Part shown: in pieces, positions 1 to 64,000 of the stretch | Position numbering within the stretch: the first letter of the stretch is position 1 | Layout: each line of letters opens with the position of its first letter | From: Candidatus Omnitrophota bacterium | GTDB taxonomy: Bacteria > Omnitrophota > Gorgyraeia > Gygaellales > Profunditerraquicolaceae | Direction: 5' to 3' | Length of the DNA stretch: 64,000 nucleotides | Assembly (NCBI GenBank): GCA_041649115.1 | Contig: JBAZNT010000008.1 | Location: 7,121-71,120, forward strand | Made by a program: the position numbers and the translations under genes | Notes under the pieces: model-generated | Told to the model about the DNA's origin: nothing | Databases searched by the model: none | The model's input: the letters and a program-made list of their open reading frames with translations, nothing else

Positions 1-103
1 CTGTCTTAAGCGCAGAGAGCACATCCTTTCTTAAATCTATATTGGCGTGCTCGCAAAGGCGGCTGACAGCATTCTTTATCTTCTGCGCTTTAATAATCCT
101 CAT
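1..103 (-). CDS. 5' fragment (34 codons, runs off the window) of a probable Fe-S type hydro-lyase (class I fumarate hydratase-like) alpha protein
   Basis: The minus-strand ATG at 103-101 overlaps the queF stop as TAATG. The translation MRIIKAQKIKNAVSRLCEHANIDLRKDVLSALKT resembles, from memory, N-termini of Fe-S hydro-lyases. Only 34 aa are visible. Confidence 0.3.
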   Translation of the reverse strand, partial: MRIIKAQKIKNAVSRLCEHANIDLRKDVLSALKT

Positions 104-543
104 TACGGATGTTTGGCCTTCTTAGGGGACACTTTTAACCGTGTTTCAGAACCGTCCCTAAGGTATTCGGAGGTGACGGTGGTGGTGATGCCACCGCGGG
201 GATTAAATACCCCGGTAATCTTCGCCCACTTAGGGCGAGCCGCTCTTACAAAATCATCGAGTATCCTGTTTATGACATGCTCGTGGAAGATCCCGACATT
301 GCGGTAAGAGATGGTGTAGAGCTTGAATGATTTTAACTCAATGCAGTATTTCTCCGGCGAATATTCAATCAGGATATTGGCAAAATCCGGCAGCCCGGTC
401 TTGGGACAGATGCAGGTGAATTCCGGGACATCCAGGCGCACAATGTAATCTTTATCAGGATACTGGTTCTTCCAAACCTCAATCGCGGGGGTCTTTAACC
501 CGCGCACCCCGGACTGCAGGCCTTCATAAGCGGATTTCTTCAT
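103..543 (-). CDS. queF: NADPH-dependent 7-cyano-7-deazaguanine reductase, type I
   Basis: 146-aa ORF with the QueF signature EFTCICPKTGLPDF and FNPRGGI. It is the last gene of a queD-C-E-F string. The last ~12 codons are encoded by a repeat half-copy (125-159). Confidence 0.85.
   Translation of the reverse strand: MKKSAYEGLQSGVRGLKTPAIEVWKNQYPDKDYIVRLDVPEFTCICPKTGLPDFANILIEYSPEKYCIELKSFKLYTISYRNVGIFHEHVINRILDDFVRAARPKWAKITGVFNPRGGITTTVTSEYLRDGSETRLKVSPKKAKHP
125..159. repeat. Half copy (right arm only) of the type-B nested palindromic repeat
   Basis: GGGGACACTTTTAACCGTGTTTCAGAACCGTCCCT matches 56686-56720 at 33 of 35 positions. No left arm is present upstream. Confidence 0.75.
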
Positions 544-1215
544 TTATTTTACTCCGGCAATCCTGTGCATCTGCGGTATAACGCAGACCACTGCTTTTTC
601 TTCCTTGGCGATATCCTTGAATTTTGCGATCTTCTGCTCCAGGTCCCTGTAGTTCTCGCGGCTGTTCGGCTGCAGGACAAAGATAACGGATTTATTGTGT
701 TCCTTTATCAGCCCCAGCGCCTTACGGTAATCCTCTTCAGTGGTTGAGACGCACACCACTGCCTTTAGAAATACGTCTCTTTTGTAAGCGATATCAAGGA
801 AACGACGGTGCTCCTGCCAATAACCATCCATGCCTGTAGAGCTGGGAAACTTGATATCCATCGCCACGATATCCACTAAATCTATAAGCTCCTCCATGGC
901 CTCCGGTAGAGTGCCGTTGGTCTCCAGGTAATTACGGAAACGGTTCTTGCGGTTTAAGGTCATGACTTCTTTTAGAAAATCCTTCTGCAGCAGGGGCTCT
1001 CCGCCGGTAAAAGAGATGGAATGATGTCCGTTCTTATGCTTCTTTATGATGTCGAATAACTCCTGCGGCTCGTATTCCTTGAACTTGCGGTGGTTGGTAT
1101 CGCAGAACCAGCAGTTAAGGTTGCATCCTGAGAAACGCACAAAGAGCTGTTTCTCTCCCAAATACAACCCCTCTCCCTGGACGCTTTCAAAAATCTCGTT
1201 AATTTTGCCTTTCAT
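544..1215 (-). CDS. queE: 7-carboxy-7-deazaguanine synthase (radical SAM)
   Basis: 223 aa with radical-SAM cysteines CNLNCWFCDT and the N-terminal ESVQGEG motif. Lies in the que operon. Confidence 0.9.
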   Translation of the reverse strand: MKGKINEIFESVQGEGLYLGEKQLFVRFSGCNLNCWFCDTNHRKFKEYEPQELFDIIKKHKNGHHSISFTGGEPLLQKDFLKEVMTLNRKNRFRNYLETNGTLPEAMEELIDLVDIVAMDIKFPSSTGMDGYWQEHRRFLDIAYKRDVFLKAVVCVSTTEEDYRKALGLIKEHNKSVIFVLQPNSRENYRDLEQKIAKFKDIAKEEKAVVCVIPQMHRIAGVK

Positions 1216-1221
1216 ATCCTC

Positions 1222-1881
1222 TTAGCCGATAGCCGGGTCATTCAAGCCTGCCTGACGGAATCCCCGCGCCCGCAGATGACAGCTGTCGCAGCTGCCGCAG
1301 GGCTTTTCCTTTCCGCGGTAACATGACCAGGTAAGCTTAAACGGAACCTTAAGCTTATTGCCTAACTTGATAATCTCTGCCTTGCCTTTACTGATAAGGG
1401 GGGTAAAAATCTTGATGCCCTCGCCCTCGACCCCGGACCTTGTGCCAAGAGCGATTACCTTCCTGTAGGCGCTGAAGAATCCCGGCCGGCAATCCGGGTA
1501 ACCGCTGTAGTCCTGCGTATGGGCTCCGATAAAAATTGCCTCCGCTCCTTTGGCCTCGGCAAATGACAAGGCAAAACTCAAAAATACGATGTTTCTGGCA
1601 GGCACATAGCTCGACGGTATGCCGCTCTTTACGGGGATCCTCGAGCGCAGCTTTTTCCTGTTATCCAAAAGAGCAGAGCCTTTCCAGGGAAACGAAATCC
1701 TAACAACCTTAAAGGGGCACCCGCAAGATGCGGCGACCTTCCTGGCTGATTCTGTTTCGCGGCGATGGCGCTGGCCGTAATCAAAGATAAGGCACTGGCA
1801 GCTAAACCCCTTTTCCCTTGCCAGATACAGCGTTACCGCAGAATCCAAGCCGCCGGAGAGAAGAACGACCGCCTTCTTCAT
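1222..1881 (-). CDS. queC: 7-cyano-7-deazaguanine synthase
   Basis: 219 aa with PP-loop VVLLSGGLDS and C-terminal zinc cysteines CGSCDSCHLR. Confidence 0.9.
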   Translation of the reverse strand: MKKAVVLLSGGLDSAVTLYLAREKGFSCQCLIFDYGQRHRRETESARKVAASCGCPFKVVRISFPWKGSALLDNRKKLRSRIPVKSGIPSSYVPARNIVFLSFALSFAEAKGAEAIFIGAHTQDYSGYPDCRPGFFSAYRKVIALGTRSGVEGEGIKIFTPLISKGKAEIIKLGNKLKVPFKLTWSCYRGKEKPCGSCDSCHLRARGFRQAGLNDPAIG

Positions 1882-2237
1882 TCCCCGTAATAGCTGGCTG
1901 CGCAGTTATCCGACTCCCAGACTGTCACGCTCGCCAACTTCTTGAGGCGCGCCTTAAGGCGTTCATAGATATAGCGGGCAATGTTCTCGGACGTAGGATT
2001 GACCTTCCTGAAATAAGCGCCGTTGTTTAAATACCCGTGGTCAAGCTTATCAAGAACTGCTTTTAATTCTGCCTTGAGCTTCTTAAAATCCATCACCATC
2101 CCGGCCTTATCGAGCTTATCGCCCGTAAGCGCGACCTCCACCTTCCAGTTGTGGCCGTGCAGGGCCTCGCATTTGCCTTTATAGTTGCGCAGGTTGTGCG
2201 CTGCGCTGAAATTCGCTTCTACCTTGACGCTATACAT
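1878..2237 (-). CDS. queD: 6-carboxy-5,6,7,8-tetrahydropterin synthase
   Basis: 119 aa with the PTPS-family motif FSAAHNL...GKCEALHGHNW. Overlaps queC by 4 nt. Confidence 0.85.
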   Translation of the reverse strand: MYSVKVEANFSAAHNLRNYKGKCEALHGHNWKVEVALTGDKLDKAGMVMDFKKLKAELKAVLDKLDHGYLNNGAYFRKVNPTSENIARYIYERLKARLKKLASVTVWESDNCAASYYGE

Positions 2238-3027
2238 GGCTTACCTTTTTGGCGTCGCTTATTGCGCGGCCCAGGAAGCGGCGCGCAAGGCTGGAGAACC
2301 ACTCCGGGTTGTCGCTTACGTAAAATCTCTGCCTGCCGCGGGAGGTAATCCTGTTAAGCAGGCCTTCGCGCGAGAGAATCTCCTTTACCTCAAGCGCGAC
2401 CTCTTTTGCGGAATCGATCAATGTTACATGGCCTCCCATTGCCTCTTTAATCACCGGCTTAAGGAGCGGATAATGGGTGCACCCCAGGATAACGGTATCA
2501 ACCCGAGCGGCCTTAAGCGGCTTTAAGTAATACGCCGCCACCTCGTTTACTGCCTTGCCGCAGGTAAACCCCTCCTCGGCAAAAGGCACGAACAAGGCGC
2601 AGGCAGCAGTCTTTACGGAAATTGCGGGGTCAAGGCGCTTAATCTCCTGCTCGTAGGCGCGGCTCCTGATGGTGCTGCGGGTGCCGATTACGCCGATGCG
2701 CTTGTTGCGCGTGGCGTATACCGCCTTCATCGCTCCGGGGGTAATAACGCCTACGATGGGAACCTTAAAATAATTCCTGATGATGGGAAGCGCTAAGCTC
2801 GAGACGGTATTACAGGCAACGCAGATGAGCTTGACGTCCTGCTTCAGGAGAAACAGCATGTTCTCTATCGAGAAGCGAATGACCGTCTCGCGCGACTTAA
2901 CGCCGTAAGGCACGCGCGCGGTATCCCCGAAATAAACGATATCTTCCGACGGCAACTGGCGGATAAGCTCCTTTACTACTGTCAGTCCTCCGACGCCGGA
3001 ATCAAAAACTCCGATTGCTTTACTCAA
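2230..3027 (-). CDS. murI: Glutamate racemase
   Basis: 265 aa with GVFDSGVGGLTV, VACNT and LGCTHYP motifs. Confidence 0.9.
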   Translation of the reverse strand: MSKAIGVFDSGVGGLTVVKELIRQLPSEDIVYFGDTARVPYGVKSRETVIRFSIENMLFLLKQDVKLICVACNTVSSLALPIIRNYFKVPIVGVITPGAMKAVYATRNKRIGVIGTRSTIRSRAYEQEIKRLDPAISVKTAACALFVPFAEEGFTCGKAVNEVAAYYLKPLKAARVDTVILGCTHYPLLKPVIKEAMGGHVTLIDSAKEVALEVKEILSREGLLNRITSRGRQRFYVSDNPEWFSSLARRFLGRAISDAKKVSHV

Positions 3028-4106
3028 CTTGATACCTCCGTTGTAGGATAATCAATGACGTAATTACGCACCCCCTGTTCAATCGCCTCCGCTATCTGCT
3101 GGCGGTAATAGCTGTTCTTAAGCATGCGTTCCTCAGTGGTATTAGAAAGAAAGCCCACCTCCGCCAAGACTGCCGGCATGCGCGCACCGCGCAGGACGTG
3201 GAAATTCGCGCTCTTTACACCCAGGATGCGGCAGTCAAGCTCGCGCTCCATGGAACGGGAAAGAGAACCGGCCAGTTCAATAGATTCTGCGCGGTCATAA
3301 GTATAAATCATATCCCAGAGTATCGCATTAAGGCGGCCGGAATTTCCGGCAAAACAACTTCTTGTGAATCCCGGGCTTACGCTCTGCGCAGTGCTAAAAG
3401 CGCGCTTGGCATCGTTAATCTTGGGCGTGATGTAATATACCTCAAATCCGCTCAAGCTGCGCACGCGGTTAGCATTGACGTGTATGCTGATAAAGAGGTC
3501 GGCTTTGGAATTATTGGCGATCTCCACCCGCCTGTTAAGGGAGATAAAGGTATCGTTGGAGCGCGTCATAACGACCTCAAAGCCGTCCTGCTTCAGCAGC
3601 CGGCTGAGGCGCTTGGCAATGTCAAGGGTCAGGACCTTCTCGCGCACCCCTGTCCTTCCTATTGCGCCGGGGTCAGTGCCGCCGTGGCCGGCGTCTATTA
3701 CAATTTTCTTAAACCGTGTCAGGGGGACAGCCCTCGCCTGACGGGAAGGCTTCTCTTCCTTAAAAAGCACGTCTATAATCTGTTCCTTGAATTTATACGG
3801 GACGACTATCGCGCCCCGGTAAAAATCAACGGGATAGCGCATATGCTGCGCAACGCCGTCAACCAAGACAAGCCTCTCCCCCACCATCAGGTTCAGACGG
3901 TGCGCATCCTTGGCGAGGCTTATCGTCCTGCTGTAAGAATCATATTCCCATTTTATCCCGCGCGAGTCGCAGAGCGCTGAAAGCGGCACATAAGCTACCC
4001 CGTTTATGCTGTAGCTGGGCAGGCCTCCGCGGCCGGGAATAGTGGCGCAGCCGGCAGCGAAAACCGCCAGGATAAACGCCAGGATTATGATTTTAGATGT
4101 CTTCAT
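3024..4106 (-). CDS. N-acetylmuramoyl-L-alanine amidase (Amidase_3 family) lipoprotein
   Basis: 360 aa with a lipobox LAVFAAGC. The C-terminal domain carries IVIDAGHGGTDPGA, ISIHVNA and EVGFLSN motifs. Confidence 0.85.
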   Translation of the reverse strand: MKTSKIIILAFILAVFAAGCATIPGRGGLPSYSINGVAYVPLSALCDSRGIKWEYDSYSRTISLAKDAHRLNLMVGERLVLVDGVAQHMRYPVDFYRGAIVVPYKFKEQIIDVLFKEEKPSRQARAVPLTRFKKIVIDAGHGGTDPGAIGRTGVREKVLTLDIAKRLSRLLKQDGFEVVMTRSNDTFISLNRRVEIANNSKADLFISIHVNANRVRSLSGFEVYYITPKINDAKRAFSTAQSVSPGFTRSCFAGNSGRLNAILWDMIYTYDRAESIELAGSLSRSMERELDCRILGVKSANFHVLRGARMPAVLAEVGFLSNTTEERMLKNSYYRQQIAEAIEQGVRNYVIDYPTTEVSS

Positions 4107-4114
4107 ATCTTAAA

Positions 4115-4149
4115 GGGGCGCTGCCTAAAAAACAGCGCCCTGTTTTATT
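4115..4149. terminator. GC-rich hairpin immediately after the tmRNA 3' end (terminator-like, usable on both strands)
   Basis: GGGCGCTG (4116-4123) pairs with CAGCGCCC (4133-4140) across a 9-nt loop. The tail is TGTTTTATTT on the plus strand and a weaker CTTTAAGAT on the minus strand. The amidase ATG begins 10 nt after the hairpin on the minus strand. Confidence 0.5.
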
Positions 4150-4166
4150 TGGTGGAGGTGGCGGGA

Positions 4167-4828
4167 CACTTATCTAGCCGTTATCCGGCCAGCGTGGACT
4201 ATCTCTTCACCCGCCAGAATTTCTGGCAGGGCCCGGCGTATTATAGAAGGCATATATTTACCGTTGGTTTAGTTTCCTGATCTGCGCCACCAAACGCATC
4301 TTTTTGCTTAACATCGCCGGCGTATATTTACCAGCGCGATGCGTTACAGATTTGTATTTTTCTACTAACAAATCTACCTGCGGCTTCTTTACGATCAGAT
4401 ACCTTCTTATTTCGCTGAGAAAGCGAAGGCTCCTATCCTGGCATATATACCAAGCATAAGAATCGCTGTGATGAGGCTTGTTCTTTTTTTTGAAACGATA
4501 ACTCCTCCGCCAACTTTAGCCTTAAGCCACTTAAGCAGAACAAGGCTGTTGTTGGCAACAGATACATACGGAGTAGGCGTTTCATTATTATGGTGCCTCA
4601 TCAGAGTTACCGTCCCTTCGCCATCTACTATGCCAGCGATGTAAGATTTCTCGGCCTCTTCCAACGGTATCACCTCCTATCTCCCCTAAAGAGAGGAAGT
4701 CTCTGCAGGGCTTTCACCCCTCAAGGTTGCCCTCGCCCTACTGCATTTTAAAAAGCAGTTACGTTAGGGTTTCCCTGATTAAGCCGGGTTTATCATCCCG
4801 GATTACTCCGGGAGTCGACCCTTACTTG
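4167..4828 (-). mobile_element. Group I intron inserted in the tmRNA T-loop
   Basis: The upstream exon ends in U, which can pair as U:G in a P1 helix UCGAU/GUCGA (intron nt 10-14). Also present are a P4-like CAGGG...CCCUG, an R-like GCAGAGACU and an S-like GAAGAGAUAGUCC (P7 AGACU/AGUC). The last intron nucleotide is G, and a LAGLIDADG ORF sits in a peripheral loop. Confidence 0.8.
4258..4673 (-). pseudogene. LAGLIDADG homing endonuclease gene, single-motif type, interrupted by a -1 frame change at an A8 run (4484-4491)
   Basis: Frame 1 (GTG at 4673) gives MIPLEEAEKSYIAGIVDGEGTV...GGGVIVSKK, containing a LAGLIDADG motif. After the A8 tract the -1 frame reads KNKPHHSDSYAWYICQDRSLRFLSEIRRYLIVKKPQVDLLVEKYKSV...KLNQR and stops at 4260-4258. 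The two parts combine to ~138 aa, the size of a homodimeric LAGLIDADG enzyme. Confidence 0.7.
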
Positions 4829-5359
4829 ATCGAACCCGCGTCCTTAAGCATCCAGATAAAGGTCGCTTCATGCTTAGTCCCGTAATTTATCTTACTGCCG
4901 CGCCTCCTACGGAACAGGATTCGCGACAGGCAGCCTTTAAAAACTCTCGCCCCTGCCTCAAGGCATGGCAAAGAGCCAGTCTACTATAGTGCTCTACTGC
5001 GCCTTGTAGACCCGGCGCAAAGAGGCTCCCTTAATATTAGTTAAGGGAGACTGGGGACAACCCCAACGGCATTGTCATTGGTCTTGCGGCCATTGACATT
5101 GCCATAGGGCTATCAACAAACAGTGGTCTGTTTGCGTTTATTTTTGCAAGGATTGTTAACGCGGCCAACCCTGCGTCCGCGGCATGCTACCTTTACCCGA
5201 CGTACCTAAGTCGAGCCCATTCACCCCCGTCGTCACTCGCTGTTGCTGATTCAAGGGTTGATTTTCAAAAGAACGCTATTGGCTGTATCTAAAATATCGG
5301 AATTTCTGTATTTGCTTTTGTTTCTGCTTTTCCTTGCATGCTAACTACTGCCTTCCCGG

Positions 5360-5417
5360 AGACACTGTCCCGAACGACCGCAAAAACGTCTTCTGCTTTG
5401 GGGAGGAAAACGTCTCT
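5360..5417 (+). repeat. R-box element copy 1 (ACACTGTCCCGA ... GGAAAACGTCTCT)
   Basis: Shares a 16-nt left end and an 18-nt right end exactly with 19315-19371; the centre has diverged. Lies between the smpB stop and the tmRNA 5' end. Confidence 0.7.
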
Positions 5418-5423
5418 TCCTTA

Positions 5424-5882
5424 TTACCTGATGCGGCGGTTCTTCAGCAGCCGCCTGAAGGAACGGTCTGAGTCGCGCTTCTTGATATCTTCCCTGCGGT
5501 CGTAAAGCTTCTTGCCTCTGGCCAACGCCAGCTCTATCTTGGCATAACCGCGCTCATTGAAATAAATCTTAAGCGGCACCAGCGCAAACCCGCGCTGCGC
5601 CATCTGGGATTCTAATTTGTTGACCTGCCTCTTATGCAGCAGGAGCCGGCGCGCGCGCGTAGGGTCTACGTTAAGATAACTTGCCTGCTCGTAAGGGCTG
5701 ATGCGCACGTGATAAAGCATCACACCCTGCGGCTCGACCCGCGCAAAGCTATCCTCGAGGTTTACCCTGCCGCCCCGTATCGACTTTACCTCGCTACCCT
5801 TTAATTCTACCCCGCACTCCCACGCCTCGATGATCTCGTAATCGCGAAAGGCCTTGCGGTTCGTAGCGATGATTTTACTCAT
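5424..5882 (-). CDS. smpB: SsrA-binding protein
   Basis: 152 aa with a SmpB-like sequence (NRKAFRDYEI, GSEVKS, basic C-terminal tail). Adjacent to the tmRNA gene. Confidence 0.9.
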   Translation of the reverse strand: MSKIIATNRKAFRDYEIIEAWECGVELKGSEVKSIRGGRVNLEDSFARVEPQGVMLYHVRISPYEQASYLNVDPTRARRLLLHKRQVNKLESQMAQRGFALVPLKIYFNERGYAKIELALARGKKLYDRREDIKKRDSDRSFRRLLKNRRIR

Positions 5883-6838
5883 TTTATCATGACCAGCGCA
5901 AAATATAAACTCAAAAATAAAGGCAAGGTTACCAACGCCGCCAGGTGCCCCACAAATATCCCCTCGCTAATCAAAAGGTCATCTTTCTTATAGTGCCGGA
6001 TCACCACCGAAAGCGACGTTGCCGGGGGCATCGCCAGTTGCATCACGACAAAAAGCCCGATAAGCATGGGAAGTTTCAAGCTCACTGCCGCCCAAAGCCC
6101 CAAGGCGGGCAAAAGCAGTTGTTTTACCAAAATCAACAGCGCCGCCGCCTTTATGTCGATTTTATCCAGGTGTATCTTGGCGAGATTTCCCCCGACTACC
6201 AGCATCGCCAAGGGAACGGTGCAATCGCCGATCATCTTTAAAGGATGCACGATAAAAACAGGCAACAGAAGGTTGACCCCTAAGAGTACGCAAAGCAACC
6301 CGGTGAGGTTGGCGATCACCGGCGGACTGAAGACGCTCGCCAACTCGAATTTCTTACCGAAGGTGCGGGTAAGCATATAAACCCCGGCCGACCACATCAC
6401 CAGGTCAAACCCCAAAAGGAACAAAAAGATGTAGATCAGCATCGGGTTGGCCTCGGCCGAGGGGAGCAGGGTCACGACCAGTGCCAGCGGAAGATAACCC
6501 GAGTTCTGAAATGTCGTCAGGCTCAAAAACTGAGTGCGGTACTGCCGGTCGTTCTTTAGAAACCGCGCAAACAACAGGCCCGCCGCCAGGCCCAGGACGG
6601 TTATCGCGATGCTAAGCAGGGGGAAGATCCACCAGTTGGGGTAGGAATGGAAATCGAACTCCCGCACCAGCCGCGAAAATATCAAAAGCGGCAGGGTCAC
6701 CTTGACCATCAGGCGACTCAAGGCATCCAGCCCTTCATCCTTCAAGACGCCCTTCTTGACCAGGAAAAAACCCACCGCTGCCAGGAGGAATATCTCCAGC
6801 ACCGCCACTCCGGTTACCTGCATAGACTGTAAAAACAT
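5879..6838 (-). CDS. AEC (auxin efflux carrier) family membrane transporter
   Basis: A polytopic membrane protein of ~319 aa. I prefer the ATG at 6838 (MFLQSMQ...), which is preceded by GGGAGAG and a promoter, over the ORF-track start at 6895. Confidence 0.65.
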   Translation of the reverse strand: MFLQSMQVTGVAVLEIFLLAAVGFFLVKKGVLKDEGLDALSRLMVKVTLPLLIFSRLVREFDFHSYPNWWIFPLLSIAITVLGLAAGLLFARFLKNDRQYRTQFLSLTTFQNSGYLPLALVVTLLPSAEANPMLIYIFLFLLGFDLVMWSAGVYMLTRTFGKKFELASVFSPPVIANLTGLLCVLLGVNLLLPVFIVHPLKMIGDCTVPLAMLVVGGNLAKIHLDKIDIKAAALLILVKQLLLPALGLWAAVSLKLPMLIGLFVVMQLAMPPATSLSVVIRHYKKDDLLISEGIFVGHLAALVTLPLFLSLYFALVMIK

Positions 6839-6866
6839 TTTCGCTCTCCCTGGAAATAGAAAATAT

Positions 6867-6895
6867 ATTATAGCAACAAACCCCGCCCGTCGCAA
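6867..6895 (-). promoter_or_regulatory. Putative sigma-70 promoter for the AEC transporter-smpB unit
   Basis: On the minus strand: TTGCGA (6895-6890), 17-nt spacer, TATAAT (6872-6867). This is followed by a ~28-nt leader containing GGGAGAG. Confidence 0.45.
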
Positions 6896-6902
6896 TTCTT
6901 AT

Positions 6903-6931
6903 TTGACATAATTCAAGGGCTGGGATATACT
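6903..6931 (+). promoter_or_regulatory. Putative sigma-70 promoter for tRNA-Leu
   Basis: TTGACA (6903-6908), 17-nt spacer, TATACT (6926-6931). The tRNA 5' end lies 14 nt downstream. This promoter is divergent from the AEC promoter. Confidence 0.55.
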
Positions 6932-6945
6932 TAGAGATACTTTTT

Positions 6946-7030
6946 GCGGGGGTGGCGGAATTGGCATACGCGTACGTCTCAGAAGCGTATGGGGAAACCC
7001 TTGAGGGTTCAACTCCCTCCCTCCGCACCA
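6946..7030 (+). tRNA. tRNA-Leu (anticodon CAG), class II long variable arm, CCA encoded
   Basis: Acceptor GCGGGGG/CCTCCGC, anticodon stem-loop TACGT-CTCAGAA-GCGTA, T arm GAGGG-TTCAACT-CCCTC, and a terminal ACCA. Confidence 0.9.
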
Positions 7031-7064
7031 AATTTGCGGGAGGAAAGATCATCTCCGCTAGAAT

Positions 7065-7099
7065 AAAAAAGAGGCGCACTTCTGCGGCGCCTCTTTTTT
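7065..7099. terminator. Bidirectional rho-independent terminator
   Basis: AAAAAA-GAGGCGC-(9-nt loop)-GCGCCTC-TTTTTT. It sits between the convergent tRNA-Leu (+) and the 7122-7580 gene (-). Confidence 0.75.
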
Positions 7100-7121
7100 A
7101 TTTAGGTATACCTCAAAAAAC

Positions 7122-7580
7122 TCAGCTTTCTTTATCGGCAGGAGGAGGTCCCGCTCTTCGCTCCGGATGCCCCAGCTTCCTGTTCTTCCACTGTATCAAT
7201 TGGTTGGAGGTCAGGTATTGCGAGATCTTCGACTCCATATCCTTTTGCAGCTCTACCATCTTGTCTCTGAACGACTTTGTATCCAGGTTCTGTTTTGCGG
7301 CCGCCTGAATCTTGGCGATATTATCTTCGATAACCGCCTTAATCTGACTGACCTGCTCTTCGCTTAAACTCAGCTGTTCCTTCATCTTGGAGACGATCCC
7401 ATCGGCAGAGGCAGAAACCGGAGGCCCTTGTATCGGCTCTTGCTTCATCCCGGAAACAGTCTCGTCGTCAAAAGCGGGAGCCGGAGGTTCTTGCGTCGGC
7501 TCAGCCAAAACGACGCCCGATGCAATAAGCAGCCCTGCCGTCAACAACACCAGCGCTACTTTGTGCTTGATCTTAAACAC
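7122..7580 (-). CDS. Secreted hypothetical protein, possibly Spy/CpxP-like (LTXXQ-type motifs)
   Basis: 152 aa with a signal peptide. Helical repeats contain LSEEQVSQIK and LTSNQLIQW. GTG start. Confidence 0.3.
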   Translation of the reverse strand: MFKIKHKVALVLLTAGLLIASGVVLAEPTQEPPAPAFDDETVSGMKQEPIQGPPVSASADGIVSKMKEQLSLSEEQVSQIKAVIEDNIAKIQAAAKQNLDTKSFRDKMVELQKDMESKISQYLTSNQLIQWKNRKLGHPERRAGPPPADKES

Positions 7581-7615
7581 CGCTGCCCTCCTTATCTGCG
7601 GCTGTGTCGCCGCGG

Positions 7616-9589
7616 TTATTCATATCTTAATGCCTCGATCGGATTAAGACGCGCGGCCTGCTTTGCAGGCCAGAGGCCGAATACTATCCCTACCGCCAGC
7701 GAGAAAACCGTAGCGAGCGCCATTGAAGACAACGATATCTTCACGGACCATCCTGCCAGGATGTTTATTAACAAGGCGCTCCCGCCGCCAAGCCCGATAC
7801 CCGCCAACCCCCCGATGAACGACATCAGCACTGCCTCGATAAGAAACTGGACCATGATATCCTTGTTATTCGCTCCGATGGCCTTGCGCAGCCCGATCTC
7901 CCGCGTGCGCTCGGTTACCGAAACCAGCATGATATTCATGATGCCTATGCCTCCGACTAAAAGCGAGATGGCCGCGATGGAACCCAGCAACAGGGACATC
8001 GTCTGAGTGGTAGAGGTAAGCGTTTTCTTGATATCGGCCATATTGTGAATCTGGAATGAGTCCTTCTGGTCGCTTGTCAGCAGGCGGTGCTGCTTTATGA
8101 TAAGCCTGCTGATTTCTTCCTCGGCAGTATCGATTGAATCGGCGCTTTTTGCCTCCACATAAATTGAATCTATATACTGCTTCCCCAGCACCCGGTACAT
8201 TGCGGTGGTTACGGGGATGACTACGGTATCGTCCTGGTCGCGGTGGCCGGCTGCGCCCTTCTCAGGCAGGATGCCGATTACCTTGAAATTAATCAGGTTT
8301 ATCTTTACGGTTCTCCCGATAGGGTTGGAGGCGCCGAAAAGTTCCTTTACTACGGTCATGCCGAGGAGGACAACCTTCTTTCTTAACTTTAACTCTTCTT
8401 TGGTAAAAAACCTTCCGACCGCAGGCTCAGAGGAACGCAGCTTGGCATAGTCTACCCCTACCCCCTCCACCTGGGTATTCCAGTTTTTGTTCCCGTAAAC
8501 GACCTGCGCCCTGTCTGTCACTGATGGGCTGACCCTCTCTACGTAATTGCTCAACTTAGCGATGTCAGCGACATCCTGAAATGTAAAACGCGTTACCGTG
8601 CCGGCCTCCAGTGCTACCCCCATTGACCTGCGCGAACCCGGCCTGACTATCAGAAGGTTTGAGCCCAATGATGACAGCTGCTTTTCAATAGATTCCTTTG
8701 CGCCCTGTCCAACCGCAAGCATGGCGATAACCGCGGCAACGCCGATAAGTATGCCGAGTATCGAAAGTATGGCGCGCATCTTATGCGAGAGCATTGCGAA
8801 GACAGCCTGGCGCAGATAATCTAGGAATTCCATCCCGGTGCCAAGCCTGCTCTTGGAGCCGGAAAGGATATTTTTTATGACATTGTCGGGACTCCCGGTC
8901 TCCGGGGACGTTGCAGCATTTGAGGTAACCTCATCAGACACAATCCGGCCGTCGCGCATACGGATGATACGCCTGGCATGCGCGGCGATCTCGTTCTCAT
9001 GGGTAACGATAATGACGGTTTTGCCTTTTTGGTTGAGCTTCTTCAGGATAGAGATTATCTCTTCCTTGCTCTTTGAATCGAGGTTGCCTGTGGGTTCGTC
9101 AGCCAGGATTATCGGCGGTTCATTCACCAGGGCCCTGGCAATCGCCACGCGCTGCTGCTGGCCTCCGGATAATTCATTGGGCTTATGGAACATCCTCTCT
9201 TTTAAACCTACCTCTTCTATCTCCTCCTGGGCCTTTTGCTTAAGGTGTCTTTTACCGGCGTACATCAACGGCAGCTCTATATTCTCCAAAGCGCTCATCC
9301 TCGGAAGCAGATGAAACTGCTGAAAGACAAAACCGACCAATTGATTCCTGATCAATGCCAGCTCCCTATCGGAAAGACTGGTGAGATCGTCCCCGTTTAA
9401 GCGATACTCCCCTTTGTCGGGCCTATCCAAGAGCCCCAACACATGCATCAAGGTGGATTTACCGGAACCCGAAGGCCCCATAATTGCGATAAGCTCCCCC
9501 TGCGAGATATTCAACGATACCCCGCGCAGGGCCTCAACCTTAACCGAGCCCATCTGGTAGGTCTTATACAGATTCCTTATCTCTATCAT
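7616..9589 (-). CDS. macB: MacB-type fused ABC ATPase/permease efflux transporter
   Basis: 657 aa. N-terminal ATPase motifs [24 protein letters not shown] and [11 protein letters not shown], followed by a C-terminal FtsX/MacB permease with a large periplasmic loop. Confidence 0.85.
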
Positions 9590-9606
9590 AGCATTCTCTG
9601 GCGGGT

Positions 9607-10578
9607 TTATTTCTTCTTGCTGCCCGGCATCTTGGGCATAAAAGGGTTGGTGCCTGTATTACCGTTGTTGTGAAAAACATATTCCTTTGTCGTAATGATC
9701 ACCGTATCTGCGGCGGCCAGCCCCGAAAGGATCTCGTAGTTAGTCTCGTCGGTAATGCCTAACTTCACAATACGCTTAACCGGATTCTTGCCGGCTTCCT
9801 GCTTCAGGATAACGTAATTTTCGTTGCCATTCTTATACACTGCCTCAACCGGAACAAGCAGGGCATTCTCTCTGCTCTCCACTATAAAATCCACGTTTGC
9901 GTTCATCCCCGAACGGAAGAAATCCGGCGCCTTCTCCGGCAGAAGGTCAACCTTGTAAATAGTTACGTTATTGACTGTTTCCGATTCGTAGTATATGTGC
10001 TCTACCTTCGCCTTTATTACGGTATCGGGATAGGCATCAAGGGTGATATTTGCATCCTGCCCCAGCTTGACCTTTCCTATATCCGTCTCGTCTACCTGGG
10101 CGCGCACGATAAGCTGGTCCGATAAGACTAACACCGCATCCGAGGTAGTAACGGTCTGCCCCGGCTGTGTGGTGGCAACGATAACCTCGCCGTCGATGGG
10201 GGCCAATAGCGCTATCGGTTTGTAAACCTCCTGCCAGTATTTTAACTTTTCCTCTCCCTGGCCGCGGGCGGCGTCAAGGATGGCTGCCCTTTCGGTCGAA
10301 CTCATCCAGGCGAGGTTCTGGCCGATCTTCACGGCATCGCCCTCTTTCACGAGGATGCTTTCGATGCGGCCGCTGACAGGGGGTTTTATCTCAAGTCGGT
10401 TTTTCGGATAAACCGTTCCGGTAGCCGAGACAAACACCTCGAGGGAGCCAGGCATTGGCCTGACCTCCCTGACCGTTTCTGCCGGCCCCTGGCCTTTCCG
10501 CATTTTTATTATCATCAACGAAGAAAACGCCGCCAAAATTAAGATTACGACAAAGGTAAGCTTTTTATTCTTATTCAT
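9607..10578 (-). CDS. macA: HlyD/MacA-family periplasmic adaptor subunit
   Basis: 323 aa with an N-terminal anchor and a lipoyl/beta-barrel adaptor-like sequence. Sits between the TolC-like gene and macB. Confidence 0.7.
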   Translation of the reverse strand: MNKNKKLTFVVILILAAFSSLMIIKMRKGQGPAETVREVRPMPGSLEVFVSATGTVYPKNRLEIKPPVSGRIESILVKEGDAVKIGQNLAWMSSTERAAILDAARGQGEEKLKYWQEVYKPIALLAPIDGEVIVATTQPGQTVTTSDAVLVLSDQLIVRAQVDETDIGKVKLGQDANITLDAYPDTVIKAKVEHIYYESETVNNVTIYKVDLLPEKAPDFFRSGMNANVDFIVESRENALLVPVEAVYKNGNENYVILKQEAGKNPVKRIVKLGITDETNYEILSGLAAADTVIITTKEYVFHNNGNTGTNPFMPKMPGSKKK

Positions 10579-11857
10579 ATTCCAGTGTCTCTCCTTTCGC
10601 CTGAATCCACGCCGCTTCGCTTAATAAGGCGTTTGCCTGGGCGTCTAGATATGCGTTCTTCTGGCTGACTAAGTTGTCTTCGATAATTATCCAGTTATCA
10701 AAGGTCGTAAAGCCTGTGGAATACTCTACCTGCGCAATATTTGAGCGTTCCTCAATGGCGGCGAGCTGTTTTTTCTGTACCTCTACATTCTCAACGGCGT
10801 CCTGAAGCGCAGCCCATGTCTCTTCCAGCGCCACTACAAGAGAATCCCTAGTGCTCCTTTCATTCTCCCTGAGCTGATTCAGGTAAGCCTCGGCCTGTGA
10901 AATCTGCGCCATCCTCAATCCGCCTTCGAATATCGGCATTGATAAAGCGAGCCCCAGGTTCCACTGGTTACCCTGCGGGGACCAGTGCGAGCCGGACTTA
11001 TTTGCGCCTGCCGTTCCTGAAAGGGTAGGAGAAAAGTTGGCATACGCGGATTTCAGACTGAACTGGGCGGAGGCCTTCTGAGAGATAACTTTTTGTAAAT
11101 AGGGATTGCTCGTGGCTATCCCTTCAAAATCGGGCTTCTCCTTTACGCTGTCTTTTACCTCAAAATCTCCTTTTACGGATACGGGAGTGAATTTTGTCCG
11201 GCCCATCTCTTTTATGAGCTGGCGCTGGGCGACCTCGAGGTCCCTTTGCGCCTGTGAGATCTGGTATTTTGCATCGGATAGATCCGCCTCCGCAGTCAAT
11301 AAGGCTCCCCGGTGCTCCAGGCCGGACTGGTAATGGAGGGTGATTAATTCGAAATTACTCCTCCTGATATCGTAAATCTCCTGCGTGATTTTCAGCAATT
11401 CCTGCGCCTTTAATAAAGCAATATAGGAACTGCGCAGGCTATACCTTACCGTAACCGAGGTATATTTGAAATTCTGTCTGGAGGCCTTTATATCCTCGGA
11501 GGCTGCTTTTACGTCCTGGATGGTCTTGGTTCCGTCAAATATCAGCTGTGAGCCCGTTACGCCGTAAGAATAGGTATCGGTTGTCTTTGTTGTAGCGGCA
11601 TCCCCATCCCCCGAAGCCGTCTTTGCAGTCGCAGCGCTCAGGCTGCTGTCTATCTGAGGATAAAGACTGCTGGCAGTGATTTTCCTGGCAGCCTCGGACT
11701 GCCTCACCTCTTCCTGGGCTGCGATTAAATCAGGGTGGTTCTTTGCCGCCTCCCTGACGCAATCATCCCATGAGAGAATCTCTTCTGCGGCTACCGGCCT
11801 GCATAAAATAAACAGGAAAACCGGTATTATAAAATAAACGCTAAGGTGTCTTAACAT
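10571..11857 (-). CDS. TolC-family outer-membrane efflux protein
   Basis: 428 aa with a signal peptide and a two-repeat coiled OEP-like pattern. Overlaps the adaptor gene by 8 nt. Confidence 0.7.
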   Translation of the reverse strand: MLRHLSVYFIIPVFLFILCRPVAAEEILSWDDCVREAAKNHPDLIAAQEEVRQSEAARKITASSLYPQIDSSLSAATAKTASGDGDAATTKTTDTYSYGVTGSQLIFDGTKTIQDVKAASEDIKASRQNFKYTSVTVRYSLRSSYIALLKAQELLKITQEIYDIRRSNFELITLHYQSGLEHRGALLTAEADLSDAKYQISQAQRDLEVAQRQLIKEMGRTKFTPVSVKGDFEVKDSVKEKPDFEGIATSNPYLQKVISQKASAQFSLKSAYANFSPTLSGTAGANKSGSHWSPQGNQWNLGLALSMPIFEGGLRMAQISQAEAYLNQLRENERSTRDSLVVALEETWAALQDAVENVEVQKKQLAAIEERSNIAQVEYSTGFTTFDNWIIIEDNLVSQKNAYLDAQANALLSEAAWIQAKGETLEYE

Positions 11858-11894
11858 AAGACGGGCGCCTTAAAATTCTTTATTTTAGAAACGG

Positions 11895-12137
11895 TCATTT
11901 GCTGCTGTGTTTGGAAAATTCTTCCTTCATGCTGGCCATATGGTCAAAAAAATTCAGGAATCTGTTGAATTCTTCTTCCGGGAAAAGGCTGAGCGTCCGG
12001 CGGTGAGGCGGGCCGGAGATAACAATTAGGCTGTCCCCCGGCTTAATCTTAAGCTTCTTCCTCGCTTCTGCCGGAATGACTATCTGCCCCTTCGTGCCTA
12101 CCGGAACCTTGCCGAAAAACTTAGGAACATCTCTCAT
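11895..12137 (-). CDS. AbrB/MazE/SpoVT-family DNA-binding protein
   Basis: 80 aa with the swapped-hairpin motif VPVGTKGQIVIPAEARKKLKIKPGDSLIVIS. Preceded by AGGAGG. Confidence 0.65.
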   Translation of the reverse strand: MRDVPKFFGKVPVGTKGQIVIPAEARKKLKIKPGDSLIVISGPPHRRTLSLFPEEEFNRFLNFFDHMASMKEEFSKHSSK

Positions 12138-12212
12138 CCCTGTCTCCTCCTTATTACGATATCGCTGCCGCTATAGGTATGATTAGTATTACAAGTATCC
12201 CTTTTCATACAA

Positions 12213-12241
12213 AGGATACCATACCGCGCACCTCTTGTCAA
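12213..12241 (-). promoter_or_regulatory. Putative promoter of the abrB-like/efflux unit
   Basis: On the minus strand: TTGACA (12241-12236), 17-nt spacer, TATCCT (12218-12213). An imperfect inverted repeat GTATCCCTTT/AAAGGATAC overlaps the -10 element. Confidence 0.35.
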
Positions 12242-12327
12242 GCTAAATGTCTGCGATATAACGGCGGGCTGCGGGGCGCTGAGGCGACGGCTAGACGCCT
12301 GCCCTACAGCGCAATTAATACGCTGAT

Positions 12328-14532
12328 TTACGGCTGGTTAGAATGCTGGGGCCAGAGTTTATCGAGGGTGTATTTGGAGGGGCCTGATTGGTTCCTGAAA
12401 CTAAGCAAGTTATTGAACCACGCCATGGGCCTCAGCCGCGTCTTCTGCTTGAGGTCCGGCCAGTCGCCCTGGATGCTTACCTGGATGGAATTTGTGACAA
12501 AGTCTATCCCGATGGTAAAAGGCAACACGATAAACATGACGTGCTTGGCGGTCTTTAAAATCCCCGCTCCTGCCAGGGTTACCCCTACCGTAAAATCGGT
12601 TGCCCCCGAAAAACAATACTTACCGGAAACAACGAGGTCGACGGTGGGCCCGGCGCACAAGGCATTGTCGATTACGACGCCTTCTTTGTCCAACGAAAAA
12701 TTTCCCTCTACGCTGTAAAACATCGGCATGATGAAACCCCTGATAATGCTCTTGATGCCGCTTTCTGCAACAGAAAAAATCGGAAACCCCCTGAGGTCTC
12801 CCGAGGTCAACTTAAAATATCCCCCGCCCCTGAATGAATCGAGGGCGCCCCATCCGGCAACGCAGGCCAGGCTGCCGGAGAGCACGCCCTTGGCATCTCT
12901 GGATTGCGGCAGTGACTTCAGGAGTTCCTCCAGGTACGCCTTCTTCAAATGAAGCTCTATCCCGCATCTATTAAGGTCCATCTGGATCGCCCCTGATATG
13001 ACTCCTCCGTAATAATCGAGCTCCGGGATATCGCCTCTTAAAACCCCTTCCTTGACGGGGGCAACGATAATAAAGGACTGCGGGGCAAACCCCTCCCAGC
13101 TGAAATTTTCAAACTGTATATTGACATTACCTTCATATGAAGATGACTTATCCAGCTCGCCGGTGACGCTGCCGGAAATGACTATCTCTCCGGAGGGAAT
13201 GTTTTGCTGCGACTTCAATAAATCTGCCGGTTTAACATTTCCCTCAATGGCTAAATCAAAGAGAAGGTCCTTGACATCCGTAATATCCGAATGAAGCTTA
13301 AGGTAAGAGCTGCCGCTTTTATTCTGCCACTCCAGGGCACCCTGGTTATCGGCAAAGAGTTTAAGTTCAAGCTCGGTATCGATATCCCCTAACTTCCCGT
13401 TTAAACGCAGCCTTTCCTGCGGCCGACGGATGAAGCTGCCGCTTAAACTCAAGGGCACCTTGTTGGCCATCCCCGAGAGGTCCGTTATCTTGAATTCATC
13501 CTGCGTAATCAAAACACGGCATTTGAGGCCGTTTACCAGGACGTTTCTAGACCCTCCGAATAAACCGTCTCTCAGAAATATCTCGCTGCGGAAATCCTTT
13601 GGCAGGCTGTCTCCCTTGATATATCTAAGCGACTGTTTTATATCTGCGTCGGCTATGATGTTTAAGTCCCCGTAGGCAAGTGCCCCCCCTGAAATTTTAT
13701 ACTCCCCTGATAATGAGAGATTCCCCCCTGCATAGACAAAATGCATGCGGCCGGAGACATTCTCCGCCTTCAGGCCCCAGGGCTTAAGCATCTCATCGAG
13801 ATAATAATCCCAGTATTCGCTGAGATATACGGTGCTAAAACTCGCCCTGCCTTCGGCGCGCCCCCTGGAGACATCGCCATCGAGCCTAAGTTCCAGGCGT
13901 TCCCGGCGCCTATCCCGGGAATGAACGCTGAGGTTAAGCTTATAAACTGCGGCCCTCTGGTTCTTAAGGGTGAGGTCAAGATTTACGAAGGTGCGCCTTA
14001 TGGTATTGCCTTTCCTGAAGCGGTCCTCATAATTAAGGGAGGCGTCAGCAACCTTTATCTTCCTTATCCTGAAACTGTTATTTTTATTCTCTTCTCCTGC
14101 TTTTGAAAAGTCGAATAAGAACCCGATATTCCAGTTGCCGGACTCCGCTCTTGCGATATAAAGCTGCGGCCTGAAGACTGTAATGCTTTTTATGTCTATC
14201 TGCTTGAATAATAAGGGAAGCAATGACAGGTTTATATCTACTAAAGGCGCGCGCAGTATGTAGCTGTCCGGCGGGGCGGATGTTTCCGAGACCGCCACAT
14301 CTTCAAACACGAAGGCGCGCAGGGGGTGAAAGCTGAGTTTAGCGAAACTGATATCAAGCGGAAGTCCCGGGGAAGGCTGCAACAACCTCTTGAGTTGGGG
14401 GTTAATGAAACGCGGGATAACGTAATAATTCATCCCGACGCAAAGGCAGGCGTCAAAAAAGGCAAGGATTAGGACAACGGCCAAAATAATAAGAAGCGCC
14501 TTCTTCCTCATTCTTAATGCCTTAACCCCCAA
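12328..14532 (-). CDS. AsmA-family large membrane-anchored protein
   Basis: 734 aa with a single N-terminal TM. The repetitive beta-rich body has AsmA-like N-terminal wording (..RPQLYIARAESGNWNIGFLF..). Confidence 0.45.
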   Translation of the reverse strand: MGVKALRMRKKALLIILAVVLILAFFDACLCVGMNYYVIPRFINPQLKRLLQPSPGLPLDISFAKLSFHPLRAFVFEDVAVSETSAPPDSYILRAPLVDINLSLLPLLFKQIDIKSITVFRPQLYIARAESGNWNIGFLFDFSKAGEENKNNSFRIRKIKVADASLNYEDRFRKGNTIRRTFVNLDLTLKNQRAAVYKLNLSVHSRDRRRERLELRLDGDVSRGRAEGRASFSTVYLSEYWDYYLDEMLKPWGLKAENVSGRMHFVYAGGNLSLSGEYKISGGALAYGDLNIIADADIKQSLRYIKGDSLPKDFRSEIFLRDGLFGGSRNVLVNGLKCRVLITQDEFKITDLSGMANKVPLSLSGSFIRRPQERLRLNGKLGDIDTELELKLFADNQGALEWQNKSGSSYLKLHSDITDVKDLLFDLAIEGNVKPADLLKSQQNIPSGEIVISGSVTGELDKSSSYEGNVNIQFENFSWEGFAPQSFIIVAPVKEGVLRGDIPELDYYGGVISGAIQMDLNRCGIELHLKKAYLEELLKSLPQSRDAKGVLSGSLACVAGWGALDSFRGGGYFKLTSGDLRGFPIFSVAESGIKSIIRGFIMPMFYSVEGNFSLDKEGVVIDNALCAGPTVDLVVSGKYCFSGATDFTVGVTLAGAGILKTAKHVMFIVLPFTIGIDFVTNSIQVSIQGDWPDLKQKTRLRPMAWFNNLLSFRNQSGPSKYTLDKLWPQHSNQP

Positions 14533-14562
14533 CTCAATTGCAATTCGATACCGTCCTTAAGA

Positions 14563-14937
14563 TTAACGCTCGGTGTAAACCGTAAGAACCTCGCCGGTAT
14601 CCTTATCGATAAAAACCCAGACATCCTTGGCTACCGGGTCTTTAAAATCGAAGTAAACGATGCGATAGTTGTAGAGAAACCCGTTCTTCAGGATGCCGTG
14701 GTTAGGATTGTTTTCCTTCATCGCCGCAATCCCGGACCTCTGCAGCCAAAGCCTGCCCCCCTCGTCGTAGATAATATCTACCTCCTTGAGCACGATACCC
14801 TTGGCCTTGACGGCGCTGATTGCAATGGCTTTGATGTCTTCCTTGCTTAAGCCTTTCTGCTTTTGGACTGCTGCCATAAGCGGCGAACAGCTCAACAAAA
14901 GAACGGTTGCCAACAACAACACTGCCAGCTTCTTCAT
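14563..14937 (-). CDS. Small secreted hypothetical protein (lipobox LLLSC)
   Basis: 124 aa with a signal peptide and a possible PepSY-like fold. No diagnostic motif. Confidence 0.3.
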   Translation of the reverse strand: MKKLAVLLLATVLLLSCSPLMAAVQKQKGLSKEDIKAIAISAVKAKGIVLKEVDIIYDEGGRLWLQRSGIAAMKENNPNHGILKNGFLYNYRIVYFDFKDPVAKDVWVFIDKDTGEVLTVYTER

Positions 14938-14970
14938 GCTTCCTCCTTTCCGGTTATCCGGCAGATTTCA

Positions 14971-16056
14971 TCATTGCCGGACCTTAAAATAATCCTTAAC
15001 TGTCTTGCGGTATGCCCCGAATGCCGGCTTAAGAGAATAATCCCAACGCACCAGCCCGAAATAATCTGTGCCGTTATCCCAGTGCTTCTTGCAATCCCTC
15101 AAGAAAGCCCAGAAGACCTTTGTCACCGGCTTTTCGCTAAGCAATACCCCGTAGATTTTACTCAGCCACTCTGCCTGCTCTTCTTCGCTGGGGTTCTTCC
15201 CCAGCCACCAGTTGGCTGTCTCTGTGCCTTTCTTGATACCCGGGCAGCCGGTCTCGGTGACCCAGATCTCCTTATCAGCGTCCCCGTTCCTTTTCATGAT
15301 ATTAGAAACGAGCCTGACATAAGACTTTGCCTTGGATAAAGAGGTCTCGCAAAAAGGGGATTCAAAGATATGAATGTTAAGGATATCGAAATAACCCCGT
15401 CCGCCGTTGTCATAAAGATGGTTGACGCTCGCGATGCCGCTGGCGATCCCGCCGTTAAGGATACGGCAATGGGGGTCGGTTTTCTTGGCTGCGAGATAAA
15501 CCTCCTTTAATAGCAGGCAATAAGACTTAAGGCTGTCCTGGCTGCTCCAATAAACGGAAGAGTCCGGCTCGTTCCAGACCTCCCAGTATTTAATCTTATC
15601 CTTATAGCGGCTGATTACCCTGACGGCGTAATTTACAAAAAGACGGTTATCCTGCGGCGGGTCATTCCATTTACCGCCCCAGGCGCAGTTATACTCCAAC
15701 AGGCCCAGGATGTTTATGCCGGAATCGGAAAGCAGTCCCACGATACGGTCATATTTGGAAAAATTGAATTCCCCCTTCTCGGGCTCGATCTCGTCCCAGA
15801 GAAAATCCATCCTTACCCAGGATATGCCGGCCTTCTTCATTAAGGCCGCCGCCTTTTTAAGGGATTTCTCGTTCGGATACTTGTGGTTATTCCAGGGGTG
15901 GTTCCAGTGCAAAAAGGCCAATGCCCCAAAGGGGCTTTCCATATTCATTTCTCCTGCGTCGGCATTGCCTGAAAAAATGCATCCTGCCAGCAGAACCGCC
16001 AGGATTATCCTATTCAGCCGGCTCCTGTTCAATATTAATGTAATCCGAGAAATCAA
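14971..16056 (-). CDS. Glycoside hydrolase, clan GH-A TIM-barrel; family not resolved
   Basis: 361 aa with a lipoprotein signal (LLAGC). It has the catalytic-type motifs WEVWNEPD and VTETGCPG. Overlaps the upstream gene by 47 nt. Confidence 0.6.
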   Translation of the reverse strand: MISRITLILNRSRLNRIILAVLLAGCIFSGNADAGEMNMESPFGALAFLHWNHPWNNHKYPNEKSLKKAAALMKKAGISWVRMDFLWDEIEPEKGEFNFSKYDRIVGLLSDSGINILGLLEYNCAWGGKWNDPPQDNRLFVNYAVRVISRYKDKIKYWEVWNEPDSSVYWSSQDSLKSYCLLLKEVYLAAKKTDPHCRILNGGIASGIASVNHLYDNGGRGYFDILNIHIFESPFCETSLSKAKSYVRLVSNIMKRNGDADKEIWVTETGCPGIKKGTETANWWLGKNPSEEEQAEWLSKIYGVLLSEKPVTKVFWAFLRDCKKHWDNGTDYFGLVRWDYSLKPAFGAYRKTVKDYFKVRQ

Positions 16057-17335
16057 TCTTATCCCCCATCTCCTGCTTCACCACGCGTATCCTGTCAGGC
16101 ACATAAGGGTGGGTCTTGAAATACGACTTGGGCCTTAGCGGCTTACGGCGGTTATCCTCCTGGAGCTTTTCCAGAAAGGTAACCATGGCGTGCGGGCTAT
16201 AGCCTGCCAGTTTCATGTAGCGGGCAGCCAACTGGTCTGCCAGAAGCTCGTCCTCCCTCCCGTAGCCCAGGATAAGCTCGGTAAAGGCTGCGTCCGCGGC
16301 GCTTCCCGCCCCGCCGCTCTGGGAGGCAGCAGCAACCAGTATCCTAAAGACGGAATATCCCATAACGGCCTGCAGCTTCTTGATGCTGTGGCGGGCGACG
16401 ATGTGGCCTACCTCGTGAGCGATAACGCCGGCAAGCTCGTCATCGTTATCCACCTTTTCAATCAAGCCGCTGTTAATGTAGACATATCCTCCGGGAAGCG
16501 AAACGGCGTTAATCTCCTTGTCCTGGAGGATGTAAAAATGGTAATCGATATCCCTACGGTCGCAGACTGCCGCTATCTTTCTGCCGATAGTATCTACCCG
16601 CTTCTGGACGAGCGGGTCTTCCTCCAGTTTATAGGTACGGTTTACCTCGCGCGCGATAGAATCACCCATGCGCACCTCTTTATCGGTGCTGTAGAAATAG
16701 GTCTCCTGTTTTTTGGTAACGATGTTGTATTCGGTGGAGCAGCCGCTTAAGAAAAGGCATATCAAAATGGCGAAGACGCCGAGATCCTTGAGTACCTTAA
16801 AGAGGCTGCGCAGCGGCAGTCCCACTACATTATAGAAACACCCCTCGATGCGCCTGATAAAAAATGCGCCCTTCCCCTGGATATCAAAGGCCCCTGCCTT
16901 ATCCAGGGGCGAGACGCGCGAAAAATAACTGTCTATGTCGCGGTCATTCAGCTCATCCATATAGACCTTCGTCTTTTCGTAAGCAGTCCTGGTCTTATTT
17001 TTATTCTTGTCGATTACCGCAATCCCGCTGTAGACCCACTGGGGGCTGCGCGAGAGTTTCTTTAGCATGCGGCGCGCCTCTGGAATGCTCTTGGGTTTGC
17101 CAAAAATCCTGTTATCCTGCACCGAAATCGTATCGGCTGCGATGATTACTCCTGAACGCACTTTCCTGGCAACCTCCCGGGCCTTGCGCAAGGCATTATC
17201 CTGGACCAGGCGGGCATAATTTGACTTTTGCCCCCTTGCCGTCTCCCTGATGTTGCTGGGGATAACCTTAAATTTAAAACCGAAAAAACGCAGGAGCTTC
17301 TTCCTCGCTGCCGAACCCGAAGCCAAATATATCAT
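16010..17335 (-). CDS. In-frame fusion of a Maf nucleotide pyrophosphatase (N-terminal) with an M48 zinc metallopeptidase lipoprotein (C-terminal)
   Basis: The Maf part runs from MIYLASGSAARKKLL through DKAGAFDIQG to NVVGLPL. It is followed directly by a lipoprotein signal GVFAILICLFLSGC and an M48 domain with HEVGH. I prefer the ATG at 17335, because the 22 codons upstream of it are repeat-encoded. An in-frame GTG at 16825 could start the M48 part separately. Confidence 0.7.
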   Translation of the reverse strand: MIYLASGSAARKKLLRFFGFKFKVIPSNIRETARGQKSNYARLVQDNALRKAREVARKVRSGVIIAADTISVQDNRIFGKPKSIPEARRMLKKLSRSPQWVYSGIAVIDKNKNKTRTAYEKTKVYMDELNDRDIDSYFSRVSPLDKAGAFDIQGKGAFFIRRIEGCFYNVVGLPLRSLFKVLKDLGVFAILICLFLSGCSTEYNIVTKKQETYFYSTDKEVRMGDSIAREVNRTYKLEEDPLVQKRVDTIGRKIAAVCDRRDIDYHFYILQDKEINAVSLPGGYVYINSGLIEKVDNDDELAGVIAHEVGHIVARHSIKKLQAVMGYSVFRILVAAASQSGGAGSAADAAFTELILGYGREDELLADQLAARYMKLAGYSPHAMVTFLEKLQEDNRRKPLRPKSYFKTHPYVPDRIRVVKQEMGDKIDFSDYINIEQEPAE

Positions 17336-17342
17336 CTTTTTT

Positions 17343-17417
17343 AGGGACGGTTCTTGAGTCAATCTTAACCTGTCCCCTAATAGGGGACAGGTTAGCTTCA
17401 CCCCGAGAACCGTCCCT
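17343..17417. repeat. Type-A nested palindromic repeat, copy A1 (75 nt)
   Basis: Outer inverted repeat AGGGACGGTTCT/AGAACCGTCCCT. Inner 13-bp stem TAACCTGTCCCCT-AAT-AGGGGACAGGTTA. Sits in the intergenic gap between the FAD oxidoreductase gene and maf. Confidence 0.85.
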
Positions 17418-18654
17418 GAGCTGAGCGGCCGGCGAGATAACCGGTAGAGAATGCTGCTTGCAGATTGAATCCCCCGGTATCCGCGTCCACGTCAATCATC
17501 TCTCCGCAAAAATACAAACCTTTCACCACCCGCGATTCCATGGTGCGGGGATTGATATCCTTAAGCGAAACCCCTCCGCGCGTCACCATTGCCTCATCAA
17601 TAGGCCGCGTCCCGACAATATCAAGGCGCATGCCTTTTAAAAGCTCAAGCAGCCTCTGCCTCTCTGCGGCATTAACCTGATTAGCCTTCTTTTCTGCGGA
17701 TATAGCGCTTATCTTCATAAATAAACCCACCATCCGCAAAGGCACAAGCGCCTTTAGGGTGTTCCTGATGCTCCTATTGGGGTTTAGCTTGAATTCCCGC
17801 AGCAACCTGGCATCGAGCTGCTCCCTCGACAATGCCGGCTTCAAGTCTATATTTAATTGAACGCTTTTTTGCTTGCGCAGCCACTCCCCAATCACTGCGC
17901 TCAAAGACAAAACCAGAGGGCCTGATACGCCGGTTTTGGTAAAGAGCAACTCCCCAATATCCGATGCGACTTCCTTCGTGCCGCTTTTGAATTTAAGACG
18001 GATGTTTTTAAGGGTGAGCCCTTCCAAGACACCCGGATAATCCTGCATGGCTTCCAAAGGGACTAACCCCGGCTGAAGCGGCACAATACGGTGGCCGAGC
18101 CTCTCGGCAAGCCGGATGCCCTCTCCGGTAGAGCCGGTAAACCGGTAGGATATCCCGCCGGTGGCAAGGATCACTTTATCCGCGGGGATTATGCGCCTGT
18201 CTGATAAGATAACCCCTTTGATGCTGCCTTCGCGCATAACGATATCCCCGGCTTCGGCGCGGTAGATTACCTTGACATTATTCTTCTCCAGCTCCTTCTT
18301 AAGCACCCCAAGGACGCTGGCCGAGTTGTCGGTCACCGGAAAAACGCGCAGCTGCCTTTCGACCTTTAAGGGCAGGCCCCTCTTTTGAAAAAACTCCATC
18401 AGGTTGCGGTTGGAGAATCTTTTAAAGGCATCCCTAAGGAACTCTCCGTTTTTAGAGAAACGAGGATAAAAAGAATCCAATTCACAGGCATTGGTAATAT
18501 TAGAGCGGCCTTTGCCGCTTAAAAGGAGTTTACGGGCAGGGGAACTGTTTTTTTCGAGGAGTACGACGCGGGTATGCAGAGAAGACGCGCTTATTGCCGC
18601 CATTATCCCGGCAGGCCCGCCGCCCACGACGACTATTTTTTTAGCGTCCACCAA
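17398..18654 (-). CDS. NAD(P)/FAD-dependent oxidoreductase, HI0933/BaiN-like family
   Basis: 418 aa with the dinucleotide motif VVVGGGPAGIMAA and the C-terminal motif GGFNLQAAFSTG. The last few codons run into repeat A1. Confidence 0.75.
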   Translation of the reverse strand: MVDAKKIVVVGGGPAGIMAAISASSLHTRVVLLEKNSSPARKLLLSGKGRSNITNACELDSFYPRFSKNGEFLRDAFKRFSNRNLMEFFQKRGLPLKVERQLRVFPVTDNSASVLGVLKKELEKNNVKVIYRAEAGDIVMREGSIKGVILSDRRIIPADKVILATGGISYRFTGSTGEGIRLAERLGHRIVPLQPGLVPLEAMQDYPGVLEGLTLKNIRLKFKSGTKEVASDIGELLFTKTGVSGPLVLSLSAVIGEWLRKQKSVQLNIDLKPALSREQLDARLLREFKLNPNRSIRNTLKALVPLRMVGLFMKISAISAEKKANQVNAAERQRLLELLKGMRLDIVGTRPIDEAMVTRGGVSLKDINPRTMESRVVKGLYFCGEMIDVDADTGGFNLQAAFSTGYLAGRSAQGRFSG

Positions 18655-18655
18655 A

Positions 18656-19213
18656 TTAAAGGAATTCCTTAATGGTAAAAACGGACTCGAGCTTCAGGCC
18701 CGTGCCGGAGAGATTGGCTGCAGCGCCCTCTTGCCTATCGACAATCACGATAGCACGCTCAGCTTTAATCCCGGCCTTCTCCAGTGCCTCTTTGGCCTCG
18801 ATAAGCGCCTTTCCGGTAGTAGCTACGTCGTCAACCAATACCACCCTGCTCCCAGGAGCAAGGGCCGGACCTTCAATCTGCCTTTGTGCCCCGTGCTTTT
18901 TGGCCTTCTTTCTCACGATAAAGGTCTTTACGGGAGAACCTTTCAAATAACTCAGGGCAGCTACTGCGCCGGAAATAGGGTCAGCCCCCAGGGTAGGGCC
19001 TCCGACAGCATCAACCTTATCCTGCGCTATCATCTCCAGGATAATCACAGCCGCCAGATATGCGCCTTCGGGGGTAAGGGTAATAATCCTGCCGTCGAGG
19101 TAATAAGCGCTGGGCTTGCCTGACGATAGGATAAAATCACCTTTTTTAAAGGCCTCCTTTTTAAGAAGGGCCTTAAGCCTGTCTCGAGCCTCTTTTAAAG
19201 GCAGGGTCTGCAT
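18656..19213 (-). CDS. pyrE: Orotate phosphoribosyltransferase
   Basis: 185 aa with the PRPP-binding motif VVLVDDVATTGKAL. Confidence 0.85.
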   Translation of the reverse strand: MQTLPLKEARDRLKALLKKEAFKKGDFILSSGKPSAYYLDGRIITLTPEGAYLAAVIILEMIAQDKVDAVGGPTLGADPISGAVAALSYLKGSPVKTFIVRKKAKKHGAQRQIEGPALAPGSRVVLVDDVATTGKALIEAKEALEKAGIKAERAIVIVDRQEGAAANLSGTGLKLESVFTIKEFL

Positions 19214-19222
19214 AGTGGATTT

Positions 19223-19251
19223 ATTTTACTATCGGCCCAGGCGCCTGTCAA
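19223..19251 (-). promoter_or_regulatory. Putative pyrE promoter; geometry implies a leaderless or near-leaderless mRNA
   Basis: On the minus strand: TTGACA (19251-19246), 17-nt spacer, TAAAAT (19228-19223). Only 9 nt separate the -10 from the ATG at 19213, and there is no SD. Confidence 0.5.
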
Positions 19252-19314
19252 TCATATTAGTAGCCAAAAACCATTTCCGGATTCACTTAAAGAGCGCTTC
19301 TCTCTCCATATCCA

Positions 19315-19371
19315 AGACACTGTCCCGAACAACGAGGAAAGCGTCTTGGCTTTGGGGAGGAAAACGTCTCT
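19315..19371 (+). repeat. R-box element copy 2
   Basis: AGACACTGTCCCGAAC...GGGGAGGAAAACGTCTCT, with the same ends as 5360-5417. Lies in the divergent pyrE/comF intergenic region and abuts the comF -35. Confidence 0.7.
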
Positions 19372-19377
19372 AAGAAT

Positions 19378-19406
19378 TTGACAAAAGGGTATTTCGTTGT
19401 TATGAT
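19378..19406 (+). promoter_or_regulatory. Putative comF-lptFG promoter
   Basis: TTGACA (19378-19383), 17-nt spacer, TATGAT (19401-19406). The ATG at 19414 lies 7 nt after the -10. Confidence 0.45.
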
Positions 19407-19413
19407 ATCTTTT

Positions 19414-20142
19414 ATGCTCGGCGGCCTTATAAAGGGTCTGGCGGAAATTATCTTTCCAAAGACATGCCCCGCGTGCAAAAAGGGCATCAGGGACAAGGGC
19501 GGCAGAGAAGCGCATCTATGCGCGGACTGCTGGGATAAAATCAAAATGAACACGCCCCCTTTCTGCTATCGCTGCGGCAGGCGCCTGAAGAGCCAAAATC
19601 TTACCAAAAACATCTGCCCCGTCTGCATCAGGAGGCCGCTCCATTTCGACCGGGCATTCAGCCCATGCCTATATGAAGGGCCGGTTAAGGAATTAATCCA
19701 TGAATTCAAATACCGCAGCAAGGAATACCTGGGGCCCCTCTTGAGTAAACTCATGATTGATTTTATCCGCGAATACAGCCTCCCGGTAGATTTCGTAGAT
19801 TACGTCATCCCCGTGCCTTTATACAAAAGCAAGCTTAGGGAGCGTGAATTCAACCAGGCCCGCAAGTTGAGCGAACCGCTTGCCAGGGAATTCCATAAGC
19901 CCCTCCTGGACGGCGCGCTCATCCGCAGGCGGCCCACTGCCAGCCAGACCGGATTAGAGGAAATCGAGCGCTTCAGAAACGTAGAAAACAGTTTTGCGGT
20001 AGTGAATGCGGGAGCGGTAAAAAATGCGAACCTCCTTTTGGTAGACGATGTCCTCACCACCGGCGCGACCTCATCCGAGGCAGCGCGCGCCCTCAAAGAC
20101 TCGGGGGCAGGCGTCGTCTTTGTCCTGACGCTGGCAAACTGA
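19414..20142 (+). CDS. comF: ComF-family phosphoribosyltransferase-domain protein
   Basis: Contains N-terminal zinc-finger cysteines (CPACKK, CADCW, CYRCG, CPVC) and a C-terminal PRT motif LLLVDDVLTTGAT. The start was chosen at ATG 19414; the ORF-track TTG at 19378 coincides with the -35 hexamer, and ATG 19402 is an alternative. Confidence 0.8.
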   Translation: MLGGLIKGLAEIIFPKTCPACKKGIRDKGGREAHLCADCWDKIKMNTPPFCYRCGRRLKSQNLTKNICPVCIRRPLHFDRAFSPCLYEGPVKELIHEFKYRSKEYLGPLLSKLMIDFIREYSLPVDFVDYVIPVPLYKSKLREREFNQARKLSEPLAREFHKPLLDGALIRRRPTASQTGLEEIERFRNVENSFAVVNAGAVKNANLLLVDDVLTTGATSSEAARALKDSGAGVVFVLTLAN

Positions 20143-20144
20143 TT

Positions 20145-21239
20145 ATGCGAATACTAAGAAACTACTTCCTGAAAGAGTTTATCAGCCCGATGTTCATGGC
20201 GCTGGGCGTACTCACCTTCGTGATGATACTCGGCAACCTCATCAAGATTGCCGACCTCGTAATCAACAAGGGGGTAGACATATTTACCGTCTCCAAGCTC
20301 TTCCTCTTTATGATACCGTACCTGCTGACCTACACCCTGCCGATAGCTACGCTGGTAGCGGTGCTCCTGGCGCTGGGGAGGCTTTCCGGGGACAACGAAA
20401 TCGTCGCTATCCGCGCCAGCGGGATAAATCTATTTACCCTGATATTGCCGCTATTAATAGTAGGGATAATGCTGAGCCTGGTCCTAGTAATCTTTAACGA
20501 CCGCGTAATCCCCTATGCCCATTTTGCCTCGCGCAAGACCTTGGTTGAGGTAGGGGTGAAAAACCCCGCCGCAGCCCTGGAGCCGGGGGTTTTCATAAAC
20601 TCCTTCCAGAATTACGTGCTTTTTGTATACCGCATTGAAGGAAACAGGCTGATAAATATCCGCATCTACGAGCCGCGTGAAGGCAAACCTACCCGCACCA
20701 TCGTTGCCAAATACGGGGAATTTATCGCCCTGCCGGAAAAAAACATGGTGAAGCTAAAACTGATGGACGGCAGCACCGACGAGCCGGACCCGGACAACCC
20801 GGAGAATTTCTACAAGCTGAATTTCAGGACCTACTTCATGAGCCTGAACCTCAACCAGGGCCAGGGCAAGGGAGAAATCGAGAAGAAACCCAAGGATATG
20901 ACCATCCAGGAATTGCTAAAAGAGGTGCGCAAAATCAAAAAAAGCGGCATTGACCCCACGCCCCTGGTTACCGAGATAAACGAAAAACTGGCGCTCGCCT
21001 TTTCCTGCATCGTCTTCATTCTCTTCGGAGCGCCCCTGGCAATCATTACCCGCAGAAGGGAAAAATCCATCAACTTCGGCATCGCCTTCCTGGTGGTCGG
21101 CTCTTACTACCTCCTCTTCATAAGCGCCGAGGCCTTAAGCCTAAGAGGCATCGTGAACCCCGTTGTTGCGATGTGGCTGCCCAATATTATTTTCACTGCC
21201 ATAGGAGGCATATTTACTTACAGGCTATGCGCATCTTAG
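20145..21239 (+). CDS. lptF: LPS export ABC permease LptF
   Basis: 364 aa in the YjgP/YjgQ family (MRILRNYFLKEF..., six TMs with a periplasmic beta-jellyroll insert). Confidence 0.8.
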   Translation: MRILRNYFLKEFISPMFMALGVLTFVMILGNLIKIADLVINKGVDIFTVSKLFLFMIPYLLTYTLPIATLVAVLLALGRLSGDNEIVAIRASGINLFTLILPLLIVGIMLSLVLVIFNDRVIPYAHFASRKTLVEVGVKNPAAALEPGVFINSFQNYVLFVYRIEGNRLINIRIYEPREGKPTRTIVAKYGEFIALPEKNMVKLKLMDGSTDEPDPDNPENFYKLNFRTYFMSLNLNQGQGKGEIEKKPKDMTIQELLKEVRKIKKSGIDPTPLVTEINEKLALAFSCIVFILFGAPLAIITRRREKSINFGIAFLVVGSYYLLFISAEALSLRGIVNPVVAMWLPNIIFTAIGGIFTYRLCAS

Positions 21240-22321
21240 ACCGCTATATACTTAAGTCCATCCTGGGGATCCTGACCACCTGCCTGTTCACCTTCCTCCT
21301 CCTTTACGTCATCATTGACATCTTCAGCCACCTCGAAGACATCCTCAAGAACCACGTCGGCATAATGCTATTGGTGCGGTATTACCTTTCCTACATGCCG
21401 ATTATCTTCGTGCAGGTTACGCCGATCGCCTGCCTGCTTGCCGTAATCTACACCTTCGGGAAATTAAACCGCGACAACGAAATCATCGCCATGCGCGCCT
21501 CGGGCTTAAGCATACTCCAGATAAGCAAGACCGCCATTATCCTCGGGGTCATACTGTCGGCGCTGGTGTTCCTGGCGAACGACCGCTTTGTGCCGTCTGC
21601 GCTTTCCTACAACGAAAATCTAAAACATGAAATAGAAAGCGGCTCCAAGAAGAATGCCGTTACGGAGACCGTCAATAACCTTTCGATGTACGGCCTGAAA
21701 AACCGGCTATTTTTCATAAACAGGTTCTCGCCCGCCACTAATACCATGGAGGGGGTAACCATCCTCGAGCAGGACGAACGCCAGAACCTCACCCAGAAGA
21801 TCGTGGCTAATAAGGCGGTGTATAAAGACGGGCTCTGGAGGTTTTATCAAACGGTAAGCTACGAATTTGACGAAAACGGCCAGATAAAGCAGGAGCCACA
21901 ATACATGCAGGAAGAGATAATGGCGATACCCGAGACCCCGCGCGATTTCTTAAGCCAGAGGCAGAGGCCCGAATACATGAACACCGAACAGCTGCAGAAC
22001 TATCTCTGGAGGCTCTCTAAAAGCGGGGCATCGGGCATTATCAAAAACCTCAAGGTCGACCTTTATCAGCGCTATACTACCCCGTTTACCGTCCTTATGA
22101 TTATACTCCTGGGCATCCCTTTCTCATTGCGCATGAAAAAACGCGCTACCGGTTTATCCTCAATAGGCCTGTCGCTTATGGTAGGCTTCCTCTACTATGT
22201 CCTTAATGCCATCGGTATTGCGCTGGGCAAGGCAGGCATACTTTTCCCGCTGGCTGCGGTCTCTATCAGCCACATTGCGGCATTCGGCTTCGCAGTCTAT
22301 CTTATCTCCAAACTTCCTTAA
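21227..22321 (+). CDS. lptG: LPS export ABC permease LptG
   Basis: Starts at ATG 21227 (MRILDRYILKSILG). YjgP/YjgQ family, paired with lptF. Confidence 0.8.
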   Translation: MRILDRYILKSILGILTTCLFTFLLLYVIIDIFSHLEDILKNHVGIMLLVRYYLSYMPIIFVQVTPIACLLAVIYTFGKLNRDNEIIAMRASGLSILQISKTAIILGVILSALVFLANDRFVPSALSYNENLKHEIESGSKKNAVTETVNNLSMYGLKNRLFFINRFSPATNTMEGVTILEQDERQNLTQKIVANKAVYKDGLWRFYQTVSYEFDENGQIKQEPQYMQEEIMAIPETPRDFLSQRQRPEYMNTEQLQNYLWRLSKSGASGIIKNLKVDLYQRYTTPFTVLMIILLGIPFSLRMKKRATGLSSIGLSLMVGFLYYVLNAIGIALGKAGILFPLAAVSISHIAAFGFAVYLISKLP

Positions 22322-22332
22322 TTAACCGGGGT

Positions 22333-23463
22333 TTATTCCAGATACACGCGGGGGACGCGGCTGCCCAGGCCGCAGACGATTTCGTAGGGGATAGTCCCGG
22401 AGAGGGCGGATAGCTCCTCGGCGCTGACTGTGCAGCTTCCCTGACTGCCTATCAATACCGCCTCGTCTCCTATTCTTACCTTAAGCCCGCCCACATCAAC
22501 CATCACCTGATCCATGCACACCCTGCCGCTTAAGGTAAAACGCCTCCCCTTAATCAATACCGGTGCGATATTGGAGAGATTACGCGGATAACCGTCGCCG
22601 TAGCCGATGGGAAGGGTAGCTACGGTGGTATTTCTTTTGGTAATGTAGGTGCGGCCGTAGCTGATGCCAAATCCCCGCGGGACATCCTTGGAATATACTA
22701 CGCGGGTCTTAAGGCTCAAAACCGGCTTCAGGCGAACATAAAGCTTCTCTTTAGGATAAAGGCCGTAGATAACAAGCCCGGGCCTTACCATATTGAAGTG
22801 GCTCTTTGGATAATCTATGACGCCGAGGCTGTTTGCCGCGTGCAGAAGATGAACCTCAAGGCCCTCTCTGGCTAATTTATCGGCGAGCCTGTCAAAAATG
22901 CCAATCTGATAAGATGTAAAATCCCGATTGGTATCTGCGCAGGAGATATGGGTAAAAAGCCCTTCTATGTTTAAGGACCGCATGCGCCTGACTTTTTTGA
23001 TAAAGACCGAGGCGTCCTTCGGCAGGATCCCGAGCCTGCCCATACCGGTATCCACCTTGACGTGGATATTAATTTTCCTGTTCTTACTTGCGGCAATAGA
23101 ATTGAGGGCGGATGCCAACTCTAAAGTGCAGACGGTCTGGCTGAGATTATATTCGATTAAAGGCCGGGCATCTGTTTTAAGTATCATTCCCAAGACCAGG
23201 ATAGGCTTCTTAATGCCAGCCCGCCTTAAGGCTATCCCCTCGTCAATGGAGGCAACGCTCAAATAATCCACGCCGCAGGATGAAAGTTTTTTTGAAACCG
23301 GCACCAGGCCGTGGCCGTAGGCATCGGCCTTAACGCAAACCATCACCTTTGTGCCAGGATTAAGCATGGTTTTCACCCGGCTGAAGTTGTATGCGAGGTT
23401 CCTCAGGTTAATCTCTGCCCAGGTAGGGCGGTAACCGATAACCTCCGGGCTAAGTCTAGGCAT
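22333..23463 (-). CDS. alr: Alanine racemase
   Basis: 376 aa with the PLP-lysine motif VKADAYGHG and the C-terminal beta domain. Confidence 0.9.
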   Translation of the reverse strand: MPRLSPEVIGYRPTWAEINLRNLAYNFSRVKTMLNPGTKVMVCVKADAYGHGLVPVSKKLSSCGVDYLSVASIDEGIALRRAGIKKPILVLGMILKTDARPLIEYNLSQTVCTLELASALNSIAASKNRKINIHVKVDTGMGRLGILPKDASVFIKKVRRMRSLNIEGLFTHISCADTNRDFTSYQIGIFDRLADKLAREGLEVHLLHAANSLGVIDYPKSHFNMVRPGLVIYGLYPKEKLYVRLKPVLSLKTRVVYSKDVPRGFGISYGRTYITKRNTTVATLPIGYGDGYPRNLSNIAPVLIKGRRFTLSGRVCMDQVMVDVGGLKVRIGDEAVLIGSQGSCTVSAEELSALSGTIPYEIVCGLGSRVPRVYLE

Positions 23464-23467
23464 AGGG

Positions 23468-24148
23468 CTATTTTTTTCTTATCTGGCACTCCTTAGGATA
23501 GAGGTATTGCGGCTTTACCCCAAAGGCGTCGCTCAGATTAGATTTACCCCGGGTTATTTTTTCCAGGGCGAGTTTAACGATATTATGCGGCCTGGGATAC
23601 CAGAAGTCGCGGTCCAGGATAACCGCGTTTTTCACTTTGCTCAGGATCTGGCTGCCAAGCAATGAGACGCCGTCTCCGAGGAAAATTCCGGCGTTTGCCG
23701 TTTTAGCGAACAGCTCCGCAGGGCTAAACAGCATATCGGCACCTTTCTTCCTGAAAACATTGTTCTTTCTGTTGTAGATAGCGCAGTAGACCAGGCCGCG
23801 CCTGGCGTCCAGCATCGGTATTACCTCTCCCCGCGCGGTATCGGCGTTACGGCTCAATATATCCAGGGAAGATATTGCCACCACAGGCTTACGCAAAGGC
23901 CAGCTCATGCCTTTGACAGTAGCTATCCCGATGCGCAAACCCGTAAAAGAACCCGGGCCCACCCCGCAGGCAAAATAATCGATATCTCCTGCCTTGAGCC
24001 CGGCGGCATCCAGGACGTCCTTGAGGGTAGAGGTAATCAAAGAAGATAGCCTGCGGCCGGCCTCCAGGTTATAGCCGTATACCTTGCCGTTGTCGTAAAT
24101 GCCGATACAGAGAAATCTCGTAGAGGTATCAATGCCTAATATGCGCAT
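23468..24148 (-). CDS. tsaB: tRNA t6A37 biosynthesis protein TsaB
   Basis: Starts at MRILGIDTST (24148). YeaZ-like ASKHA fold, with the motif GPGSFTGLRIG. Confidence 0.8.
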   Translation of the reverse strand: MRILGIDTSTRFLCIGIYDNGKVYGYNLEAGRRLSSLITSTLKDVLDAAGLKAGDIDYFACGVGPGSFTGLRIGIATVKGMSWPLRKPVVAISSLDILSRNADTARGEVIPMLDARRGLVYCAIYNRKNNVFRKKGADMLFSPAELFAKTANAGIFLGDGVSLLGSQILSKVKNAVILDRDFWYPRPHNIVKLALEKITRGKSNLSDAFGVKPQYLYPKECQIRKK

Positions 24149-24596
24149 ATAAATCCTTAAGCAGCTGGCGGTAGCGGCTTCCATGGGCATGCAATTTTAT
24201 GCCGCGCCGCTTCGGCCCTTTAATTAATAATTCTACTCCCAGATACTCCCTGGGCAAGAGGTATTTCAGGCGGTTGGCCCATTCGATTACCGAGACCCCT
24301 CTGCCGTATAAATACTCTTCATAGCCCAGCGCCAAAACATCATTATCTCCCTTAAGGCGATAGAGGTCAAAATGATACAAAGGAATCCTGGCGCGCTGAT
24401 ACTGACGCAACAGCACAAAGGTAGGGCTGATAACCCCTTCTTTCTTAATCCCAAGGCCCCATGCTATCCCCTGTGTTAATACGGTCTTGCCTGAGCCGAG
24501 CCCGCCGAAAAGGCAGACGATATCCCCCGGCTGAAATTTCCCGGCGATCCTCCTGCCGAGATTAACGGTATCCTTTACGCTGCAAGATTCAATCAT
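24129..24596 (-). CDS. tsaE: tRNA t6A37 biosynthesis ATPase TsaE
   Basis: 155 aa with Walker A GGLGSGKT and SPTF and HFDLYR motifs. Confidence 0.85.
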   Translation of the reverse strand: MIESCSVKDTVNLGRRIAGKFQPGDIVCLFGGLGSGKTVLTQGIAWGLGIKKEGVISPTFVLLRQYQRARIPLYHFDLYRLKGDNDVLALGYEEYLYGRGVSVIEWANRLKYLLPREYLGVELLIKGPKRRGIKLHAHGSRYRQLLKDLYAHIRH

Positions 24597-24598
24597 AT

Positions 24599-25495
24599 TT
24601 AAAAATGCCTAAAACCCCCGGGCCTGGCGGGTTTCTCGCAGCCGCTCTCGGTTACTAGGGAAAACCCCGCCGAGCGAGGCATAATCCTGCCGATAGGCCT
24701 GAATGTTTTATTGCCCTTGCGCGCTAATCTTCTGGCCTCGGGGACGGAAAGCGTAAAGAGTAACTCAAAATCCTCCCCTCCGTATAAGGCATCATTTAAA
24801 TTACGCGCCTCGGGGCTTAAGGGTATCGCCCCCGCATATACGAACGCGCCTACCCTGCTGGATTCCAATATGTGGCCCAAATCCTGCATCAGGCCGTCCG
24901 AGACGTCAATCATGGCGTTGACCTTAAAATTAGCTGCCAGCCAGCGCGCTTCTTTTACGCGCGGGGTAAACCTGAGATGTTTCCCGCGGATAGAACCTCC
25001 GAATGCGCCGCTTACAAATATAATATCGCCGGCTTTCGAGCCGTTACGCAACGCAAGTTTACGCTTCTCTACCTCTCCTGTCAGGCTGACATCAATGGTT
25101 AACCTGGATGAACGGCTGAAATCCCCTCCTACCAGATTTACGCCGTAACGCCTGGCCAGGTCACGCATCCCGCGATGCAGTTCATCAACGTACTCCAGGC
25201 GGGTATCCTTATGCAGCCCTAAAGAAACCAGCGCATAACGCGGGATACCGGCGCAGGCGGCAATATCGCTTAAGGATACGGCCAGGGCCTTCCTGCCGAT
25301 TAGATGCGGGTCATCGCTACCGGTAAAATCCACGCCTTCAACCAGCATGTCGCAGGTAAATAGCAGATACTTGCTGCGGTTGAATTTTACAACTGCGCAG
25401 TCATCGCCCGGACCGCATACCACGGAAGAATCAAGGTTGATGCCGGCTTTGAGCCTCCTGATCAATCCGAATTCCCCTAATTCTGATACCCTCAT
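24599..25495 (-). CDS. thiL: Thiamine-monophosphate kinase
   Basis: 298 aa with an AIR-synthase-like fold (GEFGLI, GDDCAV, DMLVEGVDF). Confidence 0.85.
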   Translation of the reverse strand: MRVSELGEFGLIRRLKAGINLDSSVVCGPGDDCAVVKFNRSKYLLFTCDMLVEGVDFTGSDDPHLIGRKALAVSLSDIAACAGIPRYALVSLGLHKDTRLEYVDELHRGMRDLARRYGVNLVGGDFSRSSRLTIDVSLTGEVEKRKLALRNGSKAGDIIFVSGAFGGSIRGKHLRFTPRVKEARWLAANFKVNAMIDVSDGLMQDLGHILESSRVGAFVYAGAIPLSPEARNLNDALYGGEDFELLFTLSVPEARRLARKGNKTFRPIGRIMPRSAGFSLVTESGCEKPARPGGFRHF

Positions 25496-26535
25496 ATCTT
25501 TAGTAATCTTTTTATGTTCCGGACATAAGGCGCCCTGATAATTCCGTTATCCGTAATGATAGCGCTGATAAGTGCGTGGGGCGTTACGTCAAAAGCGGGA
25601 TTAAAAACCTTTACCCCGGCCGGCGCGACGCGCTGAGCGGAAAATATCCGCGCAACTTCATCCTGCGGCCGCTCTTCAATAACAATGCCCGTGCCGCTTC
25701 TGATAGTAAGGTCAAAGGTAGAAGCGGGAGCCGCAACGTAAAAAGGCACTTTATGGTAACCTGCCATAACCGCCAGGTTATAGGTACCGATCTTATTGGC
25801 GGCGTCTCCGTTAGCGGCAATCCTGTCTGCGCCGACGATAACCTTAGCGATCTTCCCCTGGCTCATCAGGGAGGCTGCCATGTTATCGCAGATAACAGTA
25901 ACGTCAAGGCCACTTTTCTTCAATTCCCAGGCAGTCAAACGGCTCCCCTGCATCAGGGGCCTCGTCTCAGAGGCAAAGACCTTAAAATCCTTGCCATCTT
26001 CTTTAGAGCGGTAGAGCACCCCAAGTGCAGTGCCGTAATCAATGGTAGCCAGGATCCCGGCATTACAGATGGTCAAAACCGCATCATTATCATCGATGAG
26101 CTTGGCCCCGTAGGCGCCTATCCGGCGGCATGATGCCATGTCCTCTTCGATAATGGCGAGCGCTTCCTTAAGTAACAGTCTCTTAACTGCCTGGGGCGGC
26201 TTTTCGTTATTACGCTCCAATACGCTGCGCATGCGCTCCAGGCCGTAAAAGAGGTTTCTGGCGGTAGGACGCGAAGAGGCAAGGTATGAAATTACCTTCT
26301 CCAAGCTCTTGCGCAGATCAACGGAATTCTTTGAACGCGAATCCCTCGCGCCAAGATATACTCCGAGTGCCGCAGCTGCCCCCAAGGCAGGAGCGCCGCG
26401 CACCTTAAGGGTCCTTATAGCATTCCGGAGCGTTTTTAAATCTGCGATATAAAGATATTCCAGGTTCAGGGGGAGCCTGCTCTGGTCAATAATTCTAATC
26501 CTGTTTTTGCTCCAGGAGATGCCCTTAAGCTTCAT
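25492..26535 (-). CDS. mtnA: S-methyl-5-thioribose-1-phosphate isomerase (eIF-2B alpha/beta/delta family)
   Basis: 347 aa with VRGAPALG, TICNAG and VGADRIAANGD motifs. Confidence 0.75.
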   Translation of the reverse strand: MKLKGISWSKNRIRIIDQSRLPLNLEYLYIADLKTLRNAIRTLKVRGAPALGAAAALGVYLGARDSRSKNSVDLRKSLEKVISYLASSRPTARNLFYGLERMRSVLERNNEKPPQAVKRLLLKEALAIIEEDMASCRRIGAYGAKLIDDNDAVLTICNAGILATIDYGTALGVLYRSKEDGKDFKVFASETRPLMQGSRLTAWELKKSGLDVTVICDNMAASLMSQGKIAKVIVGADRIAANGDAANKIGTYNLAVMAGYHKVPFYVAAPASTFDLTIRSGTGIVIEERPQDEVARIFSAQRVAPAGVKVFNPAFDVTPHALISAIITDNGIIRAPYVRNIKRLLKI

Positions 26536-27146
26536 GGCTTCTCTTGTTTTAGGATCTTTTCAAGGCGGTCAATCTGACGGCCTATCTCCTGCCGTATCTC
26601 CTGGCAGGAATCGGGATTCAAAAGCTCCAACACCCTGCGGTAAGCGCTAAGCGCGCCGCGGTAATCCCGGAGGCTTAAAAGCGCATCCGCGAGGTTATCG
26701 TAAGTGACTGCGCGATGCGGCTCCAGTTGCAAGGCCTTATTGAAATAACGGATTGCCTCGCTGTGCCTGCCGATATTATTCAAAAGCCACCCCTTGTTGT
26801 GATAAATAGTGGCGTAATCCGGCTCCGCCTCAATGCCTTTGTCAAAATAGTAAAAGGCCTCGTCAATGATGCCGAGCTCCACCATCGAGAGGGCGCGGTC
26901 ATTGTAAGCTGCGCCGTCCTGCGGGTTAATTTTAATAGCCGCATCAAAATGTTCGATGGCAGATGCAAAATTACCGTTGAGCAGCTCTTCCTGGCCTTTA
27001 AAATACTCCTCCTCGGCAAGAAACCCCTTTGCCGAAGCAGCCTCCCGCCCCTGGCGGGCAAGGCGCAGGGCCTCTTCGTGCGTGCCGTAGGTGATGGCTT
27101 CATCCAGCTTCAAGCGCAAAGAGGAAAACTCGCTATTGCAGCCCAT
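26532..27146 (-). CDS. TPR-repeat protein
   Basis: 204 aa with several 34-residue TPR-like units (..AIEHFDAAIKINPQDGAAYNDRA..). Confidence 0.65.
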   Translation of the reverse strand: MGCNSEFSSLRLKLDEAITYGTHEEALRLARQGREAASAKGFLAEEEYFKGQEELLNGNFASAIEHFDAAIKINPQDGAAYNDRALSMVELGIIDEAFYYFDKGIEAEPDYATIYHNKGWLLNNIGRHSEAIRYFNKALQLEPHRAVTYDNLADALLSLRDYRGALSAYRRVLELLNPDSCQEIRQEIGRQIDRLEKILKQEKP

Positions 27147-27149
27147 TTA

Positions 27150-28268
27150 TCATAAACCCAGCATCGCAGCCAACAGACTTTTCTTTGTTTTTATAGCTGC
27201 TGCCGGACAGCTCTCCTGGCAGCAAAAACATGAAATACATCTCCGGTAACGAACGGTTATCTTCCCGCTATCGCTGCGGATTGCCTTCTGGGGACAGATG
27301 TCAACGCACCTGCCGCAACGCAGGCAACGCTGCTGCTCGATAACCGGGTAAAAACGCACCAGCTTCCCTGCCAGCCGCAGAAGAGGAAGGGGTATCTTTT
27401 TCTGCAGCGAGCTCTTCGGCAGCCTGAAAGGCTCCCCCGTTACGTCAGCCAGCTTTTCTCCGAAGATAGTGATGGCATTCAAATCTGCGCTGCCGAGCCT
27501 CTTCTCTGCCGCTACCCTGGTAGTGGGGATATCCAGAGGGTTAAGCCCCATGATAGACGTCAAAACGCTGTCTACTGCCACGGCGTCCGCTCCTGCCACA
27601 ATCAAACCCTGCCGGCGCAGCTGACCGCTGGTCCCCGGGCCGTCGCCCTCCATTGCGATTATACCGTCAACGATAGAAAGCACGGGGGCGGCCTTGCGGT
27701 AAACCTCAACTACTATCTCGGAAAAATTCCAGGGGTCGATGTGCCTGCGGTGCAGCTCAAACTTATAGCTGCCGCTGACCAGCCCAAAATTGTTCTTGAT
27801 GGCGGCTGTCAGGACCGTCAAGCCGTGCGTCTTGAATTTGGGCACCGATACCAGGCAATCGCATTCATCAAGAAAGGCTGCCATCGGAAATCTCCCGTGC
27901 CAGCGCCGGCGGTCAAATTCGACCAAAGACACATCTTCCTCTTCGCAGACCTTCTTAATTCCTGAAACCTCATAAACCTCTTCCACCTCTTCAGGGCAGT
28001 TATTCCAGACGCTCGGGCCGTCTCCCACGAATACCCTGCAGCCTATCCCTTTTAGAATCCTGATTACCGCGCGCACCACTTCGGGATGAGTAGTCACGCC
28101 GCATCCGGGATCTTTGGCCAAAAGAAGATTGGGTTTTACCAAAACCCTGCCCTGGGGCTTAACGTAGCTGTCTATGCCCCCCAAAAGAGAAAGCGATCTA
28201 TTTACCGCTTGCCAGACGGAGCGCGGCTCGTAATCAGGGCACCTCGTTATGGAAACGCTGGCGTTCAT
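27150..28268 (-). CDS. DUF362-domain protein with C-terminal 2x[4Fe-4S] ferredoxin module
   Basis: 372 aa with C-terminal cysteine clusters CLRCGRCVDICP and CISCFCCQESCP. Confidence 0.65.
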   Translation of the reverse strand: MNASVSITRCPDYEPRSVWQAVNRSLSLLGGIDSYVKPQGRVLVKPNLLLAKDPGCGVTTHPEVVRAVIRILKGIGCRVFVGDGPSVWNNCPEEVEEVYEVSGIKKVCEEEDVSLVEFDRRRWHGRFPMAAFLDECDCLVSVPKFKTHGLTVLTAAIKNNFGLVSGSYKFELHRRHIDPWNFSEIVVEVYRKAAPVLSIVDGIIAMEGDGPGTSGQLRRQGLIVAGADAVAVDSVLTSIMGLNPLDIPTTRVAAEKRLGSADLNAITIFGEKLADVTGEPFRLPKSSLQKKIPLPLLRLAGKLVRFYPVIEQQRCLRCGRCVDICPQKAIRSDSGKITVRYRRCISCFCCQESCPAAAIKTKKSLLAAMLGL

Positions 28269-29026
28269 TTCAGGTTAAAAAAAGCTGCGGCGGATGAAGT
28301 AGTAACCCTGGCGAGCTCTTCTACCCCCATCTGTTTTAGCTCGGCAATCTTAACTGCCAGTTCCTTGACGTAGCAGGGTTCATTGCGCATCCCGCGCCTT
28401 CCCTCCGGCGGGAGAAACGGCGCATCCGTCTCCAGGAACATCCGCTCTAAAGGAACTTCCTTCACCAGTTCCCTGAGGTCCGCTGCTTTATCATAGGTAA
28501 CGTTACAGGTAAAAGAAACAAAAAAACCCAACCCCAGGCAATCCCTTAAAAAATCCGGACCTCCTGAAAAACAATGCACCACTGCCCGAATCGGAAGGTA
28601 TTCTTTAAGCACCCCCAGGGTATCGGCCTGCGCCTGGCGGCTGTGTATAACCAGCGGCAGGTCCAGGTCTTTGGCGAGAGTCACCAAAGCGGTAAAAAGC
28701 GGCTTCTGATTTTCGCGGCGGGAATAATTCCTGTAATAATCAAGGCCTATCTCGCCTATTGCGACTACCTTGTCTTCCTTGGCTAATTCCCGCAAGGCAA
28801 GGGCCTGCTCCGGGCGGAAATCATCGGCCTCATGGGGATGGATACCGACGCTAGCATAGACCCCTTTATATGTCCTGGCAAGTTCCACTGCGCGGCGCGA
28901 ACCTTCAAGGCTGGAGCCGACATTTACGATGCGCTCCACGCCGGCCAGCGAGGCGCGGCGCACGACCTCATCCCGGTCCTGGTCAAACTCCGGAAAATCC
29001 AAATGGCAATGCGTATCTATCAACAT
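28265..29026 (-). CDS. tatD: TatD-family metal-dependent hydrolase
   Basis: 253 aa with MLIDTHCHL, GEIGLDY and ETDAPF motifs. Confidence 0.85.
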   Translation of the reverse strand: MLIDTHCHLDFPEFDQDRDEVVRRASLAGVERIVNVGSSLEGSRRAVELARTYKGVYASVGIHPHEADDFRPEQALALRELAKEDKVVAIGEIGLDYYRNYSRRENQKPLFTALVTLAKDLDLPLVIHSRQAQADTLGVLKEYLPIRAVVHCFSGGPDFLRDCLGLGFFVSFTCNVTYDKAADLRELVKEVPLERMFLETDAPFLPPEGRRGMRNEPCYVKELAVKIAELKQMGVEELARVTTSSAAAFFNLK

Positions 29027-30525
29027 TATGCGGACTTGTCTATGCGGGGGAAGAGGGGATTTCCTTTATTGACGCGTGCCTGGCCGAATTGCGCGCTTAT
29101 GGATTCTGCGGTACCAGGCATAAAGGCGGCTATCTCGTCTCTGACCTTTATGATTACCAGGACCAATAAACCGAGGAATGATTCCAATTCCGCGGTCCTC
29201 TTCTCCCTGGAGAGGTTCCAGGGTTTGGTATCCTCGACGTATTTATTGGCCATGTTAATCAGCTTCCAGACCTCCTCTAACGCTGCGCTGAAATTCAGCT
29301 CTCTCATATACGCTTCCACTTCCTGGCTGAGGCCTTCTATCTTTGCGTGTATCCGTGTTGCCCGGGGGTCTCTGGAGCCTTTATATCCGGGGATGTCCCC
29401 GCCGCAATACTTCTCAACCATGGTGATGGTGCGATAGACCAGGTTGCCCAGGTCATTGGCAAGGTCGCTGTTGTATCTTTTGATAATCGCCTCTTCGGAG
29501 AAATTGCCGTCCATGCCGAAAGGGACCTCGCGCAAAAGGAAATAGCGGTAGGCGTCGATCCCGAACCTGCGCGCCATCTCGACGGGAGAAACAACGTTGC
29601 CGCGCGACTTGGACATCTTCTCTTCGGCGAACATCCACCACCCGTGGGCAAATATCCTCTCCGGCAATGGGATACCGAGGGCGTGCAGCATAATCGGCCA
29701 GTATACCGCGTGCTGCCTGATGATATCCTTGGCCATCAGGTGCAGCTTTGCCGGCCACCAGCGCGAAAGGTAATTTCCTTCGGAGTCAAATTCCCCCACC
29801 GCGCTGATATAATTGATAAGGGCATCGAACCATACATAGGTAACGTGGCCCGGGCTGAAAGTAAGCGGTATGCCCCAGCTCAGGCGTTCGATCGGTCGCG
29901 AGATGCAGAGGTCGGTTAATTTATTGAGCTCCAGGAAGCGGTAGACTTCTTCATAACGCGCCGCCGGACGTACAAAATCCGGGCGTTCCTTAAGATGCTG
30001 CATCAGCCAGTCTTGGTACCTTGACATCCTGAAGAAATAATTGGTCTCCGATATCTTCTCAACTTTTCTCTTACAGTCAGGGCAAGCGCCTTCGGAAAGC
30101 TCGGACTCTGCCCAGAAGGTCTCGCAGGGGGTGCAATACCATCCTTCGTATTTGGCGCTGTAGATATCACCTCTTTTATGGAGTATCTCCAGAACCCGCT
30201 GCACCGTCCTGATATGGCGAGGCTCGCTGGTGCGGATAAAATCATCGCAGGAAACGCCCAGCTCGCTCCAAAGTTCCTTGAAGACAAGGGAGGCCTTGTC
30301 TACAAACTCCTGGGGCGCAAGGTTCCTCTCGCCGGCAGCGCGCTGGATTTTCTGGCCGTGTTCGTCGGTGCCGGTAAGAAAATGGACGTTTTCCCGCCCC
30401 AGAGAGACGCGCATATAACGGGCCAGCACATCTGCGGCAATGGTGGTATATGAATGGCCGATGTGAGGAGAGGCATTCACGTAATATATGGGGGTCGTAA
30501 TATAAAACTTTTTTTGTCCCGACAT
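29026..30525 (-). CDS. metG: Methionyl-tRNA synthetase (short form)
   Basis: 499 aa with the class I motifs HIGH (PHIGHSY) and KMSKS, and zinc-knuckle cysteines. Confidence 0.9.
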   Translation of the reverse strand: MSGQKKFYITTPIYYVNASPHIGHSYTTIAADVLARYMRVSLGRENVHFLTGTDEHGQKIQRAAGERNLAPQEFVDKASLVFKELWSELGVSCDDFIRTSEPRHIRTVQRVLEILHKRGDIYSAKYEGWYCTPCETFWAESELSEGACPDCKRKVEKISETNYFFRMSRYQDWLMQHLKERPDFVRPAARYEEVYRFLELNKLTDLCISRPIERLSWGIPLTFSPGHVTYVWFDALINYISAVGEFDSEGNYLSRWWPAKLHLMAKDIIRQHAVYWPIMLHALGIPLPERIFAHGWWMFAEEKMSKSRGNVVSPVEMARRFGIDAYRYFLLREVPFGMDGNFSEEAIIKRYNSDLANDLGNLVYRTITMVEKYCGGDIPGYKGSRDPRATRIHAKIEGLSQEVEAYMRELNFSAALEEVWKLINMANKYVEDTKPWNLSREKRTAELESFLGLLVLVIIKVRDEIAAFMPGTAESISAQFGQARVNKGNPLFPRIDKSA

Positions 30526-30531
30526 GGCGTC

Positions 30532-31323
30532 TTACTTATAGGTCATCTCTATTTGGGTGCCGTCCTCCAGTTCAACGGTAGCAGTGCGCCTGAAGACGTT
30601 GACGCTGGTGACCTTGCCTTTACCCTGCGGGGTATGCAATCGTTCCCCTTCGCGCGGCATCCCTTTAGAGAGCATCTTGTAAGTCTCGTATTCGAAATTA
30701 AGGCAGCACATCAGCCTGCCGCAGAGCCCGGAAATCTTGGGGGGATTCAGGGGCAACCCTTCCTCCTTGGCCATCTTGATGGTCACCGGCTCAAAATCGC
30801 TTAAGAAACGCACGCAGCAAAGCTCCCTTCCGCAGGAGCCAAAACCTCCGAGGAGTTTGGCCTCATCCCTCACCCCTATCTGCCTTAATTCTATCCTGGC
30901 CTTGAATATCTTGGCGAGGTCCTTGACGAGATTGCGGAAATCCACCCTCCCGGGGGCGGTAAAATAAAACATGATTTTGCTGCGGTCAAACGAATACTCT
31001 GCCTTCACCAGCTTCATCTGCAGCTTATGTTCTTCTATTTTTTTAAGGCAGCTGTTGAATGCCTCCTTGGCCTTGGCCCTGTCGTCCTCGATCTGCCTTA
31101 AGTCCTTTTCGTTAGCCAGGCGCACGATTTTCTTAACGGTCTCCTTGGCATCCTTTACCTGCGCCGGGGGCTGGGCCTCCGAAGAGATTATCTGGCCGTA
31201 GTCCAGGCCGCGGTCGTGCTCTATGATAACGTAAACCCCCTCCCGCAAGGCCAACCCCTCCGGGGCCCTGCAGGAGTAAACCTGCCCTAATTCCCTAAGC
31301 CTGACCGATACTATCCTTTCCAT
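30532..31323 (-). CDS. PSP1-domain protein (YaaT/RicT-like)
   Basis: 263 aa with the cysteine-rich motif GSCGRELCC...GLCGRLMCCL, typical of the PSP1/stage 0 sporulation YaaT family. Confidence 0.75.
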   Translation of the reverse strand: MERIVSVRLRELGQVYSCRAPEGLALREGVYVIIEHDRGLDYGQIISSEAQPPAQVKDAKETVKKIVRLANEKDLRQIEDDRAKAKEAFNSCLKKIEEHKLQMKLVKAEYSFDRSKIMFYFTAPGRVDFRNLVKDLAKIFKARIELRQIGVRDEAKLLGGFGSCGRELCCVRFLSDFEPVTIKMAKEEGLPLNPPKISGLCGRLMCCLNFEYETYKMLSKGMPREGERLHTPQGKGKVTSVNVFRRTATVELEDGTQIEMTYK

Positions 31324-32273
31324 AACTCCGCCTTGAGATTCGAGGTTAAAAGCTTAAGATTGACGTTCTGGTCTATGCGAAGGTGCGCCTCCGATAAAAA
31401 GTCAAATATCCCGGATAGCTGCTCCTGGGTATAATCTTGCGCCATCATGGCCAATTCGTTGCGGCGGTCAAAATTAATCAATTCCTCTCCTGCCATGCCG
31501 GTCTTTAAAAAACAGATATCCCTGAACCAGCCTATCAGGATGTTGATATCCCGGTGAAGCCCTTCGCGGGTCTGGCTGACGGAAACGGCCGGCGCAACTG
31601 AATGGCGCGAAGTCAGGAAATCGTCTATCACCCTGTTTTTCTCCTGATAGAAACCGGCGTCTTTTAAGCGCAGGGCATCCCCAATCCTGCCTTCACAGAA
31701 ATAACTCAAAAAGTGCGCCCGCGATACATCCAGGCCGTACTCGCTCTTAAGTATCCCCTCAAGCCTATCCCTCCCTAAAGGATAAAAACGCACTATCTGG
31801 CAACGCGAGATAACGGTCTTAAACAGAAGCGATGGCTTGGAACTCACCAGGACAATCACGCTGTGGGCCGGAGGCTCCTCCAGCGTCTTTAACAATGCAT
31901 TGGAAGACTCGGCATTCAGGTTATGGGCGTTATCGATAATATAAACCTTAAGCTGCGCATCATAGGGCCTAAGATTAATTTCGCGCTGCATCTGGCGGAT
32001 ATCGTCTATTCTGATGGTGCCGCTTTCCCCTTCAATAAGACGCACGTCCGGATGCCTGTTATTATCTATCTTGAGGCAGCAACCGCACTCTCCGCAGGAA
32101 TCGGCGTCATTATCCCGGCAATTAACGGCCTTGGCGAATTCCAACGCTGCCCTCCTCTTACCGATACCCTCCGGCCCGCTGAAAAGATAGGCCTTGGCAA
32201 CGCTATCTTCCTGTATCGCCCTGCGCAACAATTCCAGGGAGCTATCCTGTCCTTTGATATCTTTAAAAGACAT
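31311..32273 (-). CDS. holB: DNA polymerase III delta-prime subunit
   Basis: 320 aa. AAA+ clamp-loader fold with GPEGIGKR, zinc-module cysteines CGECGCC, and SRCQ. Confidence 0.8.
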   Translation of the reverse strand: MSFKDIKGQDSSLELLRRAIQEDSVAKAYLFSGPEGIGKRRAALEFAKAVNCRDNDADSCGECGCCLKIDNNRHPDVRLIEGESGTIRIDDIRQMQREINLRPYDAQLKVYIIDNAHNLNAESSNALLKTLEEPPAHSVIVLVSSKPSLLFKTVISRCQIVRFYPLGRDRLEGILKSEYGLDVSRAHFLSYFCEGRIGDALRLKDAGFYQEKNRVIDDFLTSRHSVAPAVSVSQTREGLHRDINILIGWFRDICFLKTGMAGEELINFDRRNELAMMAQDYTQEQLSGIFDFLSEAHLRIDQNVNLKLLTSNLKAELWKG

Positions 32274-32877
32274 TCCTTATCACCAGATCCCTGATTCTAT
32301 CCTGGGTTACGTCCTTATGCTCTGCCACCCTGACAACCTTAAAACGCCGGGGTTCCTTGCGCGCCATGGCAAGATAGCCGCTTCTGACCCGCCTGTGGTA
32401 AGACAGGGGCCGGCTCTCTATGCGGTCAGAGCTTTTGCGGCGGTGCCTGAGGCCTTTTTCAACCGGGAGGTCAAGAAAAATCGTCAGCTCAGGCCTCACC
32501 CCCGCGCTTACAAAATCACCCAGGTACCTGATGAGCGCGACATCCATCCCCAAACCAAACCCCTGGTAAGCGACGGTAGAATCCAGAAACCTGTCGCAGA
32601 TAACATGGAAACCGCTCTTCAATGCAGGCTTGATAACCTCTTCTACCGCCTGGGCGCGGCTAGCCATATAAAGCAACATCTCGCATCCTGCGGTCATCTT
32701 ATCATTAGAGCCGTCAAGGAGTATCTTTCTGATCTTTTCGCTGACCTTTGTGCCGCCCGGCTCGCGCAGGTAAACAACCTTCTTCCCGAGCGACTTAAGG
32801 TAATTGTAGAGGGCGCGCGACTGCGTGCTCTTGCCGCTTCCCTCCGACCCTTCAAAAGTAATAAATTTTCCCCTCAT
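32263..32877 (-). CDS. tmk: Thymidylate kinase
   Basis: P-loop FITFEGSEGSGKST. I prefer the ATG at 32877 (MRGKFITFEG); the ORF-track GTG at 32889 lies inside the upstream repeat. Confidence 0.85.
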   Translation of the reverse strand: MRGKFITFEGSEGSGKSTQSRALYNYLKSLGKKVVYLREPGGTKVSEKIRKILLDGSNDKMTAGCEMLLYMASRAQAVEEVIKPALKSGFHVICDRFLDSTVAYQGFGLGMDVALIRYLGDFVSAGVRPELTIFLDLPVEKGLRHRRKSSDRIESRPLSYHRRVRSGYLAMARKEPRRFKVVRVAEHKDVTQDRIRDLVIRNVF

Positions 32878-32882
32878 CTTAA

Positions 32883-32936
32883 GAAACACTTTCCGAGCTA
32901 ATCTGGAAACACTTTCCGAGCTAAAGCGGAAAGTGT
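32883..32936. repeat. Tandem 19-nt direct repeat plus an inverted copy in the cysS-tmk spacer
   Basis: GAAACACTTTCCGAGCTAA occurs at 32883-32901 and again at 32906-32924 (23-nt period). CGGAAAGTGTT at 32927-36 is complementary to AACACTTTCCG in either copy. Confidence 0.8.
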
Positions 32937-32972
32937 TACTGTTTTAGGGCTTGTAACAGAAAGACTCAAATC

Positions 32973-34376
32973 TTAAACTCTTCGCCACACCTGCCCGTCT
33001 TTTGTATCTTCTACTATAATCCCACCTTTTTTTAATTCTTCCCTTAAGAGATCAGATTCATTAAAGTCTTTCCGGACGCGTGCATCTCTGCGCCGGTCAA
33101 TGAGTTCTTCTTCTTCTTTTGTCAATTGAATCGCTACCTGAAAATTGAGATTAAAAATATTCCTGCCTAATTCCGTTATCGTGTTTATCGCGAAATTCAC
33201 AATCTGAGCGTAATCATTATCATCTTTGCCTGCATCAATATATTTATTTGTAGCATTTAGCAGTTCAAACAAACTGGCGACCGCTACAGGTGTATTAAAA
33301 TCATCATCCATTGCTGCGATAAAATTATTTTTATGCTCTTCAATGAAATCTGCGGTCTTGCCAATAGCGGTAAGGTTGGCTTTCTGTATCTGTTGGGCCC
33401 TGTGAAACAATATCTCAAACCTCTGTAACGCCTTGTAGGACTCTTCCATCCGCGTTTCGGTAAAATCAACCGGGCTGGAATAGTGAGCTTGCAAAAAAAA
33501 GATTTTCAGGGCATCCGGATGATATTTCTTCAAGGCCTCTTTTATCGTCACGAAATTCCCCAGCGACTTGGACATCTTCTGGCCGTTGATGGTAAGGAGG
33601 CCGTGGTGGATCCAATATCTCGCAAAAGGCTCGCCGGTTGCTGCCTCAGCCTGGGCGATCTCGTTCTCATGATGCGGGAACACCAAATCCCTCCCCCCGG
33701 CATGGATGTCCAGCGTCGGGGTCTTTAAAAACTTCTGCGCCATCACGGAACACTCGATATGCCAGCCGGGCCTGCCGCTTCCCCAGGGGCTATCCCAAGA
33801 AGGCTCACCTTCCTTGGATTTCTTCCAGAGCGCAAAATCCAGGACGTCCCTCTTTAAACCGCTCGGCTCTATCCTGGCGCCGGAGCGCATATCATCAATG
33901 CCCTGACCGGATAATTTACCGTAGGATGGAAATTTGCGCACATCGAAATATACGTCCCCTCCGGCTTCATAGGCATAACCTTTCTCAATAAGAGACGAGA
34001 TGTAGCGGACCATATCCGGGATATTCTCGGTTGCCCGCGGTTCAAAATCAGCCTCGTCAATACCGAGGTCCCTTAAGTCCCGGCGGTAGCCGGCAATGTA
34101 TTTTTCGACGAGCTCGCGCCAATCTATCTTAAGCTCATTGGAACGGTTGATGATTTTATCGTCGATGTCGGTGATGTTCCTGACGAACTTCACATTGAAT
34201 CCGCGGTATTTCAAATAACGCCGCATGAGGTCAAAGACATAAAGGCTGCGGGCATGGCCGATGTGGCTGTCGTCATAGACCGTGACCCCGCAGGTATAGA
34301 CATTGGCCTGTTGAGGGACGAGCGGGATAAATTCTTCCTTTTTGCGGGTAAGGGAATTATATATATGGACGGACAT
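32973..34376 (-). CDS. cysS: Cysteinyl-tRNA synthetase
   Basis: 467 aa with the HIGH motif (SHIGHARS) and KMSKS. Confidence 0.9.
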   Translation of the reverse strand: MSVHIYNSLTRKKEEFIPLVPQQANVYTCGVTVYDDSHIGHARSLYVFDLMRRYLKYRGFNVKFVRNITDIDDKIINRSNELKIDWRELVEKYIAGYRRDLRDLGIDEADFEPRATENIPDMVRYISSLIEKGYAYEAGGDVYFDVRKFPSYGKLSGQGIDDMRSGARIEPSGLKRDVLDFALWKKSKEGEPSWDSPWGSGRPGWHIECSVMAQKFLKTPTLDIHAGGRDLVFPHHENEIAQAEAATGEPFARYWIHHGLLTINGQKMSKSLGNFVTIKEALKKYHPDALKIFFLQAHYSSPVDFTETRMEESYKALQRFEILFHRAQQIQKANLTAIGKTADFIEEHKNNFIAAMDDDFNTPVAVASLFELLNATNKYIDAGKDDNDYAQIVNFAINTITELGRNIFNLNFQVAIQLTKEEEELIDRRRDARVRKDFNESDLLREELKKGGIIVEDTKDGQVWRRV

Positions 34377-34382
34377 TAAAGG

Positions 34383-35066
34383 CTATTTCTGCTCCAGCTG
34401 CTTGATTCTCTTTTCTAATTCATCGATGGTTTCCATAATCGGGTCCAGCACGTGGCTGTGGTCAAGGCTCGTATCTATCTTCTTGCCGTCCTGCTTGGTG
34501 ATCCTGCCGGGTACTCCCACTACCGTGGAATTCGCAGGCACATCCTTGACCACCACGGCATTGGCTCCGATATACGAGTTCTCACCGATTGTGATATTCC
34601 CCAGGACCTTAGCCCCGGCCCCGATAACGACGTTGTCACCGATGCTCGGATGGCGCTTGCCTTTCTCTATTCCGGTACCGCCGAGAGTCACTCCCTGATA
34701 CAAAAGCACGTTATTGCCGATAACGGCGGTCTCTCCCACCACAACGCCCATGCCGTGGTCAATGAAAACGCCGCTCCCGATTTTAGCTCCCGGGTGGATC
34801 TCGATACCCGTCAACCAGCGCGAGACCTGGCTGATAAGGCGGGCAATAAAATAGAGGCGCGCATTATAGAAAAAATGCGCAATGCGGTAATCGATGATCG
34901 CTGCCAGCCCGTGGTAAAGAAAAATGATCTCGATGAGCCCCTTGCTTGCCGGGTCCTTCCTGCGAGCCGATTCGACCTCCTGACGGAAAAAAACAAGCAC
35001 AAAGACCAGCTTCAGCGCCAGAAACGCCAAGATTAAGAGAATTACTCCCAGCAATAACCGCATCAT
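34383..35066 (-). CDS. cysE: Serine O-acetyltransferase
   Basis: Contains the hexapeptide-repeat core GIEIHPGAKIGSGVFIDHGMGVVVGETAVIG. The N-terminal 27 aa of the ORF are a hydrophobic helix; an internal GTG would give MLVFFRQEVESARRKDPA. Confidence 0.85.
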   Translation of the reverse strand: MMRLLLGVILLILAFLALKLVFVLVFFRQEVESARRKDPASKGLIEIIFLYHGLAAIIDYRIAHFFYNARLYFIARLISQVSRWLTGIEIHPGAKIGSGVFIDHGMGVVVGETAVIGNNVLLYQGVTLGGTGIEKGKRHPSIGDNVVIGAGAKVLGNITIGENSYIGANAVVVKDVPANSTVVGVPGRITKQDGKKIDTSLDHSHVLDPIMETIDELEKRIKQLEQK

Positions 35067-35549
35067 CTATTCCCCCTTTGAGAGCATTGCGACGGCATAG
35101 GCGGCAATCGCCCTTGCCTTGCCGATATCGCCTGTTTTCTCATTAGTCTTTGATTTGATGTTAACGCGCTCCTCAGGTATATTTAATATCTCGGCCATGG
35201 ACTGACGCATCTGTTTCTTAAACGGCGCCAGCTTCGGCTCTTCGGCAACCACTACCGTATCGATATTGTTAATCGTAAACCCTTTTGCCCTCACTAAAAC
35301 GCACACCTCTTTAATAAGCGCGGCGCTGGAGATACCCGAGTAGCGGGGGTCGGTATCCGGGAATAACTCTCCGATATCCGCCTCCCCGGCAGCTCCGAGC
35401 AGCGCATCAGATACCGCATGCAGCAAGGCATCGGCATCAGAATGCCCGATAAGGCCCTTCTTAAACGGTATTTCAACGCCGCCCAGAAAGAGTTTGCGCG
35501 CGCGGGCTAAACGGTGTATATCGTAACCTAGGCCGATGCGGTAATCCAT
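35067..35549 (-). CDS. ispF: 2-C-methyl-D-erythritol 2,4-cyclodiphosphate synthase
   Basis: 160 aa with GLGYDIHRL and GHSDADALLHA motifs. Confidence 0.9.
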   Translation of the reverse strand: MDYRIGLGYDIHRLARARKLFLGGVEIPFKKGLIGHSDADALLHAVSDALLGAAGEADIGELFPDTDPRYSGISSAALIKEVCVLVRAKGFTINNIDTVVVAEEPKLAPFKKQMRQSMAEILNIPEERVNIKSKTNEKTGDIGKARAIAAYAVAMLSKGE

Positions 35550-35558
35550 ATCGCTAAA

Positions 35559-36236
35559 TTAACCCCCTGCAATGGCAGCGGCAATCCGGATATCCTCCGG
35601 AGAGGTAATCTTGATATTGCGGGAGGACCCCTCCACTATCTTGATCTTTACGCCGAGCTTCTCTGCCAGCATCGCGTCATCAGTCACATCCTCCCTGCCG
35701 AACCTGCTAAAAGACTCTAAAAGCAAATCCCGACGGAAAACCTGAGGCGTCTGGATCTCCCAGAGACCCTGACGGGAAACAGTCCTTTCTACTAAGCGGC
35801 TACTCCCCGAGGTTTTTTTCAGGGTAGACTTCACGGGAATCCCTAAAATACTGGCCCCGTATTTTGCGGCCTCCCTGATAAGCCTGCTGATAAAACATTT
35901 CTCCAGAAAAGGACGGGCAGCATCATGGATAAGAACCAGGTCCGTGTTTTTGCCAAGACACCTTAACCCGCTTGATACGGAATCCTGCCTCCTTGCCCCT
36001 CCCAACGTTACTGTCCTGATCTTGGCAAGACGGTATTTTTTTATCAGAGCGGTTATTGCCCTGAGGTTACCCCTATTGGCAACAACGATTATCTCGTCTA
36101 CCCCCGGATGGCTGATTAAGGCCTCAAGGGAATATATAATTACGGGCTTATCTTTAATCCTGACCAGCGGTTTAGACAGCCTTGTTTTTAGTCTCAGGCC
36201 TCTTCCTGCCGCAAGGACAATGGCTGAAACGCGCAT
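35559..36236 (-). CDS. ispD: 2-C-methyl-D-erythritol 4-phosphate cytidylyltransferase
   Basis: 225 aa with AIVLAAGRGLRL and VLIHDAARPF motifs. Confidence 0.9.
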   Translation of the reverse strand: MRVSAIVLAAGRGLRLKTRLSKPLVRIKDKPVIIYSLEALISHPGVDEIIVVANRGNLRAITALIKKYRLAKIRTVTLGGARRQDSVSSGLRCLGKNTDLVLIHDAARPFLEKCFISRLIREAAKYGASILGIPVKSTLKKTSGSSRLVERTVSRQGLWEIQTPQVFRRDLLLESFSRFGREDVTDDAMLAEKLGVKIKIVEGSSRNIKITSPEDIRIAAAIAGG

Positions 36237-36238
36237 AA

Positions 36239-37222
36239 TTACCTTGTCAACTTTGTGAAGATCATCCTGCCTGCCGGGGTCTGCAGGACCGAGGTCACTA
36301 CCACTTTTACTTCGTGGTTTATAAATCTCCTGGCTTCCTCTACTACAATCATGGTCCCGTCTTCAAGATAGCCCACTGCCTGGTTGTGCTCTTTGCCTTC
36401 CTTTATGAGCTTAACCTCCAGCACCTCTCCCGGAAAAACCACGGGCTTTAAGGCATTGGCCAATTCGTTGATGTTTAAGACCTTCACCCCCTGCAGCGTC
36501 GCCACCCGGTTAAGGTTAAAATCCACGGTCAGGATTTTGGATTCCAGAAGCTTTGCGAGTTTAACCAGCTTGGCGTCAACCTCCGGGGTATCGGCGAATT
36601 CCTCCTCGTTAAGGGCAATATCGATGCCGGGCTGGGACTGCAGGGTATGCAGGATCTCAAGCCCCCTTCTCCCGCGCTGCCGCTTGATAGGGTCGGTGGA
36701 ATCGGCGATCTGCTGTAATTCCTTTAAGACGAAACGCGGGATTACAATCTTGCCTTCCAGGAATTTGGTCTTGCAGATATCCAATATCCTCCCGTCAATA
36801 ATGACGCTGGTGTCCAGTACGGAGACCTCGGCCAACTGATCCTGACGGCGCAGCCTGATATAAGGGATGATGATATTGAACTCATCCTTCCCGCGCAGCG
36901 CAATCACCATGCCCAGGTAGCAAAAAACTAATGTCAGGATCGTCCTGACATTATTCATCCGGTCCACTGGTATGGAGAAGAGCGTCAAGGCATCCGCAAC
37001 CAGCTTAGACATAATTAGGCCCAGGATAAGACCGAATACGCCGCTGGAGAGCCCCCTCAGGGAAACCTTATGCGCCCCCAACTCCAGGATAATAATAAGA
37101 ACACCGCAGATAAGTCCTGCCAACGCCCCCCACAAACCCAGCTGCGGGTAAGGCTCCAGCATACTATAACCTATAATCGTAGCGGTAATAAGAAAAAGAA
37201 AACGCAATAATATAAGACTCAT
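36239..37222 (-). CDS. Membrane-anchored PIN/TRAM-domain protein (YacL-like)
   Basis: 327 aa: N-terminal TMs, a PIN core ([12 protein letters not shown]) and a C-terminal TRAM-like beta domain. Confidence 0.75.
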
Positions 37223-37223
37223 C

Positions 37224-38600
37224 CTACCTCCTTAAGGCAAACTCCAGGGCCTCTGAGAGACGCGAGGCCGGGGTTAACTCTATCGCAGCGTTTTTCTTGT
37301 TTAGATTACGGTAGTTATTCTTCGGGAGTATGCAGTGGCGAAAGCCTAATTTCTCCGCTTCGTTTATCCGCAGGTTAATCTGCGAGACGCTGCGTATCTC
37401 TCCTCCCAGACCAACCTCCCCCAATAATATCATATCGCTTGCCACTGCCTTATCCTGGAACGCCGAAGCCACTGCTGCCGCTACTGCCAGATCCGCGGCA
37501 GGATCATCCACTTCAATGCCCCCTACCACATTAACAAAGATATCCTCCGCCTCAAGCGCCAGCCCCATCCTCTTCTCCAACACTGCTACCAACAGCGCCA
37601 AACGGTTGTAATCAAAGCCCTGGGCGCGCCTGCGTGCATAGCCGAAATTGGTCTTGCTGGCCAGGGCCTGTATCTCCACCAAAAGCGGCCTACTCCCTTC
37701 CACTATCGGCACCACCACCGAACCGGAGGTGTCCCTGGAACGCTCTGACAGGAATATCTCCGAGGGATTATCCACCTCTTTCAGGCCGCTTGCCTCCATC
37801 TCAAAAACTCCTATCTCGTTGGTCGAGCCGAACCTATTCTTGACCGCCCGAAGCATCCGGTAGATAGAAAACCTGTCCCCCTCAAAATAAAGCACGGTGT
37901 CCACAATGTGCTCCAGGACGCGCGGCCCGGCAAGCGTCCCCTCCTTGGTAACGTGGCCGATAATGAAGACCGGGGTGGCGGTGGTCTTAGCCAGCTGGGT
38001 AAGGATACCGGCGCACTCCCTGACCTGGCTGACGCTGCCGGGCGAAGAACTGATGCCCGGCTCAAAAATCACCTGGATGGAGTCTATTACTACCGCAGCC
38101 GGCTTAATCCTGTTTATGTATTCGACGATAAAAGAAAGGTCCGTTTGATTTACGATATAAAGCTTGCCGTCATTGCCGGCTCCGAGGCGCCTGGCCCGGA
38201 GCTTTGTCTGTGCCACCGATTCCTCGCCGCTTACGTAAAGAACGGTCAGCCCCTGCTTCGTAAGCTGGTTGGAAACCTGCAGCGAAATGGTAGATTTGCC
38301 TATCCCGGGGTCTCCTCCTATTAATACTACCGAACCCGGGACAATGCCTCCGCCCAAGACACGGTCAAGCTCCGAGATCCCCGTCTTGATGCGATTTTCT
38401 TCTTTAAACTCTACGTCTTTAAGGAGGACCGGCTCATCCTTGTAAATGGCGCTCCGCTCCTTGCCCTTTGCGGAAGGCGCGGAGTAATCCTCCTCTACGA
38501 AGGAATTCCAATGGTCGCAATCCGGGCACTTCCCCAGCCATTTCGGGGATTGGTAACCGCAGCTTTGACAGGTAAATACGGTCTTGGTCTTAATGCCCAT
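37224..38600 (-). CDS. radA: DNA repair protein RadA/Sms
   Basis: 458 aa: zinc finger CQSCGY..CPDC, Walker [10 protein letters not shown], the KNRFG motif and a Lon-like C-terminal domain. Confidence 0.9.
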
Positions 38601-38612
38601 GTTTAAGCCGGA

Positions 38613-39215
38613 CTATCTGGTCTTCCAGAATAATTTCCAGGGATGCTTGCGCAGGTCGCTGCTCATCGCCTCTAAGTTGTTGTAAATGGTATCGTCGTAA
38701 ATGAGTTTTCCAACGGTGCCCTTCTCGTTCTTGACCGCGGATAGCGCATCGTTAACCTGGTCCATGATGCTCTTGGTCATCTTCTCCAGGTAGTGCATCG
38801 GAACGGGGTCATTGCCGGACATTGCCTGTCCCGCCTCCAGGAACCTCTTGGTATCTTCGCCCGGAAGTATCTCGATGTATTTCTCGCCCAACAACCCCAG
38901 GGTATTGACCCAAACGCTGGAATCAATCGGGATGCCTACCTCGTCCTTCACCCAAACCGCTATCTCTACCTTGGTGTGGCCGTCCTGGGACTTGATAAAA
39001 CCTATGGACTTGACCTGGCCGACATCCACTCCGGCGAACCTTACGGGCGCTCCGAGCTTGACGCCGTTTATAAAATTAAAGATAAATTTAACCTTGTACC
39101 CCGAAGACCAGGTCTTGAACCCTCCGATGGAAAGAATAAACGCCATCAAGATTACAATTCCGATAAAAACAAAAACACCCACCTTCAATTCCATCTTAGA
39201 TCTTCCGAATATCAT
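38613..39215 (-). CDS. mlaD: MlaD (MCE-domain) phospholipid transport protein
   Basis: 200 aa with an N-terminal anchor and an MCE domain (GAPVRFAGVDVGQV). Confidence 0.7.
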   Translation of the reverse strand: MIFGRSKMELKVGVFVFIGIVILMAFILSIGGFKTWSSGYKVKFIFNFINGVKLGAPVRFAGVDVGQVKSIGFIKSQDGHTKVEIAVWVKDEVGIPIDSSVWVNTLGLLGEKYIEILPGEDTKRFLEAGQAMSGNDPVPMHYLEKMTKSIMDQVNDALSAVKNEKGTVGKLIYDDTIYNNLEAMSSDLRKHPWKLFWKTR

Positions 39216-39216
39216 C

Positions 39217-40032
39217 TTATCCCTCCGCGTGTATTATCTTGGGGCACTCCAGTCTCTGGGTTTTGTCCCTGACAGTAGGCAGCTCCAGGGTCTCGGTAAT
39301 CGGCCCCTGGGCAAGTCCGTTAACAAACTGGCGCACTACGGGGTGGCCGCTATTCTGTATCTCCTCAGGGGTCCCCTCGGCGATAATCTTACCCTGATAA
39401 AGCATCGCAACCCTATCGGCAATCTTATAGGCGCTCTTCATGTCGTGGGTCACCACGATGGAGATCACCTTTAATTTATCATGCAGCTCCTTGATAAGCT
39501 CGTTGATGCTGTCTGCGGTAATAGGGTCAACCCCGGTGGTCGGCTCATCATAAAGGATAATCTGCGGTTTGATGCAAAGCGCCCTTGCCAGCGATACGCG
39601 CTTCTTCATCCCGCCGCTTAATTCCGAAGGCATGATATTCTCTATCCCGGAAAGCCCCACCATGCTCAAGGACTCCTCTACCCTTTCCCAGAGGTCGCAA
39701 GCCTCCAGATGCTGATGTTCAATAAGACCAAACCCTACGTTTTCCCCTACGGTCAGGGAGTCAAAAAGCGCGCCCCCCTGAAATACCATCCCCATCTTAA
39801 GACGCAGGACATTAAGCTCGTCTTCCTTCATAGCGCTGATGTCGCGGCCGTTGATAATGACCTTGCCGCTGTCCGGCTTCAATATCCCCTCAATGTGCTT
39901 TAATAAGACGCTCTTACCGCATCCGGAGCGGCCGATAATGACGTAGGTCTTACCGTCGGGGATGGTAAGGTTGGCCTTATCCAAAACCCTGAGCTTGTTA
40001 AAACTCTTGCAAAGGTCTATTATCTCTATCAT
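39217..40032 (-). CDS. mlaF: MlaF-type ABC ATPase
   Basis: 271 aa with GRSGCGKS, LSGGMKKRVSLARAL and LYDEPTTGVD motifs. Confidence 0.75.
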   Translation of the reverse strand: MIEIIDLCKSFNKLRVLDKANLTIPDGKTYVIIGRSGCGKSVLLKHIEGILKPDSGKVIINGRDISAMKEDELNVLRLKMGMVFQGGALFDSLTVGENVGFGLIEHQHLEACDLWERVEESLSMVGLSGIENIMPSELSGGMKKRVSLARALCIKPQIILYDEPTTGVDPITADSINELIKELHDKLKVISIVVTHDMKSAYKIADRVAMLYQGKIIAEGTPEEIQNSGHPVVRQFVNGLAQGPITETLELPTVRDKTQRLECPKIIHAEG

Positions 40033-40037
40033 TGCCT

Positions 40038-40826
40038 TTACGGAAAGATAAAATAGAAAAAGGCGGTAAACAGGCAGTCTGCGGCGATAATCAGTATAAA
40101 GGAAGCCACTACCGCCTGCCTGGTGGCCTTGCCGACACCTTCGGCTCCGCCCTCAACATTAAATCCCTCGTAACAACTGACCAGCGCAATAATCATTCCG
40201 AAAAACACGGTCTTAATAAGGCCGCTAAAGAGGTCTTTATACCATAGCGACTCGGTAGTAATCTTAAGGTACATACTGGAGGATATGCCCAGGCGGTAGA
40301 CGCAGATGGCGTAGCCGCCGAATATCCCCACGATGTTAGCGTAAAGGGTAAGTATCGGCAGCATAAAGGTCAGGGCAAGAAAACGCGGCACCACCAGGTA
40401 CTTGATGGGGTTGGTAGCAAATGCCTCCAGGGCATCTATTTGCTCGGTTACCTGCATCGAGCCTATCTCGGCAGTGATGGAAGCGCCTACCCTGCCTGCC
40501 ACCACCAGGGACGTAATTACCGGGCCGAGCTCCCTCACCAGAGACAAAGCCACGATGCTGGCAATATACATCTCAGAACCCAAACGCTGCATCAACACCG
40601 CGGTCTGCAGGGCAAGTATCATTCCGATAAAGAGCCCTATCAGGCTGATAATCGGAAGGCTATCGTAGCCGGTCTTCTTGGCCTGCTCGATTATGCGCTC
40701 TTTCTTGTAGGGGGGCACAAATATCCAGTAAATGGTCTGCCAGGCGAGATTGCTTAAGCCCCCGAAAAAATAGAAAAAGGAGATTATCTTTTTGCCGAAA
40801 TTCGTGAAGAACCTCTCCAGTATCAT
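40038..40826 (-). CDS. mlaE: MlaE-type ABC permease
   Basis: 262 aa, MlaE/YrbE family wording ([27 protein letters not shown]). Confidence 0.75.
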
Positions 40827-43237
40827 TCGAAGACGAGCTCCTCGTTCTTACGTATAACCTTTACTGCGGCATTAGGCTTGAACTTCTTGGAGATGATATC
40901 CGATGCCAGGGGATCCTCCAGGTAACGCTGGATTATCCTCTTTAAAGGCCGGGCTCCGAATACGGGGTCAAACCCCTTCTCAATCAAAAGGGCCTTGGCT
41001 TCGCTGCTTACCTGGAGACTGATGCCCTGCTCTTTTAATCTCTCCGAGACATAACCTATTTCAATGTCGATAATGCGCTCGAGGTCTTCCTTGACCAGCG
41101 GCCTGAAGACGATGATGTCGTCTATGCGGTTCAAGAATTCAGGCTTAAAGGTGCGCTTAACTTCCTCCAGCAGCTTATCCTTCATGTCCTGGTAAGTAAC
41201 TTCTTCTTTCTGCGCCTTAAAACCGAGCGAGCCGCTCTTGCGCACGAGCTCGGCTCCGACGTTAGAGGTCATAATCACGATGGTGTTTCTAAAATCAACC
41301 TTCCTGCCGAAGCTGTCCGTGAGACGGCCGTCTTCAAAAACCTGCAGCAAGAGGTTAAAGACGTCGGGGTGCGCCTTCTCTATCTCATCCAGCAATATTA
41401 CCGAATAGGGACGCCGGCGCACCTTCTCCGTAAGCTGCCCCCCCTCCTCGTATCCGACATACCCGGGAGGAGCGCCTACCAGGCGCGAGACATTGAACTT
41501 TTCCATATATTCGGACATATCCAATTGCAGAAGGGCGTCTTCGTCGCCAAACATAAACTCCGCCAGGGCGCGTGCCAGAAGGGTCTTGCCTACGCCGGTG
41601 GGGCCCAGGAATATAAAAGAACCAATCGGGCGGCGGGGGTCTTTGATGCCGGCGCGCGACCTGCGCACGGCATGGGCAATAGCGTCAATCGCCTCGTTCT
41701 GGCCGACCACGCGCTTGTGCAGTTCCTCTTCGATCTTTAAAAGCTTCTCCCCTTCCTTCTCTTCCAACCTGAAAATCGGTATGCCCGTCCACTGCGCCAC
41801 AATCCTGGCGATATCCTCCTCGGTCACCTCAGGACGCATCTTATCCTTGGCCTGGGTCCATTCGCGGTTAAGCTGCTCCAGTTCCTGGCGTGCCTGGCGT
41901 TCCTGGTCGCGCAGCGATGCGGCCTTCTCGAAATCCTGGGACTTAATGTAGGCCTCTTTTTCCTTTCTTAAAGACTCAACCTTCTCTTCCAGCTTCTTGA
42001 TGTCCGGAGGCACGATCAGGACGTTAAGCCTTGCGCGCGAGCCGGTTTCGTCGATAAGGTCGATGGCCTTATCCGGCAGGAACCTGCCGGAGATGTAGCG
42101 GTCGGATAATTTGGCGGCTGCCTCAAGGGCTCCGTCGGTAAAACTAACCCGGTGGTGCGCCTCGTACTTATCCCGCAGGCCTTTTAGTATATCGATGGTC
42201 TGCTCAACCGAAGGCGGCTCCACCATAATAGTCTGGAACCTCCTCTCCAGCGCAGCATCCTTTTCGATGTATTTGCGGTATTCGTCAAGGGTAGTGGCGC
42301 CGATACACTGGATCTCACCGCGCGATAACGCGGGCTTTAAGATATTAGAGGCGTCGATGGCGCCCTCTGCCGCGCCCGCGCCTACCAGGGTATGCAGCTC
42401 ATCAATAAAAATAATCACGTCCTGGGAACGCTTGATCTCCTCCATTACGGCCTTGATGCGCTCTTCAAACTGGCCGCGGTATTTGGTGCCTGCGATCATC
42501 AACGCCAGGTCCAGTACCACCAACCGCTTGTTACGCAGGATCTCCGGGACATTACCGCTGACGATGGCCTGTGCCAGCCCCTCTACGATTGCGGTCTTGC
42601 CTACCCCCGCCTCCCCCAGAAGAACGGGATTATTTTTTGTGCGGCGGCTTAAGATCTGTATCACGCGTTCGATTTCATTTAGGCGGTCAATCACGGGATC
42701 AAGCTTATTCTCCTTGGCCAGAGAGGTCAGGCTTCTTCCGAAAGCGTCCAACGCCGGGGTCTTGGTCTTGGCAGGAGCTCCCCCGCCGAATTCCGGGACT
42801 GCCGAACCCAATAATTCCATTACTTCATTCCTGACGGAATTCAGATCCATCCCGAGGTTAAGAAGTACCTGCGAAGCCACGCCTTCGCCTTCGCGGATAA
42901 GGCCTAAAAGGAGGTGCTCGGTGCCGATGTAATTATGCCCCAGCGAACGCGCCTCTTCTGCCGCCAATTCCAGGGCCTTCTTGGCGCGGGGGGTAAAAGG
43001 TATATCCCCGATAATCTGGGTGCTTGGTCCGGGCTGCACCAGCTTCTCAATCTCCAGCCGTATCTTCTCCAAGGAAACCCCCATCTTCTGCAATACCGTA
43101 GCAGCCACGCCTTCGCCTTCGCGGATTAGCCCCAAAAGGATATGCTCGGTGCCGATGTAATCGTGGTTGAAACGCCGCGCCTCCTCTTTGGCTAAGATAA
43201 TGACTTTCCTGGCTCTTTCCGTAAACCTGTTAAACAT
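40823..43237 (-). CDS. clpC: ATP-dependent Clp protease ATP-binding subunit ClpC
   Basis: 804 aa: duplicated Clp_N repeats, two AAA+ modules (GEAGVGKT and GPTGVGKT) and a UVR linker. Preceded by GAGGAGG. Confidence 0.9.
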
Positions 43238-43257
43238 CTTTCCTCCTCAGCGTAATA

Positions 43258-44307
43258 TTATATTTTTAATTTATTCCGTATAATCTCCGCCCGCTTGATA
43301 TCGCGCTCCTGGGTGGATAATTTGTTGTTCTCAATCTTCTGCAGGTGCGCCGGCTGCGTGACGATAAAGAGCTCGTTTAAGCTGCGGCGGTCGATATCCT
43401 TGAGCATCCCCACATCCAGCCCCAGCCTCACCATCGAAAGCAGCTCTATGGTCTCCTGGCTTGAGATTATGCGCGCATTCTTAAGTATGCCGAAACTGCG
43501 GCTGATGCGGTCCTCCAGGAACGGGCGGCTGCGCGAAAGCAGGGACTGCCGCGCCTGGCTCTCCTGCTCGATAATCTGGCGGATGAGGCCGTTTAAATTC
43601 TCCAGGATATCTCCTTCGCTGATTCCTAAAGAAACCTGGTTGGAGATCTGGAAGAAATTCCCGCTGGCCTGGGTGCCTTCGCCGTATAAGCCGCGGCTGG
43701 TAAAACTCAGCTTTGATATTGCGGCCAATACCCGGCTGATCTGGTTAGACATCACCAGGGCCGGCAGGTGCAGCATCACCGAACCGCGCATGCCGGTACC
43801 GGTATTGGTGGGGCAGGCGGTCAGGTACCCCAGCTCCGGAGAAAACGCAAACTGCACCTCCTTGGAGAGGGAGTCATCGATAGCATTAACGATATCCCAT
43901 GCCTCAAAGAGATTAAAACCGGACTGCATCACCTGGATCCTAAGGTGGTCCTCTTCGTTAACCATGATGGAGATAATCTCTTTGCTGTCAACAATCACAG
44001 CCTTGCCTTCCTTTTTCTGGGCATGTTCGTGGGACATCAGGTGCCTCTCTACGAGGAACTGGATATCCAGCGCATCGAGGTTAATCAACTCAAATACCGA
44101 GGTGCCCTTGAGGTAATCGACCTTGCCCCTGGCCTCTTCAATAACCTTCAAGACCTCCTGGCTCTGTTTTTTGCTAGCCCAGTGCGGGAAAGGCATCTTC
44201 TGGAGATTACGCGCCAGCCGGATTCGGCTGGAGATGACGATATCCGAATTAGGGCCGCTGCCCTTAAGCCACTCGCTCGTACTCTTCAAAAGGTCATTAA
44301 GCTGCAC
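43258..44307 (-). CDS. mcsB: Protein arginine kinase McsB
   Basis: Phosphagen-kinase-like domain (SSRIRLARN, CPTNTGTGMR). Start placed at GTG 44307, 6 nt after GGGGAG; the ORF-track start at 44406 would overlap mcsA by 110 nt. Confidence 0.8.
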   Translation of the reverse strand: MQLNDLLKSTSEWLKGSGPNSDIVISSRIRLARNLQKMPFPHWASKKQSQEVLKVIEEARGKVDYLKGTSVFELINLDALDIQFLVERHLMSHEHAQKKEGKAVIVDSKEIISIMVNEEDHLRIQVMQSGFNLFEAWDIVNAIDDSLSKEVQFAFSPELGYLTACPTNTGTGMRGSVMLHLPALVMSNQISRVLAAISKLSFTSRGLYGEGTQASGNFFQISNQVSLGISEGDILENLNGLIRQIIEQESQARQSLLSRSRPFLEDRISRSFGILKNARIISSQETIELLSMVRLGLDVGMLKDIDRRSLNELFIVTQPAHLQKIENNKLSTQERDIKRAEIIRNKLKI

Positions 44308-44830
44308 TGTTGTCTCCCCTGTCAGCCGGCGGCTGCTTCCTTTCCAGTTCACGGATCTGGTCGCGCAACCTGGCTGCCTCTTCAAAGGCCTCGCCTTCAA
44401 TGGCACGCTGCAGCTTTTCCTTTAAGGCAGCGACTTCGGAAATCTTCTCTTTTTTCTTCTGCGTCTTAGCAAAACCAAGCGGCGACTTTCCGATGTGCTG
44501 GGTTGCGCCGTGGATTCTCTTTAAAAGCGGTATAAGGTATTTGCTGAAAGTGCCGTAGCAGTCTCCGCAGCCGAGCCTGCCGATCTTGCGGAAGTCGGTA
44601 TAAGTGAGTCCGCAATTTGGGCATTTGAGCGCCAGGCCTTCCTTCTGGAGAGCGGGTTTCTCAAACTCCGCCATCCCGGCCAGTAGATCGCTCAGCCCGA
44701 ACTGCTGCTCCATCTGAGCGCTTTTCTTATGGGCGCATTCCTCGCAGAGATGAAGCTCCGTCATCTGCTCGTCAATAATCTCGGTGAGGTGCACCGTGGC
44801 CTGGTTTTTACCGCAGATATCGCAAAGCAT
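44297..44830 (-). CDS. mcsA: McsA-like protein (zinc fingers plus UVR motif), activator of McsB
   Basis: 177 aa with CDICG, CEEC, CPNCG and CGDC cysteine pairs and a C-terminal UVR motif (EEAARLRDQIRELE). Confidence 0.75.
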   Translation of the reverse strand: MLCDICGKNQATVHLTEIIDEQMTELHLCEECAHKKSAQMEQQFGLSDLLAGMAEFEKPALQKEGLALKCPNCGLTYTDFRKIGRLGCGDCYGTFSKYLIPLLKRIHGATQHIGKSPLGFAKTQKKKEKISEVAALKEKLQRAIEGEAFEEAARLRDQIRELERKQPPADRGDNSAA

Positions 44831-45700
44831 CTAATACTTCAACCCTTCCTTGCGGGTCGCCTCCCTGAATTTCTTCATGAGCGCCAGCGTAATCCTGCCG
44901 GGCTTTCCTTCGCCGATCAGACGGCCGTCCACCCTGACCACCGGGATAATCTCTGCTGCCGTACCGGTCAGAAAACACTCATCGGAAATAAAAAGCTCGT
45001 GGCGCGTAAAGACGTGCTCGTGCACCTTAATCCCCAGTTTCCTGGCGATCTCAAGCACCGTATCGCGCGTAACGCCTCTTAGCGCTCCCATGCATTCCGG
45101 CGGGGTATAAAGCTCGCCCTTACTGATAATAAAAATATTATCTCCGGTGCACTCCGCAACATACCCCTGGTCATTAAGCATCAGCGCCTCTTCATATCCC
45201 GAGTTGTGGGCCTCAATCTTGGCCATAATGTTATTAAGATAATTCAGGGACTTTATCTGGGGGTTGAGCGCCTCGTGGGCGTTCCTGGCAGTAGCTACCG
45301 TAATGATATCCATCCCTTCGCGGTAGAGTTTATCGGGATAGAGGGTAATCTTATCCGCAATGATAACCACGGTCTCCTTGCCCTTGCACTTGCGCGGGTC
45401 AAGACCGAGGTCTCCCTCGCCGCGGCTGACAATCAGGCGCACATAGGCGTTCTCTAACTTGTTCTCCTTGAGTGTCCTGATCATCGCCTGGGCAATCTGG
45501 TCCTTTGACATCGGGATCTTAAGCATGATGCTGTGCGCCGACTCATAGAGCCGCTCGATATGCTCCCAGGCCTTGAAGATAAGCCGCTCGTACACCCGGA
45601 TGCCCTCAAAGACGCCGTCCCCGTACAAAAATCCGTGGTCGAAAACCGAAATCTTGGCGTCGTTTTTCTCGAAAAACTTTCCGTTGATGTAGACCTTCAT
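44831..45700 (-). CDS. ilvE: Class IV aminotransferase (branched-chain amino acid aminotransferase)
   Basis: 289 aa with the motifs VFDHGFLYGDGVFEGIR and the catalytic-region GVTR. Confidence 0.75.
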   Translation of the reverse strand: MKVYINGKFFEKNDAKISVFDHGFLYGDGVFEGIRVYERLIFKAWEHIERLYESAHSIMLKIPMSKDQIAQAMIRTLKENKLENAYVRLIVSRGEGDLGLDPRKCKGKETVVIIADKITLYPDKLYREGMDIITVATARNAHEALNPQIKSLNYLNNIMAKIEAHNSGYEEALMLNDQGYVAECTGDNIFIISKGELYTPPECMGALRGVTRDTVLEIARKLGIKVHEHVFTRHELFISDECFLTGTAAEIIPVVRVDGRLIGEGKPGRITLALMKKFREATRKEGLKY

Positions 45701-45704
45701 GCCA

Positions 45705-46412
45705 TTACCCTCCCTGATTATTCCTTAATAATCCGTCTTTTAAATAATAGACCGTGTCTGCGATGCGGGCCAACTCAAGGTTATGCGTTACCATCACTAC
45801 CGTCATCTTCTCCTGGCGGTTGATATTCTTTATCAGCGACATAACGGCCTCTCCGCTTACGGAATCCAGGTTGCCGGTAGGCTCATCGCACAAGAGGAGA
45901 TGCGGATTGTTCATCAGCGCCCGCACAATTGCCACCCGTTGCTGCTCTCCTCCGGATAATTGCGAAGGAAAATGCCCGAGCCTGGCCTCCAGGCCTGCCA
46001 TGCCCAAGAGCCCGACGGCCTTATCCCTTAGGCTGCCCTCGCCGGACCCCTCCTCAAGCATCGCCTTTTTGTAACCGAGGTTAATCCATACAGGCATAAG
46101 GACATTCTCCAGAACCGTGAATTCCGGCAGGAGATGGTAAAACTGAAAAACAAAACCTATCCTTTCGTTGCGCATGCGCGATAACGCAAAATCGCTTAAG
46201 GAATAAATATCCTCCCCCTCCAAGAATACCTTTCCTTCGCTGGGGCTATCTATCCCCCCTAGTATATTAAGGAGCGTGGATTTTCCCGCTCCCGAAGGTC
46301 CGGCGACCACCACAAAGCTCCCGGAGGCGACCTTGAAATCTATGCCTTTGAGTACCCGGATATCCTTCTTGCCGTGGTTGTAAACCTTATGTAGATTTCT
46401 GGATTCTAACAC
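45705..46412 (-). CDS. lolD: Lipoprotein-releasing system ATP-binding protein LolD-like
   Basis: 235 aa with GPSGAGKST, LSGGEQQRVAIVRAL and [10 protein letters not shown] motifs. Adjacent to a LolC/E-type permease. Confidence 0.7.
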   Translation of the reverse strand: MLESRNLHKVYNHGKKDIRVLKGIDFKVASGSFVVVAGPSGAGKSTLLNILGGIDSPSEGKVFLEGEDIYSLSDFALSRMRNERIGFVFQFYHLLPEFTVLENVLMPVWINLGYKKAMLEEGSGEGSLRDKAVGLLGMAGLEARLGHFPSQLSGGEQQRVAIVRALMNNPHLLLCDEPTGNLDSVSGEAVMSLIKNINRQEKMTVVMVTHNLELARIADTVYYLKDGLLRNNQGG

Positions 46413-46421
46413 GCCTATTAC

Positions 46422-47612
46422 TTACTCGTACCTTAATGCCTCGACCGGCCTAAGCCCCGCGGCCTTGACAGCGGGATAAACCGTAGAGGCCAAAGTGATA
46501 ATAATCGCCGCCATCACGATCAGGGCGATGTCGGGCCACACCTGTATTGCCACCGGCAATCTCTCGATATAATAGATGTCCTGCGGCAGTTTTATGAATT
46601 GATATTTCTTAAGCAGCGCGCACAGCGCTATTCCTATCAAGGCGCCCGATAAGGTCCCCAGCGTTCCGATTAGCAGCCCCTGGTAAACGAATATCCTCCT
46701 GATGCCGGACTGCGGCATGCCGATGGCCTTGAGGATACCGATATCCTTGGTCTTCTCTACCACCATCACAATCAGGGTGCTGATGATATTAAAAGACGCC
46801 ACCAGCACTATTAAAGTCAGGATGACAAACATGGTTAGCTTCTCAAGTTTAAGCGCCGCGAAGAAGTTACGGTTCGCCTCGCTCCAGGTACTGAAGGCAT
46901 ACTCCCTCCCCAGCGAAGCCGCCAGAAGGCGTTTTACCTTCTGGGCCAGATAAAGATTATCGAGCTTGACCGCTACTGCGCTGACCTTGTCTCCCAGGCC
47001 CAATATCTCCTGGCCGGTCTTAAGGTTTACGAAACTGAGGTTCATATCATAATCGTACATCCCGGAATTGAATATTCCGACTACTCTAAGGTTATACTGC
47101 CTGCCGAGAGGGGAATAAATATTCAGATTTGAATTTAAGCCTACCCCCAGGTATAAAGCCAGCTCCTTGCCGAGAATGACGGTGCCGTCCGCAAGATTCT
47201 CAATATTGCCCTGCCACATATAGCGGCTGAGGCGGGTAACGTTTTTCTCGGTAGCAGGGTTAACCCCCCTGACGCCCACCGCGAATAAACGCTCGCCTTC
47301 CCTTACAAGCATCTGCCCCTGCACATAGGGGCTAAACCCCCTGACGTGCGGCTGAGCGTTTAATTCCTCCCCTATCCGGTTATAGCCGGCAGGGTCAATC
47401 CCCTGATAAGCGGCAATGGTAATATGGGAATAATTACCGACGATCTTGTCGCGCAGGTCGCGGTCAAAACCGCTCATCACCGCCAATACTACAATCAATG
47501 CCGCCACGCCTATGGCAACCCCCAGTATGGAGATAACGCTGATGAGAGAGATAAATTTTTCTTTTCTTCTTGTCGCCAGGTAACGCCAGGCTATCAACAA
47601 CTCTGCCTTCAT
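46422..47612 (-). CDS. lolC: Lipoprotein-releasing system permease LolC/E-like
   Basis: 396 aa with an FtsX-family C-terminal domain and a periplasmic MacB-like domain. Starts AWRYL..RRKE. Confidence 0.7.
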   Translation of the reverse strand: MKAELLIAWRYLATRRKEKFISLISVISILGVAIGVAALIVVLAVMSGFDRDLRDKIVGNYSHITIAAYQGIDPAGYNRIGEELNAQPHVRGFSPYVQGQMLVREGERLFAVGVRGVNPATEKNVTRLSRYMWQGNIENLADGTVILGKELALYLGVGLNSNLNIYSPLGRQYNLRVVGIFNSGMYDYDMNLSFVNLKTGQEILGLGDKVSAVAVKLDNLYLAQKVKRLLAASLGREYAFSTWSEANRNFFAALKLEKLTMFVILTLIVLVASFNIISTLIVMVVEKTKDIGILKAIGMPQSGIRRIFVYQGLLIGTLGTLSGALIGIALCALLKKYQFIKLPQDIYYIERLPVAIQVWPDIALIVMAAIIITLASTVYPAVKAAGLRPVEALRYE

Positions 47613-49057
47613 AACTGTCTCTCCGGCCTCAGCAATGGAAACAGAATTACGTCCCTTATGGAAGGCTGGTCTGTTAACAGCATCACCAGCCTGTCTATGC
47701 CTATCCCAAGGCCGCCGGCAGGAGGCATCCCGTGCTCAAGGGCCAGGACATAATCCTCGTCTACCGCCTTCTTTTCTTCGCCGGCAAGCTCTTTTATCTC
47801 CTCTTTAAAACGCCTCTCCTGTTCCAGCGGGTCATTGAGTTCGGAGTAGGCATTGCCTACCTCCATCCCGGCAATGTAAAGCTCAAACCTCTCCGAGATC
47901 AAAGGGTTGTCTTTCTTGGTCTTTGCCAGGGGGCAGAGACTTGTAAAATAATCCGTGACAAACGTAGGATTGGACTTAATGTCAAGCTCCAATATCTCCT
48001 CGATAATCTTGGCGACCTGCGAACGGCTAAGCCGGTGCGCATCCTTGGCAAAACCCTTGCCTTTTAATTTTTTAAGCATCTCCTCGGCGCTGTCATCCGG
48101 GATAATATCAAATCTCTCCTTGACCATCTCGCTGAAAGAGCGCCTCTGCCAGGGGGGAGTAAAATCAACCTCCCTGCCTTGGTAAACCAGCCTGGTCTTG
48201 CCAAGTACCTCGCGGCAGAGCCCCGCGATAAGCTCCTCGCATAACCGCATCATCCCCTCGTAATCCGTATAGGCCTGGTAGACCTCAAGCATCGTGAATT
48301 CCGGATTATGCCTGGTCGAAACCCCCTCATTGCGAAAACTGCGGTTAATCTCATAAACCCGCTCCATTCCGCCGACCAAGAGACGCTTCAGATACAACTC
48401 CGGGGCAATCCTCAAGTATAAATCCATATCGTATTCGTTATGGTGGGACTTAAAGGGGCGACCCGCTGCTCCTCCAGGCACGGAATGCATCATGGGGGTT
48501 TCTACTTCCTGGAATCCGGCCTTATCCAGAAAATCCCTGATGAACCTTATAATGCGGCTGCGCTGCATAAAGACTGTTTTTGTTTCCTCGTTGGCAATCA
48601 GGTCAAGATAACGCTGGCGGTAGCGCGCCTCCACGTCTTTTAATCCGTGCCACTTCTCCGGCAGCGGCCGAAGGGCCTTAGCCAGAACAATAAAATCCTC
48701 AACCTTTACGGTAGGCTCGCCGGTGTGGGTCTTAAAAAGCTCTCCGCGCACGGATATGATGTCTGCCACGTCGATGTCTTCGAGCCAGGAAAATTTCTCT
48801 TCCCCCAGGAAATCAGATTTCAGATACAGCTGAATCCTGCCGGTAACATCCTTTAAATCGGCAAAAACTACCTTGCCGTGAGAACGCTTTGCCATTAACC
48901 TCCCGCAAAACTCAATCTTGCGTCCTTCCTGGAAAGCATTTAGGGCTTCCCCGATGGCAATAACCCCGGCCGCAGGGGTATTGTTTACGCCTGCCGCCTT
49001 ATCCTCCAGCGAACGGCGCTTGGCTTTTCTTTGCGCGATAAGTTCATTTAATTCCAT
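47609..49057 (-). CDS. lysS: Lysyl-tRNA synthetase, class II
   Basis: 482 aa with an OB anticodon-binding domain and class II motifs (..FRNEG.., GMPPAGGLGIGIDRL). Confidence 0.9.
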   Translation of the reverse strand: MELNELIAQRKAKRRSLEDKAAGVNNTPAAGVIAIGEALNAFQEGRKIEFCGRLMAKRSHGKVVFADLKDVTGRIQLYLKSDFLGEEKFSWLEDIDVADIISVRGELFKTHTGEPTVKVEDFIVLAKALRPLPEKWHGLKDVEARYRQRYLDLIANEETKTVFMQRSRIIRFIRDFLDKAGFQEVETPMMHSVPGGAAGRPFKSHHNEYDMDLYLRIAPELYLKRLLVGGMERVYEINRSFRNEGVSTRHNPEFTMLEVYQAYTDYEGMMRLCEELIAGLCREVLGKTRLVYQGREVDFTPPWQRRSFSEMVKERFDIIPDDSAEEMLKKLKGKGFAKDAHRLSRSQVAKIIEEILELDIKSNPTFVTDYFTSLCPLAKTKKDNPLISERFELYIAGMEVGNAYSELNDPLEQERRFKEEIKELAGEEKKAVDEDYVLALEHGMPPAGGLGIGIDRLVMLLTDQPSIRDVILFPLLRPERQL

Positions 49058-49066
49058 AGTCTTATG

Positions 49067-49095
49067 ATTATATAGTAGATTCCCGGTCCTGTCAA
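49067..49095 (-). promoter_or_regulatory. Consensus sigma-70 promoter of lysS; implies a leaderless mRNA
   Basis: On the minus strand: TTGACA (49095-49090), 17-nt spacer, TATAAT (49072-49067). Only 9 nt lie between the -10 and the ATG at 49057, and there is no SD. Confidence 0.6.
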
Positions 49096-49118
49096 TTAAG
49101 AAAACCTCTCCGGCAAAG

Positions 49119-49160
49119 ATAAAAAAAGGAGCAAGGACTTTCTTGTATCTCCTTGCTCCT
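49119..49160 (-). terminator. Rho-independent terminator after htpX
   Basis: On the minus strand, AGGAGCAAGGA-(12-nt loop)-TCCTTGCTCCT is followed by TTTTTTTAT. Confidence 0.8.
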
Positions 49161-49195
49161 GAAACAATTAAGCGTTCTCCGGGCTAGCCTAAAAA

Positions 49196-50164
49196 TCAGG
49201 CCTTATAACTGGAAAGCTGTTTGATGCGTTTGAGCATATTAGGGTGGGTGCTTAAGAGCTCCATCAGCTTATCCCCTAACCCCAGGCGGACGTTTTTTGA
49301 GCTCAATACCTCAAGCTCCTTTGCGTCAATGGTGCCGCTCTTATCCAGGTCGAGCTCGCGCAACTGGCGTATCTCATTTACGGCGCGCGAAGGGTCGTTC
49401 ACAAAAAACGCCTTCAGTCCTTCCGTCTCCTTAAGCTCATCCCTATTCATGCGCGCGGAGCCGTAGGCCAGCTTATAAAGACTGGAGGCAAGGGCTGAAG
49501 GATTATTCCCAAGAAGCACCGAGCCGCGGTCGGCAAAATACTCCCTGATGCGGGAGGCGTACAATACCAGTAGATTGGTAAGAAAATAAAACAGGAATGC
49601 CGCCAGGCCTATCAGGACGGTATTGCCTCCCCTTTCATCCCGCCTCCTGCCGAAAAACAGAAACTGCCAGGCGATACGGTACATAATCATCGGTATCACC
49701 GACAGGAGCGTAATCGTAAGCACATCGCGGTTCTTAAGGTGCGTCAGCTCGTGCCCCAACACCGCCTTTAATTCCTCCTTGTCCAGAAGCCGCATAATCC
49801 CATCGGTAACGCAGACGCGCCCGTCACGAAGGCTCCTGCCGAATGCAAAGGCATTGGGTATGGAAATCCGGGCAATGCCTATCCTGGGCACGGGTATCCT
49901 GGCGCGGCCCGCCAACTCCTCAACCATGCGTTGGAGTTCGGGGTATTCGCCCCTGTTGATGTAGCGGACGCGCATGGTCCACTCTACTATCTTGGGACCG
50001 AGCATGTATTGCATGAACATCAGCGCCAGCGATAACAGCGCGTAAAAATAAAAGCTGCCGATGTGCATAAACCTCGTTCCGATGACAACCAGGATAGCGT
50101 AGATAAACGCAAAAAGCAGGCCAACCAATAACCACATCCTTAATCTAAACGCCCACATATTCAA
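49196..50164 (-). CDS. htpX: HtpX-family M48 membrane zinc protease with an EF-hand-like insert
   Basis: 322 aa with the HELTH zinc motif, four TMs and a C-terminal STHP motif. The insert DLDKSGTIDAKEL fits the EF-hand loop pattern. Confidence 0.8.
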   Translation of the reverse strand: MNMWAFRLRMWLLVGLLFAFIYAILVVIGTRFMHIGSFYFYALLSLALMFMQYMLGPKIVEWTMRVRYINRGEYPELQRMVEELAGRARIPVPRIGIARISIPNAFAFGRSLRDGRVCVTDGIMRLLDKEELKAVLGHELTHLKNRDVLTITLLSVIPMIMYRIAWQFLFFGRRRDERGGNTVLIGLAAFLFYFLTNLLVLYASRIREYFADRGSVLLGNNPSALASSLYKLAYGSARMNRDELKETEGLKAFFVNDPSRAVNEIRQLRELDLDKSGTIDAKELEVLSSKNVRLGLGDKLMELLSTHPNMLKRIKQLSSYKA

Positions 50165-50182
50165 ACCTCCCCCTTACTTTCA

Positions 50183-51727
50183 TTACCGCTCTTCGACGTC
50201 GGCCGTAATAACAAACCTTACCACCGGTTCATCGGGATTGTCGGTATTAACGTATACATATTGCCGCACAGGCCCTCTGTATCCCTTAGTGTCAAACTGC
50301 ACCTTCAAGGCAGTTTCCTCCCCGGGGCCCAAACGCGTCTTCCTTACCCTGGAGACTGCACAACCGCAGGAGGTGCGTACGTTTTTTATGTTAAGCACAT
50401 TGCGGGATTTGTTGCTAAATATAAAGGCGTGCCTTAGGACGCTTCCCTCCCTTGCCTTTCCGAAATCCCATATATAGGAAGCGTTTTTCTCCGCGCAGGC
50501 TGTTACGGCCGGGGCGCTGCGGTTTTCTCTTGCGATAGGCAATTTTATTATTCTGGCTGGAATGTAAGAGTAAATGAGTCCAAAGCCCAGGACAAAGAAT
50601 AAGACTGCCATCAATACCTTAATTAACGCAAGGCGCCTCCTGATAAAACCTGAAAACTCATGCGATGTTACCCCTATTAAGGAGAAGAAAAATATTACTG
50701 CAAGCGGCAGGATAAAAAGCAGGTTATACATAAGAAGGTACCCCAGGGCCTGCAATTTCAGGTGGGTGGTCTTAAGCACAAAAACTACGGTAGGCAGATA
50801 CACCTGTCCGGTGCAGACTGCCTCGATAAGAGAAACCATAAAACCGGTGGTCAGGGCGCTCATCACCAACCCTGAGATGCTCCTCTTCGCCTCTTGGCCG
50901 GGAGACTTGCGATAATGGCTGCCGATGACGGAATGGATACGGTTCTTAAGATAGGCGGGTAATTGCAGCAGCATCCCGGAAGTCTCCCCTGTCCTCCTAA
51001 ACCTGAAGGCATCATATAAAGCCAAAACACCTAATACCATACTGAACACCCCGATAGAAATATTGATAACTTTTGAAACAAGCCAAAAGCCGCTTAGGCG
51101 GTAAAGAAAACCGAACAGCCCCATGCCGATAAGGATATAAGTTACCAGCACCGCCAGGATAAATGCCAGCCCGATTACCAGAAGTTCCCGGCGCCGGTAC
51201 CCTTGCATCGCAAGAAAGGACATAAAGAAGATAATTACCGTAAAGGCGCAGGGGTTAATCCCGTCGATCAAACCGGCACCCGCCACGGTCGCAGGGGTAA
51301 GGGCAAAAAAACGGTAAAATATCCTCTCTCTGCCCGCCTTTTCCTCAGGCGCAGCCGCCGCAGGAGCAGCCAATAACCTGGCCAGCTTGAGCTGGATGCC
51401 ATCTGGCGTTAGAAAACGGCCTTCGAAAAAGAAAAGCGGCACGCTGTTGTCGAGTTTGGGATGGTATTTCTCTTCAAGCCTAAGCAGCAAGGCATAATTA
51501 TCCATGCGCGTGATATCGCGCATCTGGATAACAAGCCTATCCTTAAAATCCTTCCTGATCTGCGGCAGGAGACGGCTCTTTAGCTCATGGCATTTCTTGC
51601 AGGCGGGGGAATAAAAATAGATGAGGGCGCGCTTAGAGGTTTCGTCCCCCTGAGGATATCCCCGGCCGGGGAACCCGCAGGCCAGGATAAGAAAAAAGAT
51701 TGTAGCCGTCAAAAGCCTGTTTTTCAT
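50183..51727 (-). CDS. Three-module redox membrane protein: periplasmic Trx-like CxxC domain, CcdA/DsbD-type transmembrane core, and a C-terminal DUF1573-like domain
   Basis: Signal/lipobox LILACG. The Trx-like part has YFYSPACKKCH. The TM core has GINPCAF and EAVCTGQVYLP. The C-terminus has DFGKAREGSVLRHAFIFSN...VRTSCGCAV. I prefer the ATG at 51727; the ORF-track start is a TTG at 51763. Confidence 0.6.
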   Translation of the reverse strand: MKNRLLTATIFFLILACGFPGRGYPQGDETSKRALIYFYSPACKKCHELKSRLLPQIRKDFKDRLVIQMRDITRMDNYALLLRLEEKYHPKLDNSVPLFFFEGRFLTPDGIQLKLARLLAAPAAAAPEEKAGRERIFYRFFALTPATVAGAGLIDGINPCAFTVIIFFMSFLAMQGYRRRELLVIGLAFILAVLVTYILIGMGLFGFLYRLSGFWLVSKVINISIGVFSMVLGVLALYDAFRFRRTGETSGMLLQLPAYLKNRIHSVIGSHYRKSPGQEAKRSISGLVMSALTTGFMVSLIEAVCTGQVYLPTVVFVLKTTHLKLQALGYLLMYNLLFILPLAVIFFFSLIGVTSHEFSGFIRRRLALIKVLMAVLFFVLGFGLIYSYIPARIIKLPIARENRSAPAVTACAEKNASYIWDFGKAREGSVLRHAFIFSNKSRNVLNIKNVRTSCGCAVSRVRKTRLGPGEETALKVQFDTKGYRGPVRQYVYVNTDNPDEPVVRFVITADVEER

Positions 51728-51775
51728 ATTGTTATATTTTAACACTAACCGGGGTTTTTTCAACTTTATTCACAT

Positions 51776-51850
51776 AGGGACGGTTCTGGAGTCGTTCTTA
51801 ACCTGTCCCCTATTAGGGGACAGGTTAGCTTCACCTTAAGAACCGTACCT
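51776..51850. repeat. Type-A nested palindromic repeat, copy A2 (75 nt)
   Basis: AGGGACGGTTCT...TAACCTGTCCCCT-ATT-AGGGGACAGGTTA...AGAACCGTACCT, about 90 percent identical to copy A1. Lies between divergent genes. Confidence 0.85.
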
Positions 51851-51869
51851 GATTAAGGTAAAAAATAAA

Positions 51870-51897
51870 TTGACAAAATGAGAAAATTTGTTATAAT
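51870..51897 (+). promoter_or_regulatory. Putative cspA promoter
   Basis: TTGACA (51870-51875), 16-nt spacer, TATAAT (51892-51897). It is followed by a ~130-nt leader. Confidence 0.55.
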
Positions 51898-51949
51898 GTT
51901 TTTGATTTTGGACATTTAATGAAAGCAATAATTACCAGAGAGTTCAAGT

Positions 51950-51993
51950 AACCGCAGAGCGAAAGTAAAATGTTTTGCTCTGCGGTTTTTTTT
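51950..51993 (+). promoter_or_regulatory. Terminator-like hairpin plus U-tract inside the cspA 5' leader (possible attenuator)
   Basis: AACCGCAGAGC-(16-nt loop)-GCTCTGCGGTT is followed by a run of T (8 consecutive T at 51986-51993). It ends 40 nt before the cspA ATG. Confidence 0.5.
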
Positions 51994-52033
51994 GTAACCA
52001 GCAGCAGAGTGGGAAAGGGGTGAAGAGTAACAA

Positions 52034-52246
52034 ATGGCAAAAGGCAAAGTAAAGTGGTTCAGCAACCAGAAGGGTTATGGTTTTATCACAGCCGAGGGCG
52101 GTAAGGACGTATTCGTCCATTACAGCGCCGTCAAAGGCGACGGATACAAAACCCTTCAGGAAGGTCAGGACGTAGAGTTTGAGATTACTCAGGGTCCTAA
52201 AGGCGAACAGGCTACTAACGTCGTATTGATTCAGGCCCAGGCCTAA
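52034..52246 (+). CDS. cspA: Cold-shock protein (CspA family)
   Basis: 70 aa with RNP1 KGYGFI and RNP2 VFVHY. Confidence 0.95.
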
Positions 52247-52278
52247 ACTCAAAGACTTGCAGTCTAATTGCGAAAAAT

Positions 52279-52312
52279 AACCCCGCATCCGCATTTGGGT
52301 GCGGGGTTTTCT
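52279..52312 (+). terminator. Rho-independent terminator after cspA
   Basis: CCCCGCA-(12-nt loop)-TGCGGGG followed by TTTTCTC. Confidence 0.65.
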
Positions 52313-52341
52313 CTAAAACCCCAAAGAAACGAAGGATTGTC

Positions 52342-53625
52342 ATGTTTGGCGTCATCAAAAAGGCCTACCTCCTGGCTACCCCTGCGGAACGCAAGGTAGT
52401 CCTGGGTAACGTTATTTCCCTCTCCACCCTCCAGGGGATAAATTATATCCTGCCTTTAATAGTGATGCCCTATCTCGTCAGGGTTATCGGCCCGGAAAAA
52501 TTCGGGCTGCTCGCCTTTGCCCAGGCCTTTGCGCAGTATTTTCTGATCCTGACTGATTACGGCTTCAGCTACTCCGCCACCCGCGAGGTCTCCCTGCATC
52601 GCGAAAATCATAAAAGGGTATCCTTGATTTTCTCCTCGGTTACCGCCGTAAAATTCGTCCTTCTCCTTGTAAGTTTTTTCGCTCTGGTGCTTATCTTAAG
52701 GTTCGTACCGCGCTTTGAAAATGACTGGCAGGTCTTTGCGTTCAGTTTTGGGGTAGCGGTAGCCAACACACTATTCCCGGTATGGTTCTACCAGGGGATA
52801 GAAAAGATGCGTTACATCTCGGTACTCAATATTATCGGGGGAGTAATCTGCGCTGCGGGGATCCTGCTTATGGTAAGAAAGCCGCAAGACTATCTCTACG
52901 TCCCGCTGATTCAATCGCTGGTGTTTACGGTAATCGGCCTGGCGGGGTTATACCTGGCATTTGTAAAATTCAGGATAAGGTTCGTCTTCCAGACATACGG
53001 CGACATACTCAAAGAATTAAAAGCCGGCTGGCAGATATTTATCTCAATCCTGGCGATTAACGCCTATACCAACACCAGGATATTTGCAGTGGGTCTACTC
53101 ACCAATAATGTCCTTACCGGGTATTATTCCATCGCCGAGAAAATCGCCAACGTCATCCAGACCTTCCCCCTGGCTTCTTTCTCTCAGGCCATCTATCCGC
53201 GGCTAAGCAATATATTCCACAAGAACCAGCGAAGGGCGCTTAAGTTGATGCATAAAATCCAGGATTCCACCATTTACATTGCGCTGGTGGCGCTCCCCGT
53301 CATCTTTGTCGTCGCGCCCTGGATAGTCAAGATTGTCTGCGGTGCCAAATACCCCCAGGCAACCCTGACCTTAAGGCTGCTGTTGGTGGCGGTATTCTTC
53401 ATCAATGCCAATGCCTTCCGGGTGCAGTTTCTGCTGGTGTCTGGACGCATGGACCTCTATTCCAAGATCCACGTGATCATCGCCCTCGTGGGATTGCCTT
53501 TGATATTCATACTAATCTACTACTTCTCCTACCTTGGCGCCGCTTTCTCAACTATCATTACGGAACTGGCTATCCTCCTTTTGACCCTTAATACCCTGGA
53601 ATCCCTTGCCTTCACCAAAAAATAA
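52342..53625 (+). CDS. Wzx-like polysaccharide/oligosaccharide flippase (MOP superfamily)
   Basis: 427 aa with ~12 TMs and N-terminal wording typical of the polysaccharide biosynthesis protein family. Confidence 0.65.
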   Translation: MFGVIKKAYLLATPAERKVVLGNVISLSTLQGINYILPLIVMPYLVRVIGPEKFGLLAFAQAFAQYFLILTDYGFSYSATREVSLHRENHKRVSLIFSSVTAVKFVLLLVSFFALVLILRFVPRFENDWQVFAFSFGVAVANTLFPVWFYQGIEKMRYISVLNIIGGVICAAGILLMVRKPQDYLYVPLIQSLVFTVIGLAGLYLAFVKFRIRFVFQTYGDILKELKAGWQIFISILAINAYTNTRIFAVGLLTNNVLTGYYSIAEKIANVIQTFPLASFSQAIYPRLSNIFHKNQRRALKLMHKIQDSTIYIALVALPVIFVVAPWIVKIVCGAKYPQATLTLRLLLVAVFFINANAFRVQFLLVSGRMDLYSKIHVIIALVGLPLIFILIYYFSYLGAAFSTIITELAILLLTLNTLESLAFTKK

Positions 53626-53627
53626 AT

Positions 53628-53656
53628 CTGCCGCGGATGGCTTCGTCTCGCGGCAG
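53628..53656. terminator. Hairpin terminator between the convergent flippase and nifU genes
   Basis: CTGCCGCG-(13-nt loop)-CGCGGCAG. On the minus strand it is followed by ATTTATTTTTT. Confidence 0.65.
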
Positions 53657-53674
53657 TCTGTGCTTGCTACCCCG

Positions 53675-53707
53675 AACACTTTCCCGATTGGCTCGGAAAA
53701 CGTTTCT
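53675..53707 (+). repeat. R-box element, compact copy 3
   Basis: ACACTTTCCCGA-TTGGCT-CGGAAAACGTTTCT contains both conserved boxes of the 5360 and 19315 elements with a short spacer. It overlaps the nifU stop codon. Confidence 0.55.
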
Positions 53708-54323
53708 ATTTGGGCGGGAAGTGTTTTGCCTTGTATTCCTCCATCAGTTTTATTGATTTCTCTTTGCATTCTCCGCAGACCGTTCCGATCTTAGTGCGCT
53801 CCTGCAGCTGGATATAAGTACGGGCGCCTTCAAGTACGGCATTCTCGATCTCCGCATCCGTTATCCCCAGGCACTTACAGATAATATGCTCCCTTTCTTT
53901 TTTCACCTTATCGCCCATGCCGTGGCTGATATAATAATCGTCGATTGCCGCGCGTAAGGCCTTATCTCCCAGCACCGAACAGTGGATCTTGTGCTCCGGC
54001 AGCCCTCCTAAAGCCACGGCAATATCGCGGGAGCTAAGCTTATATGCCTCATCCAGGGTCTTTCCTATCGCGAGCTCCGAGAGCACGGAGGTGCTGGCAA
54101 TGGCGCTGGCGCACCCATAGGTCTTCCACTTGCAATCCGTAATGACGCCTTTTACCTTATCTACCTTAATCAGCACCACCATCTCGTCGCCGCATTTTAT
54201 GTTTCCGATAACACCCCTGCCGTCGGGCCGAAAGCCCTCCTCGTTAAAAAGGACATTGCGCGGATGCATAAAATGGTCCTTGACCTTATCTGAATACAGC
54301 CAATCCTCATTCATATTTGGCAT
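53706..54323 (-). CDS. nifU: NifU-like Fe-S cluster scaffold (IscU-like N-domain plus BFD-like [2Fe-2S] domain)
   Basis: 205 aa with GNIKCGDEM, YGCASAIAS, HCSVL and CKCLG...CGECK motifs. Confidence 0.8.
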   Translation of the reverse strand: MPNMNEDWLYSDKVKDHFMHPRNVLFNEEGFRPDGRGVIGNIKCGDEMVVLIKVDKVKGVITDCKWKTYGCASAIASTSVLSELAIGKTLDEAYKLSSRDIAVALGGLPEHKIHCSVLGDKALRAAIDDYYISHGMGDKVKKEREHIICKCLGITDAEIENAVLEGARTYIQLQERTKIGTVCGECKEKSIKLMEEYKAKHFPPK

Positions 54324-55512
54324 CTCCTTGAACCGAAGAAATCCCGCGGACCTTCCTGATAACCCCGGTGAGCCGTCCGATGACGTAATCCATATCGTCT
54401 TTAGTGGTATCCCTGCCCATACTTATGCGTATGGAGCCGTGCGCCTTCTCCTGGGGGGTGCCGGCTGCCAGCAAGACATGCGACGGCTCCAGGGATCCCG
54501 AGGCGCAGGCAGAACCGGTAGAAACTGCTATCCCCTCCATATCCAGATACAAAAGGATTGCCTCTCCTTCTGCTGCGGCAAACGAAACATTTAGCGTCCC
54601 GGCAAGGCTATCCTCGGGATGGCCGTTAAAAGAAACATCCGCAATATTCTTCACAATGCCATCTCTTAATCTCTTCTTTAAACTGAGCAGGCGCCTTGTC
54701 TCTGCCTGCATCTCAAGCCTGCGCATCTGGATGGCCTTTGCGAAACCGATAATACCGAGGGTGTTCTCCGTTCCGGCCCTTCTGCCGCGCTCCTGATGCC
54801 CGCCCCTGATAAACGGACAAAAAGGGGCGCCCTTTCTGATGTAAAGACACCCTATGCCTTTTGGCCCGTATATCTTGTGGGCGGAAAAAGACAGGTAATC
54901 AACCCCAAGTTCCGCCACATCAACGGGAAGCTTGCCTACTGCCTGGACCGCATCGGTATGAAAGAGCGCTCCGTGCTGGTGGGTTATCTCGCAAATGCCC
55001 TTGATGTCCTGGATGGTGCCGATTTCGTTATTGGCCATCATCACCGACACCAAAGCCACATCGCCCTTCCCCAGCTCTTCCTTAAATTGCTCCAACTTGA
55101 TTTTCCCGTAGCCGTCTACCTCAAGGTAGGTCACCCCGATACCGGCAGCCTCTACGCATGCCACGGATTCCAGCACGCAGGGATGCTCAATCTTGGTGGT
55201 AATAATCCTCCTCTTTTTTGCCAGTCCCCCCTGCCCCACGCACCCCTTCCATGCCGGGCAGTAAAGTATATTGACTACGCTGTTATTGGCTTCCGAGCCG
55301 CTACCTACAAAAATAATCTCCTCGTGCTGTGCGCCGATAAAAGAAGCAATCTCTTCCCTCGCCTTTTCCACCAACGCCCGCGCCTCTCTGCCGAATTTAT
55401 GGAGACTGGAAGGATTGCCAAAGGCCTTCATTGACTTAATCAGGGTTTTCTTTACCTCCGGATGGAGCGGCGTGGTAGCATTATGGTCAAGATAAACCGT
55501 TCTTTTTCTCAA
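54307..55512 (-). CDS. nifS: Cysteine desulfurase (NifS/IscS type)
   Basis: 401 aa with the PLP-lysine motif SFSAHKIYGPKG and the active-site loop SSGSACAS-like STGSACASG. Confidence 0.85.
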   Translation of the reverse strand: MRKRTVYLDHNATTPLHPEVKKTLIKSMKAFGNPSSLHKFGREARALVEKAREEIASFIGAQHEEIIFVGSGSEANNSVVNILYCPAWKGCVGQGGLAKKRRIITTKIEHPCVLESVACVEAAGIGVTYLEVDGYGKIKLEQFKEELGKGDVALVSVMMANNEIGTIQDIKGICEITHQHGALFHTDAVQAVGKLPVDVAELGVDYLSFSAHKIYGPKGIGCLYIRKGAPFCPFIRGGHQERGRRAGTENTLGIIGFAKAIQMRRLEMQAETRRLLSLKKRLRDGIVKNIADVSFNGHPEDSLAGTLNVSFAAAEGEAILLYLDMEGIAVSTGSACASGSLEPSHVLLAAGTPQEKAHGSIRISMGRDTTKDDMDYVIGRLTGVIRKVRGISSVQGDAKYE

Positions 55513-56573
55513 TCTAATACCTCCTCAATAACCCCCCCTCCTACTACGCGTTCCTTATCGTAGAATACCGCGGACTGCCCGGGGGTAATGGCAAATACCG
55601 GTTCTCCAAGTAAAACTCTCGCCTTATCTTTAAAGGGCTCTAGATCGGCTGATACCTCAGGCGTAAGGTATCTCACCCTCACCCCAAGGCGCCTCTTGTG
55701 TTTCGGGGCGCCTGACGGAAAAACCAAATCCTTTACAATGAATCTCCTGCGGTAAAGCCCCCGCCTATTTGAAACCCGTATTATATTGTCGGCGGCATCT
55801 ATGTCTGAGACATACACCGGGCATCCGCAGGAAATCCCCAGGCCTTCCCTCTGTCCGATGGTGTAAAGAGCTATCCCCTGATGGGTGCCGATAACATTGC
55901 CTTTATCATCCAGGATCCTGCCGGGCCTAAATAAAGAAGGCCTAATGCGCTCCTTAAGAAAAATACGGTAGTTGCGCGGTATGAAGCATATCTCCTGGCT
56001 CTCTTTTTTTTCGGCCACCCCGAGCTTCATCCTCTTTGCCAGTTTTTTAACGGCGTCCTTGGTGTACCCGCCGAGCGGGAATATGATACGCCTTAATCTC
56101 TCCTGATTAAAGCGGTAGAGAAAATAAGACTGATCCTTCTTTTTATCTCTGGCCTTAAGGAGATGGTAGCTGCCGTTCTTTATTATCCTGGCGTAATGAC
56201 CGGTAGCCAGATAATCGGCTTCCAGCGCCATCGCCTTTTTCAAAAGAGCTCCGAATTTAATAAACTCGTTGCATCGCACGCAGGGGTTAGGAGTACGGCC
56301 GCCCCGGTACTCCCGTATAAAATCGGCAATAACCTCATTCTCCATCTCCCTGCTAAAATTAAGGACGTAATGCCTGATGCCCAGCAGGGCGCTTACGCGG
56401 CGGGCATCCGTAATGGCAGATGCGCCGCAGCAACGCGGCTCGCCGCGATGGTGGTCGGGGAGGTTAAAGCACATCGTAACCCCGACAACATCGTATCCCT
56501 TTTTTAGAAGCAACGCGGCGGCAACAGACGAATCTACCCCTCCGCTCATCGCAACTACAACCTTCTTCTTCAT
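55509..56573 (-). CDS. mnmA: tRNA 2-thiouridine(34) synthase
   Basis: 354 aa with PP-loop VAMSGGVDSSVAA, catalytic cysteines, and DQSYFL. Confidence 0.9.
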   Translation of the reverse strand: MKKKVVVAMSGGVDSSVAAALLLKKGYDVVGVTMCFNLPDHHRGEPRCCGASAITDARRVSALLGIRHYVLNFSREMENEVIADFIREYRGGRTPNPCVRCNEFIKFGALLKKAMALEADYLATGHYARIIKNGSYHLLKARDKKKDQSYFLYRFNQERLRRIIFPLGGYTKDAVKKLAKRMKLGVAEKKESQEICFIPRNYRIFLKERIRPSLFRPGRILDDKGNVIGTHQGIALYTIGQREGLGISCGCPVYVSDIDAADNIIRVSNRRGLYRRRFIVKDLVFPSGAPKHKRRLGVRVRYLTPEVSADLEPFKDKARVLLGEPVFAITPGQSAVFYDKERVVGGGVIEEVLD

Positions 56574-56611
56574 TCTGTACCCTTTTAGTTGAACCGCCTG
56601 CCGCAGGTAAT

Positions 56612-56639
56612 ATTATAATTGCTGCGCCCCAAATATCAA
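56612..56639 (-). promoter_or_regulatory. Putative promoter of mnmA-nifS-nifU
   Basis: On the minus strand: TTGATA (56639-56634), 16-nt spacer, TATAAT (56617-56612). Confidence 0.4.
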
Positions 56640-56647
56640 CTATTTAC

Positions 56648-56720
56648 AGGGACGGTTCTCAACTGCGGTTAAAAGTGTCCCCTGGGGGGACAGTTTTAAC
56701 CGTGCTTCAGAACCGTCCCT
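56648..56720. repeat. Type-B nested palindromic repeat (73 nt)
   Basis: Same outer inverted repeat AGGGACGGTTCT/AGAACCGTCCCT as type A. The inner 17-bp stem is CGGTTAAAAGTGTCCCC-TGG-GGGGACAGTTTTAACCG with 1 mismatch. Overlaps the metW stop by 2 nt. Confidence 0.85.
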
Positions 56721-57312
56721 ACTTTGAGAGGAGGAAGATGGCGAGGTTGGCCAAGAGATTAGGCAGCAGCAATACCCTCCATCTCTCCCCCAGGCATATA
56801 CTGCGGATGATGCGCGCATCCCGTGATTTGCAGTAATTCCTGAAATCTGAAATACTCAAGAAATGGACATTAGGGCTCTCAAACCAGTTATAAGGAAGTG
56901 AGGGGGTAACCGGCGCCTTACCTCCGAAGAAAAGCTGCAGCCTCGCCTTGTAATGCGCAAAGTTCGGCAGCCCTACTATAACCCTCCTGCCTACTCTCAG
57001 GGCATCCTTAAAAACGCTGTCAAAGTGCCTCAATTGCTGCAGGCTCTGGTTGAGGACCACGTAATCAAAGGACTTATCGGCATACTCCGAAAGCCCGCTG
57101 TCAATGTCCCCGTGTAAAACGCTTAAGCCCCTGGCAACGCACTCATAGACTGCATTCTCGTCTATCTCAATACCCTGGCAACGACAGTCCTTTTCTTTAA
57201 TCAGGATACCCATCAGCTCTCCTCTGCCGCAACCAAGGTCCAGGACAGACGCCTGCCCTCTGATTAGCTCCAATATCGCCCTGTGGTCAATAGGAATACC
57301 TCTGTAGTCCAT
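56719..57312 (-). CDS. metW: Methionine biosynthesis protein MetW
   Basis: 197 aa with a SAM-methyltransferase-like fold (VLDLGCGRGELM). Directly follows metX. Confidence 0.8.
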   Translation of the reverse strand: MDYRGIPIDHRAILELIRGQASVLDLGCGRGELMGILIKEKDCRCQGIEIDENAVYECVARGLSVLHGDIDSGLSEYADKSFDYVVLNQSLQQLRHFDSVFKDALRVGRRVIVGLPNFAHYKARLQLFFGGKAPVTPSLPYNWFESPNVHFLSISDFRNYCKSRDARIIRSICLGERWRVLLLPNLLANLAIFLLSK

Positions 57313-57315
57313 ATA

Positions 57316-58458
57316 TTATCGCACCCTGGCGCCGTAACCGTAGAACGCCTTTTTCAAGAAATGCCTTATGAGGTGCGTCTCCTCCTTTGTCTCAAGCAAA
57401 AAAGCATCGTGCCCGTAAGCGGAATCGACTTCGCAATAAGTCGTTTCCAGGCCAGCCAGTTTTGCGGCCTTGACAATCTCCTTGGACTGATAGGACGGGT
57501 ATAGCCAGTCTGATTTAAAGGCAATTACCAGAAGCCGCGCCTTAACCCCCTTAAAGAGGCTCTGGATCGTGCCGCCCTCAAGGAGATTGAAGTTATCCAT
57601 GGCCTTGGTAATATAAAGGTAAGAATTGGCGTCAAACCTCTTTACGAAATTATCGCCGCGGTAATGCAGATACCCCTCCACCTCAAAGTCAGCCGTGAAC
57701 TTAAAAGGCCGGGGATCTTTTTTCTTAAGCCTGCCGAACTTCTTCTCCATCGACTGGTCGCTCATATAAGTAATGTGCCCGATCATCCTGGCAAGGGACA
57801 ACCCCCTTGCAGGGGGCGTGCTGCCGTAATAATCGCCACTCCTCCAGCAGGGGTCAGCTATGATCGCCTGTCTGCCCACTTCATTAAATGCGATCTGCTG
57901 CGGAGAGTGCTTCAGGGAGGTGGCGATCGGTATGGCGCTACGCAACCTTCCGGGGTAGGCAACGAGCCAGGCCAAGACCTGCATCCCGCCCATCGAACCT
58001 CCGGCAACAGATAACAATTTATCGATACCCAGATAATCAATGAGTTCCTTCTGGGCGTTGACCATATCGCGTATGGTAACCGAGGGGAAAGACAGGCCGT
58101 AGGGCTTTTTGGTTTTAGGGTTGGCGCTGGAAGGGCCGCTGGAGCCCCGGCATCCTCCCAAGACGTTGGAACAGATGATAAAATATTTATCGGTGTCAAA
58201 TGCCTTGCCCGGCCCGATCATATTATCCCACCACCCAAGCCTGCTTCCGCCATCCGATAAACCTGCGGCGTGTGCATCTCCGGAAAGGGCATGCGCGATA
58301 AGGATAGCGTTGGTCTTATCGCTGTTAAGATACCCGTATGTCTCGTAGGCGAGCGTAACGGGGCTGAGGCCCTCCCCGCACTCAAGCTTAAACCCCTGGC
58401 CGGAGCCGGCAAAAGTGAATTCCTGCGCCTTGACTAAACCTAATGTCTTCTCTTGCAT
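57316..58458 (-). CDS. metX: Homoserine O-acetyltransferase
   Basis: 380 aa, alpha/beta hydrolase with GGSMGGMQ and HDAFL motifs. Confidence 0.9.
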   Translation of the reverse strand: MQEKTLGLVKAQEFTFAGSGQGFKLECGEGLSPVTLAYETYGYLNSDKTNAILIAHALSGDAHAAGLSDGGSRLGWWDNMIGPGKAFDTDKYFIICSNVLGGCRGSSGPSSANPKTKKPYGLSFPSVTIRDMVNAQKELIDYLGIDKLLSVAGGSMGGMQVLAWLVAYPGRLRSAIPIATSLKHSPQQIAFNEVGRQAIIADPCWRSGDYYGSTPPARGLSLARMIGHITYMSDQSMEKKFGRLKKKDPRPFKFTADFEVEGYLHYRGDNFVKRFDANSYLYITKAMDNFNLLEGGTIQSLFKGVKARLLVIAFKSDWLYPSYQSKEIVKAAKLAGLETTYCEVDSAYGHDAFLLETKEETHLIRHFLKKAFYGYGARVR

Positions 58459-58461
58459 CGC

Positions 58462-59394
58462 TTAAAGATACTCCTGGAATAACCATGTTGAAAGATACCG
58501 CTCTCCGGTATCGGGCAGAATTACCACGATGTTCTTTCCTGCCGAATCCCTGCGCCTGGCAACCTCCAGGGCAGCCCACATCGCAGCTCCGCTGGAAATC
58601 CCCGCGAATATGCCTTCTTCCCTGGCAAGCCTCCTGGCAATATTACCCGCATCATCGTTGGCAACCGCAATAATCTCGTCGATTATCCCGGTATTTAGAA
58701 CCTGCGGTATAAAACCTGCGCCAATACCCTGTATCATGTGCGAACCGGGCCTGCCTCCGGAAAGCACTGCCGAATCCCTGGGCTCCAGGCCGATAATCCT
58801 GACTGCCGGGTTTCTATCTTTGAGAACTTCTCCTACGCCGGTAATGGTGCCGCCGGTGCCGATACCGGCAATAAAAATATCAACCTTTCCCGCAGTATCA
58901 TTCCAGATCTCCTCAGCGGTTGTACGGCGGTGGGCCTCGGGATTAACAGGATTATTAAATTGCTGAGGCATAAAACTACCCGGGTTCTTCTTCAGTAGTT
59001 CCTCGGCTTTCTCAACTGCACCGCGCATCCCCTTGGCCCCTTCGGTCAAAACCACCTCTGCCCCGAAAATCTTCAACAATTGCCTGCGTTCCACGCTCAT
59101 GGTATCCGGCATGGTCAGGATAATACGGTATCCCTTGGCAGCAGCAGCAAATGCCAGCGCAATGCCGGTGTTGCCGCTGGTCGGCTCAATGATAACCGCA
59201 CCCTTCTTTAATAGCCCCTTCTTCTCCGCTGCCTCTATCATCGCCACGCCTATCCTGTCCTTTATACTGGAGGCGGGATTAAAGAATTCCAGTTTTGCAA
59301 GTATCGTAGCATCCAGCCCCTCCGATAATTTATTTATCTTTACCAACGGGGTTCCTCCGACGGTCTTGGTAATATCGCTAAATATTCCTGGCAT
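58462..59394 (-). CDS. cysK: Cysteine synthase A (O-acetylserine sulfhydrylase)
   Basis: 310 aa with the PLP-lysine region NPASSIKDR and the TSGNTG and GIGTGGT motifs. Confidence 0.9.
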
Positions 59395-59409
59395 CTTGCC
59401 TCCTGATTT

Positions 59410-60708
59410 TTAAGCGCTGGATTTCTTAAGGGCCTGCCCTATATCCCGGATAATATCATCTACGTTCTCGATACCTACGGATAAACGCACAAAATCCGGC
59501 GTTACGCCTGTTGCAAGCTGTTCCTCGCCTGATAACTGCTGATGGGTGGTAGTTGCCGGATGGATAGCCAGGCTCCTGGCATCCCCGATATTGGCGAGGT
59601 GCGAAACAAGCTCAAGGGAATCAATAAACCTTCTTCCGGCTTCCAGCCCTCCCTTGATGCCAAAACCCACGATTGCCCCTGCTCCTTTCGCAAGATATTT
59701 CTTAGCCCGCTCCTTCTGGGGGCTTGAATCCAAACCGGGGTAATTTACCCAGGAAACCCCGGGGTGATTCTCTAAAAATTCCGCTACTGCCAGCGCATTC
59801 TCGGAATGCCTTATCATCCTAAGGTGCAAGGTCTCCAGCCCCTGAAGGAATAAAAAGGCGTTAAAAGGAGAAAGCGCCGGGCCGATGTCCCTTAACAAGG
59901 TAAGCCTCGCCTTGAGAATGTAGGCGACGTTTCCGAGGTGCCGGAAATCCTGCGCAAAATTTATCCCGTGGTAACTCGGTTCAGGACCGGCAATGCGGGG
60001 GAACTTCCCGCCGGTCCAGTCAAACCTGCCGGAATCTACTATTACTCCTCCGAGAGAGGTGCCGTGCCCGCCGATAAATTTTGTCGCCGAATAAACCGCT
60101 ACATCAACCCCGAAATCAATCGGCCTTAAGAGGTAAGGCGAAACCGTATTGTCAAGGATAAAGGGTATGCCGTTTTTATGCGCCACCTCCGATATGCCCT
60201 CAAGATCCGCTACATCCAGTTTGGGATTTCCTATGGATTCGGCATACACCGCCTTTGTCCCGGGCGTGATAGCCCTGGCAAGAGCCCCTAGATCATTAGA
60301 TTTGACAAACCTCACCTTCACGCCCAGGCGCGCAAAGGTATAATGAAAAAGGGTGTAAGTGCCGCCATAAAGGTTATCCGCAGAAACAATCTCATCCCCT
60401 GCCTGCGCGATATTTAAAAGCGCCAGGCTTATCGCGGATTGGCCGCTGGCTACTGCCAATGCCCCGATGCCTCCGTCCAATAAGCTCATCCTCTTCTCAA
60501 ATACGTCGGTAGTCGGATTCATCAGCCTGGTATAGATGTTCCCGGGCTCCTTCAGGCCAAAGAGGTCTGCCGCATGCTGCGCGCTCTTGAACTGATAGGA
60601 GGCAGTCTGGTAAATCGGCACTGCCCTTGCGCCTGTGGCAAGGTCGGGTTCCTGGCCGCCGTGCAAGAGTATGCTTTCTGTCTTCAGTTTCGAATCAATC
60701 TTGCTCAT
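59410..60708 (-). CDS. metY: O-acetylhomoserine sulfhydrylase
   Basis: 432 aa, Cys/Met-metabolism PLP family ([18 protein letters not shown]). Confidence 0.85.
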
Positions 60709-60720
60709 TGCTATGCTCTC

Positions 60721-61161
60721 CTATATGGCGTAGGTTAGTGCGGACTGTTTCTTCTTAAGTTGATTTACTAAATCCTCGAAAGTAATACTATCAATGATAT
60801 CGGAGGTGGCCTTGGCGACCCTGCCCCAGATACTCTTTAAGATGCAGCGGTAAACATCGCGGCATCCGGAATAGCCGCCCTCAAGGCAACTTATCGGCTC
60901 AACCGGGCCGTCAACAAAACGCACTACATCCCCTAACTTTATCTCGGATGGGGATTTGGCTAAACGGTACCCTCCCACTTTTCCGCGCCTGCTCTCTACA
61001 AACCCTCCTCTTTTTAATCCAAGAAGGACCTGTTCCAGGAATTTTGTAGGCGCGTCAGTTCGCTTGGCCAAATCATTTATAGTCACTACGCTCTCGTCAT
61101 AATGCAGCGCCAGGTCTAAAACTGCCTTTAAAGCATAATCCCCTCTATAAGTAATACGCAT
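60721..61161 (-). CDS. Rrf2-family transcriptional regulator (CymR/IscR-like)
   Basis: 146 aa with an N-terminal wHTH (YALKAVLDLA...) and a cysteine triad region (CLEGGYSGCRDVYRC). Preceded by AAGGAG. Confidence 0.8.
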   Translation of the reverse strand: MRITYRGDYALKAVLDLALHYDESVVTINDLAKRTDAPTKFLEQVLLGLKRGGFVESRRGKVGGYRLAKSPSEIKLGDVVRFVDGPVEPISCLEGGYSGCRDVYRCILKSIWGRVAKATSDIIDSITFEDLVNQLKKKQSALTYAI

Positions 61162-61183
61162 AAATATCTCCTTTGTCTATTAT

Positions 61184-61229
61184 CTCTATTATATTAGTAG
61201 AGTATAAACTATAGCGCTCAATTTGTCAA
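61184..61229 (-). promoter_or_regulatory. Putative rrf2 promoter with a 19-nt imperfect palindrome over the transcription start region
   Basis: On the minus strand: TTGACA (61229-61224), 17-nt spacer, TATACT (61206-61201). The palindrome CTCTACTAATATAATAGAG (61202-61184) has 14 of 19 symmetric positions. Confidence 0.45.
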
Positions 61230-61250
61230 GTAGTTTTTAGGGGAGGGTCT

Positions 61251-61300
61251 AAAAACAAAAAAGCGCACCCCCTTGTTCTCACAAAGGAATGCGCCTTTTT
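61251..61300. terminator. Bidirectional terminator downstream of tRNA-Phe
   Basis: GCGCA...TGCGC stem with an inner CCTTGT/ACAAAGG pairing, flanked by an A/T run on each side (TTTTTTGTTTTT on the minus strand). Confidence 0.65.
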
Positions 61301-61306
61301 ATTAAA

Positions 61307-61378
61307 TGCCGAGGGAGGGAATCGGACCCCCCACGCCGGCCTTTTCAGGGCCGCGCTCTACCACTGAGCTACCTCGGC
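61307..61378 (-). tRNA. tRNA-Phe (anticodon GAA), no encoded CCA
   Basis: The minus strand reads GCCGAGG-TA-GCTC-AGTGGTA-GAGC-G-CGGCC-CTGAAAA-GGCCG-GCGTG-GGGGG-TCCGATT-CCCTC-CCTCGGC-A. The T-loop reads UCCGAUU, with C where U55 is expected. Confidence 0.85.
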
Positions 61379-61496
61379 TTTGTTACTTCCTACATATGGG
61401 TTAGGCGGAAGCTCGCTCTTATTAGCTACTTCCAACCAGTCAAAAGAACGACACAATTCTACCACAAATGGAAAAAATAGCAACCGATTAAAACTG

Positions 61497-61883
61497 CTAC
61501 TTGGCGCCCTCCATAATCCTGACAAAAAGGTCCTCTGCCAGGCCAAGGTTAGGCAAATGATAGCGCCGCGCTGAAACCCTTATCCTGGTAGTGGCGCGGG
61601 TCAAACGCGCCAGCCGGATCCAGACCTCGCTGTTGTCAATCTTCGCCTTCAGGTATCCCCTCGGCGCATCCTCCTCCTCAATAACCCCGCGCATCCTGGC
61701 AACCTCAAGCGCAGAATCCCAGATTCTCTCGTAAGGCGTATCCGTATCCGACTGAATGGTATCCTTGCTGATAGCGTATCCGCCGAGCGCGCCTACCGCC
61801 CCTCCCACTACCAGGGCAGCGCAGCCGCTGATAAAAACACCTAAAAACCCTATCATAAGCAAATAAGCCGCGAGTTTTTTCAT
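61497..61883 (-). CDS. Small lipoprotein, DUF3568-like
   Basis: Start at ATG 61883 (MKKLAAYLLMIGFLGVFISGC), preceded by AAGGAAGGAG. The ORF-track start at 61946 adds 21 unsupported codons. Confidence 0.5.
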   Translation of the reverse strand: MKKLAAYLLMIGFLGVFISGCAALVVGGAVGALGGYAISKDTIQSDTDTPYERIWDSALEVARMRGVIEEEDAPRGYLKAKIDNSEVWIRLARLTRATTRIRVSARRYHLPNLGLAEDLFVRIMEGAK

Positions 61884-61980
61884 TTTATCTCCTTCCTTAA
61901 AAAAACCTTCAAAAAACACAATGCCGCAAGCAATAGTATCACGCACCAGGAAAATGTCAATAACATCACTCCGCCTGCAT

Positions 61981-63549
61981 TCATCCTTTTGCAGCTCCCC
62001 TTATGCGTTTACGCCTCCAGGCAACCTTGACGAGAATCGCCAATACCGCGAATATCAGCACCAGCCCGAGGCGGGTAGCCAGGATGTATGGGCGCGCGGC
62101 AGGAGAAACTCCCTTCATAAAGATGATGGGGAGCCACTCCTGCCATAGCCACATCCCGAGGATAAAAAATAAAAACAGGGGCGTGACGTATTTTATGATG
62201 AATTTGTAGGCCCGGGGAACCCGCATATCCGCTCCCTTATGGATCTCGTCCCAGGCATTCTCCATCCCGAAAACCCAGCCGAAAAGTATAGTTTCAATCG
62301 TGGCAAAGACTACCAGGAAAAACGTCCCGCCCCAAAAATCCAGCTCGTCAAGGACCCCCCTGCCTAAAAAGAATATTACCGGCTGGCAGAGTATAAAAGC
62401 GGTAATCCCGAAAATCCAGGCGGCCTTTTTCCTGTTGATGTTGAATTCGTCTTCCAGGAATGCCACTGCCGGCTGCGCCAGTGAAACAGAGGAAGTCACC
62501 CCTGCCAGAAACAGCAGGAAAAACCAGAAAAAACCCAATATCTGCGAGAGAGGAAGTCTATCCAATACCAAGGGCATAGTCACGAAACCCAGATTAAAAA
62601 CCCCGGAATTGGCGATAGACCTGATATCAAAGGGGCCGAAGAATACGAATGCCGCAGGTATGATGATGCTGGCGCCCAGGATTACCTCGGCAATCTCGTT
62701 GGTGCTGGCAGCGGTTAATCCGGAAAGAACCACGTCGTCACCCTTGGAGAGATAGCTGGCGTAAGTCAGGATTACCCCGATACCGACGCTCAGCGTAAAG
62801 AATATCTGCCCTGCTGCCTCAAGCCACACCTTGGCGGATTTAAGGGCAGAGAGGTCCGGGTTCCATAAGAAACCGAAACCGGCGGCAATGTTCCAGGATG
62901 GCCTGGAAGGATCCGGGGTACCCAGGGAAATAACCCGCAGCATCAGGATTACGGCAAAGATAAATAAAAGCGGCATTGCGAATTTGCAAAACCTCTCTAT
63001 CCCCCCCTTGATGCCGTGATAGATAACGCTTAAGTTGACAATGAAGGTAATGAGAAAAAACAAATACGCCCATGCGAACCCGCTAAAATAAACGTTTTGC
63101 TCAAGCCCCTGAAAGCCGCGCAGGAAAGCCTGCATCTGCGCCTGGTCCGTTGCCCCGGCGTATTTTCCGGAAAGAGCGAAGATGCTGTAGGCCAGCGTCC
63201 AGGATTCAATATAGGTATAGTATATGAATATTACGAGCGGGCCGAAGATTCCGATGATACCGAAATATTTGATGAACCGGTTCTTGCGCCAAACGCTGTG
63301 AAAGATCCCCGGCGCAGTCCCGTGCTCAAACCCTCCCCCGTAACGGCCGAGGGTCCACTCAATCCACATCAAGGGGATACCCAGCAAAAATAAGGAAATG
63401 AAATACGGTATCATGAAGGCCCCTCCGCCGTTGGAGGCAACCTTGGCTGGGAAACGCAGGAAATTCCCCAGGCCGATGGCCGAACCCGCCACCGCCATAA
63501 TGATGCCGAGGCGCGAACCCCAGCTATCCCTCTTTTTTAACCGCGCCAT
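61981..63549 (-). CDS. Sodium-dependent transporter, SNF (neurotransmitter:sodium symporter) family
   Basis: 522 aa. The N-terminal signature WGSRLGIIMAVAGSAIGLGNFLRFP and ~12 TMs. Confidence 0.85.
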   Translation of the reverse strand: MARLKKRDSWGSRLGIIMAVAGSAIGLGNFLRFPAKVASNGGGAFMIPYFISLFLLGIPLMWIEWTLGRYGGGFEHGTAPGIFHSVWRKNRFIKYFGIIGIFGPLVIFIYYTYIESWTLAYSIFALSGKYAGATDQAQMQAFLRGFQGLEQNVYFSGFAWAYLFFLITFIVNLSVIYHGIKGGIERFCKFAMPLLFIFAVILMLRVISLGTPDPSRPSWNIAAGFGFLWNPDLSALKSAKVWLEAAGQIFFTLSVGIGVILTYASYLSKGDDVVLSGLTAASTNEIAEVILGASIIIPAAFVFFGPFDIRSIANSGVFNLGFVTMPLVLDRLPLSQILGFFWFFLLFLAGVTSSVSLAQPAVAFLEDEFNINRKKAAWIFGITAFILCQPVIFFLGRGVLDELDFWGGTFFLVVFATIETILFGWVFGMENAWDEIHKGADMRVPRAYKFIIKYVTPLFLFFILGMWLWQEWLPIIFMKGVSPAARPYILATRLGLVLIFAVLAILVKVAWRRKRIRGAAKG

Positions 63550-63991
63550 AAAACCATTCCTCTAATTCGGATAGGGCACCTGATACCTCAGGGCTCAAGG
63601 CCTCCCCGAACGCAACGCTCTGGGGCTGGATTGCCAAAATTATTATATCTGCTCTTAAATTCTCTTGTAAGTATCCGATTACCATGGAAATTGAGGTATT
63701 GTGCGTAGAGAATAGGTTTGCGGTTTTGGCATCCGTGCCCTCCAGCACCCGGTACTCACCGGCGCTGCCTCCGAAATCCACCGCGTCAATGACGATAACA
63801 TTATCGGGGTTCTCGCGGATAATCTTGCCGAGGTAATTCTCGGGTGTAGTGCCTGCGTCAAAGACCTTGAAATCGATCTTCCCGCACAGGCGGGCAGCCA
63901 GTATTGAGCCTGCGGCATCGTCACGGCGCATCAAGCTGCCTATCCCCAATATTACCGCCTTACCCTTAAGATGAGCCCTTAGGCGTTCCAA
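63524..63991 (-). CDS. Hydrogenase maturation endopeptidase (HycI/HoxM-like)
   Basis: 155 aa with VILGIGSLMRRDDAAGS and IVIDAVD motifs. Overlaps the SNF gene by 26 nt. No hydrogenase structural genes lie inside the window. Confidence 0.6.
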   Translation of the reverse strand: MERLRAHLKGKAVILGIGSLMRRDDAAGSILAARLCGKIDFKVFDAGTTPENYLGKIIRENPDNVIVIDAVDFGGSAGEYRVLEGTDAKTANLFSTHNTSISMVIGYLQENLRADIIILAIQPQSVAFGEALSPEVSGALSELEEWFYGAVKKEG

Positions 63992-64000
63992 GGATTTTGT

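Follow-up and report, generated by a model that had tools for sequence, protein, structure and literature searches.

A group I intron with a frameshifted LAGLIDADG endonuclease gene splits the T-loop of a tmRNA gene in a Candidatus Omnitrophota bacterium

Introduction

How could an ssrA gene that breaks off in the middle of its T-loop still yield a functional tmRNA? The question is raised by a locus in a Candidatus Omnitrophota bacterium, where the missing 3′ piece of the gene lies 662 nt beyond the break; the stretch of DNA analysed here, 64 kb in length, is referred to as the window. The original prediction attributed the interruption to a group I intron and regarded the tmRNA intron of Clostridium botulinum as its only precedent. 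That view of the literature is outdated, as a 2025 survey has since catalogued 883 unique intron-form tmRNA sequences from 21 phyla, most of them interrupted at this T-loop position, with 18 instances in the Omnitrophota (PMC11915505). The C. botulinum intron remains the founding case and is cited as having been shown to self-splice.

Results

The two exons rebuild a complete tmRNA

All features described below are on the minus strand. The gene lies directly downstream of smpB (5882..5424), which encodes the protein partner of tmRNA as a 152-aa ORF (PF01668 SmpB, E 1.3e-54) whose closest relatives are Omnitrophota SmpB proteins with 67–68% identity. Exon 1 (5228..4829, 400 nt) starts with GGGGGTGAATGGGCTCGAC at 5228, ends with ...GGACGCGGGTTCGAT at 4829, and comprises the 5′ strand of the acceptor stem, PK1, the tag reading frame, PK2–4, the 5′ strand of the T stem and nucleotides 1–6 of the T-loop (UUCGAU). 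Exon 2, TCCCGCCACCTCCACCA (4166..4150), supplies the U that forms T-loop nucleotide 7, the 3′ strand of the T stem (CCCGC), the 3′ strand of the acceptor stem (CACCUCC) and the terminal ACCA. A check of the minus strand thus agreed with the exon coordinates, the 662-nt gap and the smpB adjacency of the original prediction.

Splicing the locus in silico creates the junction ...GGTTCGAT/TCCCGCC... at 4829/4166 and restores, as had been predicted, both an acceptor stem of 7 bp that includes the G3:U pair and the T arm GCGGG-UUCGAUU-CCCGC. ARAGORN called a complete tmRNA of 417 nt, with both exons, on this spliced form, and called no tmRNA on the unspliced genomic locus. Rfam RF00023 matched the exon body with 112.6 bits (gathering score 47) over 5221..4807 and left out the 3′ strand of the acceptor stem. 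The expectation that standard finders would miss or shorten the gene was therefore borne out by both tools.

The joined exons thus carry an acceptor stem with G3:U, a T arm, a CCA end and a tag frame, as is expected of an intron-form tmRNA. In the ARAGORN call, the tag frame runs from the resume codon GCA to UAA (5037..5135) and encodes ANRPLFVDSPMAMSMAARPMTMPLGLSPVSLN. Long tags with a terminal N are typical of Omnitrophota relatives, and the tag of the window fits this lineage pattern. Within the 64-kb window, one copy of ssrA was seen. Immediately past the CCA end, a GC-rich inverted repeat read from the sequence (4112..4142) is a possible terminator; it was not among the sites called by a consensus terminator scan.

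The intervening sequence has the architecture of a group I intron

The intervening sequence (4828..4167, 662 nt) begins with C, ends with G at 4167 and is inserted between nucleotides 6 and 7 of the T-loop (UUCGAU/U, “position 7”). In a permissive search, it aligned end to end with RF00028 (model positions 1–253; 24.7 bits, E 7e-4); the cut-off that tFind applies to group I introns is 20 bits. At the RF00028 gathering score of 50 bits, there was no match in the window or in the relatives L015, L028 and L052, and none of the 12 sequences in the RF00028 seed is bacterial. Of the two Rfam models named in the original prediction, RF00023 thus exceeded its gathering score but RF00028 fell below it.

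A 19-nt pattern of the S element, used as the query, recovered an intron family of 38 unique homologous tmRNA introns, 37 of them outside the window, all inserted at the same site. The same pattern gave three matches in viral contigs, none of which was in a tmRNA. Covariation was examined in an alignment of 30 cores (the window and 29 of the 37 further introns). A P1–P9 model that includes the P3/P7 pseudoknot leaves 96.3% of cells paired in these cores, as opposed to 37–52% when the partner strands are slid. Compensatory changes occur at 36 of the 74 modelled pairs, and the observed values were reached by none of 500 shuffles. In the copy of the window itself, all 74 modelled pairs are standard. 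RNAalifold, run blind, recovered P1–P8 together with the T stem across the intron, and the two halves of that stem covary across the intron (GCGGG/CCCGC versus GGCGG/CCGCC). Core helices P3–P8 and the pseudoknot are conserved, along with P1, P2 and P9, which is the architecture of group I introns. Together with the tmRNA called on the spliced sequence, this covariation bears out the claim that the gene is split in its T-loop by such an intron, which presumably belongs to subgroup IA3. A permuted or two-piece tmRNA was also considered and rejected, as RF04321 scored only 14.9 bits.

P1 (4815..4833) pairs exon UCGAU and the first intron base (4833..4828) with the guide GGUCGA (4820..4815), which places a U.G pair at the 5′ splice site. 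This pair is invariant in all 30 sequences and, with the terminal G at 4167, is characteristic of intron-form tmRNAs; elsewhere in P1, the +1 C-G pair is replaced by U-A in 12 sequences, and an exon/guide G-C pair by A-U in L090. P2 (4796..4813) is a hairpin with a GUAA tetraloop and compensatory changes at all seven pairs. The 5′ strand of P3, CCCGGC (4783..4788), pairs with GCCGGG (4237..4232); four of the six pairs show compensatory changes and 100% of cells are paired.

The P4-P5-P5a-P6 domain spans 4707..4778. Here the original prediction had proposed a P4-like pairing of CAGGG with CCCUG, which is incorrect: covariation assigns P4 to UCAGGG/CCUUGA (4778..4773 with 4726..4721), and CCCUG is part of P6 and J6/7. 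P5 (CCC/GGG) contributes three counted pairs, with a fourth, U-A, possible by eye (CCCU/AGGG). P5a (4758..4741) has been rebuilt by compensatory changes in L206 and is missing in L015. P6 (GGGGU-GAAA-GCCCU) is invariant.

The R element and the 5′ strand of P7, GCAG[A]GACU (4698..4706), match the RF00028 consensus and pair with AGUCC of the S element, UGAAGAGAUAGUCC (4196..4209), which comprises J8/7 and the 3′ strand of P7 and was placed by both the RF00028 and the family alignments. As predicted, the R and S elements form P7; its five pairs, G[A]GACU/AGUCC, are invariant in the 30 sequences. Since P6 and P7 are both invariant, covariation is silent on them. From its sequence context, the bulged A beside a G-C pair in P7 is expected to be the guanosine-binding site.

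P7.1 (4681..4696) is a hairpin found in the short as well as the long intron forms, with compensatory changes at two of three counted pairs. It is followed by a two-part hairpin of the P7.2 type (4243..4680) that encloses an ORF; 98% of its cells are paired, compensatory changes are present, and it is retained in ORF-less relatives. The outer stem pairs AUAGGAGGU (4680..4672), which holds a Shine-Dalgarno sequence, with GCCUUCUAU (4251..4243), while the inner stem pairs CCGUUGG (4667..4661), which holds a UUG start codon, with CCAACGG (4267..4261), located just before the stop codon. P8 (4210..4230) shows compensatory changes at six of seven pairs. P9, CUGGCCG-GAUAA-CGGCUAG (4174..4192), has seven standard pairs of seven in the window and compensatory changes at five of seven in the family; its count of 70% paired cells understates the pairing, because MAFFT offset the 3′ strands of members with a pentaloop by one column from those of members with a tetraloop. 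The sequence 3′ of P9, AUAAGUG, closes with the terminal G, and the potential for P10, as read from the sequence, is limited to 2 bp.

The interrupted arrangement recurs in independent assemblies

The contig comes from a metagenome assembly, a source in which an interruption of this kind could be a chimera or misjoin. The arrangement is, however, repeated in three other assemblies: the whole locus is 100% identical in L001, while L205, from a different run, shows 99.95% identity from position 59 of the tmRNA onwards, with the intron and exon 2 included, and L206 shows 97.06% identity across almost the same stretch. The population is represented, for example, in the samples underlying ERZ27247363, SRR8542065 and ERZ27315056. 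Dozens of homologous loci share the split gene, and the intron boundaries follow group I rules exactly. Given the agreement of the independent assemblies, an assembly artefact was rejected, and the probability that the interruption is anything other than a genuine genomic arrangement is vanishingly small. Between the window and the 3%-diverged L206, the tag frame is preserved, and substitutions in the intron core are limited to P5a and are compensatory.

The endonuclease gene is frameshifted

The original prediction placed a LAGLIDADG ORF in a peripheral loop of the intron. The family and the loop position are correct, but the ORF is not intact and carries a frameshift that had been overlooked. 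The homing-endonuclease gene (4258..4664) lies in the loop of the P7.2-type hairpin, starts at UUG 4664 and reaches a stop at 4409..4407 after 85 codons in frame 0; the homologous C-terminal part lies in the −1 frame and extends to UAA 4260..4258. Alignment with L175, L015 and L120 locates the shift at a run of eight A residues (A8; 4491..4484) that is 1 nt short of that in intact family members. The same A8 run is present in L205 and L206, and the 1-nt deletion is genuine. The ORF of the window therefore lacks the uninterrupted reading frame found in 23 of 27 relatives, which have an intact ORF of 134 codons.

The ORF carries a single LAGLIDADG motif, YIAGIVDGEGT. All matches of the family profile in the PDB were LAGLIDADG enzymes, among them I-MsoI over its full length (3.7e-5), and PF14528 was matched by 16 of 16 family members (best E 1.4e-7). 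The protein of the window alone scored 16.3 bits against PF14528, under the cut-off of 22.5; a Pfam search of the repaired ORF at E ≤ 0.01 returned no match, as did an NCBIfam search of two intact homologues. The assignment to the LAGLIDADG family, based on the motif with its terminal acidic residue and a significant family match, thus holds at the level of the family.

Discussion

The gene described here very probably represents an intron-form ssrA whose group I intron self-splices to give a functional tmRNA, and a mobile element with a decaying endonuclease gene. On this model, ssrA would be transcribed as a precursor of ~1079 nt, and the 662-nt intron, once folded into P1–P9 and the P3/P7 pseudoknot, would remove itself through the two transesterification steps, initiated by guanosine, that are standard for such introns. 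Cleavage would occur first behind the U that forms the U.G pair of P1 (after 4829) and then behind the terminal G (4167). Joining of the exons would then complete both the T arm, with its stem and its 7-nt loop UUCGAUU, and the acceptor stem. The resulting tmRNA of 417 nt would be a substrate for charging with alanine and could act together with SmpB in trans-translation. The loop of the P7.2 hairpin would house the single-motif LAGLIDADG endonuclease gene of this mobile intron. In relatives, the endonuclease presumably cuts intron-less ssrA (...GGTTCGATTCCCGCC...) and drives homing. As the P7.2 stems contain both the UUG start codon and the Shine-Dalgarno sequence, the folded ribozyme should repress translation of the endonuclease.

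Alternatively, the intron could have lost splicing and persist as a relic, which would make this copy of ssrA a pseudogene, with trans-translation either lost or served by a copy outside the window. Such a state would be in keeping with an endonuclease gene that is already decaying, an RF00028 score under the threshold and a view of the genome that spans 64 kb. It is nevertheless highly unlikely, considering that every modelled base pair is intact in the window and that changes in the ribozyme between strains are compensatory and peripheral. The exons retain the tag frame and the complementarity of the T stem, and the neighbouring smpB is intact. ORF-less relatives also keep the ribozyme, so splicing need not disappear along with the endonuclease gene.

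A further question that concerns the ORF only is whether the endonuclease might still be produced by way of the A8 run, either through slippage during transcription or through a −1 shift of the ribosome. The sequence UCA AAA AAA AG constitutes a slippery X XXY YYZ heptamer with a GGAGG-like sequence ~10 nt upstream, a layout that resembles that of dnaX. Either route would give ...VSKKKNKPHH..., the exact family pattern. The −1-frame C-terminal part is a 75-codon stop-free stretch in both strains, and the frameshift persists across 3% strain divergence. Recoding, if it occurs, would add a control step on top of the sequestration of the Shine-Dalgarno sequence and start codon in the P7.2 stem, and would explain why the shift has been kept in the diverged strain while the downstream frame stays open. 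However, none of the 23 intact relatives uses such a shift, and the upstream GGAGG simply encodes a conserved GGG motif that is also found in the intact L175. A comparison of synonymous and non-synonymous changes in the ORF after the frameshift was uninformative, as the strains differ by only five ORF substitutions, too few to show selection. Decay is moreover the expected course of a homing-endonuclease gene, and its later stages are seen in relatives. Recoding is thus an unlikely explanation. On its sequence, the gene in the window appears to be at an early stage of decay, inactivated by the 1-nt deletion in the A-run.

The locus closely resembles the intron-form tmRNA class in its host gene, the internucleotide site UUCGAU/U, the P1 pair formed by the −1 U and G, the terminal G, a LAGLIDADG gene in the P7.1 region and the phylum Omnitrophota (PMC11915505). 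Of the founding endonuclease genes of tmRNA introns, 19 of 23 lie in the P7.1 region, the usual location, and only ~4% of catalogued intron-form tmRNAs carry such a gene (PMC11915505). The survey, whose tmRNA database comprises 97,179 sequences, defined the class by a tmRNA_intron covariance model, which is absent from Rfam, with criteria of at least 150 bits and at least 500 bp (PMC11915505). At 1079 bp, the gene in the window exceeds the length criterion and lies near the top of the length range, in which the second longest reported gene has 1116 nt; it differs from the class in this respect and in its frameshifted endonuclease gene (PMC11915505). The C. botulinum intron shares a 5′ exon ending in CGAU, whereas its available description gives a length of 287 nt and reports no ORF, in contrast to 662 nt with an ORF in the window.

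Bacterial group I introns in tRNA anticodon loops, whose tRNA classes have been mapped (bioRxiv 10.1101/2020.01.27.920355), were also recovered here by the 19-nt pattern. They repeat the sequences of P4, P9 and the R and S elements of the intron described here and have a short P7.1/7.2-like hairpin. They differ in that they occupy the anticodon loop rather than the T-loop and form P1 with another exon sequence, and those found have no ORF. The homodimeric LAGLIDADG enzymes I-MsoI and I-CreI are likewise single-motif, intron-encoded proteins of ~134 aa, and the family profile aligns with I-MsoI over its full length. The similarity is distant, however; the copy in the window is frameshifted, and its host is a bacterial tmRNA intron as opposed to an organellar rRNA intron. 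The td intron of phage T4 with I-TevI differs in having a GIY-YIG endonuclease, an ORF in the P6a loop and a protein-coding host gene.

The gene in the window adds one well-supported example to a gene form that has already been catalogued, the Omnitrophota included. With its class, its site, the location of the endonuclease gene and the phylum all described before, it raises no question that is new. Since ARAGORN misses the unspliced gene and the Rfam match lacks its 3′ end, calls of genome completeness or of “missing trans-translation” in the Omnitrophota can err. Intron-aware tools are needed for reliable annotation of ssrA in this phylum, a point already made in the literature. Within a single intron lineage, relatives of the intron carry endonuclease genes that are intact, frameshifted, partly deleted or altogether absent, and thereby supply every stage of homing-endonuclease gene decay.

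The split tmRNA gene

In the window, smpB lies on the minus strand at 5882..5424 (PF01668, E 1e-54), and a tmRNA-like gene comes next on the same strand. Its first exon, from 5228 to 4829, starts with GGGGGTGAATGGGCTCGAC, ends in ...GGACGCGGGTTCGAT and reads normally throughout; the missing end, TCCCGCCACCTCCACCA, is found exactly 662 nt beyond, at 4166..4150. No tmRNA was reported by ARAGORN in the window or in the excised unspliced locus. Once the two pieces had been joined in silico, the same program called a complete tmRNA of 417 nt, whose tag is ANRPLFVDSPMAMSMAARPMTMPLGLSPVSLN followed by a stop. The Rfam tmRNA model RF00023 matched 5221..4807 with 112.6 bits (gathering score 47), with the 3′ strand of the acceptor missing, so standard finders do fail on this gene, as had been anticipated. 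Among homologous loci from independent assemblies (L-numbers), L001 is 100% identical to the window over the whole locus, L205 has 99.95% identity from tmRNA position 59 to the end of exon 2, intron included, and L206 has 97.06% identity over an almost equal span. Sequence, in silico splicing and these assemblies thus agree on the split.

Across the intron, the two strands of the T stem, one in each exon, covary (GCGGG/CCCGC versus GGCGG/CCGCC, 10–11 sequences). Between the window and L206, the tag frame and stop are retained with one S to G change, and all eight substitutions in the 5′ core of the intron fall in the peripheral P5a hairpin, which they rebuild. Judged from sequence comparison, this is the pattern of a spliced, used gene, from which we infer splicing itself.

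Comparative evidence for a group I intron

Under permissive thresholds, the group I intron model RF00028 aligned over the whole interval 4838..4174 (model positions 1–253) with 24.7 bits and an E value of 7e-4, which is below its gathering score of 50. At the gathering threshold it misses every tested member of the lineage (the window, L015, L028 and L052). The decisive evidence for group I identity is comparative, and comes from an alignment of 30 cores from which the ORF interior alone was removed and which retained exon 2 in full plus 12 nt of exon 1. Given no structure input, RNAalifold recovered P1, P2, P3, P4, P5, P6, P7.1, a two-part P7.2 and P8, and also the T stem, whose strands in the two exons pair across the intron. 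An explicit model comprising these helices, the P7 pseudoknot and P9 had 96.3% of its cells paired, versus 37–52% with the 3′ partners slid by 1–3 columns; 36 of its 74 pairs changed on both sides, and none of 500 shuffles matched any of the five observed measures. In the copy from the window itself, each of the 74 modelled pairs is standard. At the 5′ splice site the U.G pair never varies, the adjoining pair switches from C-G to U-A in 12 sequences, and an exon change in L090 (UUCAAU) is matched by its guide, GGUUGA. P6 and P7 are without any variation and hence give no covariation signal; their sequences fit the R/S consensus. The covariation of the P1–P9 model and the end-to-end RF00028 alignment bear out the group I assignment, with one helix revised: P4, originally drawn as CAGGG with CCCUG, is UCAGGG/CCUUGA, where 11 sequences switch from G-C to A-U, and GCCCUG is invariant.

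Omnitrophota relatives and the intron family

The closest SmpB proteins in a search of species-representative genomes are from Omnitrophota (67–68% identity), and in most of these relatives a standard ssrA lies directly 3′ of smpB. The tmRNA tags of this clade (loci L004–L054; 5037–5135 in the window) are unusually long, at about 22–33 residues, and end in N (...FAN, ...LN, ...FN), not in the common ...LAA. The window tag, flagged as "not identified" by ARAGORN, is therefore typical of its lineage and is no sign of decay. Four relatives that lack an ARAGORN call have DNA homologous to the intervening sequence. In L015, L028 and L052 the insert occupies the identical site, with exon 1 ending in ...UUCGAU, the intron ending in G and exon 2 continuing as UCC(G/C)(C/G)CC.... 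Across loci L003–L061, the T-loop is mostly TTCAATT in intron-less Omnitrophota ssrA genes and TTCGAT, then T after the intron, in intron-bearing ones; L090 is the exception among the latter, having TTCAAT matched by a compensating change in its guide. One source of this difference may be a preference of the endonuclease, or of P1, for particular targets. A 491-nt ssrA in the relative L030 (587–1077), with an extra body insertion and an 8-nt T-loop (TTGCGATA), scored only 96.7 bits with RF00023 and had no ARAGORN call; the insertion is no intron of the window's family.

The genome loci and a metagenome scan for the conserved S element (TGAAGARATAGTCCAYGCT) together yielded 41 complete tmRNA introns, all at the window's site. 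The 38 unique sequences, including the window's, comprise 10 short, ORF-less introns (249–344 nt), 27 long, ORF-bearing ones (631–698 nt) and that of L177 (620 nt), a rearranged variant. Nine further loci (L099, L100, L101, L118, L131, L146, L166, L185 and L200) have this 19-nt S element and P9 in front of tRNA 3′ halves. These are group I introns of tRNA anticodon loops with a related core, sharing the R element, P4 and a short P7.1/7.2-like hairpin, and the window's lineage accordingly belongs to the known family of bacterial tRNA/tmRNA group I introns.

The endonuclease ORF and its probable decay

The ORF is placed between the 5′ strand of P7 and the 3′ strand of P3, after the small P7.1 hairpin, inside the loop that caps a long, two-part P7.2-type hairpin (4661–4680 with 4243–4267, minus strand). 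Its outer stem (AUAGGAGGU, 4680..4672, with GCCUUCUAU, 4251..4243) and inner stem (CCGUUGG, 4667..4661, with CCAACGG, 4267..4261) both covary, the outer one being replaced by AUGGGCG/CGCCCAU in GC-rich relatives. The Shine-Dalgarno sequence (AGGAGG) lies inside the outer stem and the conserved UUG start inside the inner stem, which ends just before the stop, so the folded ribozyme should occlude translation initiation. This arrangement suggests that intron folding may repress translation of the endonuclease. A profile of 16 family proteins matched exclusively LAGLIDADG homing endonucleases in the PDB, with I-MsoI aligned over its full length (E 3.7e-5), and all 16 matched PF14528 (best E 1.4e-7), in line with the predicted ORF type.

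An intact 134-codon ORF is present in 23 of the 27 long forms (135 codons in L175). The sole defect in L120 and L161 is that no stop occurs at the expected place; true frameshifts are found in L108 and the window. Compared with L175, L015 and L120, the window ORF (4258–4664, minus strand) is one base short at an A8 run (4491..4484); frame 0 ends after 85 codons, and the -1 frame carries the homologous C-terminal portion on as far as 4258. The identical A8 run occurs in L205 and in the 3%-diverged L206, and the frameshift is therefore a real inherited mutation and no sequencing error. Downstream of the run, the -1 frame is open in both the window and L206. Recoding on the slippery A-run, by which the endonuclease would still be produced, is improbable and has no specific support. 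Among short relatives, the ORF is partly deleted in L181, L094 and L155 and wholly lost in L114, L103 and L107; all six keep the P7.2 hairpin and remnants of the first and last codons. Taken together, intact, frameshifted, partly deleted and ORF-less forms make up a complete decay series of the homing-endonuclease gene, and the most economical reading of the window ORF is that it represents an early stage.

The window and L206 diverge unevenly over 3931–5154: the block of ORF, 3′ intron and exon 2 (4150–4682) has 5 differences in 533 nt, and exon 1, the 5′ core of the intron and the flank downstream have 31 in 691 nt (Fisher p = 2e-4). The former block may have undergone recent recombination or gene conversion. 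In the rearranged variant, which recurs in other genomes (L031:4490–5520, with L182 alike, and L177:1615–2650), an uninterrupted ssrA accompanies a free-standing endonuclease gene. The ssrA genes, uncalled by ARAGORN, have a 6-nt T-loop (GGCGG TTCGAT CCGCC) without exactly the base at the intron site. About 85–100 nt past ssrA follow P7.1, P7.2 with an intact 134-aa LAGLIDADG ORF, P3′, P8, P7′, P9 and another copy of exon 2 (intact in L177, degenerate in L031 and L182); P1–P6 are absent from all three. From its sequence, the variant resembles an endonuclease gene standing free next to an allele that may be immune to cleavage.

Relation to known intron-bearing tmRNA genes

The intron form is one of three standard forms of the tmRNA gene (PMC11915505, 2025). 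That catalogue holds 883 unique intron-form sequences from 21 phyla, every one interrupted in the T-psi-C loop, mostly at position 7, the original Clostridium botulinum site, and with the -1 U paired with G and a terminal G (PMC11915505). LAGLIDADG genes occur in 36 of the 883, 19 of 23 founding endonuclease genes lie in the P7.1 region, and the second-longest gene is 1116 bp (PMC11915505). An earlier preprint had counted 343 such genes. According to a 2026 survey, tmRNA genes account for 6% of the group I introns in bacteria, and their short 3′ exon escapes Infernal. The C. botulinum intron, which follows the same CGAU as the window's and for which self-splicing is cited as already demonstrated, was originally taken as the only precedent; this is outdated, since the phylum table includes 18 position-7 intron forms from Omnitrophota alone (PMC11915505). 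The window gene agrees with the class on every defining feature tested, and the core interpretation of the original prediction, a tmRNA gene split in its T-loop by a group I intron with a LAGLIDADG ORF, is correct. Minor points beyond the catalogue description are the strain-shared frameshift, the putative sequestration of translation signals by P7.2, the decay series, the uneven divergence and the rearranged variant. Automated annotation will under-call both the intron (RF00028 at its gathering threshold) and the tmRNA gene (RF00023 without the 3′ exon) in this family.
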